A stretch of 63,412 bases of DNA from Candidatus Tenderia sp. (GTDB lineage Bacteria > Pseudomonadota > Gammaproteobacteria > Tenderiales > Tenderiaceae): positions 1-63,412 of the forward strand of contig JANOSY010000020.1 in the NCBI GenBank assembly GCA_031416075.1, given 5' to 3'. The position numbers and the translations under genes were made by a program. Positions 1 through 63,412 of this stretch are shown piece by piece. Position 1 is the stretch's first letter; every line of letters begins with the position of its first letter. Below the pieces are notes generated by a model. It was not told the DNA's origin and did not search any database. It saw only the letters and a list, made by a program, of their open reading frames with translations.

Positions 1-335
1 AAGCCAAGATCGATGTCGACGCAACCCGATACCGCGTGTTGGATTGCTGCACCGACGCGCCATTGACCGCCGACTGTACGACGAACGCGCATATCGATCT
101 CCTTCCTTCCCCAACTGCCGGTGATCGTTGCGTTGCGCGTCGTCCAGGTTGGATCGACCGAGACCTCATACGCAAAGCTGCAAGGCTGACCGGCGTCAAC
201 AAACACAGCCATGCCCTGCAGCTTCCACCCAGCCGAAACCTTGAGCAAACGACAGCAGTCATGGCCAGGTTTATCCAACCTGCGCCAGAAGAATGTTGCT
301 ACGAGCTTGTTTTGATCGCGGGTCATAGAAGCCAT
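1..335 (-). CDS. Putative glycolipid-binding domain protein (DUF1089/PF06475-like), partial; runs off the window start
   Basis: Not in the ORF track. Manual minus-strand translation from ATG 335 gives MASMTRDQNKLVATFFWRRLDKPGHDCCRL...YEVSVDPTWTTR...GQWRVG...GCVDIDLG, matching the family pattern WRRLD-PG / D-W-TR / GC-D-DLG. Confidence 0.75.
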   Translation of the reverse strand, partial: MASMTRDQNKLVATFFWRRLDKPGHDCCRLLKVSAGWKLQGMAVFVDAGQPCSFAYEVSVDPTWTTRNATITGSWGRKEIDMRVRRTVGGQWRVGAAIQHAVSGCVDIDLG

Positions 336-344
336 GTTGATGAC

Positions 345-399
345 GCCCAACGTATATTAGACAGAAATATTAAATAGTGTAATAAACAGAATCTGTCTA
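345..399 (-). other. Integron recombination-site-like sequence (GTTRRRY core plus inverted repeat)
   Basis: Minus strand TGTCTAA-TATAC-GTTGGGC ending about 10 bp before the ATG; TAGACAGA (358-365) / TCTGTCTA (392-399) inverted repeat. Confidence 0.35.
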
Positions 400-774
400 T
401 TACTTTCCCTTTTTTTAAAGCGTCACTATGACAAGTTGTTGGATGTTGGTCAATGGTGCGGTTCTAGTGGGGTAGTCCGCTAAATTAGCGAATGCTTCTT
501 TAGTGTAATAGGCAGAATCAAAGCCCCATGGCCATTTGCCACGGTGCTGATTGATTTTTCAGCCAATTCCGCTTATAAACCTTCGTGAATGGTGGTTTTT
601 CTGTAGAGGTGTCTGTCTGTTGTTTTGAAGGTTTCGCCTTGACACAGAATACAGCGAGGGGAACTCCATGCCGTCCATCCGATTACCATGGGCTTTATCT
701 TGGGTCTGGCTCTTTCCCATTTTATACCGGCTGGTTATAAACCTCCCCCAGCTTATCGGAGGTAAAATCAGCGA

Positions 775-849
775 GTAGCCTGGATGCGGCGATAGCGTAC
801 CCCAGAGGTTTTCGCTACCCCGGATTCCACTCTGTTTCATCCAGGCTAC
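775..849. repeat. GTAG-type REP-like inverted repeat (degenerate doublet)
   Basis: GTAGCCTGGATG (775-786) ... CATCCAGGCTAC (838-849), a perfect 12-bp inverted repeat starting with GTAG. Confidence 0.6.
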
Positions 850-1043
850 AGATTTAATAATTCCATCCTGTTAATTATTGTTATGTTGGATTAAGGCCAT
901 AAGATAGACATCTGTTTTGGGTGTGCAAATGGTGCGCTTTGTGATCCAGTCTATTCTTTGCTCTTACTCACCTTTCATGTATGGGGTTATTAGAGGATAA
1001 TTCCGCCATCCTGTTTTTTTGCATTGAAAAGAGAAGTCATCAA

Positions 1044-1748
1044 ATGAACAAAAGTTTCTTAACCAATCTGATATCTACCGCTGTTCTTGCCGTAGGCTGG
1101 GGTTTGCAAGATAACCTGATAATGATGGTCGGTCTGTTTGCGTTGTCGGGTGCGTTAACCAACTGGTTGGCTATTTACATGCTGTTTGAGAAGGTACCGG
1201 GGCTGGTGGGGTCGGGGGTGATACCGGCGCGTTTTGAGGAGTTCAAGGCGGCGATCAAGACGTTGATGATGGAGCAGTTTTTTACCCAGGAGAATGTCGA
1301 TCGTTTTGTCTCCGGCGGTTCGATTAAGTCAAGACTGCATCTTGGGCCGGTGATTGAGAAGGTCGATCTTTCGCCGTCGTTTGATCGGTTGGCGGAAGTG
1401 ATTATGAACTCTTCGTTTGGAAAAATGCTGGGAATGTTTGGTGGTGAAAAGGCATTAACGCCGTTGAAAGAACCTTTTATTGCCAGCTTGAAAGAGTCGA
1501 TTATCGAGATGACTGAAAAAGATTCGTTTCATCAGCTGCTGCAGGATGAGATTGATCAGCCACAAGTAATGGCCGATATTCGGGCGAAGGTTGCTGAAAT
1601 TATTAATGCCCGTCTGGAGGAGTTGACGCCGCAGTTGGTGAAGGAGATGGTGCAGCAGATGATCAAACAACACTTAGGCTGGCTGGTGGTGTGGGGCGGT
1701 GTATTTGGTGGTGTGATTGGTTTGCTGTCGGCGGTGGTTGCTTTATGA
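1044..1748 (+). CDS. DUF445-family membrane protein
   Basis: MNKS start; GLFALSGALTNWLAIYMLFEKVPGLVGSGVIPARFEEFK and C-terminal HLGWLVVWGGVFGG motifs. Confidence 0.85.
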   Translation: MNKSFLTNLISTAVLAVGWGLQDNLIMMVGLFALSGALTNWLAIYMLFEKVPGLVGSGVIPARFEEFKAAIKTLMMEQFFTQENVDRFVSGGSIKSRLHLGPVIEKVDLSPSFDRLAEVIMNSSFGKMLGMFGGEKALTPLKEPFIASLKESIIEMTEKDSFHQLLQDEIDQPQVMADIRAKVAEIINARLEELTPQLVKEMVQQMIKQHLGWLVVWGGVFGGVIGLLSAVVAL

Positions 1749-2427
1749 GTGGTAATTGGGTTCTGTTATCGTGCAATCTCATAGTTCCTAATAGCAGGTA
1801 GGGCAGTATTTTTTATCTATTTATACGGAACTATAAATTTATATTACGTATTTTTATACGCTTGAATTTTTATAATTGTCTACTAAAATATATTTCAATG
1901 ATGAATGTGTGGAGTTTGTGTTTTTGGTTTTGCTTCGATTGGATGCGTAGGGTTATGTCGCAAATGCGGTTGCGTGGGGCGCAGTTACGTATTAACTGCT
2001 TTTTTATGAAGGATGATCTAAGTGTTATTTTTTCTCCCCTTCGCACGTCTGCATGATGCGTATCTGTTGTAATGGAACGGTTTTGGGTGTGAAGTTTTTA
2101 GCTGTTAGGTAGCTTGTTGAGTATCAGCGCCCTGTTTCTTTTGAGGATAAGTAATCTATTCCTATCATTCTGGGCGAGTTGTTGATATGTTGTAGGAGGC
2201 CTACCTCTCCGCCGGAATGAAATGAGCTTTCGCGCGACTTCCCTTCCCCGTTTTTTTAAAAGGATACCATGCTTAACTGTTAGGTTTGGTCACTCGAACA
2301 TGATGTCTAAGGGCATGTGTTGCTTCTGGTTTCTGTTGTGCTTTGATAAGTAGATATACGCTTACGTTCAAAATGGCTCATACAATAATGGATGGCCATT
2401 ATGTTATATAACAAGGAGATCACGTAT

Positions 2428-2889
2428 ATGGCTGCTAAAGTATTAAAACTACGCCCAGTACAAAATATTGGACTTAATGATCGAATTGTCCGCGGTGTAA
2501 TTGCGTTTATTGCGATCGGTTATCCGTTCATAAATATGGAGAATGATCAGTTTATTGGTGCGGAAGTCTATCTTATTTTTATTGGTTTTTACCCTGCATT
2601 GACGGCTATCTTAGGATGGGATCCGTTTTATACATTATTTAATTATCGTACATGTAGTGCTGGGGGGCGAAATGCCTGTGGCACATTCCCTTATGAGGTG
2701 GAGTCTGCGTTGGGTCATGCCCCAACTGTGGATAAAGAACATGCGTATGATCACAGTATTGCCGCTTCAAAGATGCATGAAAAGGACGACGTCGAAACTC
2801 TTAGCCCAAGGGTTGCGGATCGACTTTTGGTTGTGGCTTCACTGGTCTTTGCAGTACTTGTTTTTGTCGTGCTCTATTGGGGGCCGTAG
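2428..2889 (+). CDS. DUF2892 (YgaP-like) membrane protein with C-terminal extension
   Basis: AAGGAG RBS; QNIGLNDRIVR...TAILGWDPFYTLFNYRTC pattern; additional C-terminal TM helix. Confidence 0.7.
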   Translation: MAAKVLKLRPVQNIGLNDRIVRGVIAFIAIGYPFINMENDQFIGAEVYLIFIGFYPALTAILGWDPFYTLFNYRTCSAGGRNACGTFPYEVESALGHAPTVDKEHAYDHSIAASKMHEKDDVETLSPRVADRLLVVASLVFAVLVFVVLYWGP

Positions 2890-3178
2890 TCGGCTGAAAA
2901 ATAGCCGCTTTGTGTGTGGCCAAATTTTCTTGGCCACATACTTTGGGGATTCTAAAGAATCCCTTTCTCCTGCACCTGTCGGGCTATTTACAACGTAAAT
3001 TCCGGGCCAAATATCTTTCTATTCTTTGTCATTTCTCCATCTCTTTTGTCTTGTGAACAATGTGGCCACCCATAGTCAGGTGATAAGGTTAACTATGGCT
3101 CTACATTGTGCGTGGAATATTTGATGGGAATGTTTAGCCGATGATCAAATAACATCTTGGGTGGTTCTTGGTGTCTGG

Positions 3179-4087
3179 TTAGTTCTGATTTTTTGTTGGT
3201 GCCGGATTGTGTGTGAGCTGTTTTATCAGTCGGCGATTTTCTGCTAATAGACGGATTTTCTCAAACGCCCGTTTTACTGTGGTGGTAATCAACTCTAATT
3301 CATCGAAGGGTTTGCATAGATAGTCATAAGCCCCCGCGCGCAATGCTGCCAGGGCTGTATCAAAAGAGGCATAGCTGGTGATTATCAGTACCTGTGTATC
3401 TTCCCGATGTTGTTTGATGATCTGTAACAGATCAATGCCGTTTAACCCCCCCATGCAGATGTCGGTAATTACCATAGGGTAGGGTGTTCTCTCAAAGTGC
3501 CCGAGGGCCTCTTCTGTGCTTTTGGCTGTTGTGACCTGGTAGCCTGCATCGGTTAGAAGTTCAGCGAGTAGCTCTCTTAAGGATGTGTCGTCATCAACCA
3601 GCAAGATTCGTTCCTCGTTATTGAGATCGGTTTGTATATTTGTATTGCCCGCCTTTAGACGTTGAGTGAGCTGGCGATTGCTGGTCGTTAATGTGTGTCT
3701 CTCTAATGCACGTTTTACCGCGTTGGTTAATAGCTCTAACGTTTCAAAAGGTTTTGTCAGATAGTCATAGGCTCCGGCGTGCAGGGCAAGTAAGGCAGTG
3801 TTGAGGGAGGCGTGACTGGTGATGACGAGTATTTGTGTGTCGCTGTTGTGGGTCTTGATGATCTGCATGAGTTCAATGCCGCTGAGTCCGCCCATGTGGA
3901 TGTCGGTGATTACTAAGGGGTAGGGTTTTTTTTCAAACAGTCTCAGGGCCTCTTCAGTGCTTTTGGCGGTTGTTGTTTGGTAACCCATGTCGGTAAGCAG
4001 TTCGGCGAGTAAATTTCGCAAGGACTCTTCATCATCCACTATGAGGATGCGGGGTGTTTCGGGTCTGTTGGTGGCGCTCTCTATCAT
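3179..4087 (-). CDS. Response regulator with two tandem receiver domains and no output domain
   Basis: Two REC repeats: ILIVDDEE/VITDIHM/LTKPF and ILLVDDDT/VITDICM/LCKPF. Confidence 0.9.
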   Translation of the reverse strand: MIESATNRPETPRILIVDDEESLRNLLAELLTDMGYQTTTAKSTEEALRLFEKKPYPLVITDIHMGGLSGIELMQIIKTHNSDTQILVITSHASLNTALLALHAGAYDYLTKPFETLELLTNAVKRALERHTLTTSNRQLTQRLKAGNTNIQTDLNNEERILLVDDDTSLRELLAELLTDAGYQVTTAKSTEEALGHFERTPYPMVITDICMGGLNGIDLLQIIKQHREDTQVLIITSYASFDTALAALRAGAYDYLCKPFDELELITTTVKRAFEKIRLLAENRRLIKQLTHNPAPTKNQN

Positions 4088-4684
4088 ATAACCATTTAAA
4101 GTGCAGGCATTGTCAACGGTATGTTGAGTATTTTTATCGACTTTAACATTTTGTTAAGTAACTCGGTAGATTAGATTTTTAATGGTCTGCCCTGTTGTTG
4201 TATCGGTTTATTTTTTGCCTTTCTGTTGTGTAGTCTTTTTTGCTTGATTGAATGACCCTGTCACTGTTTTTATGGTGATGGGGGATATTTTTTAATATTC
4301 ATTTCAATCTTTTATCTTCCTTGACTTCCTGTTCTAAGGGGCTAGGTTTAATAGTTATAGGAGGATTTTTTTATGTTTTTTTGTTGAGTGTTTTGATGGG
4401 GATTTTATAAGAGTTGTGCTGAGCAGTATTGATAGTGGTTGATGGGTTTTTATGCGCTTATGTCACGGTAATATGCACATTATTTTAAACAATAATTGCG
4501 GTTGTGGTGTTGGCAGTGTCGGTTATATTTTTATCAGGCAGAAGATGTATGTGTGGCGACGATTTTTTAGAGGGGGTTGCCAGCCATATTGACTCTCTTT
4601 TTGGGGTGATTTGATGGTGTGATAAGAATCCGGATTTTAAAATAAAAGCCGGGTATTAATAATTCTAATGAAGGAGGATTTGTC

Positions 4685-6826
4685 ATGGCTTATCTATTTA
4701 AAGGACGTTTATGTGGATATTTGTGCGCGGAGTGCCCAGAGCCTTTGGTTAATGTAAAGGTTAGGCTTTATCGTGTGGATAAGGCCGGTAATGTGGCGGC
4801 GCTTGCTGTGGCAAACCCCAAAGAGACATTTGCGATTCTGGATGATAATCAGGTTCAGGGTAAAGAGTCTCGTCTGCTGGCAGTTGCAGATACCGATGGT
4901 AATGGTAGTTATGTTGTCGAGTTTGATGATAACTATAACGGTGAGCCATTTGAGGTGGATGTGTATTGTGATGCTGTGCCACGGAGTAAGAGACGGTTTA
5001 AAGCGCGTCAGTTTACGATCACCACGGTGCAGCCCCGTTTTCGTCAAACGGATGATGGTTATGTTGCGGTGTGGGACTACTGTCTGCCACATCGTTTCTG
5101 GTGTGCGATTTTGGCGCTGTTTGATATCTGGACGATCTGTGGTCATGTGGTGGATTGTGAAACCAAACGGCCGATTGCAGGTGTGAAGGTGAAGGCGTTT
5201 GATGCGGACTGGTTGGCGGACGATGTCTTGGGCGCTGCGGTGACTGATGTTGCCGGCAAGTTTATGATCACCTACTCATCGATTGATTTTAAACAGGGTA
5301 CCTGGATTGATGTGGAGTTGATTGGTGGCCCTGATATCTATTTCAAGATTGAAGATGGTATGGGCGCGCCGCTGTTGACCGAGAGCCAGTCGCGTGGACG
5401 TGCGCCTGATCGTGAAAATGCAGCAAACTGCTTCTGTGTTGAGCTGTGTATTAAACAGCCATTAACCTGTGAGTTGACTGCGCCTACAGGGTGTACTGCG
5501 GAGCAGGTGAATCAGGCCGCCGGTTTTAGTTTTGTGCCGGTGTTAGGGAGTGTGAGCGGTGGTGGTTTTGGCAGTTATATTCTGGAGGTGTTGCAGGGAG
5601 GCTCTGTTGTTCCCGGTGTGACGGTTCTCTATCCTGGGGGTGGTAGCAGTGGCACACTGCCGGTGGTGATGGGTGAGTTGGGACAAATCAATACCACGCC
5701 ATTAATGGACGGTGCATATACCGTGCGGTTGACGGTCTACTCCGCGGGTGTAGGTACAACGGTTGTGTGTACAAAGACGTTAGGTTTTACGTTACTTAAA
5801 ATTATTGTTTATATGAATAAGATAGGCAAGATTACCACGGACCCTCAGCCACTTGATCCCTTCGCTGAGTTGCGTGCTGGTGGTGTGCCAATGGCTGTGG
5901 GTGGCACGATGAGCATTGAAGGTGCGGCCTATGTGTACGGCTGTGTTGACCGCATGGTGAAGAAATATGATATCCGCATCAAACAGGTGACTGCGCCGGG
6001 GACAGAGCCGCTGCAACCTGCGACCGATGATCCGATCCCCGCTGGTTGGAGTGTGATCCCTTCTCTACCGCTGGAGTATACGTTGCCGTCGCAATATCAA
6101 CCGTGGACACGTATTGGTCCAGCCTCGCGTGATCTGATTAACAGCTGGAAAACATTTACAACAGGCGGCACAACCTACTATGCGCTGAATGCGGGTAAGT
6201 GGGGCAGCGCTGCCAGTGGTCGTTACAGCATGTTGCTGGTGGTTGAAGATACCGCCGCACCGACGGGCCATCGTTACTACGATATTCAGCACCTCTGGCT
6301 GGATAACAAATCAATTTACAATACGGTGCAGATTGTTAAGTTCCAGCGTTTTGTCGGTGGTGTATGGAGCGATATTCCCGCCTGTATGGATCTGATGTTG
6401 AGCTTTGGCAAGATTCGTATTGTCGGGCTGGCGTGGGATCCGATCATTGATGAGGCGTGGTGGCCGCCAGTTGCGCCAAACGATAATTTTAGCCACTACC
6501 GTTTGGATTACTGGAAACAGTTTGGCGGGAGCCATCAGCTCCTGGGCGATACGAGTGTGCGCGTGCCTCCACTGCCCGCGTTGCCACCTGTGGTGACGCC
6601 TACGGTGGCGGATGCTGGCGAGTTGGCGCTTTGGGATTTGACGACACTCGATGCGGGGAGTGCTCCATCGCCCTATGCATCTCCCGCTGATCCGAAGATC
6701 TATCGTGGTGAGTCGTGTGCGTATAGTTTGCAACTTTACGCCACCGACTCAACGGCGGTGAATGATAATGGCGCGACCCATTATCGTCACCATCAGGTGG
6801 CGGTCAAGATTGTGAATGATCTGTAG
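4685..6826 (+). CDS. Hypothetical Cys-rich protein, 713 aa; N-terminal carboxypeptidase-regulatory/transthyretin-like beta domains
   Basis: AAGGAGG RBS; long ORF; two related segments (GRLCG..EPLVNVKVRLY..ADTDGNGSY; ICGHVVDCETKRPIAGVKVKAFDAD..VTDVAGKF); 17 Cys; no signal peptide. Confidence 0.85.
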   Translation: MAYLFKGRLCGYLCAECPEPLVNVKVRLYRVDKAGNVAALAVANPKETFAILDDNQVQGKESRLLAVADTDGNGSYVVEFDDNYNGEPFEVDVYCDAVPRSKRRFKARQFTITTVQPRFRQTDDGYVAVWDYCLPHRFWCAILALFDIWTICGHVVDCETKRPIAGVKVKAFDADWLADDVLGAAVTDVAGKFMITYSSIDFKQGTWIDVELIGGPDIYFKIEDGMGAPLLTESQSRGRAPDRENAANCFCVELCIKQPLTCELTAPTGCTAEQVNQAAGFSFVPVLGSVSGGGFGSYILEVLQGGSVVPGVTVLYPGGGSSGTLPVVMGELGQINTTPLMDGAYTVRLTVYSAGVGTTVVCTKTLGFTLLKIIVYMNKIGKITTDPQPLDPFAELRAGGVPMAVGGTMSIEGAAYVYGCVDRMVKKYDIRIKQVTAPGTEPLQPATDDPIPAGWSVIPSLPLEYTLPSQYQPWTRIGPASRDLINSWKTFTTGGTTYYALNAGKWGSAASGRYSMLLVVEDTAAPTGHRYYDIQHLWLDNKSIYNTVQIVKFQRFVGGVWSDIPACMDLMLSFGKIRIVGLAWDPIIDEAWWPPVAPNDNFSHYRLDYWKQFGGSHQLLGDTSVRVPPLPALPPVVTPTVADAGELALWDLTTLDAGSAPSPYASPADPKIYRGESCAYSLQLYATDSTAVNDNGATHYRHHQVAVKIVNDL

Positions 6827-6975
6827 GATGATCATTTTAACGGGGGTCATCAAATGCTCGCGGTGTCGGAGAGTAACTGTCTCGTAAAAGGGGGTGTGTC
6901 CTGAAAATAGACAATGTGGCTTGGTCAGATGTAAATTTTTTATAAATTTATTCATCTCTTAAGGAGGTATTGATC

Positions 6976-7512
6976 ATGGGCATGGCGAAGTTGAACGTCT
7001 GGGTATCCGGGATTGACGATCCGTGTGGTGTAGATAACCGTACCTGGTACGTCACCATTTATGATTGCGATGGTAATGTGCTCGACTGGTGTGGAAAGAA
7101 ATATGTTGTGTTGCCAGCGCGTTGCGGACATCTGGAAGTGGATGTGCCGCCGGGCTGTTACTACATCAAGGCGGTATGGAGCTTTTCCCTCCTCGGCGGT
7201 ATTTACCACGTCAACCATTTTACTGACGCAGCGATTGTGACGGCCTGCTGTGAACAAACAACGTGCGTCAAGCTCTTTAACCCCTCCGTGCATCGCTGCG
7301 GAACAATTGTGGTACGGGCGATTCAGAATCTGGTTCGGCAGAAAGCCATTAAACCAGAGCTGGCGCGTCAGCACGAGATTGCGCTCAACGCGGCGCTCGC
7401 CACCATACCGCGGCCAATGAAAGGGTTTGAGTTGGATCACCTGGATGAGATCGAGAAGTTGGTCCGGGCGCAGGAAGATGGCCAGACAGGGAAAGAGAAA
7501 GAACGCGATTGA
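6976..7512 (+). CDS. Hypothetical Cys-rich protein
   Basis: AAGGAGG RBS at 6961-6967; 9 Cys in the first ~110 aa; no signal peptide. Confidence 0.85.
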   Translation: MGMAKLNVWVSGIDDPCGVDNRTWYVTIYDCDGNVLDWCGKKYVVLPARCGHLEVDVPPGCYYIKAVWSFSLLGGIYHVNHFTDAAIVTACCEQTTCVKLFNPSVHRCGTIVVRAIQNLVRQKAIKPELARQHEIALNAALATIPRPMKGFELDHLDEIEKLVRAQEDGQTGKEKERD

Positions 7513-7526
7513 TATCGCATGCGGAC

Positions 7527-7553
7527 GGGGTGCGCCAATCGTGGCGCGCCCCT
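7527..7553 (+). terminator. GC-rich hairpin between ORFs (possible weak terminator)
   Basis: GGGGTGCGCCA-ATCG-TGGCGCGCCCC; short U-tract. Confidence 0.35.
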
Positions 7554-7616
7554 TGATAATATTGTCAGGCGAAGCGATAGCGCCTGTTTCTGTCGCAACT
7601 TTTGGAGGATATTACG

Positions 7617-7973
7617 ATGGCTGTAGTGAGTGACTTTACGACTATTCTTGCTGATACTCAGCAAACGGAGGTGCTGGGGCAGGACTTTACTTCAGCGCCA
7701 GGTGACTTTAATACAGGGGGGCGTCATGCGCCGGGGACCGCATACATCTCTTTTATGGTGCAGGGGCTTACAACCAATAGTGCCAATGTCTTTGTTAACG
7801 ATAAGCATGCCGGGGCGCTGTTGCCCAATGATGGACATTGGACGACACAAACGGTGACACTGAAAGGCTCATTATTGGACAATGGCGATAATGTTCTGCG
7901 TGTCAGCCATGTGGCAGGCGATCCGTTTCTTATTCGATCCGTAATCTGCCACTTTAAACAAGATGTGAATTGA
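7617..7973 (+). CDS. Hypothetical small beta-sandwich-like protein
   Basis: GGAGG RBS; alternating beta pattern, ANVFVND...LLDNGDNVLRV...DPFLIRSV; no signal peptide. Confidence 0.75.
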   Translation: MAVVSDFTTILADTQQTEVLGQDFTSAPGDFNTGGRHAPGTAYISFMVQGLTTNSANVFVNDKHAGALLPNDGHWTTQTVTLKGSLLDNGDNVLRVSHVAGDPFLIRSVICHFKQDVN

Positions 7974-8065
7974 TCACTCCATGTATCTGGCTGGATTGCC
8001 TGTTGTTTTGCAATCCAGCGCTGCTGGCGCATCACAGATCCGTTTTTAGTTGAGTCTGAAGTCTC

Positions 8066-8920
8066 TCAGGTAGTGGAGTATTGTTTAATGTCGAGCAGAC
8101 CTAATACGCCTTCTAACCCACAATGGTTAAGTGCGCTGTCTGCCTGTTGTTGCACTTTTGGTTTTGCATGGTAGGCGATGCTGAGTCCCGCCTCTTTCAT
8201 CATCATCAAATCGTTGGCACCATCCCCCATGGCAACGGCCTGTGACGGTTTTATCCCTAATGCTTTGCACTGTTCCAGCAGGAACTCAGCCTTGGCCTCA
8301 GCACCAATAATGCGGCCGTGGATTTCGCCGGTGAGTTTTCCATTTTCAAACTCTAATGTATTGGCAAGCGTGTAATCGAGTTCGAAGCGTGTTTTTAATT
8401 TTTCTGTGAAGTAGGTAAACCCACCAGAGACCAGCGCGATTTTAATGCCGCGTGATTTGATCCCGGCAACCATCTGTTCTGCACCAGGGTTGGGGCGTAG
8501 CCGTTCATGGTAGACATGCGCCAGTGCGTCCTCCTGCAGCCCTGTGAGCAGGGCGATGCGGCGACGCAGTGATGTTTCAAAATCGATCTCGCCACGCATG
8601 GCCGATTCGGTGATCGCTGAGACTTGTGGTTTGACGTTGATGAAGTCGGCAATCTCATCAATACATTCGATATTGATGAGTGTGGAGTCCATGTCGGTGA
8701 CGAGTAGTTTTACCGCGCTGGCGTCAAAGTCGTCGGACAGTAGGTTGATATCGAACTCTTCCTGACCTCGATACTGTTCCAGCTGTTGAGGCGTGACCTC
8801 ACCATCTATCTGTATGTGGTAGTAACCGCTCTTTTTAATGAGTGTGCCATTGAACTGCTCGTTAAGCGCTTCGGCCTCGTAGGTGGTTAAACGTGGACCT
8901 TGTAATACCAGTATTGCCAT
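8066..8920 (-). CDS. serB: Phosphoserine phosphatase
   Basis: HAD motifs DMDSTLINIECIDEIA, VSGGF, GDGANDL. Confidence 0.95.
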   Translation of the reverse strand: MAILVLQGPRLTTYEAEALNEQFNGTLIKKSGYYHIQIDGEVTPQQLEQYRGQEEFDINLLSDDFDASAVKLLVTDMDSTLINIECIDEIADFINVKPQVSAITESAMRGEIDFETSLRRRIALLTGLQEDALAHVYHERLRPNPGAEQMVAGIKSRGIKIALVSGGFTYFTEKLKTRFELDYTLANTLEFENGKLTGEIHGRIIGAEAKAEFLLEQCKALGIKPSQAVAMGDGANDLMMMKEAGLSIAYHAKPKVQQQADSALNHCGLEGVLGLLDIKQYSTT

Positions 8921-8985
8921 GGAGGGTTGCCTTCAAACGGTGTGGAGGGTGTGGGGGCATTTTCCCACAGTGGCGGGGTTTGGGC

Positions 8986-9022
8986 AAAAATGGCGGGTGG
9001 GCTGTGAGTGTTGCCCACCCGC
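8986..9022 (-). terminator. Intrinsic terminator after asmA
   Basis: GCGGGTGGGC / GCCCACCCGC stem followed on the minus strand by CATTTTT. Confidence 0.55.
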
Positions 9023-9035
9023 GAGTGCGGTGTTG

Positions 9036-11396
9036 TTAACGGTTGAAGAGCTGCTTTAGTTTGTCTTGTGTCTCGGTGCCTATTTTGTCTTTGAGCTGCT
9101 GTTTTTCAGCCTCCAGTTTTTGACGGGCGGCCTCTTTTTCTGTCTGGAGCCTGGCGTCGGCATTGGATTTGAGTTTAGCCTTTTCCTGTTGCAGCTTCTC
9201 ATTGAGTAGCGCTTTTTCCTGTTTCAGCTTCTCTTTTAGGGCCGCCTTGCCTTGTGACAGCTTCTCTTTAAGCATCTCGTCATACTGCAGATCAAACTTG
9301 GGGGCACTAAAGGGGCCGTTGATGCGTACAGGAACGGTGAGTCCTTTGAGGGCGTTGATATCTTCACCCCCTTCGCCTGCGGAGCTGCCAACAATTTTGG
9401 CAGTGATGAGGTAGTCGAGTGTTGTCTCCACGAGGTTGATGCTGCCAGCGCCGTTAACGCGGGCAAAGGGGGTCTTGGCCCCCAGGTCGCTGCCGGTGAC
9501 GATACCGTTGTTCACTAGGAAGGTGCCGCTGACTTCGCTGAAGTCGGTGGGTTTGGTGGCATTGTCGCTCAGCTTTTCGCCTTTAAGCTTGGCGCGTGCT
9601 TCACGTGCCTTGCCGGCGAGGTTGAGCCCCTTCATGGCGATGTTGGCAAAATTGAGGTTGATGGTGCCGTTGAGTGTTTTTGTTATCGCATCGGCATCAT
9701 GCCCTTGTGCGGTGAGGTTGAGGTTGAGTGTGCCTTTGCCGCTGACCATGTCGTCGTTCATAAAGTCTTTAAGCAGTGGCCCCGCCTGGATGTTGTGCAG
9801 TGACTCCTTGAGGGTGAATTTTGGCATGTTGCCACGGGCATCAAGGGTGGTGTCGCCCTCGTAACTGCCCTGATAGAGTTTGGCGCTGACGGGGGCGAGT
9901 CGGACCACGCCATCTTTGGCCTTGATGGTGGTCTGGATATCATCCAGCTGCATGTTGGAGATTTTCAGTTTGCCAATGTTGGCTTTGCCGTCGATGTCGA
10001 GATTACGCAGCATCTCCATGGGTAGCTGTGCCGCGGCGGCAGCACCGCTGCTGGAGGTGGGCGTGGCTGGCGTGGTGGTGGTTGCGCCACTGTCGCTGGC
10101 TGGGGCCAGGTAGCGGTCGGCGTCGATGGCATCCAGGCTGAGCTGGTAGCGTACCGCTGGCAGGGGTTGGGTATCGCTGAGCTCAGCGTCAATGCTGCCT
10201 TGCAGTGTGGTCTCATCAAGTTTGAGTTTCAGCGGTTTGATGTGAATGGAGCTGGGAGTGGTATTCACAAGTTTAAGTTCCAGTGTGGCCTTGTTGAGTG
10301 CGTTGGGGTCGGCAGTGACTGGTGCGGCCATGGCCATGTTTTTGAAGAGGGTGCGTGGGCTGAACTCGGCAATGCGTAGATCGCCATTGAGTAGTGGTGT
10401 CTCCATGATGTTGCTGGCGCTGATAATGCCCTGAATGTTGAGTCCATAGCTGCTGAGCTTCAGGTTGTTGAACTGCGCGGTCTGCTCCTGCAGATGCAGG
10501 TTGATGTCGGCAGCAAGCTCCAGCGCGGCCTTGCCACCGGGCAGGCTTGGGTTGCTGATGTTGGCGGTGAGTGTGGTGGGGCTGAGGCTGTAGCGCTGGT
10601 TGGCCAGATCGATGTCGATGTTGCTGTCGAGTACCAGCTGGCCACTGCTGTTGAAGCCGTTGTTGCTGGCATCCGGGCTGTTGAAGTCAAAGCTGAGGTG
10701 CAGGTTTTCAAGGCGGTGTTGCTCAAACTTTTCTATATCCGCGATGACACGTACCTTGATACCGAGAGTGCCGTTGATGTTGGGTTTGCTGCTGCTGAGT
10801 TTGCTGTTGAGCTCTATATCCAGTGGTGTGTTAAGTGCGACGGGGCCGGTGGTGAGGTCCAGCGACTCGATGGCGTAGCGTGAGCCGGTGGCGCGATTGT
10901 CATAGATTACCTGGGCATCGCTGATGGCGAGGCCGCCGATCACCAGTGCCGCCAGTGGGGTAGAGCCGCCTGCTGGTGTCTCATCGACGGCGGCGGTGCG
11001 GTCGCCACTGGCGAGGTCGCTCCAGTTGTCGTTGCCATCCTCTGTGACCATCAGGTTGAGCCGCAGCCCCTGCAGGGTGACAGTCTTCATCTCTATTTCA
11101 CGCCTAAGCAACGGCATGAGTTTGAGTTTTACGTCGGCCCCCTCAATGCGGGCGAAGGGCTGGTCACCAAAACCAGCCGCGTTGCTGAGCTGCATCGCCC
11201 CCAGCTCCATGCCGATCCAGGGGAAGAGCGAGAGTTTGATGTTGCCTTCGATGGTGAGATCGCGGCCAGTGGCCTCTTTGGCGGCCTGGCTGATCTGCGG
11301 TTTGTAGTCGTTGAGGTCGACGAAAAACGGGATAATAATGATCAATGCGATCAGCAGGCCAAGGGTGATGCCGGTGTACTTGAGGGCTTTGGACAT
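9036..11396 (-). CDS. asmA: AsmA family protein
   Basis: N-terminal anchor then DLNDYKPQI...ATGRDLTIEGNIKLSLFPW; LYQGSY; VPVRINGPFSAP. Confidence 0.9.
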   Translation of the reverse strand: MSKALKYTGITLGLLIALIIIIPFFVDLNDYKPQISQAAKEATGRDLTIEGNIKLSLFPWIGMELGAMQLSNAAGFGDQPFARIEGADVKLKLMPLLRREIEMKTVTLQGLRLNLMVTEDGNDNWSDLASGDRTAAVDETPAGGSTPLAALVIGGLAISDAQVIYDNRATGSRYAIESLDLTTGPVALNTPLDIELNSKLSSSKPNINGTLGIKVRVIADIEKFEQHRLENLHLSFDFNSPDASNNGFNSSGQLVLDSNIDIDLANQRYSLSPTTLTANISNPSLPGGKAALELAADINLHLQEQTAQFNNLKLSSYGLNIQGIISASNIMETPLLNGDLRIAEFSPRTLFKNMAMAAPVTADPNALNKATLELKLVNTTPSSIHIKPLKLKLDETTLQGSIDAELSDTQPLPAVRYQLSLDAIDADRYLAPASDSGATTTTPATPTSSSGAAAAAQLPMEMLRNLDIDGKANIGKLKISNMQLDDIQTTIKAKDGVVRLAPVSAKLYQGSYEGDTTLDARGNMPKFTLKESLHNIQAGPLLKDFMNDDMVSGKGTLNLNLTAQGHDADAITKTLNGTINLNFANIAMKGLNLAGKAREARAKLKGEKLSDNATKPTDFSEVSGTFLVNNGIVTGSDLGAKTPFARVNGAGSINLVETTLDYLITAKIVGSSAGEGGEDINALKGLTVPVRINGPFSAPKFDLQYDEMLKEKLSQGKAALKEKLKQEKALLNEKLQQEKAKLKSNADARLQTEKEAARQKLEAEKQQLKDKIGTETQDKLKQLFNR

Positions 11397-11531
11397 GGCG
11401 GCGCTCTTCTGTTTCGATGGCGAATTGGTTACGTTAACTGATGTGTCAGGAGTAAGCCAGTCATACTGCTCTGCGGCTGGGTTATGCTATGTACCTGATC
11501 GAATGGGATGAAAGAGGCGTTATGAATTCAA

Positions 11532-11942
11532 ATGGCTGAAATAAAAATCGATCTCCTGGAGTTCAAGAGTAACAGTGGGGGGGGGGGCCGGGGGGAGCTG
11601 CATACTGCGGTGTTGACGACGGGCGACCGCATCAAACGGACCGCCAGAGGCGTGGCGATCACATTGGGGCTGGGGGTGCTGGCAGTTTTTATCCCGGTCT
11701 TTCACTGGGTGTTGGTGCCGATCTTTCTGGTGGCGTTGCCGGTGGTTGGATTTTACATCTACCGCGCGACGGCATTGGTGGATAAGGCGGTGGGAGAGTG
11801 CCCCGAGTGTCGTCAGGAGGTTGTTCTCGCACTTGCCCCGCAGACCCGCGTCCCACATTGGACCTACTGTCCCGCCTGCAACAAGCCACTGCAGCTGGTG
11901 TATGATGCAACCCCTGATTTGGCAGTGAAGAGTGAAGAGTAG
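11532..11942 (+). CDS. Hypothetical membrane protein with C-terminal zinc ribbon
   Basis: Two TM helices then CPEC...CPAC. Confidence 0.75.
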   Translation: MAEIKIDLLEFKSNSGGGGRGELHTAVLTTGDRIKRTARGVAITLGLGVLAVFIPVFHWVLVPIFLVALPVVGFYIYRATALVDKAVGECPECRQEVVLALAPQTRVPHWTYCPACNKPLQLVYDATPDLAVKSEE

Positions 11943-11945
11943 ATT

Positions 11946-12047
11946 ATGCGATCATTAATGGCGTTTATGGTTATAGGCATGATGGTGGTGGGAGGGACCG
12001 CCTCCATTACACTGCTGCTCTACCTGCTGGGCATTATCGGCCAGTAG
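11946..12047 (+). CDS. Putative small hydrophobic membrane peptide (33 aa)
   Basis: Manual translation MRSLMAFMVIGMMVVGGTASITLLLYLLGIIGQ*; starts 3 bp after the upstream stop and ends before a terminator. Confidence 0.45.
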   Translation: MRSLMAFMVIGMMVVGGTASITLLLYLLGIIGQ

Positions 12048-12072
12048 CCGCTGCAGCGTGGATTGAGTGGTC

Positions 12073-12098
12073 AGCCTCACCTTTGGAGGGGCTTTTTT
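12073..12098 (+). terminator. Intrinsic terminator
   Basis: AGCCTC..GGGGCT stem followed by T-tract, between convergent genes. Confidence 0.5.
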
Positions 12099-14934
12099 AC
12101 GGCTGAAGAATGGGGTGTTGCTCTTTGGGTCCCGTGGCTGGGCAGCTGTTTTGCTGGTTGAGTGCCATGTGTGTGAAGGCGTTGCCGGTGAGGGCTTCGT
12201 TGTAGAGAAACCCCTGTCCTTCGGCGCAGCCGTGGCGAATCAGGAAGTTACGCTGCTCGTTGGTCTCAATGCCTTCGGCGCTGATGCGGATGTTCAGGCT
12301 CTGCCCCAAGGCAATGATGGCACAGGTGATCGCCTCGTCGCTTTTATCAAAGGGGATGTCATGGACAAACGACTGGTCGATTTTAAGTTTGTCCAACGGC
12401 AGCTGTTTGAGCTGGCTAAGGGATGAGTAGCCGGTACCAAAGTCGTCGATGGAGATCATCACCCCCAGGGCTTTTAGCTTATGCAGGGTGGTGATGGTGG
12501 AGGCCGGTTTGGCCATTAATATACTTTCGGTGATCTCCAGCTCCAGATGGCGGGCGGCCAGTCCACTCTTTTTAAGGGCGGCTTGGATAACGGTTGCCAG
12601 ATTGCCACGCTGAAACTGTAGCCCCGAGATGTTGACGGAGAGGGTCTCGATGTTGATACCCGTCGCCAGCCAGCGCTGCATCTGGGCGCAGCCGTGGGTG
12701 ATGACCCATTCACCAAGAGGAATGATCAGTCCCGACTCCTCGGCATGGCCGATGAAACTCTGTGGCTGGAGCAGCCCCTTATTGGGGTGTTGCCAGCGAA
12801 CCAGCGCCTCGGCCCCGGTTAAACGGCCACTATTGAGGTCGTATTGGGGTTGGTAATGCAGGACCAGTTCGTTGTTGTTAATGGCGTGGCGCAGCGCATT
12901 TTCGAGGCTGAGTTTTTCTGTGATGTTATCGGTCAGTTCGGTGGTATAAAAGTGGCAGGCATTGCCACCAACCTCCTTAGAGAGATACATGGCGGCGTCG
13001 GCATTTTTGATCAGGACCTCTGTGGTCAGGCCATCCTGGGGATAGAGGGCAATGCCGATGCTGAGGGATAAGTAGAGGCTGTGGTCGTTGATCAACACCG
13101 GGGCATCAAAGGCAGACATCATCTTTTCAGCAATGATCATGGCGTCGCTATTGTCGCGCAAACTTTCAAGCAGTATCACAAACTCATCACCCCCGACTCT
13201 GGCCAGCGTGTCCTGCTCCCTTACTATGAGCTGGAGGCGGTTGGCAACGTGTTGCAGCAGCGTATCGCCAGTGGCGTGGCCCAGGCTGTCGTTGATGTTT
13301 TTGAAACGGTCCAGGTCAATAAACATAACCGCCACCTTGTTGCCAGAGCGGTTGGCCACCTGTATGGCGTGTTTTAGGCGGTCGTGGAGCAGTAGCCGGT
13401 TGGGCAGATGGGTTAATGGATCGTGGTGGGCAAGAAAATCGAGCCTCTCCTGAGTCTTTTTCTGCAGTGCAATATCCTCCACACTGGACCAGATATAGGT
13501 TTCGTTATCTTTTTTTAACAACATTCCATTTAGGCGCACCGGCACCAGGTGGCCGTCCCGGTGAATGTACTCTTTCTCGTAGGGGCCATAGTGGCCGGAT
13601 TGATTGAGCTGTTTTAGGATCGCCTGCTCCGTGGCGTAATATTTTTCGGGGGTGATATCCCAGTAACTGCAGTTTATGGTGTCGCTGATGGTACGGCCAA
13701 TGATACTGGCGTAGGCTGCGTTGATATCGACCAATTCGCCACTCATGCGACAGAGTGCCAGCCCAATCGGGCTGTTTTCAAAGAGCATGCGGTTGTACTG
13801 CTCACTCTCTTTTAGGCGGTTCTCTGCCGCTTTGCGCGGCGTGATGTCGCGGATGGTCTGGACCATTCCCTGCTGTGTGGCGCTGATGTTGATCGGTGAC
13901 AGTGCGTAGTCAAAAAAACGGTTTTTAGTGGGGGCGTAAAGCTCCACATTGCGGATGCTCCGGCCATGTTTGATCGCCTCACAGATGGGGCAGAGTGTAT
14001 TGTCGGTACTGGCAGGATGGTAGAGCTGGTGGCAGTGCTGGTCCAGGACATCGGCGAGGGGGAGTTGCACCAGCGCGGTGGCGGCCTGATTGGCCTGTTG
14101 AATGATGCCGTTGCTATCCACCACGATGGTGGCGTCAGGCACAGCATCATAGGTATTGGCGGTCCTGGCCATAGCCAGAAAGGGTCTCTCCAGGGTGGTG
14201 CGCATGGTGGCTAAAAAGATCAGCCAGAAGGAGAAAAGCTTGAAGATGTGGCCAACCAGGTTGGCTGTTTCATCCAGTGTCACAAAGAGTGTAAACGCCA
14301 GCTCGGCAGCGATGGTGAAGGCGATGGCCAGGAATATCATCGTCTGGGTTTTTGGCTCAAGCAGATGGCGGTTGCGCCACAGCAGGAGTGCGGCAATAAC
14401 GAGCAGACTGATAATGGTGTATTCGGCAATGATCTTGAACGGTGTTAAACCAATACCCTCAATGAATACGTCGGGGAAGGCGGTGCTGATCGCCAGCAGT
14501 GACATAAGCATGGCCACGGTGCCAACGATGAGTAACACCGGTTCACGTCGCAGGGAGTGGTTTAAGTAGCGGCAGGCAATCAGCAGTACCAGCGCCTCCA
14601 GGGCACGGGCGGCGAGCCATAGTCGTATTGAATACTCCGGAGTAGTGAGGGAGAAGATGCCAAAATCTTTGTAGGTAAGGGTGTGAAACAGGTCGATGAT
14701 GGCGACCCAAAAATACCCAATCCCCAGAAACATCAAAAAGTTGTTCTTGGTGAAGGGGTACATATTCCAGGCAACAACCGCCAAGGTGATGGCGATACCA
14801 ATGGCAAGAAACTCCGCCAGTGTATGGAAAAGCGGGTAGTTGTAGTGGCTGATAGCGATGAGCAGGCTGGCGAGAAGGGACGGCACGGCCCAAGGCCAGT
14901 GGTTGAAGCTTGAGGTTTGGGCCTTTGAAGCCAT
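12097..14934 (-). CDS. MASE3-PAS-PAS-GGDEF-EAL diguanylate cyclase/phosphodiesterase
   Basis: NYPLFHTLAE/DLFHTLTYK MASE3 membrane domain; two PAS domains; REQD I-site plus GGDEF; EALVRW and DDFGTGYSSL. Confidence 0.95.
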   Translation of the reverse strand: MASKAQTSSFNHWPWAVPSLLASLLIAISHYNYPLFHTLAEFLAIGIAITLAVVAWNMYPFTKNNFLMFLGIGYFWVAIIDLFHTLTYKDFGIFSLTTPEYSIRLWLAARALEALVLLIACRYLNHSLRREPVLLIVGTVAMLMSLLAISTAFPDVFIEGIGLTPFKIIAEYTIISLLVIAALLLWRNRHLLEPKTQTMIFLAIAFTIAAELAFTLFVTLDETANLVGHIFKLFSFWLIFLATMRTTLERPFLAMARTANTYDAVPDATIVVDSNGIIQQANQAATALVQLPLADVLDQHCHQLYHPASTDNTLCPICEAIKHGRSIRNVELYAPTKNRFFDYALSPINISATQQGMVQTIRDITPRKAAENRLKESEQYNRMLFENSPIGLALCRMSGELVDINAAYASIIGRTISDTINCSYWDITPEKYYATEQAILKQLNQSGHYGPYEKEYIHRDGHLVPVRLNGMLLKKDNETYIWSSVEDIALQKKTQERLDFLAHHDPLTHLPNRLLLHDRLKHAIQVANRSGNKVAVMFIDLDRFKNINDSLGHATGDTLLQHVANRLQLIVREQDTLARVGGDEFVILLESLRDNSDAMIIAEKMMSAFDAPVLINDHSLYLSLSIGIALYPQDGLTTEVLIKNADAAMYLSKEVGGNACHFYTTELTDNITEKLSLENALRHAINNNELVLHYQPQYDLNSGRLTGAEALVRWQHPNKGLLQPQSFIGHAEESGLIIPLGEWVITHGCAQMQRWLATGINIETLSVNISGLQFQRGNLATVIQAALKKSGLAARHLELEITESILMAKPASTITTLHKLKALGVMISIDDFGTGYSSLSQLKQLPLDKLKIDQSFVHDIPFDKSDEAITCAIIALGQSLNIRISAEGIETNEQRNFLIRHGCAEGQGFLYNEALTGNAFTHMALNQQNSCPATGPKEQHPILQP

Positions 14935-15077
14935 GCAGTTCCTTTTTTTAGAGGTTGGCCAGCCAGACGACGATGGATGTCAGGTAGTTGTTGGTGCCCG
15001 GCGGCAACACATCTTCACCATAGCCGACGTGGCGGTAGGTGAATAGAGACTGTTTTTAGGGTTTTTGCAGGGGAGGC

Positions 15078-15151
15078 TGGAGCGGGTGAAGGGAATCGAA
15101 CCCTCGTATGCAGCTTGGGAAGCTGCCGTTCTACCATTGAACTACACCCGC
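15078..15151 (-). tRNA. tRNA-Gly (CCC)
   Basis: Reverse complement GCGGGTGTAGTTCAATGGTAGAACGGCAGCTTCCCAAGCTGCATACGAGGGTTCGATTCCCTTCACCCGCTCCA; anticodon CCC; encoded CCA. Confidence 0.97.
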
Positions 15152-15188
15152 AAAGCGCGGCCATCTTAACCGAAATTGCGGCGCGGCT

Positions 15189-17078
15189 CTAGCGCTCTGG
15201 TGGTGTTGATGGCAGATTCTGCTGCACCTGTTGTTGTAGCTGTGTCTGCAGCAGCGCTATTTTTTGAGGATCGGCGGCCAACGCTTCAAGCTGTTTGATG
15301 TAGTGGCGCGCACCATCCAGGTCGTTGCTGGCCAATTTAACGGCGGCCAGATTGAAGAGTGACTGGGTATCATCGGCGTTGAGCAGTACCGCAGTTTCCA
15401 GATAGGGCAGTATCTCTTGTGGCGGACGCCCCTGATACATGTAGATCTGGCCGATCCAGCGGTTTGCCTCGCTGTTCTCTTTGATGCTGTTGGTGGCGAT
15501 CAGGAGTGGCAGGGCCTGATCAAACTGTCTCTGGCTTAGCAGTGCCTGGATGGCGGGCAGGTAAAACTCGATGTTGTACGGGGCCGCGCTGACGAGGGCG
15601 AGGTATTCGCGCATGGCCAGTGCCGGTTCGCCCAATGATTCGTAGTGGCGCGCCATCTGGATATGGCCATCAAAATAGCTGATCTCATTTTTAAAACTGC
15701 GGTAGGCAACGGCCTCTGCCTGACTGTTGGCCTTGAAATTGGCGATGGTGCGTTCGCCCGGCCCCTTGGGTGGGTAGGGCCAGTGGTCGGTGAGGTTGAT
15801 GATGCGGATCTCGCCTAAAGCGCGGTCGAAGTCGGTGATGGGCCAGGCGCGGCGATAGAGGGCGGTCGGCAGCATGTTTTTGTCGTCCCATTTATCGCTG
15901 ATAAATCTGTTTTCATGCAGGGTGTCGAAGAAGGCCTCGCTCATCAGCAGATAGCCTTCAACATTGGGGTGCAGGTGCTCCAGCATCAATTCGGCACCGA
16001 CAATATTGTTGGTGGAGGCCTTCTCGAAGTAGCGGCGCATCGCTACCACCGGGGCGTTGAACTCCCCGGCTACCTTGTGGATTATGGCGTTGAACTCCTC
16101 CGGCGCACGAAACCGCAGCCCATCCAGATCCTTGGCCCAGCGGTAACTTTCGTTGGCCATGCCATACATCTGCTGCTGCTCCAGCTGCTGTGCCCAGGCG
16201 TAGGCGATGTCGGCGGGCAGGTGTTCACCATCATCCACCGAGACAAAGGGCCGCTGGTCGCGCAGGTTGCTGACCAGCTCGCTGATCACGACCGGCACCC
16301 CGGCAGCCTTGGCCTTGGCCATGATCTGGCGCAGATTGGCCTCGTAGTTGGCCTTCGCAATCTGGTATGTCGGGCTGTTGTAGGGGATGCTGCGTTCGCC
16401 CACCATCCGCCCCATCAGGGTAGAAAATTGGTTGCCAGATGGGGCACCCAACTGATGGATGAGGGCGTTGAGGCCATTGCGAACCAGCTGTACGGTTTTA
16501 AGCTGTAGCAGTTTTAGATAGGTGGTGATCAGCCAGCGCGACTGTCCAACAGAGTTGGAAGAGGCCGCCCCCAGCGCACCGTAAAATTCGTTGTGGCCGG
16601 CATAGATCAGAATAGCGTCGGGCTGTTGTGCCAGGATCTCATCCATAAAATCGATCAGGGTAAAGCTGTTCACGGCAGCGATGCCGGTATTGACCACCTC
16701 TATCTGTCTGTCAGGAAAGACGTCGGCGAGTCGCTGTGCAAGCAGGCGCGAGAAGAGTACATTTTCCGGGTAGGGCCAGCTGGCGGTTGTCGATTCACCC
16801 ATGACAAAAATGCGGTAACCATTGTCTGGCTTGTTGAGTCGGAACAGCTCCGTGGGTGGTCCCGGGATGTAACCCTGCCGGGGAAAGTAGCGCTGGGCAA
16901 CCAGCGGGTTGGTCATTAAATGGGGCTCGTTGTGCCCTTTTTCGGGGGCGGCGATGAAGAGCTGTTGATCGTCACCGTAGTTAAAGGCGCGCAGCCCTAG
17001 CTCAAACAGCACAAAAAAGAGCAACGGGATGGAGAGTGCCAGGGTGTAAAACAGGTAGAGCCTTTTTCCGGTTGCCAT
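15189..17078 (-). CDS. Membrane-anchored SGNH/GDSL hydrolase-family protein with C-terminal TPRs
   Basis: N-terminal TM plus ELGLR; FVMGESTT (block I), YAGHNE (block III), EHLHP (block V); TPR-like helices. Confidence 0.85.
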   Translation of the reverse strand: MATGKRLYLFYTLALSIPLLFFVLFELGLRAFNYGDDQQLFIAAPEKGHNEPHLMTNPLVAQRYFPRQGYIPGPPTELFRLNKPDNGYRIFVMGESTTASWPYPENVLFSRLLAQRLADVFPDRQIEVVNTGIAAVNSFTLIDFMDEILAQQPDAILIYAGHNEFYGALGAASSNSVGQSRWLITTYLKLLQLKTVQLVRNGLNALIHQLGAPSGNQFSTLMGRMVGERSIPYNSPTYQIAKANYEANLRQIMAKAKAAGVPVVISELVSNLRDQRPFVSVDDGEHLPADIAYAWAQQLEQQQMYGMANESYRWAKDLDGLRFRAPEEFNAIIHKVAGEFNAPVVAMRRYFEKASTNNIVGAELMLEHLHPNVEGYLLMSEAFFDTLHENRFISDKWDDKNMLPTALYRRAWPITDFDRALGEIRIINLTDHWPYPPKGPGERTIANFKANSQAEAVAYRSFKNEISYFDGHIQMARHYESLGEPALAMREYLALVSAAPYNIEFYLPAIQALLSQRQFDQALPLLIATNSIKENSEANRWIGQIYMYQGRPPQEILPYLETAVLLNADDTQSLFNLAAVKLASNDLDGARHYIKQLEALAADPQKIALLQTQLQQQVQQNLPSTPPER

Positions 17079-17165
17079 CGTTGCGCGGTTGATCTCTTGA
17101 TTGGGTTTGGGGTTGAATTGCGATTAAGATAGCGGCCCTGCGGTCGATAGTTTGATCAGGAAAAA

Positions 17166-17567
17166 ATGAGTCACATGATGATGTTAGCAACATACCGGAT
17201 GGAAAAACAGGTAGCACTATTGCTGGCGGCCATCCTGATGGTAGTGGCGGTCTGGCCACTATTCAGTGGTGGTATGTTGGTTTGGCCATGGTTGGCGGCG
17301 GCGCTGTTGCTATTGCTGCTGGCGTGGTGGCGACCGGCATGGCTGACCCCCCTGGCCAACGGTTGGTCGCGGCTTGGCCACTGGTTGGGTACTTTGAATA
17401 GCTACATCATCTTGGCGCTGCTGTTTTTTCTGGTGATTACCCCTGTGGCACTGCTATTTCGGTGGCGCGGGCGTGATGCGCTGCATCTCAGACAGAAAAA
17501 GTTGCACAGCTACTGGCAGACCGAGGCGCGGCAGTGGTCGCCAGAGAGTTTTAAGGATCAGTTCTGA
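17166..17567 (+). CDS. SxtJ-family membrane protein
   Basis: P..L.PL...W..LGH.LG..NS.IIL.LLFF..ITP...GRD.L...SYW...QF pattern. Confidence 0.85.
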   Translation: MSHMMMLATYRMEKQVALLLAAILMVVAVWPLFSGGMLVWPWLAAALLLLLLAWWRPAWLTPLANGWSRLGHWLGTLNSYIILALLFFLVITPVALLFRWRGRDALHLRQKKLHSYWQTEARQWSPESFKDQF

Positions 17568-17716
17568 TGGCGTTTTTAAGTGAGTTGCTGCAGTTCCTCA
17601 AACAGCGCAAAAAACTCTGGTTGCTGCCTGTGGTTGTGCTGTTGCTGCTGTTGGGGGGCATGATTGTCTTTGTGCAGGGCAGCGCCCTGGCCCCCCTGAT
17701 CTATACCGTTTTTTAG
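17567..17716 (+). CDS. SxtK-like/DUF5989 small membrane protein (49 aa)
   Basis: Not in the ORF track. MAFLSELLQFLKQRKKLWLLP...QGSALAPLIYTVF*; TGATG overlap with sxtJ-like gene. Confidence 0.9.
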   Translation: MAFLSELLQFLKQRKKLWLLPVVVLLLLLGGMIVFVQGSALAPLIYTVF

Positions 17717-19519
17717 ATGTGGATACTGGGCATCTCGGCCTACTATCACGACAGCGCAGCGGCGCTGATCCATGACGGTGAGATTATAGCTGCCGCGCAA
17801 GAGGAGCGTTTTACCCGCCAGAAACATTGCGCCGACTTTCCCCGGCAGGCGATTGAGTATTGTCTGCGGGAGGCAGGCATCACGGTTGAGCAGCTCGACC
17901 ACATCGTCTTTTATGACAAACCGTTCCTGAAGTTTGAACGGCTGCTGGAGAGTTACCACGCCTTCGCCCCGTCTGGTTTTCGTTCGTTTGTCACCGCCAT
18001 GCCGCTCTGGCTCAAGGAGAAGCTGTTTCAAAAACGGCTGCTGCAGCGTGAATTGGCGGCCCTGGCGCAGGGACCCGCTGAGGGGCTGGCACTGCGTGAG
18101 CGGCTGCTTTTTTCAGAGCATCACCTCTCACACGCCGCCTCCGCCTTCTACCCATCCCCCTTCGACAAGGCGCTGATCTTGACCATGGATGGTGTTGGCG
18201 AGTGGGCCACCACTTCGGTGATGTTGGGCGAGGGGCGTGATATTCGGCTACTGAAAGAGATCCACTTCCCCCACTCCCTGGGTCTGCTCTACTCCGCCTT
18301 TACCAGTTACTGTGGATTTAAAGTTAATGACGGTGAGTACAAACTGATGGGGCTGGCCCCCTATGGCAAACCCTGTTATGTGGAGCTGATCTGCCGGGAA
18401 TTGATCGATATTGCTGACGATGGCTCCTACCGCCTCAACATGCGCTACTTCAACTACTGCACCGGCCTGACCATGACCAACCGCCATTTTCATGCCCTGT
18501 TTGGTCGGGACCCACGCCAACCGGACTCCCCTATTACTGTGATGGATATGGATCTGGCCGCCTCGGTTCAGGCGGTGGCAGAGCGGGTGATCTTGACGCT
18601 GGCAACCGCGCTGCGTCAGGAGTATGGCATTGATAACCTCTGTCTGGCCGGGGGGGTGGCGCTTAACAGCGTCGCCAATGGCAAGCTACAACGTGCCGGC
18701 ACCTTTGGAAATATCTGGATTCAACCCGCCGCCGGGGATGCGGGCGGTGCGCTGGGGGCGGCGCTGGTGGGGTATCACCTGCATCGGCAGCAGCCACGCC
18801 GTCACCATCCCGCCCCGGATGGCATGAAGGGCAGTTATCTTGGCCCTGCGTTTACTGATGCGGAGATTGAACGGTTGTTACAGACAGAGGGGGTGCCATA
18901 TCAGCGGCTCGAACGGGATGGTCTGGTTAACAGCGCGGCGCAGGCCCTGGCGGATGAAAAAGTGGTGGGCTGGTTTCAGGGGCGCATGGAGTTTGGCCCA
19001 CGGGCCTTGGGCAACCGCAGTATTCTGGGGGATCCCCGTTCGCCACGCACCCAGTCGGTGATGAATCTGAAGATCAAAAACCGTGAATCGTTCCGCCCCT
19101 TTGCGCCATCGGTGTTGAGCGAGGATGTGGCTGACTATTTTGAACTGCATCAGCCCAGCCCCTACATGCTGCTGGTAGCGCCGCTGTTGCCGTCGCGGCG
19201 GCGCCAGTTGTCTGAATCAGAGCGCGAGGTGAACGGTGTCGAACAGGTCAACCTGGTGCGCTCCGATATTCCCGCAGTGACCCACATCGACTACTCGGCG
19301 CGGCTGCAATCGGTGAGTGCAGAGGCCAATCCGCTCTACCATCAGCTCATCAGTCGTTTCAAGGTCTTGACCGGTTATGGTCTGGTGGTTAATACCTCAT
19401 TCAACGTGCGTGACGAACCGATCATCTGCACGCCGCAACAGGCGCTTAACTGTTTCATGAAGACCGGGATGGATGAGCTCTATCTCGGCAGTTTTCGGCT
19501 GCAAAAGCCGCCGCAATAA
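17717..19519 (+). CDS. O-carbamoyltransferase (CmcH/NodU/SxtI family)
   Basis: ILGISAYYHDSAAAL, EHHLSHAASAF, GEYKLMGLAPYG, AGGVALN, EFGPRALGNRSIL, NTSFN. Confidence 0.95.
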   Translation: MWILGISAYYHDSAAALIHDGEIIAAAQEERFTRQKHCADFPRQAIEYCLREAGITVEQLDHIVFYDKPFLKFERLLESYHAFAPSGFRSFVTAMPLWLKEKLFQKRLLQRELAALAQGPAEGLALRERLLFSEHHLSHAASAFYPSPFDKALILTMDGVGEWATTSVMLGEGRDIRLLKEIHFPHSLGLLYSAFTSYCGFKVNDGEYKLMGLAPYGKPCYVELICRELIDIADDGSYRLNMRYFNYCTGLTMTNRHFHALFGRDPRQPDSPITVMDMDLAASVQAVAERVILTLATALRQEYGIDNLCLAGGVALNSVANGKLQRAGTFGNIWIQPAAGDAGGALGAALVGYHLHRQQPRRHHPAPDGMKGSYLGPAFTDAEIERLLQTEGVPYQRLERDGLVNSAAQALADEKVVGWFQGRMEFGPRALGNRSILGDPRSPRTQSVMNLKIKNRESFRPFAPSVLSEDVADYFELHQPSPYMLLVAPLLPSRRRQLSESEREVNGVEQVNLVRSDIPAVTHIDYSARLQSVSAEANPLYHQLISRFKVLTGYGLVVNTSFNVRDEPIICTPQQALNCFMKTGMDELYLGSFRLQKPPQ

Positions 19520-19524
19520 CAGCC

Positions 19525-20736
19525 CTACCAACCGTTACTACCGCCATGCCTGCCGCCGTTAAACGTGCCGTTACCGGTGCCATCATTGTTTTTACAGGCA
19601 CCAAAGCCGGACCAGTTGGGGTTTTGGGTGGAGTCGCAAAAATCGGCGTAGTTGACGTTGGCGGGGTTGAAGGCATCGCCGTTGGCGGCGCCCACATAGG
19701 TATAGGTGCCGTTGCTGCCCCCCTCTTCAGTACCGGCGGTGTAGGTGTAGCGGCCAGCGGTGGGGGTGGAGTTCTGGTTGTCGGTGGCGTAGTTGTAATC
19801 CCCAGTGGTGCCATAGATGGACGAACCGCCCAGGGTCACGGTATTGGTGATCCCCGCCCCGGCCTTTTTGGTGACATTGGTGTGGCGGGTCAGTTGCGAA
19901 TTGATGGCGACATAGTTGATGGTGGTGTCGGTGGCGACCACCGGGATGGCGCTGGTGCTGCTGTGGCCCAGGGCGCGGGCATCCAGGATCACGGTGCTGA
20001 CCATGTCGGTGGCGCTGCCGGTATAGCCGGCACCGTAGGTGGTGTCCTGGTCAGTATTGCCATTTTTAGTGATCTGCGAGATCAAGGGTTTGTTGGCAAA
20101 GGTGTCTTTGAGGAAGATCATCTCGGTATCGGCATCCTTGAGGAACTGGTGCATGATGATCTTGGTGGGGTTGCCGGTGCCGGTGCCGGTTTTGAGTGCG
20201 TCGCTACCGGACACGTCATAGGGTTTGGCCATGTTGTAGAGCTGGTTGCTGGTATTAAAGGCGGTGGTGCCGTTGTAGGCGCTGGCGGTGCGGTAAACGC
20301 CAGAGGTATAGGCAGAACCATAGGTGGAGTCAGCGGCAATAATGTACTCCAGGGCAAAGTTATCACCGAGGGCGTAATCACCAATGATCACTTGGTAGTA
20401 CCACTTGCTGGTGGTGGTGTCCAGGAACATGCGTTGAAAAAAGCCGCCGGGGTCGTCGTGGCTGCCTGCTAACTGGTTGCCGCAGTTGTAGCTGGCGGAT
20501 ACCGAGGTGTAGCAGGCTACCCAGGCGTCGTTGCTGCTGTAGGAAACACCAGTGGTGCTGGCACCGTTATTAATTTTTTCATCGTTATTGAAGTTGAGGT
20601 TGAACTCCGCCTGGCTGCTGGGAATGGCCGGCAGCAGGAGCAGGCTGATGGCCAGGGCTACCCCCGTTGCTATCCTGATTTTTCGTCCGTGGTCGTGAAG
20701 CTGGCCCTCAATGGCGCAATGTTCTGTTAATTTCAT
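19525..20736 (-). CDS. Secreted hypothetical protein, EFxLNF family paralogue 1
   Basis: Signal peptide ending SQA|EFNLNF; shares motifs with the genes at 21124 and 24197. Confidence 0.85.
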   Translation of the reverse strand: MKLTEHCAIEGQLHDHGRKIRIATGVALAISLLLLPAIPSSQAEFNLNFNNDEKINNGASTTGVSYSSNDAWVACYTSVSASYNCGNQLAGSHDDPGGFFQRMFLDTTTSKWYYQVIIGDYALGDNFALEYIIAADSTYGSAYTSGVYRTASAYNGTTAFNTSNQLYNMAKPYDVSGSDALKTGTGTGNPTKIIMHQFLKDADTEMIFLKDTFANKPLISQITKNGNTDQDTTYGAGYTGSATDMVSTVILDARALGHSSTSAIPVVATDTTINYVAINSQLTRHTNVTKKAGAGITNTVTLGGSSIYGTTGDYNYATDNQNSTPTAGRYTYTAGTEEGGSNGTYTYVGAANGDAFNPANVNYADFCDSTQNPNWSGFGACKNNDGTGNGTFNGGRHGGSNGW

Positions 20737-21123
20737 ATCGCACCTGCCTGCTGATCTCGTGTCAGGGCTCCCTCTGACGTTCTTTAATGTGTGCTGAGCG
20801 GTACCCGTATTCAGGGCTTTACTCTGTTTGTCTGTAAGGAAACTCTAATGCTTATTGGTACTGTTATGTATCGGTCAAATAACTTAGAAACTTTAAGGGA
20901 GAAGTCAATATTGGTGCTGTGCAGGCGGGCCTGTAGATTGATTAGTGCCGCGTGTATTGTCTGTTAATAATGTGTTAATGTGACACACATGTTCACAAAG
21001 TGACGCTAATAGTCACGTTTAGATTGTGGGTTTGTGGCGGGTAAGTACAAAAAATAATAATTAAATCAGTGATGTTGCAATTCATGAGAGTTGTCTCGTT
21101 GAGTTAATGGCTTTGAGGTGCCT

Positions 21124-22080
21124 ATGGGGAATCGGCTGTCTGGACATCGTGTAGTACGTGGCCCCCTGTTAGGTGGGCTGCTGCTGATGGTTGCGCCCCT
21201 GGGGGCAGAGTTTGCCCTGAACTTCACCCCCGGCAATGTTGGTGGTGGCGGCGGCTGGGGCGGGGGGGGTGGTGCCGGCGGCTGGGCTGATGTGGAGTGT
21301 AATGGTAGCACCACGGGTGGCAGTGGCTGGGGCGGTACGGGCGGCGGCTGGGGCAGCGGTTTTCGTGGGTGCGGTAACGGTTACTTTCTGCAAGAGACTA
21401 ATAGTGGTTATTACCATGTGATCGTAGGTGACCCAACAACGGACTTTGCGTTGGAGTTCTATATTGGTGGCACCGGTAACTCAGCATCGGGTGGCGATTT
21501 TAATAACTGGCGTTACCCGTTGAGCAGTAATGCGGGGTTGACGGGGAACGGTTCGGGCGACGCCACCCGAGTCCACATGCGGCAGCTGGTCAAGGGTGTG
21601 GGCATGGATCAGGAGTTTCTCAAGGCCCAAAATGCCACCAAGCCTAAAATCACCCAAACCATCAACAACGCTGGTCTTACGTCGCAGTTTTCCGTGGATA
21701 TGACCAACTCATCCTATGCCACCAGGACTACCGCGGGGGTGATGGTGAATAAACAGACACTGGTTGTGGATGGCCTGCCTGTGGGCGCGGCTGACTTTGA
21801 TATGGGTAGGGATAGCCAGACAAGCCAGGTGACGGCGGGGCAATACTCCCGGGGCAGCGGGGTGGGGGCCAGTTATAGCTACCTGTATGGTGGGTTTAAT
21901 GTCACTGCTGTTGACTGGATACGTTACTGCGACCCGGCCCAGAATACGGATCACAAATGTGATTTGGCCGGTGGCACCAGTTTGGGTTCCAGCCGTGGTG
22001 GGTGGGGGGCAGGCGGTGCCAGCTGGGGAAGTGGCACCAGTTGGGGCGGTGGAGGCAGTGGCGGCGGTTTTGGCTGGTGA
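21124..22080 (+). CDS. Secreted Gly/Trp-rich hypothetical protein, EFxLNF family paralogue 2
   Basis: GAGG RBS; signal peptide ending LGA|EFALNF; GGGWGG-type low-complexity tracts at both ends. Confidence 0.85.
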   Translation: MGNRLSGHRVVRGPLLGGLLLMVAPLGAEFALNFTPGNVGGGGGWGGGGGAGGWADVECNGSTTGGSGWGGTGGGWGSGFRGCGNGYFLQETNSGYYHVIVGDPTTDFALEFYIGGTGNSASGGDFNNWRYPLSSNAGLTGNGSGDATRVHMRQLVKGVGMDQEFLKAQNATKPKITQTINNAGLTSQFSVDMTNSSYATRTTAGVMVNKQTLVVDGLPVGAADFDMGRDSQTSQVTAGQYSRGSGVGASYSYLYGGFNVTAVDWIRYCDPAQNTDHKCDLAGGTSLGSSRGGWGAGGASWGSGTSWGGGGSGGGFGW

Positions 22081-22174
22081 TGTGGCGGTCCTCGGCGGGG
22101 GCTGGAAATGGTGTGAGAGTAGTCGGTATGCCGCATAGCTGAACGCCTGCTGGCGTTCCGATTCCATATATTAG

Positions 22175-22265
22175 GGAACCTCTGAATAACCCCATTCGTC
22201 CTGAGCCTGTCGAAGGGCTGGTGACGTAACGTGTTGGCTTTTAAGAGTCCGCCATTAGCACATGG
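22175..22265. mobile_element. Partial copy of the MITE at 25422-25551 (opposite orientation)
   Basis: TTAG|GGAACCTCTGAATAACCCCATTCGTCCTGAGCCTGTCGAAGGGCTGG matches the reverse complement of the 25422 copy; the second end is missing. Confidence 0.75.
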
Positions 22266-22436
22266 GTGTGGCTAGATGAATAGGGTGCGGGCGTGGACCG
22301 TTGGCCGGGCAAAGTTGAGCCGGATAGTGGGAAGCAGCGCCTCACTCCATTGGCGGGCAACGGGGTGTTTGTCGCCGTTCTGAGGTCGATCAGAAAAACA
22401 GTCGCTGAGCAGCAGGGTGACGCCTGGCGGGATGCG

Positions 22437-24128
22437 CTATTTTTTTGCCTGTGGCGGAGTGCCGTATTGGCGTCGGCCAAACACGCCGCAGGCGCTGATA
22501 CCCAGCAGCAGCTCTAGCCAGCCGAATGCACCACCACCACTGGTTGTCTCCTGTCTATTCTGGGCATTGTCGGTTGGCGCGGTGTTCTCTTCTTTGATTG
22601 TATCGGGGTTTGTATCGGGTTCGTCTGGCGGAGTCAGGGGGGTGGCCTCAATAACGGGGGTGGCAGGTAGCACCTCTTGGGACTCAATCAGGAATATTTC
22701 GCTGTTCAGGTCACTATTGCCACCACTCAGGTTGCTGCTGGTATGGAGGGTGATACGTTTAGCATCGGCGCTGATGCTGGGGCGTAGCCGACTGCTATCT
22801 GTACCCGCAAAGGTGAGCTGTTTAACCACGGGACGGCCTGTGGCGTTGAGTGGTGCGTTGAGGTCGATCATGGCTAGCTCATACTTCTTTGATCCGGCGG
22901 CCAGATCAGCGCGGGAGCGGGTGCTAAAGACAATTTTGTCGCCTTGGGCGCTGATCTCGGGCCAGTGGGCGTCATCATCGCTGTTTCTCCAACCGGAACC
23001 ACTGGTGTAGGCGTTGGCATTGTCGCTGAAGGTGAGCTGGCGCAAGCCGCCGCCACTGCGTTGGGCGATGAAGATGACATCAGCAAGAAACGGGTTACTG
23101 CCTGGGACGGTGCGGTTGGGGGTGTTAACCCCTTCACCGTCAGGGTTGATGCAGCCTGAAAAGGCGATCCAGCTGCCGTCGTAGGAGAGGCTGGGTTCAA
23201 AGGCATCTTCAGCCCGGATGTGGACGGGGGCATCCACATCGGTATTGGTTATCTGGGTTGTGTACTGCTTCAGGGTGCTGAAGGTTGCCCCTTGTGCCTG
23301 ATAGCCTGCCAGATCGAAGAGAAATACTTCGTTGTTCCAGTCGTCGTTCATGGGGGGCAGCAGGTCGTTGAAGGAGTCGAAGGCGAGGGTGCTGCCGTCG
23401 CCGGAGAGGGCGACATTGCGTGAGTCGTCGCTGCGGATGTTCCTGCCGGTGGGGTAGGGCACGCCGTGGGTAATCTGTGTCAGTTGTGTGCCATTGGCAT
23501 GGATGACAAAGATCTCTTTGGTATGGTCACTGTTTTGACCGGCAATCAAATCCTGGGTTGATTCAAAGGCGATGGTCTGGCCATCGTCTGAGATGCGTGG
23601 CTTGATCGAGTGTCCACCACTGCCATGGGTTAGCTGGCGGAGATCGCTGCCATCGCTGTTGATAGTGAAGATCTGGTAGTTGGGCAGGTAGTAACCGGCA
23701 TCGGCAAAAAACTCCGGGGGATTTTCGCCGGTCAGATCAAAGTAGGAGGCAAAAACCACCACCTTGCCATTGGCGGAGAGCCGCGGCGGGGTACTGGTGG
23801 TGTAATAGGCAGTGCTCTCCACGGGAGTGGTGGGTCTGGTGGCGTGGGTGAGCTGGCGCAGTGCGGAGCCGTTACTGGCCATGATGTAGAGATTGTCCAG
23901 ATGGTCAGGATTACTGCCGGGGACCACATCAGCATTTGCGGTGAAGACGATGGCAGAGCCATCTTTGGCGATGTCTGGGTCCCGCGCCTCATATTGCAAG
24001 GCGGAGGTAGAGCGGGAGTCTGTTAGCTGCGTAATGGTGACGGTGACGCTGGCCGCCGCGACCGTAGCGCTGGCCAGTAGCGCCCAGGTGGCTAGTCGGA
24101 TAAGGGGGTGTGAGGTGTGGTGGTTCAT
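22437..24128 (-). CDS. Secreted TolB-like/PD40 beta-propeller protein with GlyGly-CTERM anchor
   Basis: Signal peptide; repeated P.IS.DG..I.F.S...DL...N.D...EIF....G..L.QLT; C-terminus SGGGAFGWLELLLG...RR. Confidence 0.85.
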   Translation of the reverse strand: MNHHTSHPLIRLATWALLASATVAAASVTVTITQLTDSRSTSALQYEARDPDIAKDGSAIVFTANADVVPGSNPDHLDNLYIMASNGSALRQLTHATRPTTPVESTAYYTTSTPPRLSANGKVVVFASYFDLTGENPPEFFADAGYYLPNYQIFTINSDGSDLRQLTHGSGGHSIKPRISDDGQTIAFESTQDLIAGQNSDHTKEIFVIHANGTQLTQITHGVPYPTGRNIRSDDSRNVALSGDGSTLAFDSFNDLLPPMNDDWNNEVFLFDLAGYQAQGATFSTLKQYTTQITNTDVDAPVHIRAEDAFEPSLSYDGSWIAFSGCINPDGEGVNTPNRTVPGSNPFLADVIFIAQRSGGGLRQLTFSDNANAYTSGSGWRNSDDDAHWPEISAQGDKIVFSTRSRADLAAGSKKYELAMIDLNAPLNATGRPVVKQLTFAGTDSSRLRPSISADAKRITLHTSSNLSGGNSDLNSEIFLIESQEVLPATPVIEATPLTPPDEPDTNPDTIKEENTAPTDNAQNRQETTSGGGAFGWLELLLGISACGVFGRRQYGTPPQAKK

Positions 24129-24196
24129 AGTATACGTCTCTAAATTAGGTGTATCAGATGTGGGCCGTTCCCTGGTGGTGGGACTCTGCGTGGCCC

Positions 24197-25168
24197 TTAG
24201 TCCTTCCCGCCGCCGCCATAGAGGTGGGTGGCGTTTTGGGCCGGGTTGCGCCACTCTTTCCAGAGTTCTGTCCAGGTATCGAAGTGGTTGCCGGTGCTGC
24301 TTACATACTCATTTTCAAAGCTGCTGCCCGTCATGGAGCTGGTGTAGCGTTTGCTGTAGAGATATTTACCGCCCGTGATGTTGACGCTGCTATCGCTGCC
24401 TGCGGGCATGTTGTTGATATTAAAGTCGCTGACAAAGGCCCCATCGCGGATGCTCATCTGGTTTTTGAGCATCACGCCGGCGATGTTGGCCTGATCAAAG
24501 GTGCTGTTGCTCATATCCAAATCAAACTGATGGCTCAGCGCACCGGCATTGATGTTCTGAGTGATGCGCTGTTTCTTATTAAAACTGGCCTTGGTCACCT
24601 CTTGATAGAGTCCGCCGCTGTCGATCGCCTGACGAAACTGGGTGCTTTTAGGGTTGGCGGTACCGCTGCCGGAGAATTTGGCCGGACCCAGTGGGTCGTA
24701 GGCGTTGTCCGGGCCTTTATCGATGGGCGTCCAGTTGCCAAGTGAGTCTGATATGGGGCCTAAGTCATCCACCTCTGTCTGGGGCAGTGTGTTGAAACCG
24801 CCGTTGTCGTTGTTCATGTAGCGAACAATCTTGATGTAGGACTCCTGCACAAAGTCGCTGTTGGGCAGGCCAACGATGGTGTGGTAATACTGCTCTCCTG
24901 TGGTTGTGTCGCGAATCCGTTCCATCAAAAACGGGCTGGTATCACGGCCATTGTTGTTACGGAACTCATCATTTTCATCACACTTTTCAAAACCACCGCT
25001 GGGGGCACTGGGGCGATTGCAATTGAAATTTAACCACTCCGGATCACCCAGACGGGTGAGCTGGGGCTGGAAGTTGAGTGAAAACTCGGCGTTGGCAGTG
25101 GCTGGAAGTAACATCAGCAGTGCTACAACGGGGCCGCAATAACCTTTATTTGGATATGCCATAGTCAT
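24197..25168 (-). CDS. Secreted hypothetical protein, EFxLNF family paralogue 3
   Basis: Signal peptide ending ANA|EFSLNF; shared family motifs; start could also be 25162. Confidence 0.85.
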   Translation of the reverse strand: MTMAYPNKGYCGPVVALLMLLPATANAEFSLNFQPQLTRLGDPEWLNFNCNRPSAPSGGFEKCDENDEFRNNNGRDTSPFLMERIRDTTTGEQYYHTIVGLPNSDFVQESYIKIVRYMNNDNGGFNTLPQTEVDDLGPISDSLGNWTPIDKGPDNAYDPLGPAKFSGSGTANPKSTQFRQAIDSGGLYQEVTKASFNKKQRITQNINAGALSHQFDLDMSNSTFDQANIAGVMLKNQMSIRDGAFVSDFNINNMPAGSDSSVNITGGKYLYSKRYTSSMTGSSFENEYVSSTGNHFDTWTELWKEWRNPAQNATHLYGGGGKD

Positions 25169-25421
25169 AGGCCCTGTCAGTTTGGGATTGGTAAAATGTC
25201 TGAAACCCACGCAAGGCCATCCGTGAACGAGCAGTGGGGTCTGTTAGAGTGTTGTTTTTATTGATGTTATGTTTTGTGTTAACAGCGGCAAGAATACAAA
25301 AACAGGCCAAATATTAACAATTATTAATAATATAATAATTATTTGTTAATACTTGTGCAATAGATGGCCTGTCTCTATGGCCAGCTCTTGGTGCTGAGAC
25401 GGTGGCCATTGACCTGTTTAG

Positions 25422-25551
25422 GGAACCCCTGAATAAGCCCACCGTTCGTGGTGAGCTTGTCGAACCATGAATGGAGGACAGTTAACCATCAATACGTTAC
25501 GTTGCCAGCCCTTCGACAGGCTCAGGGCGAACGGGGTTATTCAGAGGTTCC
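25422..25551. mobile_element. 130-bp MITE with IS5-like terminal inverted repeats and TTAG target duplication
   Basis: TTAG (25418-21) GGAACCCCTGAATAA ... TTATTCAGAGGTTCC TTAG (25552-55); 15-bp TIR with one mismatch; internal REP-like inverted pair. Confidence 0.85.
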
Positions 25552-25596
25552 TTAGGTAGATATTTGGTTATTACGGGGTGATGTGAGGCGGTCCGG

Positions 25597-26154
25597 TCAC
25601 TCGCGGATGACTTTGCCGCTAATGAGATCGATAATTTTGCTGGGGGCGGTTTTGGCGCTGCTTAAACCGCTCACGGCTGCATCCAGATGGTAGCCAAAGT
25701 AACGCCGTACTGTCAGCAGTGAACGGGCCGGGGTGAGCCCTGCGGGGTTGGCGCTGGTGGAGACAATGGCGCTGCCAAGCTGTTGGCAGAGTTGCTGGGC
25801 GGTGGCGCTGGTGGTGATACGCACGGCGATGGAGTGGTGTTTGCCGCAGAGCCAGCGTGGCACATCGCTACGTAGTGGACAGATCCAGGTGGTGGGGCGG
25901 GGCGTTGCCTGGGTCAATTTGCTGAGTTGTGTTTGATCTTGTATGTCGATGTAGGGCAGCAGCTGTTGCAGATTGGCACCGATGAGGATCAACCCTTTTT
26001 CTTGTGGCCGCTGTTTGAGTTCGAGGATGCGTTCGACGGCCTGGCCATCCAGTGGGTCGCAGCCGAGGCCAAAGACAGTCTCGGTGGGGTAGGCGATAAC
26101 ACCGCCCGCGCTAAGGGCGCGAACGGCTTGGCGGATCTGCCAGGGGGATGGCAC
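25597..26154 (-). CDS. tsaC: L-threonylcarbamoyladenylate synthase (Sua5/YrdC/TsaC)
   Basis: GGVIAYPTETVFGLGCDP, KQRPQEKGLILI, VSTSAN; GTG start next to the purD stop. Confidence 0.9.
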   Translation of the reverse strand: MPSPWQIRQAVRALSAGGVIAYPTETVFGLGCDPLDGQAVERILELKQRPQEKGLILIGANLQQLLPYIDIQDQTQLSKLTQATPRPTTWICPLRSDVPRWLCGKHHSIAVRITTSATAQQLCQQLGSAIVSTSANPAGLTPARSLLTVRRYFGYHLDAAVSGLSSAKTAPSKIIDLISGKVIRE

Positions 26155-26155
26155 G

Positions 26156-27445
26156 TTACTTTTCCTGTTCGCGGGCGACGGCGCGGTAGCCGATGTCGTG
26201 GCGGTAGAACATGCCGTTCCAGCGGATCTTTTTGCAGAGTGTGTAGGCGTTGGCCTGAGCCTCGCCAACGGTCTCGCCCAGACCCACAGCGCAGAGCACC
26301 CGGCCACCGGCGGTGACGACGTTGCCATCTTTGCTGGCGGTACCGGCGTGGAAGATTTTGGCGTCGTCGGAGTCGGCGCCATCCAGACCGTTGATCACAT
26401 CACCTTTTGGATAGTCGCCGGGATAACCAGCGGCGGCGAGCACTACGCCGAGGGCGGCGCGTCTGTCCCATTCAACCGTTGCTTGGTCGAGTTTGCCGTC
26501 GAGGGCGGTGTTGCAGAGGGCGACCAGATCTGACTTCAGCCGCATCATGATCGGCTGGGTCTCGGGATCACCGAAGCGGCAGTTGTATTCGATCACCTTG
26601 GGTGCGCCGCTGGCGTCGATCATCAGCCCGGCGTAGAGGAAGCCGGTGTAGGGGTTGCCCTCGGCGGCCATGCCGCGCACGGTCGGTTCGATGATGTCGC
26701 GCATCACCCGATCATGCACGGCTGGTGTGACGACAGGGGCGGGAGAGTAGGCCCCCATGCCGCCGGTATTGGGGCCGCTGTCGCCGTCGCCAACCCGTTT
26801 GTGGTCCTGGCTGGTGGCCATCGGCAGGATGTTTTTGCCGTCGACCATGACGATAAAGCTGGCCTCTTCGCCGTCGAGGAACTCTTCGATGACAACACGG
26901 GAACCGGCGTTGCCAAAGGCGTTGCCGGAGAGCATGTAGCGGATCGCATCTTCAGCCTCTGCCAAAGTCATGGCGACGATGACACCCTTGCCCGCCGCCA
27001 GACCATCGGCTTTGATGACGATAGGCGCGCCCATTTTACGCACGTAGGCGAGGGCCGGGTCGATCTCGGTGAAGTTCTGGTAGTCGGCGGTGGGGATCTG
27101 GTGGCGCGCCAGAAAATCCTTGGTGAAGGCCTTGGAGCCTTCGAGCTGGGCGGCATTTTTGGTTGGGCCAAAGCAGCGCAGACCGGCGGCGTTGAAGGCG
27201 TCGACCAGACCCAGCACCAGTGGCACTTCGGGGCCAACGATGGTGAGGCCGATGGCGTTGGTTTGGGCAAACGCCACCAGAGCAGCGATGTTATCCACGG
27301 CGATGGCGACGTTTTCCAGCTTCGGCTCCCGCGCTGTGCCGGCATTGCCGGGGGCGACAAATATCTGCTCTACGCCGGGCGACTGGGCCGCCTTCCATGC
27401 CAGGGCGTGTTCACGCCCGCCGCTGCCGATGACTAATACCTTCAT
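26156..27445 (-). CDS. purD: Phosphoribosylamine--glycine ligase
   Basis: [49 protein letters not shown]. Confidence 0.98.
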
Positions 27446-27719
27446 GAATCTGCCTTTTTGTTGCCTATACCCTGGAAGGCGGCGATTTTACCGTATGCGG
27501 CGGGTGACGCACACCCTCAGTATGTCCGGCAGTATGTCGGGCAAAAGGGGTGCGTAATACCCATTTGTTATAGATGGTTGCCTTTATGCGGTGTAAAACT
27601 CACAATAACGGGGTGAAGAGGTCGTCCGTGTGCCGGTTTGTCAGGTAGGATGGGCCGTATGTATTTGGGTGTTAGGGTGGTTTAACACAGTGAAATGTGG
27701 ATATCGCGGGGGTGCGGAC

Positions 27720-30008
27720 ATGGTCGCAAATAGGAAGCTTTCTTGGGTGGCGTTGTTGCTGGCGGTGGGGTCGGTGCCGGTGGTGAATGCAGCTACGTTT
27801 GTTGTGAATACAACGGTAGACGCGGTGGATAGCGCCCCGGGCAATGGTAGTTGTGCGACCGCTGCCGGGCAGTGCAGCCTGCGTGCCGCGATTCAAGAGG
27901 CCAACGTACTGGCGGGGGCTGACGTGATCACTCTGCCGGCGGGCACGTATCGGCTTGATATCGGTGGCCAGGGTGAAGAGGCAGCGGCGAGGGGTGACCT
28001 TGATATAAGCAGTGAAATTGTGATTAACGGGGCGGCGGCTAATACCACGATTGTTGATGGCATGAAGCAGGATCGTGTTTTCCAGGTTCATCGTGCGGGT
28101 GTAGCCACGCTGAATAAACTGGCCATTCGTAACGGTAGTGCCAATGTCGACGGGTTGGGCGGTGGGCTCTCCAACCGTGGTGGCACGGTGACGCTCAATG
28201 ATTGCAACGTCTACCGCAATATAGGCTCTGGTTTTGGCGGCGGGCTGGACAATAACTCCTTTGGTGGTCAGGGCGATGTCAGTAATTCGATGGCGCGTAT
28301 GACCGTTAACCGCTGCACCATCAGTGATAACGTGGTGTTGGGTAACGGTGGTGGGGTCTCCAATAATGACGGTATTTTGGTCATTAATGACAGCACTATT
28401 CGTAACAACTCGGGCGGCCAGTTTGCCTCCAACGTTCAGGGCGGGGGTATCTATAACTCCAGCGCGCTGCAGCTCCCCGGCGCTGGCGAGATGGCGAGTA
28501 TGACGGTGAACCGTACCTTGATCACAGGCCATAGTGTGCTGAGTGATGGTGGTGGTATTTACCACCTGATGGGCAATATGACGATCTCTAACTCCACCAT
28601 TAGTGATAACGAGGCCAAACGTAACGGTGGTGGCATTTTTATTGCCAATACACTGACGGCGCTCTCCACCAACCGTATTGTGCATACGACAATTACCGAC
28701 AACAGCGCCCACGGCAATGATACCTCGGAGCCACCGAAGGGGTTTGGCGGTGGTGGGCTGTTTAACGGCAACCCCTCTAATCCGAACGGGGCGGTGGTAA
28801 CTTATCTGGAGAACTCCCTTATTGCCGGTAATATGATTGGTGGCAACTGTTACAACATCGGCGTGCTGGAAAAGCAGGGTAACTTCATTGATGGCACCAG
28901 CTGTAATAATGCGGGTGATACATCGGGCAGGAGTTATAGCGCGACGGAGATTGGGCTGGGATTGCTGAAGGATAACGGCGGACCAACCCAGACCCATGGC
29001 CTGTTACCGGGCAGTTTGGCGATTAATACAGCGGTGACCGCGCTCTGCAAGCCGGTGGATCAGCGTGGTTATACCCGCCCGGCGTCTGGCTGTGATGCCG
29101 GGGCCTTTGAGGTTGAAGGGGTGGTGCCATCAACGCCGTTAGTGCCAACCCCCTCCTCTTCCGGGGTCTCCACCGATGGCCAGAACAGGGTGCCGCAGGC
29201 ATTCCCTATGCCCTATGTGGCGGTGGCGGGTGAGGCGTTGAACGGGGTCTTGAATGGTGTCGATTTTGACGGTGACCCACTGACCTATGAGATTGTGACT
29301 CAGCCAACCAAAGGCACTATCGGTTTGAGAAATACAAGCGCGACGGCCAACAATGTGATTCCAGGCAGCTTTACCTATGTGGCGGGTTCAGGGGCCACGG
29401 GTTCGGATAGTTTTACTTACAGGGTGTGTGACGTTATCAGCTGTTCCGAGCCGGCACTGATCTCGATTGTGATCAGCAACGGTGCAGCGGTCTCCGATAT
29501 TGGGATCACGTTGGCATCGGGGACGGGCACAGCATCCCCCATCACAGTATTGACGGGGCCAAGCCTGGATGTATTTGCCCCGACGGCAGATTACAACTAC
29601 CCACTGGGTGCGTTCTACTTTAACGTGGCGGTTAACGCCGGGGTGACGGCGGGCAGTGTGACGGTGACACTCAAACTGCCGGCGGCGGCCAGTATTGCCG
29701 CCAATGCGGTGATTCGTAAGCTGGATAACAAGGGGGTGTGGCGTACCCTGGGCAGTGTTCCAAACTCGCTGGAGTCAACCGGTGTGATTGACCGCAGTGC
29801 CAAGACGATTACGTTGGTATTGCGTGACAACGACCGTTTTGATACGGATCCGGCGGTGGGGAGAATCTCTGACCCCGTGGCGATTGCGGTGCCAAAAGTG
29901 GCGGCAGAGGAGAGCATTGCTGCCCGCCCCGCCAGTGGTGGTGGCGCTGTGGCGCTGTTTGGATTGGCAGCGTTGATGCTGGTAGCGGTGCGCCGTCGTC
30001 GGCATTGA
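27720..30008 (+). CDS. Surface protein: CSLREA-type N-terminus, beta-helix/choice-of-anchor Q, Ig/cadherin-like domain, GlyGly-CTERM
   Basis: Signal peptide; AATFVVNTTVD...CSLRAAIQEAN; GGGI repeats; LKDNGGPTQTH...DQRG...CDAGAFE; DFDGDPLTY; SGGGAVALFGLAALMLVAVRRRR. Confidence 0.9.
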   Translation: MVANRKLSWVALLLAVGSVPVVNAATFVVNTTVDAVDSAPGNGSCATAAGQCSLRAAIQEANVLAGADVITLPAGTYRLDIGGQGEEAAARGDLDISSEIVINGAAANTTIVDGMKQDRVFQVHRAGVATLNKLAIRNGSANVDGLGGGLSNRGGTVTLNDCNVYRNIGSGFGGGLDNNSFGGQGDVSNSMARMTVNRCTISDNVVLGNGGGVSNNDGILVINDSTIRNNSGGQFASNVQGGGIYNSSALQLPGAGEMASMTVNRTLITGHSVLSDGGGIYHLMGNMTISNSTISDNEAKRNGGGIFIANTLTALSTNRIVHTTITDNSAHGNDTSEPPKGFGGGGLFNGNPSNPNGAVVTYLENSLIAGNMIGGNCYNIGVLEKQGNFIDGTSCNNAGDTSGRSYSATEIGLGLLKDNGGPTQTHGLLPGSLAINTAVTALCKPVDQRGYTRPASGCDAGAFEVEGVVPSTPLVPTPSSSGVSTDGQNRVPQAFPMPYVAVAGEALNGVLNGVDFDGDPLTYEIVTQPTKGTIGLRNTSATANNVIPGSFTYVAGSGATGSDSFTYRVCDVISCSEPALISIVISNGAAVSDIGITLASGTGTASPITVLTGPSLDVFAPTADYNYPLGAFYFNVAVNAGVTAGSVTVTLKLPAAASIAANAVIRKLDNKGVWRTLGSVPNSLESTGVIDRSAKTITLVLRDNDRFDTDPAVGRISDPVAIAVPKVAAEESIAARPASGGGAVALFGLAALMLVAVRRRRH

Positions 30009-30040
30009 TATGAGCTAGAGATGTGCAATCAGGTTGTAAT

Positions 30041-30067
30041 AAAAAAGCCCGCATAGCGGGCTTTTTT
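30041..30067. terminator. Bidirectional intrinsic terminator
   Basis: AAAAAAGCCCGC-ATA-GCGGGCTTTTTT between convergent genes. Confidence 0.9.
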
Positions 30068-30090
30068 GTTGTCCCTGGCAGAAGAGGCTC

Positions 30091-31665
30091 CTAGTGGCGG
30101 AAGTGACGCATACCGGTGAAGACCATGGCGATGCCATGTTCGTTGGCAGCAGCGATCACCTCATCATCACGCATGGAGCCGCCGGGCTGGATCACGGCGC
30201 TGATGCCCGCCGCCGCCGCCGCGTCGATGCCGTCGCGGAACGGGAAAAAGGCGTCCGAGGCCATCACCGCCCCCTTAACCACCAGCCCTTCGTCGGCGGC
30301 CTTGATGTTGGCGATCTTGGCGCTGTAGACGCGGCTCATCTGGCCGGCACCGATGCCGATGGTCATGCCGTCGCGGCTGTAGACAATGGCGTTGGATTTG
30401 ACAAACTTGGCCACCTTCCAGGCAAAGGCGAGGTCACGCAGCTGCTGTTCAGTGGGTGCCAGTGTGGTTACTACCTTGAGTTCGGCGGGGGTGACCATGC
30501 CGTTGTCGCGGGTCTGCAGCAACATGCCGCCGGTGACCCGTTTGTAGTCAAGAGCGGGTTGGTTGCCGCCCCACTGGCCGCAGGCGAGCAGACGCAGATT
30601 CTTTTTCTCAGCGATGATATCAATGGCCTCATCACTCACGGTGGGGGCGATGATCACCTCAACAAATTGACGGTCAACGATGGCGCGTGCCGTCTCTGCA
30701 TCCAGCTGACGGTTAAAGGCGATGATGCCACCAAAGGCGGAGGTGGGGTCGGTCTGATAGGCGCGGTTGTAGGCGCTCAGCAGCGACTCACCGATGGCAA
30801 CACCGCAGGGGTTGGCATGTTTGACGATGACACAGGCGGGCACGTCGAACTGCTTGACACACTCCAGCGCTGCATCGGTGTCGGCGATGTTGTTGAAGGA
30901 GAGCTCTTTGCCTTGGAGCTGAATGGCGGTGGCGACACTCGCCTCTTGTGACTGGGCCTCAATATAGAAGGCCGCCTGCTGATGGGGGTTCTCGCCGTAA
31001 CGCATATCCTGGGCCTTGATGAACTGGGCGCTGAAGGTGCGGGGGAAAGCGGCGCGGTTGGCGCTGCTGTGGCCGCCGTCGCTGATGCTGCCGAGGTAGT
31101 TGGCGATGGCGCTGTCGTAGGCGGCGGTGTGTTCAAAGGCCTTGGTGGCCAGATCAAAACGGGTCTCGTGGCTGAGGACGTTACTGTTTTCGGCCATCTC
31201 GTCGAGGATCACGGCGTAGTCACTGGCGTCGACCACAATGGCGACATCCCTATGATTTTTGGCGGCGGCGCGGACCATGGTGGGGCCGCCGATGTCGATA
31301 TTTTCGATGGCGCTGGCCAGGTCACAATCGGGTTTGGCAACGGTCTGCTCAAACGGATAGAGGTTGACCACCACCATGTCGATGGCGTCGATCTGGTGTT
31401 CGGCCATGATCGGGTCATCAATGCCACGACGGCCAAGAATGCCGCCATGAATCTTGGGGTGCAGGGTCTTGACGCGGCCATCCATCATTTCAGGAAAGCC
31501 GGTGTAGTTGGAGACTTCAGTGACATTGACGCCGTTCTGGGTCAGCAGTTTGTAGGTGCCGCCGGTGGAGAGCAGTGCAACCCCCATCTGCTCCAGGGCC
31601 TGGGCGAACTCAACGATATCGCTTTTGTCGGAGACACTGAGTAATGCACGTTTGATGGTTGCCAT
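30091..31665 (-). CDS. purH: Bifunctional AICAR transformylase/IMP cyclohydrolase
   Basis: [43 protein letters not shown]. Confidence 0.98.
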
Positions 31666-31740
31666 AGTGTTTTGTCCAGCAGTTGTGAGAGAACGGGCGA
31701 CCGGTGGGTCGCCGATGAAAAACAGGGGCTTGTGTTTGCT

Positions 31741-32028
31741 CTAGGCCTGATCGATCAGACCGTAGAGACGCAGTTTTTTACGCAGGGTGCTGCGGTTGAT
31801 GCCCAGCATCTCCGCCGCTTTGGATTGATTGCCTTGGGTATGGTCAAGTATGGCGCTGAAGAGTGCCTGTTCGACCTCGCCAATCATCATCTCGTAAAGA
31901 TTGCCAGGTGGTTGGCCATCGAGATCGGCGAAATAGTGGTCCAGCGCCGTCAGTGTGGCGCTGCGCAGTGGTTGTTTGCGCCGCTCTTTGACGGGCAAGG
32001 CAGAGATCTCTTTTACTGCGGCTGGCAT
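31741..32028 (-). CDS. fis: DNA-binding protein Fis
   Basis: LDGQPPGNLYEM...GNQSKAAEMLGINRSTLRKKL; downstream of dusB. Confidence 0.9.
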   Translation of the reverse strand: MPAAVKEISALPVKERRKQPLRSATLTALDHYFADLDGQPPGNLYEMMIGEVEQALFSAILDHTQGNQSKAAEMLGINRSTLRKKLRLYGLIDQA

Positions 32029-32032
32029 CTCG

Positions 32033-33019
32033 TCAGGCGGCCTGTTGTAGGTTTTGCTGTAGGTGCTCAAAGAAGGCCTCGGTCATTTTCAGTTGTTCTT
32101 GTATGGTATCCACCCGGTTCACGGCTTGACGGAAGCTGGCACCATCACGCTGCCCCTTGCTGTACCAGGAGATGTGTTTACGAGCCATGAGAACTCCCGT
32201 GCGCTCGCCGTAAAATGCGTAAAGATTGTGCAGGTGCCCCATCAGGATGTTGCGGACCTCGCTGATATCAGGCTCCGGCAGCCGTTCACCGGTGCGTAAA
32301 AAGTGCTCAAGTTCCCGGAAGATCCAGGGGCGTCCCTGGGCTGCCCGGCCGATCATGAGGCCATCAGCGCCGGTCTTCTCCAGCACCTGTCTGGCTTTTT
32401 CGGGGGTGGTGATGTCGCCGTTGGCAAATACCGGGATGTTAACAGCCTGTTTAATGGCGGTGATGGTCTCATATTCAGCATCACCACTGTAGCCACAGGC
32501 GCGGGTACGGCCATGGATCGCCAGCGCCTGAATCCCGGACTCCTGGGCGATGTGGGCGATGGCAACGCCGTTGCGGTTGGCGCTGTCCCAGCCGGTGCGG
32601 ATCTTGAGGGTGACAGGGATGGTGACTGCACCCACCACGGCTTCCAGAATCTCTTTGACCAGGATTTCATGTTGCAGCAGGGCAGAGCCGGCGGCGACAT
32701 TGCAGACTTTTTTGGCCGGGCAGCCCATGTTGATGTCGATGATCTGGGCACCCTGGTCGGCGTTGTAACGGGCCGCTTCGGCCATCATCCTAGGGTCGGC
32801 CCCCATTATCTGCACGGATATTGGGTCAGCTTCACCTTCATGGTTGGCGCGCCGTTTGGTTTTTTCGCTGCCCCAGAGCAGCGAGTTGGAAGAGACCATT
32901 TCAGACACGGCCATGCCTGCCCCCAGCTGTTTGCAAAGCTGGCGGAAAGGGCGGTCGGTAACCCCCGCCATCGGGGCAAGGACCAGGTTGTTTTTTAGTG
33001 TGTATGGGCCAATTTTCAT
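32033..33019 (-). CDS. dusB: tRNA-dihydrouridine synthase B
   Basis: LAPMAGVTDRPFR, DINMGCPAKKV, HGRTR, ARKH. Confidence 0.97.
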   Translation of the reverse strand: MKIGPYTLKNNLVLAPMAGVTDRPFRQLCKQLGAGMAVSEMVSSNSLLWGSEKTKRRANHEGEADPISVQIMGADPRMMAEAARYNADQGAQIIDINMGCPAKKVCNVAAGSALLQHEILVKEILEAVVGAVTIPVTLKIRTGWDSANRNGVAIAHIAQESGIQALAIHGRTRACGYSGDAEYETITAIKQAVNIPVFANGDITTPEKARQVLEKTGADGLMIGRAAQGRPWIFRELEHFLRTGERLPEPDISEVRNILMGHLHNLYAFYGERTGVLMARKHISWYSKGQRDGASFRQAVNRVDTIQEQLKMTEAFFEHLQQNLQQAA

Positions 33020-33094
33020 GGAGTTCACTTGGTGTTGGCTTTGGGCCAGGGGTGAGATGATACCGGCAAATAGAGGGAGGGGAAAGGGTTGCGT

Positions 33095-34129
33095 TTAGAA
33101 AAACGCAAACTCGAAACCCACAGCTTCTTTGCCCGGATCATCCAGTTCCAGCACGATATCAATGAGTTGCTGGGAGGGCATGCCCTGCTTCTGGTCGATA
33201 TCCGGGGTGAGATATTCATCGGGCGTGAAACGGCGGGTGGCGAGTACTTTGCCCATGATGTCGTGCAGGCTCAGCTCCATCAATGGAAACGCCTGTGGGT
33301 AGGGGGCCTTGCTGATGATGCGGGCTTTGACCTGAAGTACCTGTTTGCGGTTGGGATGGTTACGGATGTTACGTTCCGTCAGCGTTACCATCTGGGGCGA
33401 CTTGATCAGTGGAACGTCACAGCTAAACAGGCCGCACATAGTCTGTAGTGCGGGGCGCAGTGATGTTTTCTGGGACAGGCTGTCGAGGTTGAACCAAGCA
33501 TATTGGCTGACAAAAAGCAGTGCGAGCAGGGGGGTGGCGAGCGCCCAGAGCCAGACCTTTTTATGGACCGGTTGTTGGGCGTCAGGTGGTGGTGAAGTGA
33601 GTAGCTCTTGACTCCCCTCTTTACTGGCGGGCACCGATGGCGCGGGTGCAGCGCTGCTTCCTTCAAGTTCGATAATGGGGGGCGGCGTGACCTCTGTTTT
33701 TGGCGCAGGCCCGGCTTTTGACTCCGGCGGTGGTGTGGTGACCGGTGAAATCACCGTGGGCTGGGGTGGTGCCAGCCTTGTCACGGTGGTGGTGGGTGAT
33801 GCCGGTGCTGGTGCTGGCGTTTGTCTTGCCTTCACGGCAGCGGACGGCACCTCCGCTGGTATTAAGGCGGGTGTGAGTTTGGGGGTGACGATTGGCGCGG
33901 GCCTTTCACGTTTAACCGTGGGCTTGGGCGGTGGTGCCGGTTTTTTTCGAGGTGCCGAACTGAGCGCCGGAGGGACCGCCTGTGGGTGGGGCGGCTCATC
34001 AACCAGATGTTCCAATGCACTGAAGGTGCCAAAACAGCGGCCACAGCGAACACTGCCACGGGCAATTTTGAGTTGCTCGCTGGTGATGCGGAAGCAGGTG
34101 TCGCAGTGGGGGCAGTGTGTATACATCAA
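33095..34129 (-). CDS. Zinc-ribbon and DUF3426 domain protein
   Basis: CPHCDTCFR...VRCGRC; Pro-rich linker; TM; DUF3426 C-terminus; conserved prmA-DUF3426-dusB context. Confidence 0.9.
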   Translation of the reverse strand: MMYTHCPHCDTCFRITSEQLKIARGSVRCGRCFGTFSALEHLVDEPPHPQAVPPALSSAPRKKPAPPPKPTVKRERPAPIVTPKLTPALIPAEVPSAAVKARQTPAPAPASPTTTVTRLAPPQPTVISPVTTPPPESKAGPAPKTEVTPPPIIELEGSSAAPAPSVPASKEGSQELLTSPPPDAQQPVHKKVWLWALATPLLALLFVSQYAWFNLDSLSQKTSLRPALQTMCGLFSCDVPLIKSPQMVTLTERNIRNHPNRKQVLQVKARIISKAPYPQAFPLMELSLHDIMGKVLATRRFTPDEYLTPDIDQKQGMPSQQLIDIVLELDDPGKEAVGFEFAFF

Positions 34130-34178
34130 TACGCCATGTTATGAGTGAAGTAGTAATCGACCGACGGTGATGGTCTCT

Positions 34179-35069
34179 TTAGCGGCGTATTCCGTCAAGC
34201 CTGACCCACTCTTCCTGAGTGGTCATGGGGGCCATCTCAAACCAGTGCTGGTAACGCTCGCTCACGGCCTCTGCCTGTTCAATCAAAATGCCGGAGAGCA
34301 CTATCTGACCACCGGGTTTGACCAGTGCTGCAAGTTGCGGTGCCAACTCTATTAATGGGTTGGCGAGGATGTTGGCTAGCATCAGGTCGACCGGTTCGCA
34401 GGTGGGGCGGTTTTGAAACGGTTTTGGCAGGTAGGCCTCGATGCGGTTGTCGACCTGGTTCTTTTTGGCGTTGTCATGGGTGGCCAGGATTGCCTGCGGG
34501 TCGTGATCCACGGCAGTGACATGGGTGGCCCCCAGCAGGGCGGCGGCGACGGCGAGGATGCCGGAGCCGCTGCCAAAGTCGATGACCGTTTTGGCGATGG
34601 GTGGGTTGGCATCCAGCCACTTCAGGCAGAGCCAGGTGGTGGGGTGGGTGCCGGTACCAAAGGCGAGGCCAGGGTCGAGAATGACATTGACACTGTTGGC
34701 CTCTGTGGGTGTATGCCAGCTGGGGCAGATCCAGAGCCGTTCGCCGCAGCGGATCGGTTTGAAGTTTTCCATCCACGCCCGTTCCCAATCTTTATCTTCG
34801 AGCGGGTCAATGTGAAGATGGTGAAGGGCATCACTGCCAAGCCGCTGTTGGAGCAGTGTAGTGATCAGGACCATGTCAGCGTCTGTTTCAAACAGTCCGA
34901 TGACTCGGGTGCTGCCCCAAAGCCTTGTCTCGCCGGGGTCTGGCTCGAAGATGGGTTGATCTTTAGCATCTTCAAAGGTGACGGCCGCCGCCCCCAGTTC
35001 GCTTAGGAGTTCGCTGGCCTGTTCTGCCTGCTCAGGGGTGGTATCGAGTTTGAGTTGTAGCCAAGGCAT
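34179..35069 (-). CDS. prmA: Ribosomal protein L11 methyltransferase
   Basis: LDPGLAFGTGTHPTT, DFGSGSGIL, ANILA. Confidence 0.97.
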   Translation of the reverse strand: MPWLQLKLDTTPEQAEQASELLSELGAAAVTFEDAKDQPIFEPDPGETRLWGSTRVIGLFETDADMVLITTLLQQRLGSDALHHLHIDPLEDKDWERAWMENFKPIRCGERLWICPSWHTPTEANSVNVILDPGLAFGTGTHPTTWLCLKWLDANPPIAKTVIDFGSGSGILAVAAALLGATHVTAVDHDPQAILATHDNAKKNQVDNRIEAYLPKPFQNRPTCEPVDLMLANILANPLIELAPQLAALVKPGGQIVLSGILIEQAEAVSERYQHWFEMAPMTTQEEWVRLDGIRR

Positions 35070-35124
35070 AAGGGGTGTCTGGTGCTGGGAAGATTGGCGG
35101 GGGTGGTGTCTGCCCCGTGCCGGA

Positions 35125-36468
35125 TTACTTCATGCCCAGTTTTTTCTCCAGGTAGTGAATGCTGGTGCCGCCAGCGATAAAGGCGGCATCACGGACCATG
35201 CGACGGTGCAAGGGGGTATTGGTTTTGATCCCTTCGATAATCAGCTCATCCAGTGCTGTGCCCATACGTGCCAGGGCCGAGGCGCGGGTATCGCCGTGGG
35301 CGATCAGCTTGCCGATCATGGAGTCGTAATAAGGGGGCACGGTGTAACCACTATATATATGGGAGTCAACACGCACCCCAGGGCCGCCGGGGGAGTGGTA
35401 AACACCGATGGTGCCGGGGCAGGGCATAAAGGTGTCGGGGTCTTCGGCGTTGATACGACACTCAATGGCGTGGCCGTTGATTTTGATATCACTCTGTTTG
35501 TAAGAGAGTTTTTCGCCTGCGGCGATGCGGATCTGCTCTTTAACGAGATCGACGCCGGTGACCATCTCGGTGACTGGATGCTCCACCTGGAGGCGGGTAT
35601 TCATCTCGATGAAGTAGAACTCACCATTTTCATACAGGAACTCAAACGTGCCAACACCACGGTAGCCGATCCTGCGACAGGCCTCGGCACACACTTCGCC
35701 CATACGGCTGCGCTGCTCATGGGTGATGCCGGGGGCCGGGGCCTCTTCAATCACCTTTTGGTGGCGGCGCTGCATGGAGCAGTCGCGCTCACCCAGATAG
35801 ATGGCGTTGCCGTGGGTATCGGCCAGCATCTGAAACTCGATGTGGCGCGGATTCTCGAGGTATTTTTCCATGTAGACGGTGCTGTTGCCAAAGGCGTTGC
35901 CCGCTTCAACCTTGGTCATGGCGATGGCGTTGAGCAGGGCCGCTTCACTGTGGACGACACGCATGCCACGCCCGCCACCGCCGCCGGCCGCCTTGATGAT
36001 GACGGGGTAGCCGATCTTTTCCGCCAGCGCCAGGGTCTTGTCGTCATCCTCGTCAATGGGGCCGTCGGAGCCGGGTACACACGGTACGCCACTGGCCTTC
36101 ATTGCCTCAATCGCGGAGATTTTGTCGCCCATCAGGCGAATGGTCTCGGGTTTTGGGCCGATGAAGACAAAACCGCTCTCTTCAACACGTTCGGCAAAGT
36201 CGGCATTTTCTGACAGGAAGCCGTAGCCGGGGTGGATGGCGATGGCATCGGTCACTTCGGCGGCGCTGATGAGTGCTGGGATGTTCAGATAACTCAGGGC
36301 TGACGAGGCAGGGCCGATGCAGACCGACTCATCGGCCAGACGTACATGTTTCAGGTCGCGGTCGGCGCTGGAATGGACGGCAACCGTTTTGATACCCATC
36401 TCCCGACAGGCACGCAGGATACGCAGTGCAATTTCACCACGATTGGCGATAACAATTTTTTCGAACAT
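35125..36468 (-). CDS. accC: Acetyl-CoA carboxylase, biotin carboxylase subunit
   Basis: [48 protein letters not shown]. Confidence 0.98.
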
Positions 36469-36507
36469 AAATTCCCGAGCTTCCCTGATGATCTATTTAG
36501 TCACAAT

Positions 36508-36957
36508 CTATTCGATGATAAAAAGCGGCTCGCCAAACTCAACGGGCTGGCCGTTTTCAACCAGAACGGCGCTGACTTTGCCGGACTTGTCGGCTTCAAT
36601 CTGGTTTAGCATCTTCATCGCTTCGATGATGCAGAGTGTGTCGCCAACGGTGACCTGCTGGCCAATACTTACAAACTCTTTGGCACCGGGTGAGGCGGCC
36701 CGATAGAAAGTGCCCACCATGGGGGAGGTGACGGTATGGCCTGTTATAACAGGGCTTTCTAACACAGAGGCAGGGGCGGCTACGGTGGGCGCGGCTGCGG
36801 GGGCCATCGGGTGTGCCATAGGCATCATCGGCATGGCGGCTTGGCCGGTGGGGTAACGGCTGATTCGAACTGAATCCTCACCTTCGTGAATCTCGATCTC
36901 GGCAATGCCGGAATCTTCGAGCAGCTCAATCAGTTTTTTGACTTTGCGAATGTCCAT
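36508..36957 (-). CDS. accB: Acetyl-CoA carboxylase, biotin carboxyl carrier protein
   Basis: [12 protein letters not shown]; SPMVGTFY; EAMKM biotinylation motif. Confidence 0.97.
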
Positions 36958-36977
36958 GTTTGATGTTTTAACCGTTG

Positions 36978-37430
36978 TCATGAGTGTTTGGGTTTGGATA
37001 GATAGTTAATGGCTGCCAATAGCGCCAGGGTGTATCCCTGCGCCCCTAAACCGCTGATGATACCCACCGCTATATCCGAAAAGTAGGAGTGGCGGCGGAA
37101 CGCTTCGCGGGCATAAACGTTGGAGAGGTGGACCTCGATAAAAGGGATGGCGACGGCACTCAGTGCGTCACGGATAGCGACGCTGGTATGGGTGAACGCA
37201 GCTGGATTGATGATGATGAAATCAACCTTCTGTGCTGTGGCCTCCTGGATATGGTCAACCAGTGTGTGTTCGGCGTTACTCTGGAAGCAGGTCAATTCGT
37301 GGCCCGCCTGTTGGGCGCTGCTCTGTAACTGCTGTTCGATGTCGACCAGCCGGGTCGCGCCATAGTGTGCAGGTTCGCGGTTACCGAGCAGGTTGAGATT
37401 GGGACCGTTGAGTAACAGAAACTTGGCCAT
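36978..37430 (-). CDS. aroQ: Type II 3-dehydroquinate dehydratase
   Basis: [15 protein letters not shown]; [11 protein letters not shown]; EVHLSN. Confidence 0.97.
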
Positions 37431-37635
37431 GAAACTCCTCAGTATGAACAGGGTCTGGATTGAATCATGTGAATGGGTTGAGTTAAGTACTGACAGACCA
37501 CTGCCCATCCAGTCGAGTGGGGGCGATTCTGTCATGTTTGGCCCGTTTTTGTCCAGTTTTTGTCTAAAGTTGCTGCGAACTTGTTATAACTCCCCTGCTC
37601 GTGCGCCCGTCGCCAGGACATAGACTGAGGTGGGT

Positions 37636-38175
37636 TTAGAGTAGTTTTTTGATTTCGCTTTCGAGGGTGCTGCGTTCCACCTCGCCATAACGCATGTAGG
37701 TGATATCGCCCACCTGGTCAATAATGACGGTGTAGGGGAGGATGCCCATGTCATTGCCGAGCATTTCGGAGACCTCGATGGCGTTGTCGCCGAGCAGTAT
37801 CGGGTAGTTGATGCCTGATTCGTTAACGTAGTCGCTGACGGCTGCTTTGCCATCCAGGGCGATGCCGAGGATCTGAAGCCCCTGTTTGCCATAACGCTCC
37901 TGCAGCTCAATCAGATGCGGGATCTCCCGTTTGCAAGGGGGGCACCAGGTGGCCCAGAAGTTGATGATCCGGACTTTGCCCTGCCACTGGTTAACATCTT
38001 CACGCACATCATCCAAGCCCAGCAGGGTGAACGTTGGCATGGCCGTGCCGATCAGTGTCTGTGCGGCACTGGAGGGGGGGGGGGGCTGGCGTAGCTGTTT
38101 GATGGCGTAGTTCCCGCCCACAGCGCCCACTAAAAACAGGACGAGCGCGCCGCCGATCATTAATTTTTTGTTCAT
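37636..38175 (-). CDS. TlpA-family thiol-disulfide oxidoreductase
   Basis: N-terminal anchor; NFWATWCPPC. Confidence 0.92.
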   Translation of the reverse strand: MNKKLMIGGALVLFLVGAVGGNYAIKQLRQPPPPSSAAQTLIGTAMPTFTLLGLDDVREDVNQWQGKVRIINFWATWCPPCKREIPHLIELQERYGKQGLQILGIALDGKAAVSDYVNESGINYPILLGDNAIEVSEMLGNDMGILPYTVIIDQVGDITYMRYGEVERSTLESEIKKLL

Positions 38176-38187
38176 GTGCTGTTCCGA

Positions 38188-40128
38188 TCAGTTAAAGGCG
38201 GTGGCGGCCAGGGTATTGAATCGTTCAGGTTCGAGGAAGCCGACCAGACGATATTGTGACAGCTCTTGCCCGCTGGGGTCGAAGAACATGATGGAGGGGG
38301 GGCCAAAGATGCCAAATTTTTTCAGCAGGGCTTGGTCCTGTGCGTCGTTGGCGGTGACATCGGCCTGTAGCAGGACGACATCACGCAGGGTGTTCTGTAC
38401 GGCGGGGTTGGCGAAGGTCTTTTTCTCCATCTCTTTACAGGAGATGCACCAGTCGGCATAAAAATCGAGCATGACCGGTCTGCCTTGAAGGTGGGCGTTA
38501 TCAAGTGCCAGTTGCAGCCCTTCGACCCCCTTTATCTGGGTGAAGGTGAGTGCGTGTGCTGCGGAGGTGCCACCAGTGGCGCGCAGGCCGTCGAGGGGCC
38601 GGAGTGGATCTTTGCCACCTGAGAGTGTGCCGATCAGTAACATTGCACCGTAGACGAGCATGACGATACCCAGCCCTTTCCAGAGTTTGCGCCAGCCACC
38701 GGCTTCGGGTTGCAGGGTCTCCAGCGCGCCGAGGTAGATGGCGCAGACAATCAGCAGCGTGCCCCACAGGGCGAGTATGGCGCTGGCGGGGATGATGCGC
38801 TCCAGCATCCAGATGGCAACTGCCAGCAGCAGCACACCAAAGACAATCTTGACACTGTCCATCCAGCTGCCCGCACGTGGCAACAGCTTGCCCGCCGATG
38901 TGCCCACAATCAGCAGCGGTAACCCCATGCCGAGGCTGAGGGCAAAGAGCGCCGCGCCACCAAGTACGGCATCGCCGGTCTGGCCGATATAGACCAGCGC
39001 CCCGGCCAGGGGGGCGGCCATGCAGGGGCCGACGATCAGGGCGGAGAGCAGTCCCATAATCGCCACACCAATAAAGGTGCCGCCTTGCTGTCTGTTGCTC
39101 AGCTGGGTGAGTCGGCCCTGAATCGCCTGTGGCATTTGCAACTCATAGAACCCAAACATGGAGAGTGCTAGCAGTACAAACAGCAGGCTGAAACTGCCCA
39201 AAATCCAGGGGCTCTGGAAGAGTGCCTGCAGATTGCCGCCAAACAGACCGGCGAGTACGCCTGCTGCTGTGTAGGTCGCCGCCATCGCCAGCACGTAGGT
39301 AAGGGAGAGCCAGAAGGCGCGGCGGGTGGTGATGGTGCTGCCCTGGCCGGCGATGATGCTGGAGAGGATCGGGATCATTGGGAAGACGCAGGGGGTGAAG
39401 CAGAGCAACAGTCCCAGGCCAAAGAAGCTCAACATGCTCAGTGACAGACTGTTTTCTGCCAGACCACGGGCGTAGCGGTCCTGGTCGGTAAAGGGGGTGT
39501 TTGTAGTGCTGTTTGGGCTGTTGCTGTTGGTAGGGGTAGCACGGGTGGCTTCGGGCAGACTCAGTTGTAACTCTTGTTTCATCGGTGGGTAGCAGAAACC
39601 GGCCTCAGCACACCCTTGGTAATGGGCGGTCAAGATGATCTCGGTGGCGGCCAGGTTGTCGCGGTTGAGCAGTATCTGGGCGGTCACTTCGTGGTAGTAG
39701 ACCTCCATGAGGCCAAAGTTTTCATCATGTTTCTCTTTGCCTTTGGGCAGGCTGGGTGCCCCCAGGGTGATGCCGGTGGTGTCGTTGAGGGTGAACTTGA
39801 ATTTGTCACGGTAGAGGTAGTATCCCTCTTTTATGTTCCAGGTGATGGCTAACAGATGGGGGTTGACCACTTCAGCGCTGAGGATAAAGACCTGTTCCGG
39901 GGGCAGAAACTGCTCCTGGTTGCCGCCCAGCCCGAGCTGCTGCCCGAGGGATGAAAAGAGCCCCGATACACCACCGTTTGCCGGTTGCGAGATGGTCAGG
40001 GTGGTAGGGTCTTCGGCCCGGCTGTTTTGTGGCAGCAGGGTGGCGATAAGCAGCCCTGTTGCCAGTGCCAGGATCAGGAGCGGTGAGAGGCGTTTTGTTG
40101 TTGTGATCATTGCACTATTATTCTTCAT
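38188..40128 (-). CDS. dsbD: Protein-disulfide reductase DsbD
   Basis: QGCAEAGFCYPP; FTPCVFPMIP; GPCMAAPL; YADWCISC. Confidence 0.96.
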   Translation of the reverse strand: MKNNSAMITTTKRLSPLLILALATGLLIATLLPQNSRAEDPTTLTISQPANGGVSGLFSSLGQQLGLGGNQEQFLPPEQVFILSAEVVNPHLLAITWNIKEGYYLYRDKFKFTLNDTTGITLGAPSLPKGKEKHDENFGLMEVYYHEVTAQILLNRDNLAATEIILTAHYQGCAEAGFCYPPMKQELQLSLPEATRATPTNSNSPNSTTNTPFTDQDRYARGLAENSLSLSMLSFFGLGLLLCFTPCVFPMIPILSSIIAGQGSTITTRRAFWLSLTYVLAMAATYTAAGVLAGLFGGNLQALFQSPWILGSFSLLFVLLALSMFGFYELQMPQAIQGRLTQLSNRQQGGTFIGVAIMGLLSALIVGPCMAAPLAGALVYIGQTGDAVLGGAALFALSLGMGLPLLIVGTSAGKLLPRAGSWMDSVKIVFGVLLLAVAIWMLERIIPASAILALWGTLLIVCAIYLGALETLQPEAGGWRKLWKGLGIVMLVYGAMLLIGTLSGGKDPLRPLDGLRATGGTSAAHALTFTQIKGVEGLQLALDNAHLQGRPVMLDFYADWCISCKEMEKKTFANPAVQNTLRDVVLLQADVTANDAQDQALLKKFGIFGPPSIMFFDPSGQELSQYRLVGFLEPERFNTLAATAFN

Positions 40129-40464
40129 TTATTCTTCGCTGATCTGTTTCAGGCTGGCGGTGATCCAGTCCAGGTAGGCAGGTAATCCGGCGTTCAGTGG
40201 GACTGCAATGATCTCGGGAAGTTCAGCGGGATGCAATGCCTGAATTGCCCTCTCCAGCGCGGCGTAACTCGCGGAGTCGGTCTTGATGATCAGCAGCAGC
40301 TCATTGTCATGTTCAAGCTGACCTTGCCAGCGGTAGATGGACTCGATGCCGGGGACGATGTTCACACAGGCCGCCAGTCGCTGCTCGACCACTGCTGTGG
40401 CGATGGCGCGGGCGCTGGACAGCTCCGGGCAGGTGGTGAGGACGATCTGGTAGTGTATGGCCAT
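40129..40464 (-). CDS. cutA: Divalent-cation tolerance protein CutA
   Basis: LAACVNI...SIYRWQG...HP.ELPEII...YLDWI. Confidence 0.95.
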   Translation of the reverse strand: MAIHYQIVLTTCPELSSARAIATAVVEQRLAACVNIVPGIESIYRWQGQLEHDNELLLIIKTDSASYAALERAIQALHPAELPEIIAVPLNAGLPAYLDWITASLKQISEE

Positions 40465-40568
40465 GGGTGGGCAAGATACCGGAACCGGGCCGACAGGGCA
40501 AAGGGGACTGGTATACTGGTTGGGCTGTCCCCATGTAGGGGGACTACTCTCCCTTCAAATTTTAGGTG

Positions 40569-41027
40569 ATGCCCATGTTCTCTTTCCGGCTGTTGCTGGT
40601 ACTTTTTTTCACTGTTCCACTGATCGAAATCTACCTGTTGATTCAGGTGGGCAGCGTGATAGGGGCGGTGCCCACGGTTGTATTGGTGGTATTTACTGCG
40701 GTGCTGGGGGCGGGGCTGTTGCGACTGCAGGGGTTTGCCACTCTGGCGCGGGTACAGGCGATGCTGGCGCGCGGCCAGGTTCCTGCGATTGAGGTGATGG
40801 AGGGGGCGGTGCTGCTTGTGGCTGGCGTGCTGCTGTTGACCCCGGGGTTTTTCACCGATGCCATCGGTTTTCTCTGCCTGATCCCGTGGCTGCGGCGCAA
40901 ACTGATCCTCTGGGCCATTCGTCGCGGCGTTGCTGTGGCCGGTGGCGCGGGGGGTGGTCCCGCCCCTCGTGAGCATGGGCCGCGCACTCTGGAAGGAGAT
41001 TACTGGGAGGATGATGAGCGGCGCTAG
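40569..41027 (+). CDS. fxsA: FxsA family membrane protein
   Basis: PLIEIYLLIQVG...LLLTPGFFTD. Confidence 0.95.
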   Translation: MPMFSFRLLLVLFFTVPLIEIYLLIQVGSVIGAVPTVVLVVFTAVLGAGLLRLQGFATLARVQAMLARGQVPAIEVMEGAVLLVAGVLLLTPGFFTDAIGFLCLIPWLRRKLILWAIRRGVAVAGGAGGGPAPREHGPRTLEGDYWEDDERR

Positions 41028-41055
41028 CCGGGCTCTCTTCGCCGGAGAGTCCGGC
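41027..41055. terminator. Hairpin after fxsA (possible terminator)
   Basis: GCCGGGCTCTC / GAGAGTCCGGC stem; no clear U-tract. Confidence 0.35.
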
Positions 41056-41133
41056 CTGATTGCGCCTGGTTATTGAAACCGCCGTCCGTGGAGGCCAAGG
41101 GATGTCGCGGTTGGTTGCTGATCGTGCCGGTTA

Positions 41134-42390
41134 TTACGCCACTTCGCTCTCCAGTGAAAAGGTGGCTTCGAAGTCTGGTTGGAGGAATCTCTCGTAGAGG
41201 AATGGGCTTACGTCAATCGGCGGCTCTTTGCCGAGCACCAGATCGGCGATGATCCTGCCGGTAATGGGCGAGGTGACGATGCCGGTGCGGAAATGGCCAC
41301 AGGCGTTCAGATAGCCGTCTATTCCGGGTATGCCGCCCAGGATGGGCAGTTCATCCGGTGAGCCGGGGCGGAGTCCCGCCCATGTGCGTTTAATGGCGAC
41401 AGAGCCGAGTATCGGCAGCGCCTTGACTGCGCCAATGACGAGCGAACGCAGCTCCGGGTAACTGCAGCGGGTGTCGAAGCCTTTGATTTCGGTAGTGCTT
41501 CCTATCAGTATCTCGCCATTATCTTTCTGCGCGATATAGCAGTCACTGGTGCTGATGCAGGATTTTATGATGGGGGGTAGTCGTTCCGAGAGGATTATCT
41601 GCCCCTTCACTGGGGCGACGGGGATGTTGATGCCCATCATATCTCCTATCTGTCCTGCCCAGGCACCTGCGGCATTGATAAGCGTTGAGCAGTGGAACTC
41701 CTGCTGACGATTGGTTTTTATTGCGGCTACGCGGTTATTACGCATTACCACACCGGAGACTTCTGTATTCTCAACCATTTTGACGCCGTTTTTTTGTGCG
41801 CCGTCACGGTAGGCCTGCACCAGAAGGTAGGGGTTGACCTGATGGTCAGGCAGAAAGGTGAGTGAGTCGATCGCCTTTTCTGAGATGTAAGGCTCTTCCT
41901 TGTGGAGTTGCTCTTGGTTTTGCCAGCTTAGTTGGTTGACGAGGTGTGGGATGCCTTGCTGGATCTGTTTGGCGTAGGCGATATCATCCTCGTCGTACAT
42001 CAGGAATTTAAGTCCGGTTTTTTCAAACCTGAAATCTACGCCAGCGTTCTCTTTTAGCTCCTCCCAAAGGTCTGGAAACATGGCATTGCTGATCAATGAA
42101 TAGTTGAGGAAGCAGTCAGGCATTTGATGGGGGCGGTCAAGTTCGAGGGGGGCGTTTGGATTGTCGCGGCGGTGTCTTGAGAGGCTTTTAAAGAAAATCA
42201 CGCCACATCCCAGCCCAACCGATTCGCCTATAGGCCACAGTCCTCCTGCGGAAGACCAGGAGGCGTTGCCAGGTTTTTTCTGGTCAATGACGGTGATCGA
42301 GAGGTCGCTCTCTCTGCTCAAAAAATAGGCAACGGCCATGCCGATAACACCGCCACTGGCGATTACGATATCTGTTGTATGTTTTTCCAT
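41134..42390 (-). CDS. hcnC: Hydrogen cyanide synthase subunit HcnC (FAD oxidoreductase), possibly decaying
   Basis: SAGGLWPIGESVGLGCGVIFF, FEKTGLK, TSDCYIAQKDNGEILIGSTTE, GYLNACGHFRTGI match Pseudomonas HcnC; FAD motif reads IASGGVIG. Confidence 0.88.
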   Translation of the reverse strand: MEKHTTDIVIASGGVIGMAVAYFLSRESDLSITVIDQKKPGNASWSSAGGLWPIGESVGLGCGVIFFKSLSRHRRDNPNAPLELDRPHQMPDCFLNYSLISNAMFPDLWEELKENAGVDFRFEKTGLKFLMYDEDDIAYAKQIQQGIPHLVNQLSWQNQEQLHKEEPYISEKAIDSLTFLPDHQVNPYLLVQAYRDGAQKNGVKMVENTEVSGVVMRNNRVAAIKTNRQQEFHCSTLINAAGAWAGQIGDMMGINIPVAPVKGQIILSERLPPIIKSCISTSDCYIAQKDNGEILIGSTTEIKGFDTRCSYPELRSLVIGAVKALPILGSVAIKRTWAGLRPGSPDELPILGGIPGIDGYLNACGHFRTGIVTSPITGRIIADLVLGKEPPIDVSPFLYERFLQPDFEATFSLESEVA

Positions 42391-42391
42391 T

Positions 42392-43488
42392 TTATTCCCC
42401 TATTCCTGCAAAGGCTGAGAAGGTGACAGGCGCTAATGGAAATCTAGGTTTAAGATTGCCGATTTCCACATGGCTGCGACCTGATTTTTTGACTAGATAG
42501 TTGTGACAGAAGTCGCCGCAATTTTTGCCCTGACAATCCCCCATGCCCGCTCGCGTGGCCATTTTTAATTTGGTGATGTTGCCAATACCCTGGGCTATGG
42601 CATGATCTATTTTGCCGAGGGTGACATTTTCACAACGACAGATCACAGTCTCTTTATCAGGCAGGGTAAGGAGACCTTCTTTTGGGCTGGAGAGTTTGTT
42701 GAAGCCATGCTGGAATTTAATCAAGCGCTTGAGGTCGTTGCGAAGTGGGGCGCATGATAAGTTTGCTTGGCTCTCATTGATGTGGCCGCTATCGATGAGG
42801 TAGCCGTGGACGGCGATTTTGCCTTCAATCTCCGCAACGTATGAGCCGTAGACGCCATTGGCGTCGCCCGCCGTATAGACGCTTTGACGGTCACTGCGTT
42901 GCCACTTATCAACGTCAGGTTTCAGGCCGCCGCGGTTGGGATGATAGCTATGTGTGCAGCCCAGTTGTTGGGTGATCTCGGTGCGTGAGGTAAATCCATA
43001 ATTCACCGCTAACGAGTCGACTTTGATTGTTTCACGCTTGCCAAGTATTGTGTTCCACTCTTCATCGTAGGGGGCGACCACGACCTCGGATACTTCATCG
43101 ACTCCTCGGGCTTCAACGATTCCCCAGCCGTAGTGGAGAGGGATTTTTTTCTGTTTGAGAAAAATGAGATATTTAACGCCGTCAAACATGAGGGGGTGTC
43201 AGAGAGCAGTGCAGGAATTTCCCCGTATAGATCGCTCTTCTGGCCCGCCTCATAAACGCCAATTACCTCCATGCCCGCTTCATGGAGCTGTTTGGCGGCC
43301 ACCAGCAGTAGAGGCCCAGTCCCCGTCAGGGCGATTCGATGCCCAGGGCGCACCAGATTGGATTTTACCTGTAGCTGCATGCCGCCCATGATCCCATATT
43401 CGGCAAGAGTGATCGCAGCACTTATGCCAGCGGGACCGCCGCCAATGATAACTGGGCAGGGTGATGTGGGGTTTTGTAGCGTTTCCAT
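42392..43488 (-). pseudogene. hcnB: hcnB pseudogene (internal deletion plus frameshift)
   Basis: PVIIGGGPAG..LAEYG joins directly to IMGGMQLQVKS (roughly 100 aa missing versus HcnB); frameshift near 43200; then IPLHYGWG, VICRCE, RAGMGDCQG, PRFP. Confidence 0.85.
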
Positions 43489-43844
43489 AAACGCCACTTT
43501 TTTTCAAGCACGGGCAGAAGTGTTGTAAAGTGGTTGCTGAGTGTGTCAATGTTCATGCCCTGCTCAATGGTACGTTGACAGGCCCGCTGTTTGTTGCGGT
43601 CGTCGATTTTGACCATGCAGCAGTAGCAGATGCCCATCCCGCAATATGCCCCTTGAACAACGCCATGGTCGTTTCTTGAAACACTGTGAATATTCATTGA
43701 CAGCAGTGTTGCAAGCACGCTCTCACCTTGGTAGGCGACGTGCGTATTGCCGTTGATCGTTATTGTTACTTTTTTGTTAATGATTTCGTGAGGTGGGACA
43801 ATATCATTTTGCCTCAGTGCTTGGTGTTCGGTCCCGTTAAGCAT
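43422..43844 (-). CDS. hcnA: Hydrogen cyanide synthase subunit HcnA (2Fe-2S), with C-terminal run-on into hcnB
   Basis: AAGGAG RBS; GESVL...RNDHG...GAYCGMGICYCCMV.ID...RACQ. Confidence 0.88.
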   Translation of the reverse strand: MLNGTEHQALRQNDIVPPHEIINKKVTITINGNTHVAYQGESVLATLLSMNIHSVSRNDHGVVQGAYCGMGICYCCMVKIDDRNKQRACQRTIEQGMNIDTLSNHFTTLLPVLEKKWRLWKRYKTPHHPAQLSLAAVPLA

Positions 43845-43894
43845 GGTCAATCTCCTTTTGGTGTGGTATTTCCGTCGTGACTATCTCGCTGATG

Positions 43895-44606
43895 CTACGC
43901 AGCCGCCCGCAGAGTCAGTAGCGCATTGTAAACCGATATGATGGTCTTGATGTAGAGACCGTAGCGCAAGGAAAAATGGTTAAATTTGTGAGTGATTTTG
44001 AGACGCTCCAGTTTGAAGACGGCATGCATCGACATGAATAGATGATTTTGCTCTGTTCTGACACGTCGTGTTGGCGACTTCGCCAATTCGGTGCTGGATT
44101 TAAGTGATTTGTAAAATTTCCCAATTCGAAACTCAAGCGGGTTGTTGACGTAGTGGGTGAAGATCCATTGCAGGAAAGCGTTTTTTGTGACTTCGCTGCT
44201 CCGTTTTATCTGCCGTGTCTCTACATCACAAAAAACAATGAATTTTTTGAACACCTCAAACGCCAACGGTATCGAGACTTCCTGGGTATGGTGCAACGCA
44301 TTGGGAATATTAAACCCTTTGATCATATGGTTTTGGCAATGGTCAAAACATCAACACATGATCTCATTTTGATTGGTACACGCTTTTTCCTGAATTGCCG
44401 TCAAAAAGCAGTACGGCATCATCGGTTTCAAACTGGCTTCACCTCAAACCACGAGCTCCTGGCGGTGTGGTCGCGTGCTGATAGAGACCGGGTGCCTCAT
44501 CATGGCGAACTGCGCCAGATGGCATTGCCGATAGTCCGGTTGTCGTAGTCTTGTCAATGCTACTGATCAGGCAGTCTGTGTATGTCTGAAGTTCTGGTTT
44601 GTTCAT
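43895..44606 (-). pseudogene. IS701-family transposase relic
   Basis: Minus-strand fragments YTDCLISS..TTTTGLS, DDAVLLFD, QEK..NEI.C..FDH..IKGFN, VTKN, YKSLK..LAKSPTR..NH..KLERLK..NHF; stops, frameshifts and an internal deletion. Confidence 0.8.
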
Positions 44607-44652
44607 GGCGCTTAGTCTGTCCGATCGGACGATTGTGTCGCTATCTCGCTAC

Positions 44653-44737
44653 CTGTTTTGGGCGTCCCTGCCCAAAACAGACTCACTTATACGATAGCTG
44701 GTGCCTTACGCTAACCGCCCATGCTGGCGGTTAGCGT
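44653..44737. terminator. Two tandem perfect hairpins downstream of the 44762 gene
   Basis: CTGTTTTGGGC/GCCCAAAACAG (44653-80) and ACGCTAACCGCC/GGCGGTTAGCGT (44708-37). Confidence 0.5.
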
Positions 44738-44761
44738 TGGAATAGACTCTAACATGTTCCG

Positions 44762-45130
44762 TTAACCCTGCGACGCGATACTACTCTCCCCGATAGCCAG
44801 GTAGCTGCACACTACCCGTACAGGCGTTGCAGCACCTGTTTCGGTATTTGTTGCCGAGATGGCAAGCAGATCCCTTCCACCTGCCGCGCCTTGGGGAACG
44901 TATTCAATTGACCAGGGGGCAAAGGTGGTGCCTGGGTTGGATTCCCCTTCTGGGTAAGGGTTGAGCGCGCTTTCATCAGAATAGATGGTGATGGTCACGT
45001 CGGGCTGGGTGGCGAACGGTGGCACGCTGGCCCACAGCAGGCGTGTATGTGTTCCCCCTTCGCCGGGGGTCATGACTTCAGTCCCGCTGACGATCTGGGT
45101 GTTATTTATCTTCAGTATCCGTTGGTTCAT
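44762..45130 (-). CDS. Hypothetical small beta-rich protein
   Basis: AGGAG RBS; PFATQPDVTITI...VVCSYLAIG pattern; no signal peptide. Confidence 0.7.
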   Translation of the reverse strand: MNQRILKINNTQIVSGTEVMTPGEGGTHTRLLWASVPPFATQPDVTITIYSDESALNPYPEGESNPGTTFAPWSIEYVPQGAAGGRDLLAISATNTETGAATPVRVVCSYLAIGESSIASQG

Positions 45131-45280
45131 CTGTTGGCACTCCTGTTGTGGTGTAAAAGAGGGTATTAAAGGCGGTACCATAGCGCCTGAGGCGGTATTG
45201 ATTGGCTCCGTTGGTCCTGACTCTCCCTGCCCAGCGGGCAGGGAGCGTGGCTGTTGCCAGGTTGTTATGAAATCCCAGGG

Positions 45281-45874
45281 CTATTTGAATAGCTCCAGCA
45301 CATAGGGTGAGACCTGTAGGTCGATGGGGCGCTGGTTAGGCTCTGTAGGCATCTGCGCCACCCTGCCATCGAGCAGATAGCGGGGTGGGATATCAAGCGT
45401 TGACAATTCTGTTGGGGAGATGTTTTTGCATCTTCCAATGCGTTGCATGGTGGCGTTTACAAAGCCGACGGTCTTGCCATAGGCGCCGTCCTCAATCCAC
45501 TCATGCCAGTGGCCACCAGCGGTGCGGGCGGTGTCGATGTTGATGTTCATGCCGTCGTGTCCCACGTCTTTGGCAAAATAGGGAAAGTCGCCATACATAA
45601 ACAGTTGATCGGCCTCCTGGCTGTAGGTGCCGTTCCAGGTGCCCCCGCCGAAGCCGGAGTACCAGTGGCCACGTTCGTGTGTGCCCACCACCGCCGGCGG
45701 CAGGAAGCAGATCCACTGGGTGGCCCATTGTGCGTGGACTGGCGAGGAGTCATCATAGGCGGTGATGGTCCAGAGGTTGCCGCCGTTGTACACAGAGGGC
45801 TGGTGTGGTGGTGTCGCGACAGCGACGGTGGTTGTGCCGATGAATAAGATGGATGCCAGAAGAGGTTGTTTCAT
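45281..45874 (-). CDS. Secreted hypothetical protein (Trp/Gly-rich beta protein)
   Basis: AAGGAG RBS; signal peptide MKQPLLASILFIGTTTVAVA; two Cys. Confidence 0.75.
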   Translation of the reverse strand: MKQPLLASILFIGTTTVAVATPPHQPSVYNGGNLWTITAYDDSSPVHAQWATQWICFLPPAVVGTHERGHWYSGFGGGTWNGTYSQEADQLFMYGDFPYFAKDVGHDGMNINIDTARTAGGHWHEWIEDGAYGKTVGFVNATMQRIGRCKNISPTELSTLDIPPRYLLDGRVAQMPTEPNQRPIDLQVSPYVLELFK

Positions 45875-46039
45875 GATGATCGCTCCTTGAAATGGTGGAT
45901 TAGTTAAAACACAACCCGGTGCCGGTTGTTGGCATTGACGGATTGCAGGGTGATTTTTCACGATTAGCGCAGCTGGCAAAAGGAATTATTACCATTTCTT
46001 AAGCGACTTATTGCCGGAGTGGCGGGGTTGAAAAAACCG

Positions 46040-46064
46040 CCAACGCCCTTGCGAAGGGCGTTGG
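46040..46064. terminator. Hairpin downstream of the SRPBCC operon
   Basis: CCAACGCCCTT-GCG-AAGGGCGTTGG perfect stem. Confidence 0.55.
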
Positions 46065-46082
46065 GATGGGAGGTTGAGGGGG

Positions 46083-46598
46083 TTAGAGGGTGGCCAGATA
46101 GGTGGAGAGCTGATCCAGGGTGCCGCCCCAGCCCTGCTGCATACTGGCGTGTGCGGCGTTAAAGGTCTTGCGCTCCTCGTCGGTGGCGCTGGGGAGGGGG
46201 GACCAGTGGAGCGTCAGCAGTGTCCCGTCTGCCTGCTCTTCAAAGGTGAGACGTGTCAGCAGCTCCAGCGGCCATGTGGGGCTCATGGGGTGGCGGGTGA
46301 GATTGCCCTCGGCATCGGAGAAGCTGTTGATAAAAACCAGGCGCTCCGGTGCCACAATCTCGCGATAGCTCATTTTGCCCCACATGGTGCTGCCGTCAGG
46401 GCCTTGCAGGCCGTAGTGATAGCTACCGCCGGGCGTGAACTCCATGTTGGCGGCGATGACTTTAAACCCTTTTGGTCTCCACCAGTGTGTCATGTGGGTG
46501 GGGTCTGTGAACACGTTGAAAAGCAGTTCACGGGGGGCGTTAAAGTGGCGGTTGAGAGTGAATACTCCGGTCTCGGAGGCGTGAATGGCGCTGGTCAT
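46083..46598 (-). CDS. SRPBCC (Aha1/AHSA1-like) domain protein
   Basis: RHFNAPRELLF..FTDP...WW; YREIVAPERLVF; GWGGTLDQL. Confidence 0.92.
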   Translation of the reverse strand: MTSAIHASETGVFTLNRHFNAPRELLFNVFTDPTHMTHWWRPKGFKVIAANMEFTPGGSYHYGLQGPDGSTMWGKMSYREIVAPERLVFINSFSDAEGNLTRHPMSPTWPLELLTRLTFEEQADGTLLTLHWSPLPSATDEERKTFNAAHASMQQGWGGTLDQLSTYLATL

Positions 46599-46637
46599 GG
46601 AGCTATCTCCAGGGTTGTTTTGGCTGTTGTTGACGGT

Positions 46638-47048
46638 TTATGCGCTGATAATGACCATCCACGGCAGACCAAAACGGTCTGTCACCATGCCAAAGCAGGG
46701 GGAGAAGAAGGTCGCGCCGATGGGTAGCTGTATCTGGCCATCTTCGGCAAGGGCGTTGAAGAGCCGGTTGGCCTCTTCTGTGTTGGCGGCGGTCAGGGAG
46801 AGGGCGACCCCCTGGAATGCAGGTTCACCCTGGCAGCTGCCATCAGAGGCCATGAGGGTCGTATCGCCGATACGCAGGCTGGCGTGCATTATCTTCTCGT
46901 CTGAGCCGGGCGGTGTACAGTCCGGTGATGATTCGGGGGCCTCCTTGTAACGCATCATGACCTCAATGTGGGCACCGAGTTTTTGCTGGTAGAAGCTGAG
47001 CGCCTCTTCGCAACGGCCATTGAAAAACAGGTAGGGCTGGATATGCAT
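46638..47048 (-). CDS. VOC/PhnB-family protein
   Basis: PYLFFNGRCEEALSFY; IMHASL; FGMVTDRFGLPWMV. Confidence 0.92.
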   Translation of the reverse strand: MHIQPYLFFNGRCEEALSFYQQKLGAHIEVMMRYKEAPESSPDCTPPGSDEKIMHASLRIGDTTLMASDGSCQGEPAFQGVALSLTAANTEEANRLFNALAEDGQIQLPIGATFFSPCFGMVTDRFGLPWMVIISA

Positions 47049-47053
47049 GATGT

Positions 47054-47257
47054 CTACTCCTGTAAAAGTGACTCGACGTAGGCGCTGTAACGTTCCAGGG
47101 TCTGGTTGCCCCCTTGTTTGCCGCCACCGTGGGAAAAGACGATCCGTTCGGGGTTGGTCCACGCCTCCCACACCAGATCACGGGGGGCGTTGAGTATGCG
47201 GCTGATGACGATCTCGCGCTCTGTGGTATCGCTGTCGGCGCTGTTGTTGGGTGTCAT
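47054..47257 (-). pseudogene. Internally deleted SRPBCC gene
   Basis: REIVISRILNAPRDLVWEAWTNP|ERIVFSHGG|GKQGGNQTLER: start, middle and end motifs of SRPBCC in only 67 aa. Confidence 0.8.
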
Positions 47258-47258
47258 G

Positions 47259-47594
47259 CTATTTATCCTTTTTCTGTAGTGTCTGAAGATAGGTGTCGAG
47301 CCGGTCAAGGCGCTGTTCCCATGAGAGGCGATACTCCTCCAGCCACTCCGAGGCCTCTTTCAGCGGGGTGGGGGTGATGTGACAGGGGCGCAGCTGTGCC
47401 TGGCTGCTGCGTTCAATCAGCCCGGCGCGTTCAAGTACCTTGATGTGTTTGGAGATGGCGGGGAGTGACATGGCAAAGGGTTCCGCCAGTGCCGTGACCG
47501 AGGCCTCACCCGCCATCAGTCGGGCGAGAATGGCCCGGCGAGTCGGGTCAGCCAGGGCTGAAAAGGTAGTGCTAAGGGTGTCGGCTGACTGCAT
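47259..47594 (-). CDS. ArsR/SmtB-family transcriptional regulator
   Basis: FSALADPTRRAILARL..SLPAISKHIKVLERAGL; typical ArsR-SRPBCC operon. Confidence 0.93.
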   Translation of the reverse strand: MQSADTLSTTFSALADPTRRAILARLMAGEASVTALAEPFAMSLPAISKHIKVLERAGLIERSSQAQLRPCHITPTPLKEASEWLEEYRLSWEQRLDRLDTYLQTLQKKDK

Positions 47595-47687
47595 TGCAAA
47601 CCATCTAGTTAATTAACCAGATGGTTTTGTACGCCGGAGAGGAGGTTGCCGTCAACCCCTTTTTACGGGGGTGACGATGGACAGGGG

Positions 47688-48860
47688 TCAGTCGGCTAGT
47701 TTGTAGTTGGCACTACTGCTGGTATTTTGGGCAGGGGCCGGTTTTTCATCATCGCCCGCCAAACTCAAACCACCGGAACCGGCGGAGGTCGATTTGCCGG
47801 CCTTCTCTTCAAGGTTGATGCGTAACCGCAGGTTGTTGGGGGAGTCAGCATTACGTAACGCCTCCTCCAGGGTGACACGCCCATCTTTATATAGGTAGTA
47901 GAGTGCGGCGTCGAACGTCCGCATGCCGATGTTTTCAGATTTTGACATGACCTCTTTGATGGAGGTGATTTCGCCCTTCAGGATCAGGTCGGCCACCAGC
48001 GGCGTACCCAGCAGTACTTCGATGGCGGCGGCCCGCTTGCCGTCGACGGTGGGGACCAGGCGCTGGGAGACAAAGCCGCGCAGATTCAGCGACAGATCGA
48101 GCATCAGCTGTTTGTGGCGCTCCTCCGGGAAGAAGTTGATGATGCGGTCGAGCGCCTGGTTGGCGTTGTTGGCGTGCAGGGTGGAGATGGCCAGATGGCC
48201 GGTCTCGGCAAAGGCCATGGCATGTTCCATGGTTTCGCGGTCACGAATCTCGCCGATCAGGATCACATCGGGGGCCTGACGCAGGGTGTTTTTCAACGCA
48301 TCCTCCCAGTTCAGCGTATCAACACCGACTTCACGTTGGTTGACGATCGATTTTTTGTGTTTGTGGACAAACTCAATGGGATCTTCAATAGTAATGATGT
48401 GGCCAGCGCTGTTGGTATTGCGATAGTCGATCAGCGCCGCCAGGGAGGTCGATTTGCCTGAGCCGGTGCCGCCCACAAATAGTACCAGGCCACGTTTTTG
48501 CATTACCAGCTTGGTGAGTATCTCCGGCAGGCCGAGGCTCTGCCAGTCGGGGATGTCGACTTTTATGGCGCGGATGACCATGCTGACCTGGTTGCGCTGT
48601 TTGAAGATGTTGACACGGAAACGTCCTATGCCCGGTTCGGAGATCGCCATGTTGCATTCGGGGCGGTCCTTGAAATCTTTCTGCTGGTCATCATCCATGA
48701 TCAGGTTGGCAATCTCCTGTACCCGGCCCGCCGGTAGGGGCGTGGCCTCTAATGCCGTTAACTGTCCTTGTATTTTGGCGCTGGCGGGCGCGCCAGTGGT
48801 GAGGTAGAGGTCAGAAGCATCTTTCATGACCATGATTTTTAAATAGTCTTTGAGTTCCAT
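47688..48860 (-). CDS. pilU: PilT/PilU-family type IV pilus retraction ATPase
   Basis: GGTGSGKST, TIEDPIEF, LRQAPDVILIGEIRD, TLHANNANQALDRIINFFP. Confidence 0.88.
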   Translation of the reverse strand: MELKDYLKIMVMKDASDLYLTTGAPASAKIQGQLTALEATPLPAGRVQEIANLIMDDDQQKDFKDRPECNMAISEPGIGRFRVNIFKQRNQVSMVIRAIKVDIPDWQSLGLPEILTKLVMQKRGLVLFVGGTGSGKSTSLAALIDYRNTNSAGHIITIEDPIEFVHKHKKSIVNQREVGVDTLNWEDALKNTLRQAPDVILIGEIRDRETMEHAMAFAETGHLAISTLHANNANQALDRIINFFPEERHKQLMLDLSLNLRGFVSQRLVPTVDGKRAAAIEVLLGTPLVADLILKGEITSIKEVMSKSENIGMRTFDAALYYLYKDGRVTLEEALRNADSPNNLRLRINLEEKAGKSTSAGSGGLSLAGDDEKPAPAQNTSSSANYKLAD

Positions 48861-48975
48861 GCTCGGTATGGGCCTGTATTGGTGAGTTTGATGTCTGTTC
48901 CCAAATATCGGCGAGCTTAGGGTCAACTTGAGAGGTGGTATGATTTTAAAAAACCCCATACGAGGCGTGATGTAA

Positions 48976-51897
48976 ATGGTGAACAATCAAGATGGAGCGG
49001 TTGCGATGCTCTCTGCCGCCGTGCTGGAGCCGCTGCCAGGGCCGTTGCGTGTTGCCGTTCAGGCGCAGTGGCATGACTTTCTGATGGCAACAGGGGAGCA
49101 GACACTGGCAGGGGGTGATGAGTCGTTGCTGGCGGCATTGGCGCGGGTCTGGGGCAGCAGTGATTTTGTTGCTAGAACCTGTTTGCGCCATCCGGCGCTG
49201 CTGCTGGAGCTGGTCCAGAGCGGTGATTTGCAGGGCAGTTATGCCCCGGGGCAGCACCGCGAAGCGTTGGCGGCGGCGCTGGTGGGGGTGAGTAATGATC
49301 AGACCCTGGGGGTGGTGTTACGTCGTTACCGTCGTCGCGAGATGGTGCGCATCGCCTGGCGGGACATTGCCGGCTGGGCACCGCTGGCGGAGAATCTGCG
49401 GGATCTGTCGGCACTGGCCAGCGCCTCGGTGGATCTGGCGTTGGCGCAGATCCACACCTGGTTGGCACAGGAACTGGGGGTTCCGTATGGCGAGCAGAGT
49501 GGTGAGCCGCAGTCGCTGGTGGTGTTAGGCATGGGCAAACTGGGGGCGGACGAGCTGAACTTCTCTTCCGATATCGATCTGATCTTTGCCTATGCGGAAG
49601 AGGGGCAGACCTCCGGTGGGCGTCAGCCCATGAGCAATAGCGAGTACTTCCTGCGTCTTGGCCGACGGTTGATCAATGTGATCAACCAGCCTACCGCCGA
49701 AGGGTTTGTCTTTCGTGTGGATATGCGGCTGCGCCCCTTTGGTGATGCCGGGCCGCTGGCGATCAGTTTCGACAGTATGGAGAACTACTATCAGTCCCAT
49801 GGCCGTGAGTGGGAGCGCTACGCCATGATCAAGGCGGGGGTGGTGGCGGGTGATGTAGAGACGGGGGCCGAGCTGCTGCAACGGCTGCGCCCGTTTATCT
49901 ACCGGCGTTACCTGGATTACGGTGTGTTTGAGTCGCTGCGTGAGATGAAGGCGATGATCAGCCGTGAAGTGCAGCGCACGGGTATGAAGGGGAACGTTAA
50001 GCTGGGGCCGGGGGGTATCCGCGAGGTGGAGTTTATCGGCCAGACTTACCAGCTGATCCACGGTGGCCGTAACCCCCGTCTCCAGATTCGCCCGATTCAG
50101 CAGGTGCTGGAGGTGATCGCTGATGAGCAGTATCTGCCAGGATACGTTGTGGCGGCGTTACAGTCGGCCTACATCTTTCTGCGGAATACTGAAAACCGCA
50201 TACAGTCGATTGCCGATCAGCAGACCCATGCCCTGCCGAGCAGTGAGATTGACCGCCAGCGGTTGGTATTGGCCATGGGCTATCAGCACTGGGATGATTT
50301 TGAGCGCGACCTGCAGCGGCATATGAGTCTGGTGCATAGCCATTTTGAACAGGTGTTCACTGCACCACAGCGCGACCAGGCGGCAGAACAAGGCTCGGTA
50401 TTTGATGCCGTCTGGAGTGCGGCAGCGGATGATGAGGCGGCGCTGATGAGCCTGACAGAGCAGGGGTATACCGATCCTCAGGAGGTGTTGCGGTTGCTGG
50501 AACGGTTGCGCGAAGGGTCGGCCTACCGAAGTATGTCGGCGCGTGGTAAAGAGCGGATGGACCGGTTGATGCCACTGCTGCTGGGAGCGGTGGTGGCGAC
50601 GGAGCAGCCGACGGTGGCACTGGCGCGGTTGATCACCCTGATTGAGGCGATTGTGCGTCGTACCGCTTACCTGGCACTGCTGGTGGAAAACCCGATGGCG
50701 CTCTCGCAGCTGGTGCGACTCTGTGCCGCCAGCCCCTGGATTGCGGCACAACTGGCGCGCCATCCACTGCTGCTTGATGAGCTGCTTGACCCACGGACCC
50801 TCTATGCCCCCCCCATTCGTGCCGATCTGGAGGCAGAACTCCAGCAGATGCTTGACCATGTCGGCGATGACCATGAGCAGCAGATGGAGCTGTTGCGGCG
50901 TTTTAAACTGACCAATGTCCTGCGTGTTGCCGCCTCCGATGTGATGGGTATCTACCCATTGATGGTGATTTCTGACCACCTGACCGAAATAGCGGAGGTG
51001 GTGGTGAATGCCGTCGTGCGACTCGCGTATGACCATCAGGTGGTCAAGTATGGTCCGCCACACTGTGTGGTGGAGGGGTGTGGTTATGAACCCGGTTTTA
51101 TTGTGATTGCCTATGGCAAGCTGGGGGGTATTGAGCTGGGCTACGGATCAGACCTCGATCTGGTCTTTATCCACGGAAGCCGGGGTGAACAGCAGGAGAC
51201 CATCAGCGAGTCAGCCGTCGATAACAGTGTCTTTTTTGCCCGACTTGGTCAGCGCATCATCCATATCATGACCGCCCGTACCCCCTCCGGCATCCTCTAT
51301 GAGACGGACGCCCGGCTACGCCCCAGTGGTGAGTCGGGCATGTTGGTGAGCAGCATTGATGCCTTTATTGAGTATCAGCGTGCCAGCGCCTGGACCTGGG
51401 AGCACCAAGCCCTGGTGCGGGCGCGGGTGGTGGCCGGCGATGATGGGTTGGCGCAACAGTTTGCCGCTGTGCGTAGCGAAGTCCTGGGGCGTAACCGTGA
51501 GGCTAGCCAGCTACAGCGTGAGGTGCGTGAGATGAGGGAAAAGATGCGCGGCGCGCTGGCCAAGGGCAAACCCGGCCAGTTTGACCTGAAACAGGATACC
51601 GGAGGGATTGCTGACATTGAGTTTATCGCCCAATACGGCGTACTGCGTTGGGCACATGCACACCCTGCCCTCTTGTGTTGGAGTGATACGGTTCGCCTGT
51701 TGGCAAGTCTGGCGGATGCGGGGGTGCTAGTCGGGGATGATGCCACGCTGCTGGCCGACGCTTACCGGGTCTATCGTGCAGAGGGCCATCGCCGCGCCCT
51801 GCAGGAGCAAAACGTCGTGGTGGATGAGTCGCCGTACAGCAAATGGCGTCAGGGTGTCACGCGAATCTGGCGCGAATTGCTGGAAGCGGTAGAATAG
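48976..51897 (+). CDS. glnE: Glutamine synthetase adenylyltransferase/deadenylyltransferase
   Basis: Two NT domains: MGKLGADELNFSSDIDL and YGKLGGIELGYGSDLDL. Confidence 0.97.
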   Translation: MVNNQDGAVAMLSAAVLEPLPGPLRVAVQAQWHDFLMATGEQTLAGGDESLLAALARVWGSSDFVARTCLRHPALLLELVQSGDLQGSYAPGQHREALAAALVGVSNDQTLGVVLRRYRRREMVRIAWRDIAGWAPLAENLRDLSALASASVDLALAQIHTWLAQELGVPYGEQSGEPQSLVVLGMGKLGADELNFSSDIDLIFAYAEEGQTSGGRQPMSNSEYFLRLGRRLINVINQPTAEGFVFRVDMRLRPFGDAGPLAISFDSMENYYQSHGREWERYAMIKAGVVAGDVETGAELLQRLRPFIYRRYLDYGVFESLREMKAMISREVQRTGMKGNVKLGPGGIREVEFIGQTYQLIHGGRNPRLQIRPIQQVLEVIADEQYLPGYVVAALQSAYIFLRNTENRIQSIADQQTHALPSSEIDRQRLVLAMGYQHWDDFERDLQRHMSLVHSHFEQVFTAPQRDQAAEQGSVFDAVWSAAADDEAALMSLTEQGYTDPQEVLRLLERLREGSAYRSMSARGKERMDRLMPLLLGAVVATEQPTVALARLITLIEAIVRRTAYLALLVENPMALSQLVRLCAASPWIAAQLARHPLLLDELLDPRTLYAPPIRADLEAELQQMLDHVGDDHEQQMELLRRFKLTNVLRVAASDVMGIYPLMVISDHLTEIAEVVVNAVVRLAYDHQVVKYGPPHCVVEGCGYEPGFIVIAYGKLGGIELGYGSDLDLVFIHGSRGEQQETISESAVDNSVFFARLGQRIIHIMTARTPSGILYETDARLRPSGESGMLVSSIDAFIEYQRASAWTWEHQALVRARVVAGDDGLAQQFAAVRSEVLGRNREASQLQREVREMREKMRGALAKGKPGQFDLKQDTGGIADIEFIAQYGVLRWAHAHPALLCWSDTVRLLASLADAGVLVGDDATLLADAYRVYRAEGHRRALQEQNVVVDESPYSKWRQGVTRIWRELLEAVE

Positions 51898-52040
51898 GGT
51901 TCTTTTGCCACAGGGGGCGTTGAACAGATGGCCCCTGAAACAGCCTCGGGTCGCCCATCGCCGTTGATGGCACAAGCGTGAGTTCGATGATGACAGGCAC
52001 AGATTTACAGACGGTTTTAGAAAATTTAGGAGAGTAGACA

Positions 52041-52961
52041 ATGAGTATGGCGGATCGGGACGGCTTCATCTGGTTGGACGGTGAGATGGTCCCATGGCGC
52101 GAGGCCAAGGTACACGTATTGACCCACACCCTGCACTACGGCATGGGGGTGTTTGAAGGGGTGCGTGCCTACAAGACCGACGAGGGTGCCGCCATCTTCC
52201 GTATGGAAGAGCACACCAACCGGCTGTTCCACTCTGCCCACATCATGGGCATGAAGATGGAGTTTGATAAAGAGACCATCAACGCAGCGACCCGCGCCGC
52301 CGTGCGTGAAAACAAGCTTGAGTCCGGTTACATCCGGCCGATGGTCTTTTTCGGCTCCGAAGGGATGGGGCTACGTGCCGACAACCTCAAGGCCCATGTC
52401 ATGGTTGCCGCCTGGTCCTGGGGTTCTTACATGGGTGCCGAGGCGATGGAGAAGGGGATCAAGGTGCGCACCTCCTCCTTCACACGTCATCACGTCAACG
52501 CCAACATGTGTAAATCCAAGACCAACGGCTCCTACGTCAACTCCATGCTGGCGCTGCAAGAGGCGTTGAACTCTGGTTGTGAAGAGGCGCTACTGCTCGA
52601 TACTGAAGGGTATGTGGCGGAAGGGAGTGGCGAGAACTTCTTCCTGGTGCGTGATGGTGTCATCTACACACCGGAGCTGACCTCAGCACTGGACGGCATC
52701 ACCCGCAACAGCGTCATCATCCTGGCCCAGGAGCTGGGTTATACCGTCAAAGAGAAACGGATCACCCGCGATGAGGTGTACGTGGCGGATGAGGCCTTCT
52801 TCACTGGCACTGCCGCCGAAGTGACACCGATCCGTATGCTCGACAACCGCGCCATCGGCGGTGGTAGCCGTGGTCCGATCACTGAGCGGTTGCAGGCACA
52901 CTATTTTGATGTGGTGCACGGACGTAGCGCTGCCCATAAAAAATGGCTGACACTGGTTTGA
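52041..52961 (+). CDS. ilvE: Branched-chain amino acid aminotransferase
   Basis: AGGAG RBS; THTLHYGMGVFEGVRAY; EGSGEN; LDGITR; TGTAAEVTPI. Confidence 0.97.
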   Translation: MSMADRDGFIWLDGEMVPWREAKVHVLTHTLHYGMGVFEGVRAYKTDEGAAIFRMEEHTNRLFHSAHIMGMKMEFDKETINAATRAAVRENKLESGYIRPMVFFGSEGMGLRADNLKAHVMVAAWSWGSYMGAEAMEKGIKVRTSSFTRHHVNANMCKSKTNGSYVNSMLALQEALNSGCEEALLLDTEGYVAEGSGENFFLVRDGVIYTPELTSALDGITRNSVIILAQELGYTVKEKRITRDEVYVADEAFFTGTAAEVTPIRMLDNRAIGGGSRGPITERLQAHYFDVVHGRSAAHKKWLTLV

Positions 52962-52992
52962 TTATCCTGTCCCAAATACGGAGAGTATCTTA

Positions 52993-53196
52993 ATGGCAAG
53001 CCCCGCTTCAGTTAATACCATACCTGCTAACACCCAAAACCAGTATGAGGTGACAGCGGCGGATTTACCGCTGCACTGCCCAATGCCAGGCATGACGTTG
53101 TGGAACTCCCACCCACGTGTCTATCTGGCAATTAAAGATAGTGGTGGCAAAGCCAAATGTCCGTATTGCGGCGCTGATTACACGTTGAAGGTGTAG
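52993..53196 (+). CDS. zf-CHCC zinc-finger protein
   Basis: LPLHCP..WNSHPRVYL..CPYCG; usual neighbour of ilvE. Confidence 0.9.
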   Translation: MASPASVNTIPANTQNQYEVTAADLPLHCPMPGMTLWNSHPRVYLAIKDSGGKAKCPYCGADYTLKV

Positions 53197-53218
53197 CGTC
53201 ACCCAGTGTTGGTGACAT

Positions 53219-53249
53219 AAAAAACGCCCGGCTGGTCCGGGCGTTTTTT
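53219..53249. terminator. Intrinsic terminator (bidirectional form)
   Basis: AAAAAACGCCCGG-CTGGT-CCGGGCGTTTTT. Confidence 0.9.
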
Positions 53250-53319
53250 ATGGTTTTATTAGGCGTAATTATGAGGTAGCCTGAGAAGAAAAATCATTAA
53301 GGGATAGAGGGAGGGGCAA

Positions 53320-53829
53320 ATGCCAACGAGGCGTGTAATTTTAGGCGTGCATAGCAATTTGGATGGTACGGCATCATCACCAAGCTACCGTGATTTTAAT
53401 GATGTGGCAGCTCAATTTACTGCGGGACATACTTGGATATCAGTCGCTGAATCTGGAGTTGTAACCCGGTATGGGGTGTGGCCTGATAATCACCCCAATG
53501 TGAAGGATAATGGTTCTGCATCGGATATAAGAAAAAATATGGAACCTATATCTGGCAAGGCCAATAGATATTATAAGTTGTCTCCCTGGCAAACACAGAA
53601 GCTTCTTAATTTGTTGGCGAAAAATACAACATGGGCGGAAACTAATAACTGTTCATCCTGGGCGGCCAAAGTTATTCATGAGGTAACCGGTCAAGATATT
53701 GATGCAGATGATTGGCTGGGTTTTGAAACACCAAGAGAGATTGGAAGATCTATCAATATACTGGAGAAAAAATCACCAACTTCTCGTGCCAAACCAAAAG
53801 AACTTAAAGGGTCGGTGTCGTGGTTTTAA
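53320..53829 (+). CDS. Hypothetical protein, probable permuted papain-like (His before Cys) fold
   Basis: GGAGG RBS; GHTWIS..YGVWPD and NNCSSWA motifs. Confidence 0.7.
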   Translation: MPTRRVILGVHSNLDGTASSPSYRDFNDVAAQFTAGHTWISVAESGVVTRYGVWPDNHPNVKDNGSASDIRKNMEPISGKANRYYKLSPWQTQKLLNLLAKNTTWAETNNCSSWAAKVIHEVTGQDIDADDWLGFETPREIGRSINILEKKSPTSRAKPKELKGSVSWF

Positions 53830-53831
53830 GA

Positions 53832-54161
53832 ATGAGCAGGAATGTGGTTTTATCGTTCATTATAATGATGAGTCTTTACAGTTGTGGGGGCAATATGATT
53901 AAAACGATTGATGCGGGTGATTTGGCCGCTGAGTGGGGTGATGCCATCAATAACTCATCTGAGTCTTGGTGGTATGCAGGTTCTGATGATTTTTCGAATT
54001 TTATTGCCATAAAAAGACCATACTCTTCGGTTGTTTATAAGGTGGATAAAACAGCGGTTCAGATAGAGGGGATAATATTGTTTGAGTTTTCTGAAAACCA
54101 AGCTGACTGGATTAACATAAAATCAAACAACATAAAGTTTGACGTTGGTGGCAATCCATAA
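53832..54161 (+). CDS. Putative lipoprotein (candidate immunity protein)
   Basis: MSRNVVLSFIIMMSLYSC lipobox-like signal; starts 2 bp after the upstream stop. Confidence 0.7.
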   Translation: MSRNVVLSFIIMMSLYSCGGNMIKTIDAGDLAAEWGDAINNSSESWWYAGSDDFSNFIAIKRPYSSVVYKVDKTAVQIEGIILFEFSENQADWINIKSNNIKFDVGGNP

Positions 54162-54226
54162 GGGCTGTTTGTACTCCGCTGTATGGTGCCTTTGTTCAGG
54201 GAGTACAATTGCCAGCAAGAGATTTG

Positions 54227-54370
54227 AGAGCCTCTGAGTAAGTTCTCCGTACCCAAAACATTTCGTGGTGAGACTGTCGAACCATGGACGGGGGATATGT
54301 CTAGCTATCAATGCGTTGCGTCACCAGCCCTTCGGTAGGCTCAGGGCGACCGGATCTGTTCAGAGGTTCT
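54227..54370. mobile_element. Degenerate third copy of the MITE
   Basis: AGAGCCTCTGAGTAA ... TTCGTGGTGAGACTGTCGAACCATG ... CCAGCCCTTCGGTAGGCTCAGGGCGACCGG ... TTCAGAGGTTCT. Confidence 0.75.
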
Positions 54371-54589
54371 TTGGTGCTGAGGCTTTCCATAACGAGCGGT
54401 GAAAAACCATTGCTGATGGTAATGTTGTGAATGGCTAAATTGACAGGAATTTTTTGCCGCCTCTTCGTCTTGAGTGTTGATGTTGCCCCGTTGCGCGTTT
54501 ATCTTTGAGCTGTAGTGACAGATCGTCAGTGGTGCTTGCTGACTACCATTGGCCTATGTTGTAGTGGGGCGGGTCAACGGTGGGATAGC

Positions 54590-55759
54590 ATGGGCAATAG
54601 TTCTATCATCTTTTATATCTTCATTATATTTACCGGCGCGGCGGTGTTGGCGACGTTGGCGCTCTATGCGCGGCAGTCGCTGCTAGTGGTCTACATTTTG
54701 TTGGGGGTGTTGGCTGGGCCGTCGGTGCTGGGGCTGGTGAATGATGATGTGGTGATTAAGCAGATTGCCCATATTGGGGTGATTTTTCTGCTCTTTTTGA
54801 TCGGCATTCATCTGCCGCCACAAAAGTTGCTGTTGATGCTGCGTAAGACCAGTGTGATTGCTGGGGTGAGTTCTCTGCTGTTTCTGTTGATGGGGGCTGG
54901 GTGTGGTCTGCTGTTTGGTTTTACCCTGATTGAGTCGCTGATTATAGGGGTGGCGATGATGTTCTCCAGCACTATTATCGGGCTTAAACTATTGCCAACA
55001 ACGGTGCTGCACCATCAGCACACGGGCGAGATTATTATTAGTATTTTGCTGCTGCAGGATATTATTGCCATTGTTATTTTGATGTTAATGCCGGCGCAGT
55101 GGCAGGCGCAGCTGCCGTGGCTGGAGGTGATGCATCTGGCGTTGTCGCTGCTGGGGTTGATTACGTTTGCCTGGCTCTTTGAACGTTTTGTGTTGATTAA
55201 GTTGATTCGCCGTTTTAACCGTATTCATGAATATATATTTCTGGTGGCGATTGGCTGGTGCCTGGGCATGGCGGAGCTGGCGGTGGCACTGGGTCTGTCG
55301 GCGGAGGTGGGGGCGTTTATTGCCGGCGTGGCGCTGGCCACCAGTCCGATTGCACTGTTTATTGGTGATAATCTGCGGCCATTGCGGGACTTCTTCCTGG
55401 TGATCTTCTTTTTTGCTTTGGGGGCTGGGTTTAATATTGCCATGCTCGGTGATGTGCTGTTGCCGAGTCTGGTGGTGGCGGGGTTGGCACTGCTGTTTAA
55501 GCCGTTGGTATTTAAGTGGCTGCTGGTGCGTTATCAGGAGAAGGGTGATGTGGCGATGGAGGTGGGGGTGCGGTTGGGTCAGATCTCTGAGTTTTCACTT
55601 TTTATTGCGGTGATGGCACAGACACAGGGGCTGATCGGGGCGCAGGCGTCGTATGTGATCCAGCTGGGCACGATGCTGACGTTTATCTTCTCCTCTTATT
55701 ATATTGTGATGAACTACCCCTCGCCGATCGCTGTGTCCGATGAGTTGCGGCGTGATTAA
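54590..55759 (+). CDS. CPA2 (Kef-type) cation:proton antiporter membrane protein
   Basis: Polytopic membrane protein; IGVIFLLFLIG, FSSTII, LLLQD, LRDFFL, LGQISEFS. Confidence 0.9.
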   Translation: MGNSSIIFYIFIIFTGAAVLATLALYARQSLLVVYILLGVLAGPSVLGLVNDDVVIKQIAHIGVIFLLFLIGIHLPPQKLLLMLRKTSVIAGVSSLLFLLMGAGCGLLFGFTLIESLIIGVAMMFSSTIIGLKLLPTTVLHHQHTGEIIISILLLQDIIAIVILMLMPAQWQAQLPWLEVMHLALSLLGLITFAWLFERFVLIKLIRRFNRIHEYIFLVAIGWCLGMAELAVALGLSAEVGAFIAGVALATSPIALFIGDNLRPLRDFFLVIFFFALGAGFNIAMLGDVLLPSLVVAGLALLFKPLVFKWLLVRYQEKGDVAMEVGVRLGQISEFSLFIAVMAQTQGLIGAQASYVIQLGTMLTFIFSSYYIVMNYPSPIAVSDELRRD

Positions 55760-55856
55760 CCCTCTTTGGGGTGTGGCTAAGGTTGTGTTTTTTGTCTTAC
55801 CCTATAGAATCTAGCGCCTGTACCCGTCCATCCGTCGATTATCTAAGGAGTTGCCC

Positions 55857-57014
55857 GTGTTGAACACACTGTTAAAACCGGTTCTTTTACTGTCAGTGGT
55901 TGTATTGGCCTTGAGTGCCTGTGGCAAGAAGGAGGAGGCACCGGCGGGTGCGGCGGTTGAGCAGGCGGTGGTGGTGAAGATTGGTGCCGTGTCGCCGTTG
56001 ACGGGGGCGCAGTCTCATCTTGGCAAGGATATCGAGAGTGGTATTCGTATGGCGATTGATGAGGCCAATGCTGGTGGTGTAACGCTGGGCGGCAAGCAGG
56101 TGACGTTTGAACTGGCCAGTGAGGATGATATGGCGGATCCACGTACTGCGACGATTGTGGCGCAGAAGCTGGTGGATGAGCAGATTAAAGGGGTGATTGG
56201 CCATCTGAACTCGGGGGCTTCTATCCCTGCTTCCCGTATTTACTCTGATGCGGGGATCCCGCAGATCTCCCCTGCCTCAACGGCGGTGGCGTATACCGCG
56301 CAGGGGTATAAGACTACTTTTCGTGTGATGACCAATGATGCTCAGCAGGGCAAGGTGCTGGGTGAGTTTGCTGTTAAGACCCTGGGTGGCAAGAGTGTAG
56401 CCATTATTGACGACCGTACTGCCTATGGCCAGGGGTTGGCTGATGAGGTGGCGGCGGCAGTGAAGGCGGCGGGCGGCAGTGTGGTGGCGCGTGAATTCAC
56501 TACTGATAAATCGACAGACTTTACGGCGATACTGACGGCTATTAAGGGTAAAAAGCCTGATGTGATCTTTTTTGGCGGTATGGATCCTCAAGGTGCGCTG
56601 CTGGTCAGGCAGATGAAGTCGCTGGGGTTGAGTGCCAAGCTGTTGGGGGGGGATGGTCTGCAGTCGTCTAACTTTTTGACACTGGCCGGGGCCGATGCTG
56701 AGGGGACCTACGCCTCTTCACCGGGTCAGCCGCTGGCCCTGATGCCGGGGGGCAGTGAGTTTAGTGAGAAATTCAATGCCAAATATGGTGTGATCCAGAT
56801 CTACTCCCCCTACGCCTATGACGCAACACGGGCCATGATCGACGCCATGAAACGGGCCGACTCCGCTACCCCGGCCAACTATCTGCCTGAACTGGTGAAG
56901 ACTAACTTTACCGGTGTTACTGGCCCCATCGCCTTTGATGAGAAGGGCGATATCCTCGGTGGTGCGGTGACGGTCTACCAGGCTCAAGGCGGTGAGTGGG
57001 TGGTTGCCAAGTAA
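55857..57014 (+). CDS. livK: Branched-chain amino acid ABC transporter substrate-binding lipoprotein
   Basis: LSAC lipobox; GHLNSGASIPAS; DDRTAYGQGLA; YAYDA. Confidence 0.92.
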   Translation: MLNTLLKPVLLLSVVVLALSACGKKEEAPAGAAVEQAVVVKIGAVSPLTGAQSHLGKDIESGIRMAIDEANAGGVTLGGKQVTFELASEDDMADPRTATIVAQKLVDEQIKGVIGHLNSGASIPASRIYSDAGIPQISPASTAVAYTAQGYKTTFRVMTNDAQQGKVLGEFAVKTLGGKSVAIIDDRTAYGQGLADEVAAAVKAAGGSVVAREFTTDKSTDFTAILTAIKGKKPDVIFFGGMDPQGALLVRQMKSLGLSAKLLGGDGLQSSNFLTLAGADAEGTYASSPGQPLALMPGGSEFSEKFNAKYGVIQIYSPYAYDATRAMIDAMKRADSATPANYLPELVKTNFTGVTGPIAFDEKGDILGGAVTVYQAQGGEWVVAK

Positions 57015-57044
57015 GCGGTTGTGGTGCGGTACGGGTATAGATAA

Positions 57045-57974
57045 GTGGATATTTTTTTACAGCAGTTGATTAACGGCCTGGTGCTGGGCAGCGTTTATGC
57101 GCTGGTGGCGCTGGGTTACACCATGGTCTACGGCATTATGGAGATGATTAACTTCGCCCATGGTGAGGTGACCATGGTCGGGGCGATGGTGGCACTGGCG
57201 GTGATTGGTGCCATTGTGGCCAGTGGTGTGGGTATGCCTGTGTTGTTGGTGGTGATGTGCGGACTGGCGGCGGCGGTGCTGGTCTGTGCCGCGCTGGGGT
57301 TTACTATCGAACGTATTGCCTATCGGCCGTTGCGTAATGCACCACGGTTGGCACCGCTGATCACCGCCATTGGCATCTCCATCATATTGCAGAATCTGGC
57401 GATGTTGATCTGGGGACGGCAGTACATCACCTTTCCACCGATCCTTGAGATCGAGCGCTACAACATTGGCGGCGCGACCATAACCTCCATACAGATTTTG
57501 ATTGTGCTGCTGTCGGCAGCGATTATGGTGGGGCTGTTGCTGCTCATCAATCGCACCCAGATGGGGCGGGCCATGCGTGCCACGGCCCAGAACCGGCGAG
57601 TGGCGGGGTTGATGGGGGTCAATATCAATAGCGTTATCTCCATGACCTTTGTGCTTGGCTCCATACTGGCAGCGGTGGCGGGGGTGATGGTCTGTGCCTA
57701 TTACGGCATGGCCCACTACTACATGGGGTTTATGCTGGGGTTAAAGGCGTTTACCGCCGCGGTACTGGGTGGTATCGGTAATGTAGGGGGTGCCGTGCTA
57801 GGTGGCTTGCTGCTGGGGGTGATCGAAAGCCTGGGGGCCGGTTACATCGGTCCGCTGACGGGCGGCTTTATGGGCAGCCACTATCAGGATGTATTTGCAT
57901 TTATGGTACTGATACTGGTTTTGGTACTGCGCCCCTCGGGGTTGTTGGGTGAGCGTGTGGCGGAAAGGCCTTAG
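57045..57974 (+). CDS. livH: Branched-chain amino acid ABC transporter permease
   Basis: QQLINGLVLGSVYALVALGYTMVYG; INFAHGE; GLKAFTAAVLGGIG. Confidence 0.95.
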   Translation: MDIFLQQLINGLVLGSVYALVALGYTMVYGIMEMINFAHGEVTMVGAMVALAVIGAIVASGVGMPVLLVVMCGLAAAVLVCAALGFTIERIAYRPLRNAPRLAPLITAIGISIILQNLAMLIWGRQYITFPPILEIERYNIGGATITSIQILIVLLSAAIMVGLLLLINRTQMGRAMRATAQNRRVAGLMGVNINSVISMTFVLGSILAAVAGVMVCAYYGMAHYYMGFMLGLKAFTAAVLGGIGNVGGAVLGGLLLGVIESLGAGYIGPLTGGFMGSHYQDVFAFMVLILVLVLRPSGLLGERVAERP

Positions 57975-57985
57975 GCCTTGTCTGG

Positions 57986-58456
57986 GTGACGACGCAGCTC
58001 ACGGTTCGGCCAGCGATGTTCGTGGACGTGGAGCAGATCAGTGCGCTGATTCACCGGGTTCTCCGCCAGTTTAATGCAGATGCGGCGGGTGAGGTGGCGG
58101 AGTGGTTATTGCGCTCCACTGCGCCATCTTCCATCGCTGACTGCCTGGGGGATGCCCGGTTTAACTGTTTGGTCGCCATGATGGCCGATGGGCTAGCAGG
58201 GGTGGTTACCATTCGTGACCAGCGCCATGTTCACCACTTTTTTGTCGATGGAGCGCACCATCGCCGCGGTGTGGGCACTGCGCTGTGGCAGCGTGCCAAG
58301 TCTGATGCAATAGCCGTGGGTCATTGTGAGGAGTTTGTGGTGCGCTCCAGTGAGTTTGCTGTGCCGGTCTATGAACGTTTTGGGTTTTCTGTGGCGGGTG
58401 AGCGGTTGGAGAAGGGGGGTGTTACCTTTGTTCCAATGGTGCTGGTGATGAGTTAA
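57986..58456 (+). CDS. GNAT-family N-acetyltransferase (Acetyltransf_10-like)
   Basis: HFFVDGAHHRRGVGTALW; SSEFAVPVYERFGF. Confidence 0.88.
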   Translation: MTTQLTVRPAMFVDVEQISALIHRVLRQFNADAAGEVAEWLLRSTAPSSIADCLGDARFNCLVAMMADGLAGVVTIRDQRHVHHFFVDGAHHRRGVGTALWQRAKSDAIAVGHCEEFVVRSSEFAVPVYERFGFSVAGERLEKGGVTFVPMVLVMS

Positions 58457-58479
58457 TTGAAGGTTATAAGGAGTCACGC

Positions 58480-58872
58480 ATGAAAATATTCAGAGCTCAG
58501 GGTCTCATACTCTCGTTAGGTGTGTTGATACTGGCTGGCTGCGCCTCCGGTTCGGCGATTGTGACGGGTGAGTCGCGGGGGCGAATCGAGCCGGAAGAGG
58601 TAAAACTCTATGTGGAGGAGCCAAAAAACTACGATGTGATCGGTGTGGTCAAGGCGTCGAGTGGCGCGGGCTGGTCGGAGCAGGCCTCCAGAAACTATGC
58701 GATTAAAGAGCTTAAAAAACAGGCGGCCAGGATGGGTGCCAATGGGGTGATCCTGGAGACAAACAAGGCGCGGAACTTTGAGCCGGTGCCAGAGTACGGT
58801 ACGGGGTATTTTTACTCCCGGCCTGCGTCGTCTGAGGATGTATCGGGCAATGCCATCTATGTGTATGAGTAA
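58480..58872 (+). CDS. Hypothetical lipoprotein (YbjQ/RcsF-like fold)
   Basis: AAGGAG RBS; LAGC lipobox; YDVIGVV...AIKELKKQAARMGANGVI. Confidence 0.8.
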   Translation: MKIFRAQGLILSLGVLILAGCASGSAIVTGESRGRIEPEEVKLYVEEPKNYDVIGVVKASSGAGWSEQASRNYAIKELKKQAARMGANGVILETNKARNFEPVPEYGTGYFYSRPASSEDVSGNAIYVYE

Positions 58873-58923
58873 TGTGCGGTAGCGCGTGGCTGTTGTCTCC
58901 TCTGAGTGGTGAGCTGTTTTTGT

Positions 58924-60045
58924 ATGTATAACCTCGTGCAACGTTTTACTAATGATCGCCGTGCTGCCTGGGTAGCGTTTGCTGCTGTTGGTATTCTGCT
59001 GGCGGTGCTGCCTTTTTTGGCTGAGGCTGGTCTAGGGCGTAGTTGGGTCCGTATTCTCGACTTTGCCCTGCTCTATATATTATTGGCGCTGGGGCTCAAT
59101 ATTGTTGTGGGTTATGCCGGGCTGCTCGATCTTGGTTATATCGGTTTTTATGCCATTGGTGCGTATGTCTATGCGCTACTCTCATCCCCCCATTTTGGGT
59201 TACATCTACCGCTGTGGGTGGTCTTGCCGCTGGGGGCGATGATTGCTGCCTTTTTTGGTGCGCTGCTGGGGGCACCAACGTTGCGGTTACGGGGCGACTA
59301 TCTGGCGATAGTGACGCTTGGTTTTGGCGAGATCATTCGCATCTTCCTGAACAATCTGGATACCCCGGTCAACATCACCAACGGCCCGCAAGGGATTAAT
59401 ATGATCGACCCGATCACGGTGGCGGGCATACAGCTTAGCCAGACCCATACGGTTGCCGGTATTCAGCTCTCCAGTACCTACAGCTACTACTACCTCTTTT
59501 TAGTGTTGACGCTGCTGTTGATCTTTATCTCCATCCGGCTGCAGGACTCTCGGCTTGGCCGTGCCTGGGTTGCCATCCGTGAGGATGAGGTGGCCGCCGC
59601 CGCAATGGGCATTAATACCCGTAATGTTAAGTTGCTGGCATTTGCCATGGGCGCGGCGTTTGCCGGTTTGAGTGGCGGTCTGTTTGCCGGGTTTCAGGGG
59701 TTTGTCAGCCCGGAGAGTTTTAATTTGATGGAATCGATTATGGTCCTTTGCATGATTGTGCTCGGTGGCATGGGGAATATCGCCGGTGTGATTCTGGGGG
59801 CACTGATATTGACCATTCTGCCCGAGGCGTTGCGCTATCTTGGGCCGCTGCAGGAGCTGCTGTTTGGTCGTGTATTGGCAGACCCCACCGATTTGAGGAT
59901 GTTGATTTTTGGCATGGCACTGGTACTGATTATGTTGTACCGCCCGGCCGGGCTGTTACCGTCGCGGCGGCGTGCCCGTGAGTTGCAGCCGGAAGGAGAT
60001 GCGGTGCAGCAGGAACAGGAGTCGCTGCATGATGCCCAGCGCTGA
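58924..60045 (+). CDS. livM: Branched-chain amino acid ABC transporter permease
   Basis: GLNIVVGYAGLLDLGY; LRLRGDYLAIVTLGFGEIIR; GRAWVAIREDE. Confidence 0.95.
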   Translation: MYNLVQRFTNDRRAAWVAFAAVGILLAVLPFLAEAGLGRSWVRILDFALLYILLALGLNIVVGYAGLLDLGYIGFYAIGAYVYALLSSPHFGLHLPLWVVLPLGAMIAAFFGALLGAPTLRLRGDYLAIVTLGFGEIIRIFLNNLDTPVNITNGPQGINMIDPITVAGIQLSQTHTVAGIQLSSTYSYYYLFLVLTLLLIFISIRLQDSRLGRAWVAIREDEVAAAAMGINTRNVKLLAFAMGAAFAGLSGGLFAGFQGFVSPESFNLMESIMVLCMIVLGGMGNIAGVILGALILTILPEALRYLGPLQELLFGRVLADPTDLRMLIFGMALVLIMLYRPAGLLPSRRRARELQPEGDAVQQEQESLHDAQR

Positions 60046-60808
60046 CAGGTCGCTACTGCTGGCAGAGAATCTTGCCAAAAGCTTTGGCGGGATTAAGGCG
60101 CTGAGCGGCGTTAGTTTTGCGATTGGCCGTGGCGAAATTTATGGTCTGATCGGCCCGAATGGCGCGGGTAAAACTACGCTGTTTAATCTGCTGACGGGGC
60201 TGTATACCCCTGATAGCGGTAGCGTTCACTTGAATGGCCAAAAGCTCTCAGCCGCTAAACCACACCAGATAGTGAGCGCCGGTTTTGCCCGCACCTTTCA
60301 GAACATCCGCCTTTTTGCCAATATGACAGCACTGGAAAATGTGATGGTGGGACGTCACATACGCAGCCGTGCGGGTATTGTGGGTGCAATTTTGCGTGAT
60401 CGCCGGACACGGGAAGAGGAGGCCGCAATCAGTGAACGTTCCATGGCGCTGCTGCGTTACGTGGGCATTGCCGCTGTGGCACAACGCCTGGCCTGTGAAC
60501 TCTCTTACGGTGATCAGCGACGGCTTGAAATCGCCCGCGCCCTGGCCACAGATCCTCAGCTGCTAGCGCTGGACGAACCTGCCGCGGGCATGAATCCCAG
60601 TGAGCGTATTGAGCTGGTGCGGCTGTTACAGACCATTCGTAGTGATGGCGTGACACTGCTGCTGATTGAACATGATGTCAAACTGGTGATGGGGTTGTGC
60701 GATCGTGTGGCCGTGCTCGACTATGGGGTAAAGATTGCCGATGGCACGCCCGCTGAGGTGCAGCGTGATGAGCGGGTGATTGAGGCTTATCTGGGTGCAC
60801 CAGCATGA
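60029..60808 (+). CDS. livG: Branched-chain amino acid ABC transporter ATPase
   Basis: GPNGAGKTT; RTFQNIRLF; LSYGDQRRLEIARAL; VIEAYLG. Confidence 0.95.
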   Translation: MMPSADRSLLLAENLAKSFGGIKALSGVSFAIGRGEIYGLIGPNGAGKTTLFNLLTGLYTPDSGSVHLNGQKLSAAKPHQIVSAGFARTFQNIRLFANMTALENVMVGRHIRSRAGIVGAILRDRRTREEEAAISERSMALLRYVGIAAVAQRLACELSYGDQRRLEIARALATDPQLLALDEPAAGMNPSERIELVRLLQTIRSDGVTLLLIEHDVKLVMGLCDRVAVLDYGVKIADGTPAEVQRDERVIEAYLGAPA

Positions 60809-61518
60809 CAACGTTGCTTCAAACCCGGCAGTTAGCGGTCTCCTATGGCGGCATTAAAGCCGTTAAGGGGATTGACCTTGAGGTTAAACAGGGTGAGTTG
60901 GTCTGCCTGATCGGTGCAAACGGGGCAGGCAAGAGCACGACCCTGAATGCGCTGTGTGGAGCACTGCCTTTAACTGGCGGTGAGATCCTGTACCAAGGGG
61001 TGTCGACTGCGGCAATGCCATCCCATCAGCTGGTACGCAAAGGCATGGCACTGGTGCCAGAGGGGCGCGGAATTTTTGGTCGGCTTTCGGTTGAAGAGAA
61101 CCTATTGATGGGTGCGTACATCCGCAAGGACCACAGCGCAATCAAGCAGGACATGTTACATATCTACGAGCTTTTTTCGCGACTGCTGGAGCGCCGTAGC
61201 CAAAAGGCCGGCACCCTTTCAGGGGGTGAGCAGCAGATGTTGGCGTTGGGACGGGCGATGATGAGTCGACCACAGCTGCTATTGTTGGATGAGCCGAGCA
61301 TGGGGTTGGCACCACTGATGGTGCAGAAGATATTTCAGACCATTCGCCAGATCGCCGCTGAAGGTGTGACGTTGCTGCTGGTTGAGCAGAATGCACGCCT
61401 GGCGCTGGAGGTAAGCCAGCGTGGTTATGTGATGGAGAACGGCTTGATCACACTGGCCGATTCAGCCGCTAACCTACTGCATAATCCACTGGTTCAGCAG
61501 GCGTATTTGGGGCAGTAG
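60805..61518 (+). CDS. livF: Branched-chain amino acid ABC transporter ATPase
   Basis: GANGAGKST; VPEGRGIF; LSGGEQQML; LDEPSMGLAP. Confidence 0.95.
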   Translation: MTTLLQTRQLAVSYGGIKAVKGIDLEVKQGELVCLIGANGAGKSTTLNALCGALPLTGGEILYQGVSTAAMPSHQLVRKGMALVPEGRGIFGRLSVEENLLMGAYIRKDHSAIKQDMLHIYELFSRLLERRSQKAGTLSGGEQQMLALGRAMMSRPQLLLLDEPSMGLAPLMVQKIFQTIRQIAAEGVTLLLVEQNARLALEVSQRGYVMENGLITLADSAANLLHNPLVQQAYLGQ

Positions 61519-61545
61519 TGGGTTGTTGTGGGCATGTTAAGCTGC

Positions 61546-62251
61546 GCGGATTCAAGTCTAAAGTTCAACTTTGATTAACGGCGACTAAGGGAGGTGAGAT
61601 GCGGTAGCATCCCTGCCCCTTTAATCGCCAAATTGAAGTTGCAGAGATGAACTACACGCATATCACCGAAGAGGAAAGATACCAGAGAGCCTTGCCCCGC
61701 GAAGCGCTTTGGGCATTTATGAGCTTCGCCACGAGGGGTTTAAGCTGGAAGCGATAGGCATGGTACTTGGGCGAGACAAGTCCACCCTCAGCCGGGAGCT
61801 AAAACGCAACAAAGGCGAGCGTGGCTATCGCCCCAGGCAAGCCCAGGAGAAGTCCGAGGCGCGAGCGCGTACTTGTGCCAATGGCCGCCGAGTTCCTGAA
61901 GATGCATGGGTCTACGTCGACGAGAAGCTCAAGCTGGACTGGAGCCCCGAGCAGATCACAGGGCGGATGGCGTATGAAGGGCTGGAAACAGTCAGCCATG
62001 AGACGATCTATCAGCATGTCTACGCAGACAAGGCTGAAGGTGGTGAGCTATATCGCCATCTACGTTGCCAGAAACAGCGGCGCAAGCGTTATGGCAGTGG
62101 CCAGTCGCGGCGGGGAAAGATTCCCAACCGTGTCTGCATAGAGCAGCGCCCCGAAGTGGTTGACGCCAAGAGTCGCGCAGGGGACTGGGAGGGCGACACC
62201 ATTATCGGTGCGGGTCAGAGCCAAGCCATTGCGTCGGTGGTAGAGCGCAAG
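61546..62251 (+). mobile_element. Truncated IS30-family element (transposase pseudogene 61647 to ~62251)
   Basis: Left end GCGGATTCAAGTCTAAAGTTCAAC; MNYTHITEEERYQ then frameshift; STLSRELKRN, WSPEQI, SHETIY, GDWEGDTI; similarity stops after VVERK. Confidence 0.88.
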
Positions 62252-62438
62252 TTCCAGGAATTTGAATCCGTGCAATTGATTAACAGCGCCTGGTTATTAA
62301 AACAGCTGCAAGAGGCCAATCAGCGCCAGCATTACGCCGCTTCATTGGAGCTGGCTCTCACAGATCCGGCACGCCGCTTGTACTATATCCATACCAGTGT
62401 AAAATTTTCATATTTCTAAGCTTGGCATTGGAACTTAT

Positions 62439-63245
62439 TTATTGCATGTAAGGTGCTGTTGGTGCAAGGTTTGTGAGGGTGGGCTCTTGTGTCTCTACAT
62501 CGCCATCGAACGAAAAATCTTTCACGGTTTCCTCTTGGTCAGATGCTAATGCATGGGCAAGTTTGTTGGTTATCCAGATGATACGTTCGTAATAGAATGC
62601 CATTCCCAGCAAGGTTTTTTTTGTCAGGGTATCTATTTTGTCATCCGATGCTAAATGTTTAGGTTTGAATTGGTTGATGGTTGCGTCGGGCCTTTCCGTC
62701 ATTTCAATAAGTTGGCTGATGCTGATAGGATCTTCTGACGCTACACTTTGGCAAGCTGTGCCCATGATCTCGTCCAGTGTTGAGATGATCTCATTGGTAT
62801 AAAGTTGCGATAGGTTCTGGTGTTGCGCCTTTTTTAATACGTCCATTAATTCATACAGATTTTTATCAAGTGAAGAGATCCATATCTGGATGCTATGTCG
62901 ATGTAATAAACATTCACTCTGTTTGACAGATAGATTAAGTTTTGCACATTCAGATATCTGGCGTTCAATTTCTTTATGGATTGAGCGATTGGCTTCGTAA
63001 AGTATTTTAGGGTCAATTTTATCGCTGCTGGCAATCTCTTGTCTCAGATGGTCAAAGAAGCGTGGGGCCCGTTGTAACAGACGCGCCTGTTCTTGTTCAA
63101 TGAGGGTTGAGGCGTTGTTGATGTCATTGAAGTTGATCTGATTGATATATTTCAGTTGTGAGAGTGACTCTTCGTGTGTAGGTGGCCATAGGCGGGCAAG
63201 GGTGCGACTGACTGGATTGATCACAGTCCATAATATTGCCCCGGA
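62439..63245 (-). pseudogene. C-terminal (PhoU-like) part of a Na/Pi cotransporter-family gene, 5'-truncated
   Basis: End of a TM segment (GAILWTVINPVSRTLARLWPP), then SQLKYI and helical repeats ending YYERIIW; upstream frame not continuous. Confidence 0.5.
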
Positions 63246-63412
63246 TCTCAGTGATCCCCTCATTTTTCAATATACCGCTGATTGCCGTAATTTTTTTCAG
63301 CCCATTGATTTCATGCGCGAACATGATCATTCTTGCGCTTCATTTATCGAGAAGGCAAATCATGAAGAAGCGGAGTATTGGGCGAATAGAAGATGTTCAT
63401 TCCTTTCTTGAT

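Follow-up and report, generated by a model that had tools for sequence, protein, structure and literature searches.

AlgX and AlgJ belong to a periplasmic SGNH-type machinery for O-acyl groups on glycans that works with TPR partners. In the cyanobacterial saxitoxin cluster, the segment sxtI-sxtJ-sxtK-sxtL encodes a carbamoyltransferase (sxtI) and a GDSL lipase (sxtL) along with two small ORFs, and homologues of SxtJ and SxtK are called uncharacterised in the relevant passages of reviews (PMC2684587, PMC2885083). Sorting of surface proteins by a GlyGly-CTERM tail and rhombosortase is described for VesB of Vibrio cholerae (PMC6219818, PMC3237569); the passages of these papers on adjacent genes, PD40 or propellers name no secreted partner family comparable to the EF proteins treated here. 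The window (the whole analysed stretch of 63,412 nucleotides from Candidatus Tenderia sp.) contains a block of genes that resemble parts of these systems. It is best explained as a set of two or three gene units, each inherited separately. We assign a probability of roughly 55% to the reading that these units are merely juxtaposed and share a new family of secreted proteins, EF, whose members partner large surface proteins. This family is the common thread of the block, and in many bacteria its members are encoded next to large surface proteins that are anchored.

All eight genes named in the original prediction were located in the ~10-kb stretch between tRNA-Gly and tsaC, with ORFs and profile matches for each. 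The left border is tRNA-Gly(CCC) (15078-15151, minus strand; ARAGORN; Rfam tRNA 72.9 bits), and TsaC is encoded to the right of the block (from 25597; NF007919 204.4 bits, cut-off 175). A repeated element of ~70 nt is present at 22171..22240 (plus strand, exact 19-mer core 22200-22218) and aligns with a palindromic copy at 25420..25560 between EF3 and tsaC (exact core 25508-25526, minus strand), for which the Rfam search returned no family at threshold. The propeller pair PD40/EF3 is thereby flanked on both sides by inverted copies. The abutting tRNA gene and these bracketing repeats would suit an explanation that we consider unlikely, namely that the block accreted by chance at a tRNA-Gly hotspot and that the gene associations described below are inherited accidents devoid of functional meaning; block GC (0.52-0.60), in contrast, is like that of the remaining window.

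The first unit begins with SGNH1-TPR (15189..17078, minus strand, 629 aa), in which residues 93-376 match PF13472 (45.7 bits, cut-off 32.9) and residues 471-614 give TPR-like matches, all slightly below Pfam cut-offs. Its one hydrophobic segment is N-terminal; judged by sequence, the product is predicted to be an SGNH/GDSL hydrolase-like protein, N-terminally anchored and with a TPR-like C-terminal third. On the plus strand follow a small multi-pass SxtJ-like membrane protein (17166..17567; PF19588 28 bits, cut-off 24.4), a single-pass DUF5989/SxtK-like membrane protein of 49 aa (17567..17716; PF19451 78.4 bits, full length) and an O-carbamoyltransferase (CT) of the NodU/CmcH/TobZ type (17717..19519; PF02543 355.7 bits and PF16861 236.1 bits, both full length). 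The sxtJ-like and DUF5989 genes overlap by 1 base and the CT start abuts DUF5989. CT residues 8-596 align to the solved enzyme NovN (E 1.3e-91), with further alignments to GdmN and TobZ; no signal peptide was found in the CT sequence, and the enzyme is read as cytoplasmic. A profile survey found DUF5989 in 68 of 401 Pseudomonadota genomes, and at 30 phylum-wide DUF5989 loci CT was adjacent in 29 and SxtJ detectable in 22. SxtJ, DUF5989 and CT are thus a widespread membrane-linked carbamoyltransferase trio. The three are translationally coupled and would form the core of this unit; their acceptor is probably bound to the membrane or linked to a lipid and reached from the inner membrane face.

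SGNH genes lie within 1.5 kb of the trio at 1 of the 30 phylum-wide loci. In Tenderiaceae and one sister family the trio is accompanied by an anchored SGNH-TPR protein and by EF1 (19525..20736, minus strand), a long EFxLNF-family secreted protein of 403 aa; EF1 is convergent with CT, and the stop-to-stop gap of 5 bp noted previously was reproduced from ORF coordinates. The five-gene block is retained amid differing flanks in G000-G004, G006, G010 and G128, where the G006 contig starts inside the block, so that SGNH is outside the view there; in G007 and G011 the five genes are reordered yet clustered. SGNH1-TPR orthologues adjoin the trio in G001-G004, G007, G010, G011 and G128. A second type, SGNH2-TPR, is found in the co-oriented locus L081 (DUF5989, SGNH2-TPR, SxtJ, DUF5989, CT; gaps -1 to 17 bp), and SGNH2-TPR, SxtJ and CT are consecutive in G010. 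The Tenderiaceae trio may have recruited one or two periplasmic, membrane-anchored SGNH-TPR proteins, with an SGNH2-type paralogue placed inside the trio operon in some relatives and the EF1-type gene staying convergent. Because EF1 and the trio converge, they are not co-transcribed, and because genomes within a family do not count as independent cases, their synteny may reflect inheritance alone; the syntenic genomes all come from two related families. The convergence and the confinement to two families favour accretion by chance, against which stands the persistence of the five genes through a change of both flanks.

EF2 (21118..22080, plus strand, with Gly/Trp-rich inserts) and EF3 (24197..25210, minus strand) were matched to their paralogues by BLASTP. 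In EF1, EF2 and EF3 alike the signal peptide ends at an A directly before EFxLNF, and the family is named after the mature N-terminus EFxLNFxP. The three are true homologues, as proposed (pairwise E 1e-10, 6e-21 and 2e-4; identity 25-31%). Two further paralogues lie outside the block, giving five copies in this genome, and both sit amid housekeeping genes (metG/apbC and uvrB/response-regulator). The apbC-EF-metG site is conserved in several families, and this variety of contexts again fits chance accretion. In the phylogeny, 16 of the 22 rows of the EF1 clade (support 99) are near a CT and/or SGNH-TPR gene, and all 6 rows of the EF3 clade (support 98) are PD40-adjacent. The nearest relatives of EF2, in G008 and G010, are singletons without trio, SGNH or propeller alongside, and EF2 is a stray paralogue in the block. 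An EF2-like gene in G010 is convergent with SGNH2-TPR; in G008, SGNH1 and three EF1 genes occur together, with the trio on another contig.

The second unit comprises EF3 and the gene for a PD40 beta-propeller protein (PF07676 52.7 bits) with a signal peptide. The longest ORF spans 22437-24254 (minus strand); the start is most likely an internal Met ahead of the predicted signal peptide, which gives a protein of 563 aa and places the gene at 22437..24128, 68 bp downstream of the co-oriented EF3. The original prediction had described the two as co-oriented neighbours, and they proved to be a conserved pair: PD40 orthologues were found in 7 of 17 family genomes, in all 7 with an EF3-type gene directly adjacent, and the same adjacency was seen in six public loci (L012, L073-L077). 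It is kept in two genera and also in metagenome loci that have diverged to PD40 identities of 44-59%, which argues against a chance association. The minus-strand gap between EF3 and PD40 contains no terminator-like site, and the pair would constitute a two-gene operon.

The GlyGly-CTERM anchor ascribed to the propeller stood in part. The C-terminal tail has the tripartite order of Gly-rich motif, hydrophobic helix and basic cluster, but scores 11.7 bits with TIGR03501 (cut-off 15.5) and is therefore called GlyGly-CTERM-like and not a certified member. Four orthologue tails gave no TIGR03501 match, the tail helix contains an acidic residue conserved among orthologues, and a neighbouring protein of 792 aa is over the cut-off. 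The expected rhombosortase (151 bits, cut-off 84) is encoded in this genome together with two GspD secretins over cut-off. The propeller would be exported by Sec, its tail then processed by rhombosortase, and the protein displayed at the surface via the type II secretion system.

The eight genes had originally been taken as a single system, in which EF subunits sit on the anchored propeller and CT, SxtJ/K and SGNH-TPR add carbamoyl groups, relayed across the membrane, to this structure or its glycan. This did not hold up well and is now judged improbable. The PD40 pair and CT are on separate contigs in four of six other genomes (G001, G002, G008 and G011), no carbamoyltransferase was found in G016, which has the pair, and EF2 relatives are singletons elsewhere. 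A carbamoyltransferase is missing altogether from 9 of the 17 EF-bearing genomes outside the family, and among the 8 that possess one, adjacency is seen only in G128. The trio is also commoner than EF (68/401 against 20/400 genomes) and nearly always occurs without it, just as SGNH rarely accompanies the trio phylum-wide. CT lacks an export signal, the solved relatives found all use small molecules, and no transporter that moves activated carbamoyl groups is known to us. Several observations do favour integration: the EF1/SGNH/trio block is shared by several genera and by a second family despite changed flanks, and SGNH-TPR genes have EF neighbours also where no trio adjoins them (G008, G010). 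The EF3/PD40 pair recurs within ~10 kb of EF1 and/or SGNH in this window, G008 (L108) and L074-L076, which indicates a looser common neighbourhood and weakens the claim of separate inheritance. In the 17 family genomes, 18 of 90 EF matches fall within 10 kb of CT, although 20 kb is <1% of a 3-Mb genome; the other 72 are >10 kb away or on another contig. For the EF family as a whole, independence from CT and SGNH genes, which had been named beforehand as the outcome pointing to chance accretion, is thus largely what was found, given also the genomes without CT and the far wider spread of the trio. The proposed linkage does hold for the paralogue-1 subfamily, which lies beside SGNH, SxtJ, DUF5989 and CT across several genera.

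Juxtaposed units sharing partner proteins of the EF family agree better with the family at large, which comprises ~366 representatives at 50% identity, is multi-copy and has no Pfam or PDB match; from its sequences it appears to be an undescribed family of secreted proteins. A sample of 400 Gammaproteobacteria yielded EF genes in 20 genomes. Of 33 EF-bearing genomes, 32 have a rhombosortase over cut-off; in the class sample it occurs in 19 of the 20 with EF, compared with 128 of all 400. Among 39 EF genes from 37 public loci, 15 are directly followed by a co-oriented gene for a large secreted protein (FG-GAP 6, PD40 4, an unnamed family of 417-439 aa 2, CARDB 1, TpsA 1, other 1). EF neighbours include FG-GAP/cadherin-like proteins in G120 (TIGR03501 tails 15.6 and 18.2 bits, cut-off 15.5), a CARDB/laminin-G protein of 2307 aa in G197 (14.4 bits), a TSP3 protein in G260 (14.1 bits), an FG-GAP protein in G137 and a TpsA protein in G128. 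Adjacency to large surface proteins extends to at least five further gammaproteobacterial families with unrelated partner domains, which also speaks against chance. Tripartite tails were counted in 12 of 129 first non-EF neighbours and 8 of 596 other ORFs of the same loci (Fisher p = 2e-5, kinship ignored), using a permissive, crude pattern of our own that overlooked two tails recognisable by eye and for which at least 3 of the 12 neighbour matches look false (127, 146 and 399 aa). Most EF copies lack a partner of this kind, which counts against such a role: of 71 scored EF genes, 39 had none of four neighbour contexts, and two of the five copies in this genome are those amid housekeeping genes. 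The EF proteins may be extracytoplasmic subunits that partner large adhesin-like surface proteins, as carrier, dock or co-factor, each subfamily being co-inherited with its own partner.

Structure prediction gave a confident EF model, and the two models built consist mostly of antiparallel beta meanders. It is very unlikely that the fold is that of a small outer-membrane beta-barrel or half-barrel by which EF proteins anchor or export their large neighbours in the style of autotransporters or two-partner secretion, although the meanders themselves, a C-terminal Trp or Phe in 3 of the 5 copies of this genome and VIA-align top lists of mostly membrane beta-barrels (Tom40 Z 6.8, rmsd 7.6 over 130 residues; LptD 6.0; FhaC 5.7; BamA 5.5) are in keeping with such a fold. 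Every Z is below the tool's stated noise level of ~8, with rmsd 5-11 Å, soluble curved sheets score equally (lipovitellin Z 6.5, BF3112 Z 6.5), and Foldseek gave nothing at E <= 1e-3. The C-termini are variable Gly-rich tails with no conserved terminal strand, and in L093 and G128 the EF gene adjoins a TpsA that already has its own TpsB pore. Since the model matches no solved fold, structure yields no function. P0092 was considered as a passenger-barrel fusion and rejected: there the frame of a giant protein with a tail reads through into the signal peptide of an EF protein.

Compared with the AlgX/AlgJ machinery, the block likewise has an anchored, presumably periplasmic SGNH-like domain joined to TPR repeats, but neither an MBOAT-type membrane acyltransferase nor a polysaccharide synthase; a related SGNH protein encoded next to the G035 trio matches the ALGX model, and a profile search gave no ALGX match for the SGNH1-TPR protein of the window. 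CT has both domains of TobZ, NovN, GdmN and NodU and aligns over its full length to solved enzymes (E 1.3e-91 to 1e-75), but lies outside the NodU equivalog (141 bits, cut-off 1000) and is coupled to two membrane proteins, for which the solved small-molecule carbamoyltransferases have, to our knowledge, no need. The PD40 protein differs from GlyGly-CTERM members by its sub-threshold tail and the conserved acidic residue in the helix, and resembles the VesB system in the tripartite tail and the rhombosortase and GspD secretins of its genome. The block lacks the other sxt genes, has the order J-K-CT where sxt has I-J-K, and its SGNH protein is membrane-anchored with a TPR-like region and is matched to SxtL by family description, not by sequence; as far as the available passages on sxt describe that segment, the two share a carbamoyltransferase, two short ORFs (one SxtJ, one SxtK/DUF5989) and an adjacent GDSL/SGNH protein.

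All eight genes that the original prediction listed between tRNA-Gly(CCC) (15078-15151), which borders the block opposite tsaC, and tsaC itself were found in the window, which corresponds to contig C20 in a genome of 3.49 Mb (99.98% complete). They encode an SGNH protein whose C-terminus is TPR-like (15189-17078, minus strand), an SxtJ-like protein (17166-17567, plus), a DUF5989/SxtK-like protein (17567-17716, plus) and a two-domain carbamoyltransferase (17717-19519, plus), the last three (hereafter the trio) on overlapping or abutting genes; three paralogues of a secreted family, EF1 (19525-20736, minus), EF2 (21118-22080, plus) and EF3 (24197-25210, minus), each with a signal peptide ending A|EFxLNF; and a PD40 protein, whose start lies most likely at 24128, 68 bp after EF3. 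The stop codons of the carbamoyltransferase and EF1 are 5 bp apart, the three paralogues are homologous to each other (E 1e-10, 6e-21 and 2e-4) and the GC content of the block resembles that of the remainder of the window. The best-supported reading of the block is a composite of the trio and SGNH-TPR genes with EF1 alongside, a second unit of EF3 and an anchored propeller, and a stray EF2. The longest ORF for tsaC (25597-26382, minus) carries an 86-residue Pro/Ala/Thr-rich N-terminal extension overlapping purD; its real start is probably downstream, since the family model covers residues 87-260 only.

The block had been proposed as one system that builds and carbamoylates an extracellular EF/propeller structure; the synteny of EF1, SGNH and trio genes bears this out in part, and the distribution data contradict a single integrated system. 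In 17 Tenderiaceae genomes, 18 of 90 EF matches were located within 10 kb of a carbamoyltransferase, and such proximity was seen in 9 of the 14 enzyme-bearing genomes of the family (not in G005, G008, G012, G013 or G014); the carbamoyltransferase tallies take in an unpublished genome (G055), on which no conclusion rests. Outside the family, 9 of 17 EF-bearing genomes have no carbamoyltransferase, and among the eight that have one, adjacency was found only in G128. Five of 39 EF genes in public loci are convergent with a carbamoyltransferase. For the EF tree, 82 ORFs were detected and 67 proteins retained after removal of 11 ORFs under 250 aa and 4 near-duplicates (quick IQ-TREE, midpoint rooting only). 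Copies linked to the trio or SGNH genes grouped in a single clade of 22 rows with support 99, and 16 of these rows have such neighbours; the nearest relatives of EF2 were singletons. The SGNH-SxtJ-SxtK-carbamoyltransferase-EF1 block stays together, with flanks varying between genera; in G008 three EF1 genes accompany the SGNH gene and the trio is on another contig, and in G010 an EF2-like gene is convergent with the gene for SGNH2-TPR, a second paralogue of the SGNH-TPR protein of the window. The tie between EF and the carbamoyltransferase thus holds in part, for one subfamily only. The EF1/SGNH/trio synteny leaves some probability to a putative integrated carbamoylation, in which the trio and SGNH protein would modify the EF/propeller structure; the distribution data speak against it. 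An unnamed secreted family (413-439 aa, conserved Cys-rich C-terminus, no Pfam match) was observed in G007, G011 and two metagenome loci, where its genes immediately follow those of EF1 type (members at L048 11908-13149, L049 7792-9108, L074 7355-8608 and L075 7349-8617), and is absent from the block in the window.

In the composite reading, EF3 and the PD40 protein (PF07676, 52.7 bits, cut-off 20.9) form a unit of their own. Orthologues of the PD40 protein were found in 7 of 17 family genomes, from two genera, and each of the seven has a co-oriented EF3-type gene immediately upstream; every one of the 6 rows in the EF3 clade (support 98) is linked to PD40, and no terminator-like site was detected on the minus strand of the EF3-PD40 gap. 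Further EF-PD40 adjacencies are co-oriented (L012, L073-L075) or divergent (L076, L077). The pair is on another contig than the carbamoyltransferase in G001, G002, G008 and G011, and EF1 and/or SGNH genes are no more than about 10 kb away from it in this window, G008 and L074-L076. At its C-terminus the PD40 protein has a Gly-rich motif, a hydrophobic helix and a basic cluster ('SGGGAFGWLELLLGISACGVFGRRQ...'), conserved in 8 aligned orthologues; against the GlyGly-CTERM model TIGR03501 this tail scored 11.7 bits, below the cut-off of 15.5, and the tails of four orthologues gave no match. The genome encodes a rhombosortase (TIGR03902, 151 bits, cut-off 84; contig C85) and two GspD secretins. 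By analogy with the sorting route described for Vibrio VesB in the part of PMC6219818 drawn on here, the propeller would pass through Sec, then undergo rhombosortase cleavage and lipid attachment, and then enter the type II system. Complex prediction for PD40 (27-515) and EF3 (42-330), both with alignments, returned scores of 0.02 and 0.01, which count neither way. At 27630-30008 (plus), 2.4 kb beyond EF3 and past tsaC and purD, is the gene for a 792-aa protein that has Big_9/cadherin-like domains and is another likely rhombosortase substrate; its tail passes TIGR03501 (19.8 bits, cut-off 15.5). Elsewhere in the genome, a 268-aa ORF (C75:2522-3328, minus) ends in a PEP-CTERM-like tail ('VPEPETV...RRKK'), so the genome may also use an exosortase-type sorting system.

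The PD40/EF3 pair is bracketed by inverted copies, about 90% alike, of a repeated element of about 70 nt (22171-22240, plus; 25420-25560; also 54327-54345), of which the right copy is palindromic. No significance is claimed for the bracketing: with 29 copies of its 19-base core in the genome, the repeat would be expected to form about 0.8 close pairs of this kind genome-wide. No Rfam family reached threshold with the element. Contigs from four DNA (metagenome) runs cover the region, with depth peaks confined to the tRNA, the repeat element and purD, a very high one in the four runs coinciding with the right repeat copy. One joint from 22215 to 25509, present in one run at a depth unlike that of the organism, was rejected as a deletion variant, its simplest reading being another repeat copy elsewhere.

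EF genes were also found beside other large surface proteins. For 15 of 39 EF genes in 37 public loci, the next gene encodes a co-oriented large secreted protein (FG-GAP 6, PD40 4, unnamed family 2, CARDB 1, TpsA 1, other 1), and in five further families the EF neighbours include FG-GAP/cadherin-like, CARDB/laminin-G, TSP3, FG-GAP and TpsA proteins, with TIGR03501 tail scores of 18.2, 15.6, 14.4 and 14.1 bits (cut-off 15.5). The tripartite tail of one giant FG-GAP protein (P0092, 3240 aa) runs directly into an EF signal peptide. With a crude tail pattern of our own, which has known false matches and misses, 12 of 129 first non-EF neighbours matched versus 8 of the 596 remaining ORFs in these loci, kinship being ignored. 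Rhombosortase exceeded its cut-off in all EF-bearing genomes but one (32 of 33), the exception being 79% complete, and in an even sample of the class it was present in 19 of 20 EF-positive genomes versus 128 of 400 overall; this tally takes in an unpublished genome (G311), on which no conclusion rests. In 5 of 33 genomes EF genes are 7-41 kb from the rhombosortase gene; no claim is made for this proximity, because it is at about chance level for 5 copies in 3 Mb. These neighbourhoods suggest that EF proteins may be extracytoplasmic partners of large surface proteins, and the pairing of EF with anchored surface proteins is a new element beside a trio of known kind. Giant FG-GAP proteins (up to >3300 aa) beside EF were observed in L080, L086, L087, L091 and L094, in addition to P0092; the EF-adjacent ones share the mature N-terminus F-x-Q-[ST]-[ND]-W-x-GG directly after the signal peptide.

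The genome has five EF copies; of the two outside the window, one is flanked by metG and an apbC/mrp-type gene, the other by a response regulator and uvrB. EF was found in 16/16 other genomes of the family Tenderiaceae (1-12 matches per genome), and in 2 of 44 other families in a sample of relatives; among 400 evenly sampled genomes of the class, 20 from 9 families had it. A word-indexed search gave 47 clusters, none with a Pfam domain; exhaustive profile search gave 366 representatives at E <= 0.001, of which 245 were at <= 1e-30. The three window copies had no Pfam or NCBIfam match and the two other copies no Pfam match; among 149 members searched against Pfam, no family was matched by more than 3 members, all weakly, and the EF profile had no match among PDB sequences at E <= 10. 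The EF family is a new element, 'undescribed' here meaning absent from the family libraries. A confident model built from a 149-sequence alignment (pLDDT 87, pTM 0.83) consists of antiparallel beta meanders and superseded a mediocre one from 49 sequences (pLDDT 70); Foldseek found nothing at E <= 1e-3 with either. An outer-membrane beta-barrel was considered as the EF fold; the best VIA-align match was the barrel Tom40 (Z 6.8, rmsd 7.6 Å over 130 residues; noise mark of the tool about 8), soluble curved sheets scored equally, and all matches were below noise; Protein Atlas look-ups with EF3 and the protein P0022 gave no usable match. The idea that the '...GW' ends of EF1 and EF2 are truncated GlyGly-CTERM tails was dropped, because no hydrophobic helix was seen by eye in any of the three frames past the EF2 stop. 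Within each paralogue, a low-complexity insert close to the N-terminus and the C-terminal tail share their composition, which is Gly/Trp-rich in EF2 and Gly/Met-rich in the copies of C37:5536-6507 (L011), G008, G064 and G412; we take the Met-rich version to resemble metal-binding motifs. The site between the apbC/mrp-type gene and metG is a conserved EF location in several gammaproteobacterial families (C9 of this genome, L010 9777-10736; L013, L147, L148, L154, L158, L164), and G267 has four tandem copies there.

Taken together, EF proteins could be an unrecognised class of extracytoplasmic carriers or docking subunits that have a novel fold of curved beta-sheet and serve giant adhesin-like proteins, those sorted by rhombosortase among them, with subfamilies matched to their cargo (PD40, FG-GAP, CARDB, TpsA). 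EF1 of Tenderiaceae would then be modified by a membrane-associated unit of trio and SGNH-TPR, or be its co-factor; this joint reading is given a probability of roughly one in five. If it were true, EF1 in either role would be the first clue to what the trio does outside toxin pathways. The family is sizeable and secreted, has no described relatives, is confined to Gammaproteobacteria with rhombosortase and is repeatedly found next to large, anchored proteins of adhesin-like type. It may supply a missing part of the machinery for displaying surface proteins, and it may bear on attachment in Tenderiales. These are uncultivated electroautotrophs for which, in the part of a preprint used here (10.1101/2022.05.06.490989), unique surface proteins are proposed to matter; the same part describes lineage-specific uncharacterised secreted proteins beside beta-propeller proteins, and these secreted proteins are possible EF members.

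The SGNH protein matched PF13472 (45.7 bits, cut-off 32.9) and PF00657 (34.6 bits, cut-off 23.6). Two motifs, 'VMGESTT' where the domain begins and 'EHLHPN' close to where it ends, may be the catalytic Ser and His blocks. All matches of its C-terminal third were below cut-off (TPR_19 23.7 bits against 25, TPR_14 20.3 against 23.5, TPR_16 22.8 against 32.7); the SGNH2 paralogue in G010 passes many TPR models. Orthologues of the SGNH-TPR protein flank the trio in seven Tenderiaceae genomes (G001-G004, G007, G010, G011) and in G128 from another family, and an SGNH gene also adjoins it in G028 and G035; among 30 phylum-wide loci, only one had an SGNH gene inside 1.5-kb flanks of the trio. SGNH2-TPR is part of a co-oriented run in L081 (DUF5989-SGNH2-SxtJ-DUF5989-CT, CT being the carbamoyltransferase; gaps of -1 to 17 bp), and SGNH2, SxtJ and CT are consecutive in G010. 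The trio would act at the membrane, and the anchored periplasmic SGNH-TPR proteins would act on the same product; Tenderiaceae operons in which the trio encloses the gene of an anchored SGNH-TPR protein point to a testable envelope-facing role for the trio. In G001, G008 and G013 the trio is flanked by Kelch beta-propeller lipoproteins, of which some carry Big_2 domains (L054 242-2866; L051 2-1345 and 3865-6294; L055 5403-7439 and 9975-12485); they occupy the places held in the window by SGNH-TPR and EF1.

The carbamoyltransferase combines an N-terminal Kae1-like domain (PF02543, 355.7 bits) and a C-terminal YrdC-like domain (PF16861, 236.1 bits), both full length, in one chain, and aligns end to end with the solved structures of NovN (E 1.3e-91, residues 8-596), GdmN (9.4e-85) and TobZ (1e-75). 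It belongs to the NodU/CmcH/TobZ carbamoyltransferases, is not a NodU equivalog, and is predicted from its sequence to transfer carbamoyl from carbamoyl phosphate/ATP to a hydroxyl. Its partners matched PF19588 (SxtJ-like, 28 bits, cut-off 24.4) and PF19451 (DUF5989, 78.4 bits, cut-off 27). DUF5989 was found in 68 of 401 evenly drawn Pseudomonadota genomes, about one in six, and a carbamoyltransferase adjoins it in 29 of 30 fetched phylum-wide loci, the one exception being truncated at the edge of its contig; the trio can therefore be called a widespread unit. SxtJ was detectable in 22 of the 30 DUF5989 loci by single-sequence search. Full-text literature search for 'DUF5989' returned 0 papers. 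As a kind of gene unit the trio is known, although uncharacterised; it is widespread and unexplained, and a passage of PMC2885083 describes the SxtJ and SxtK homologues as uncharacterised. In PMC2684587 (table and passages) and PMC2885083 (one passage), the saxitoxin cluster is described as containing the same trio together with a GDSL lipase, sxtL.
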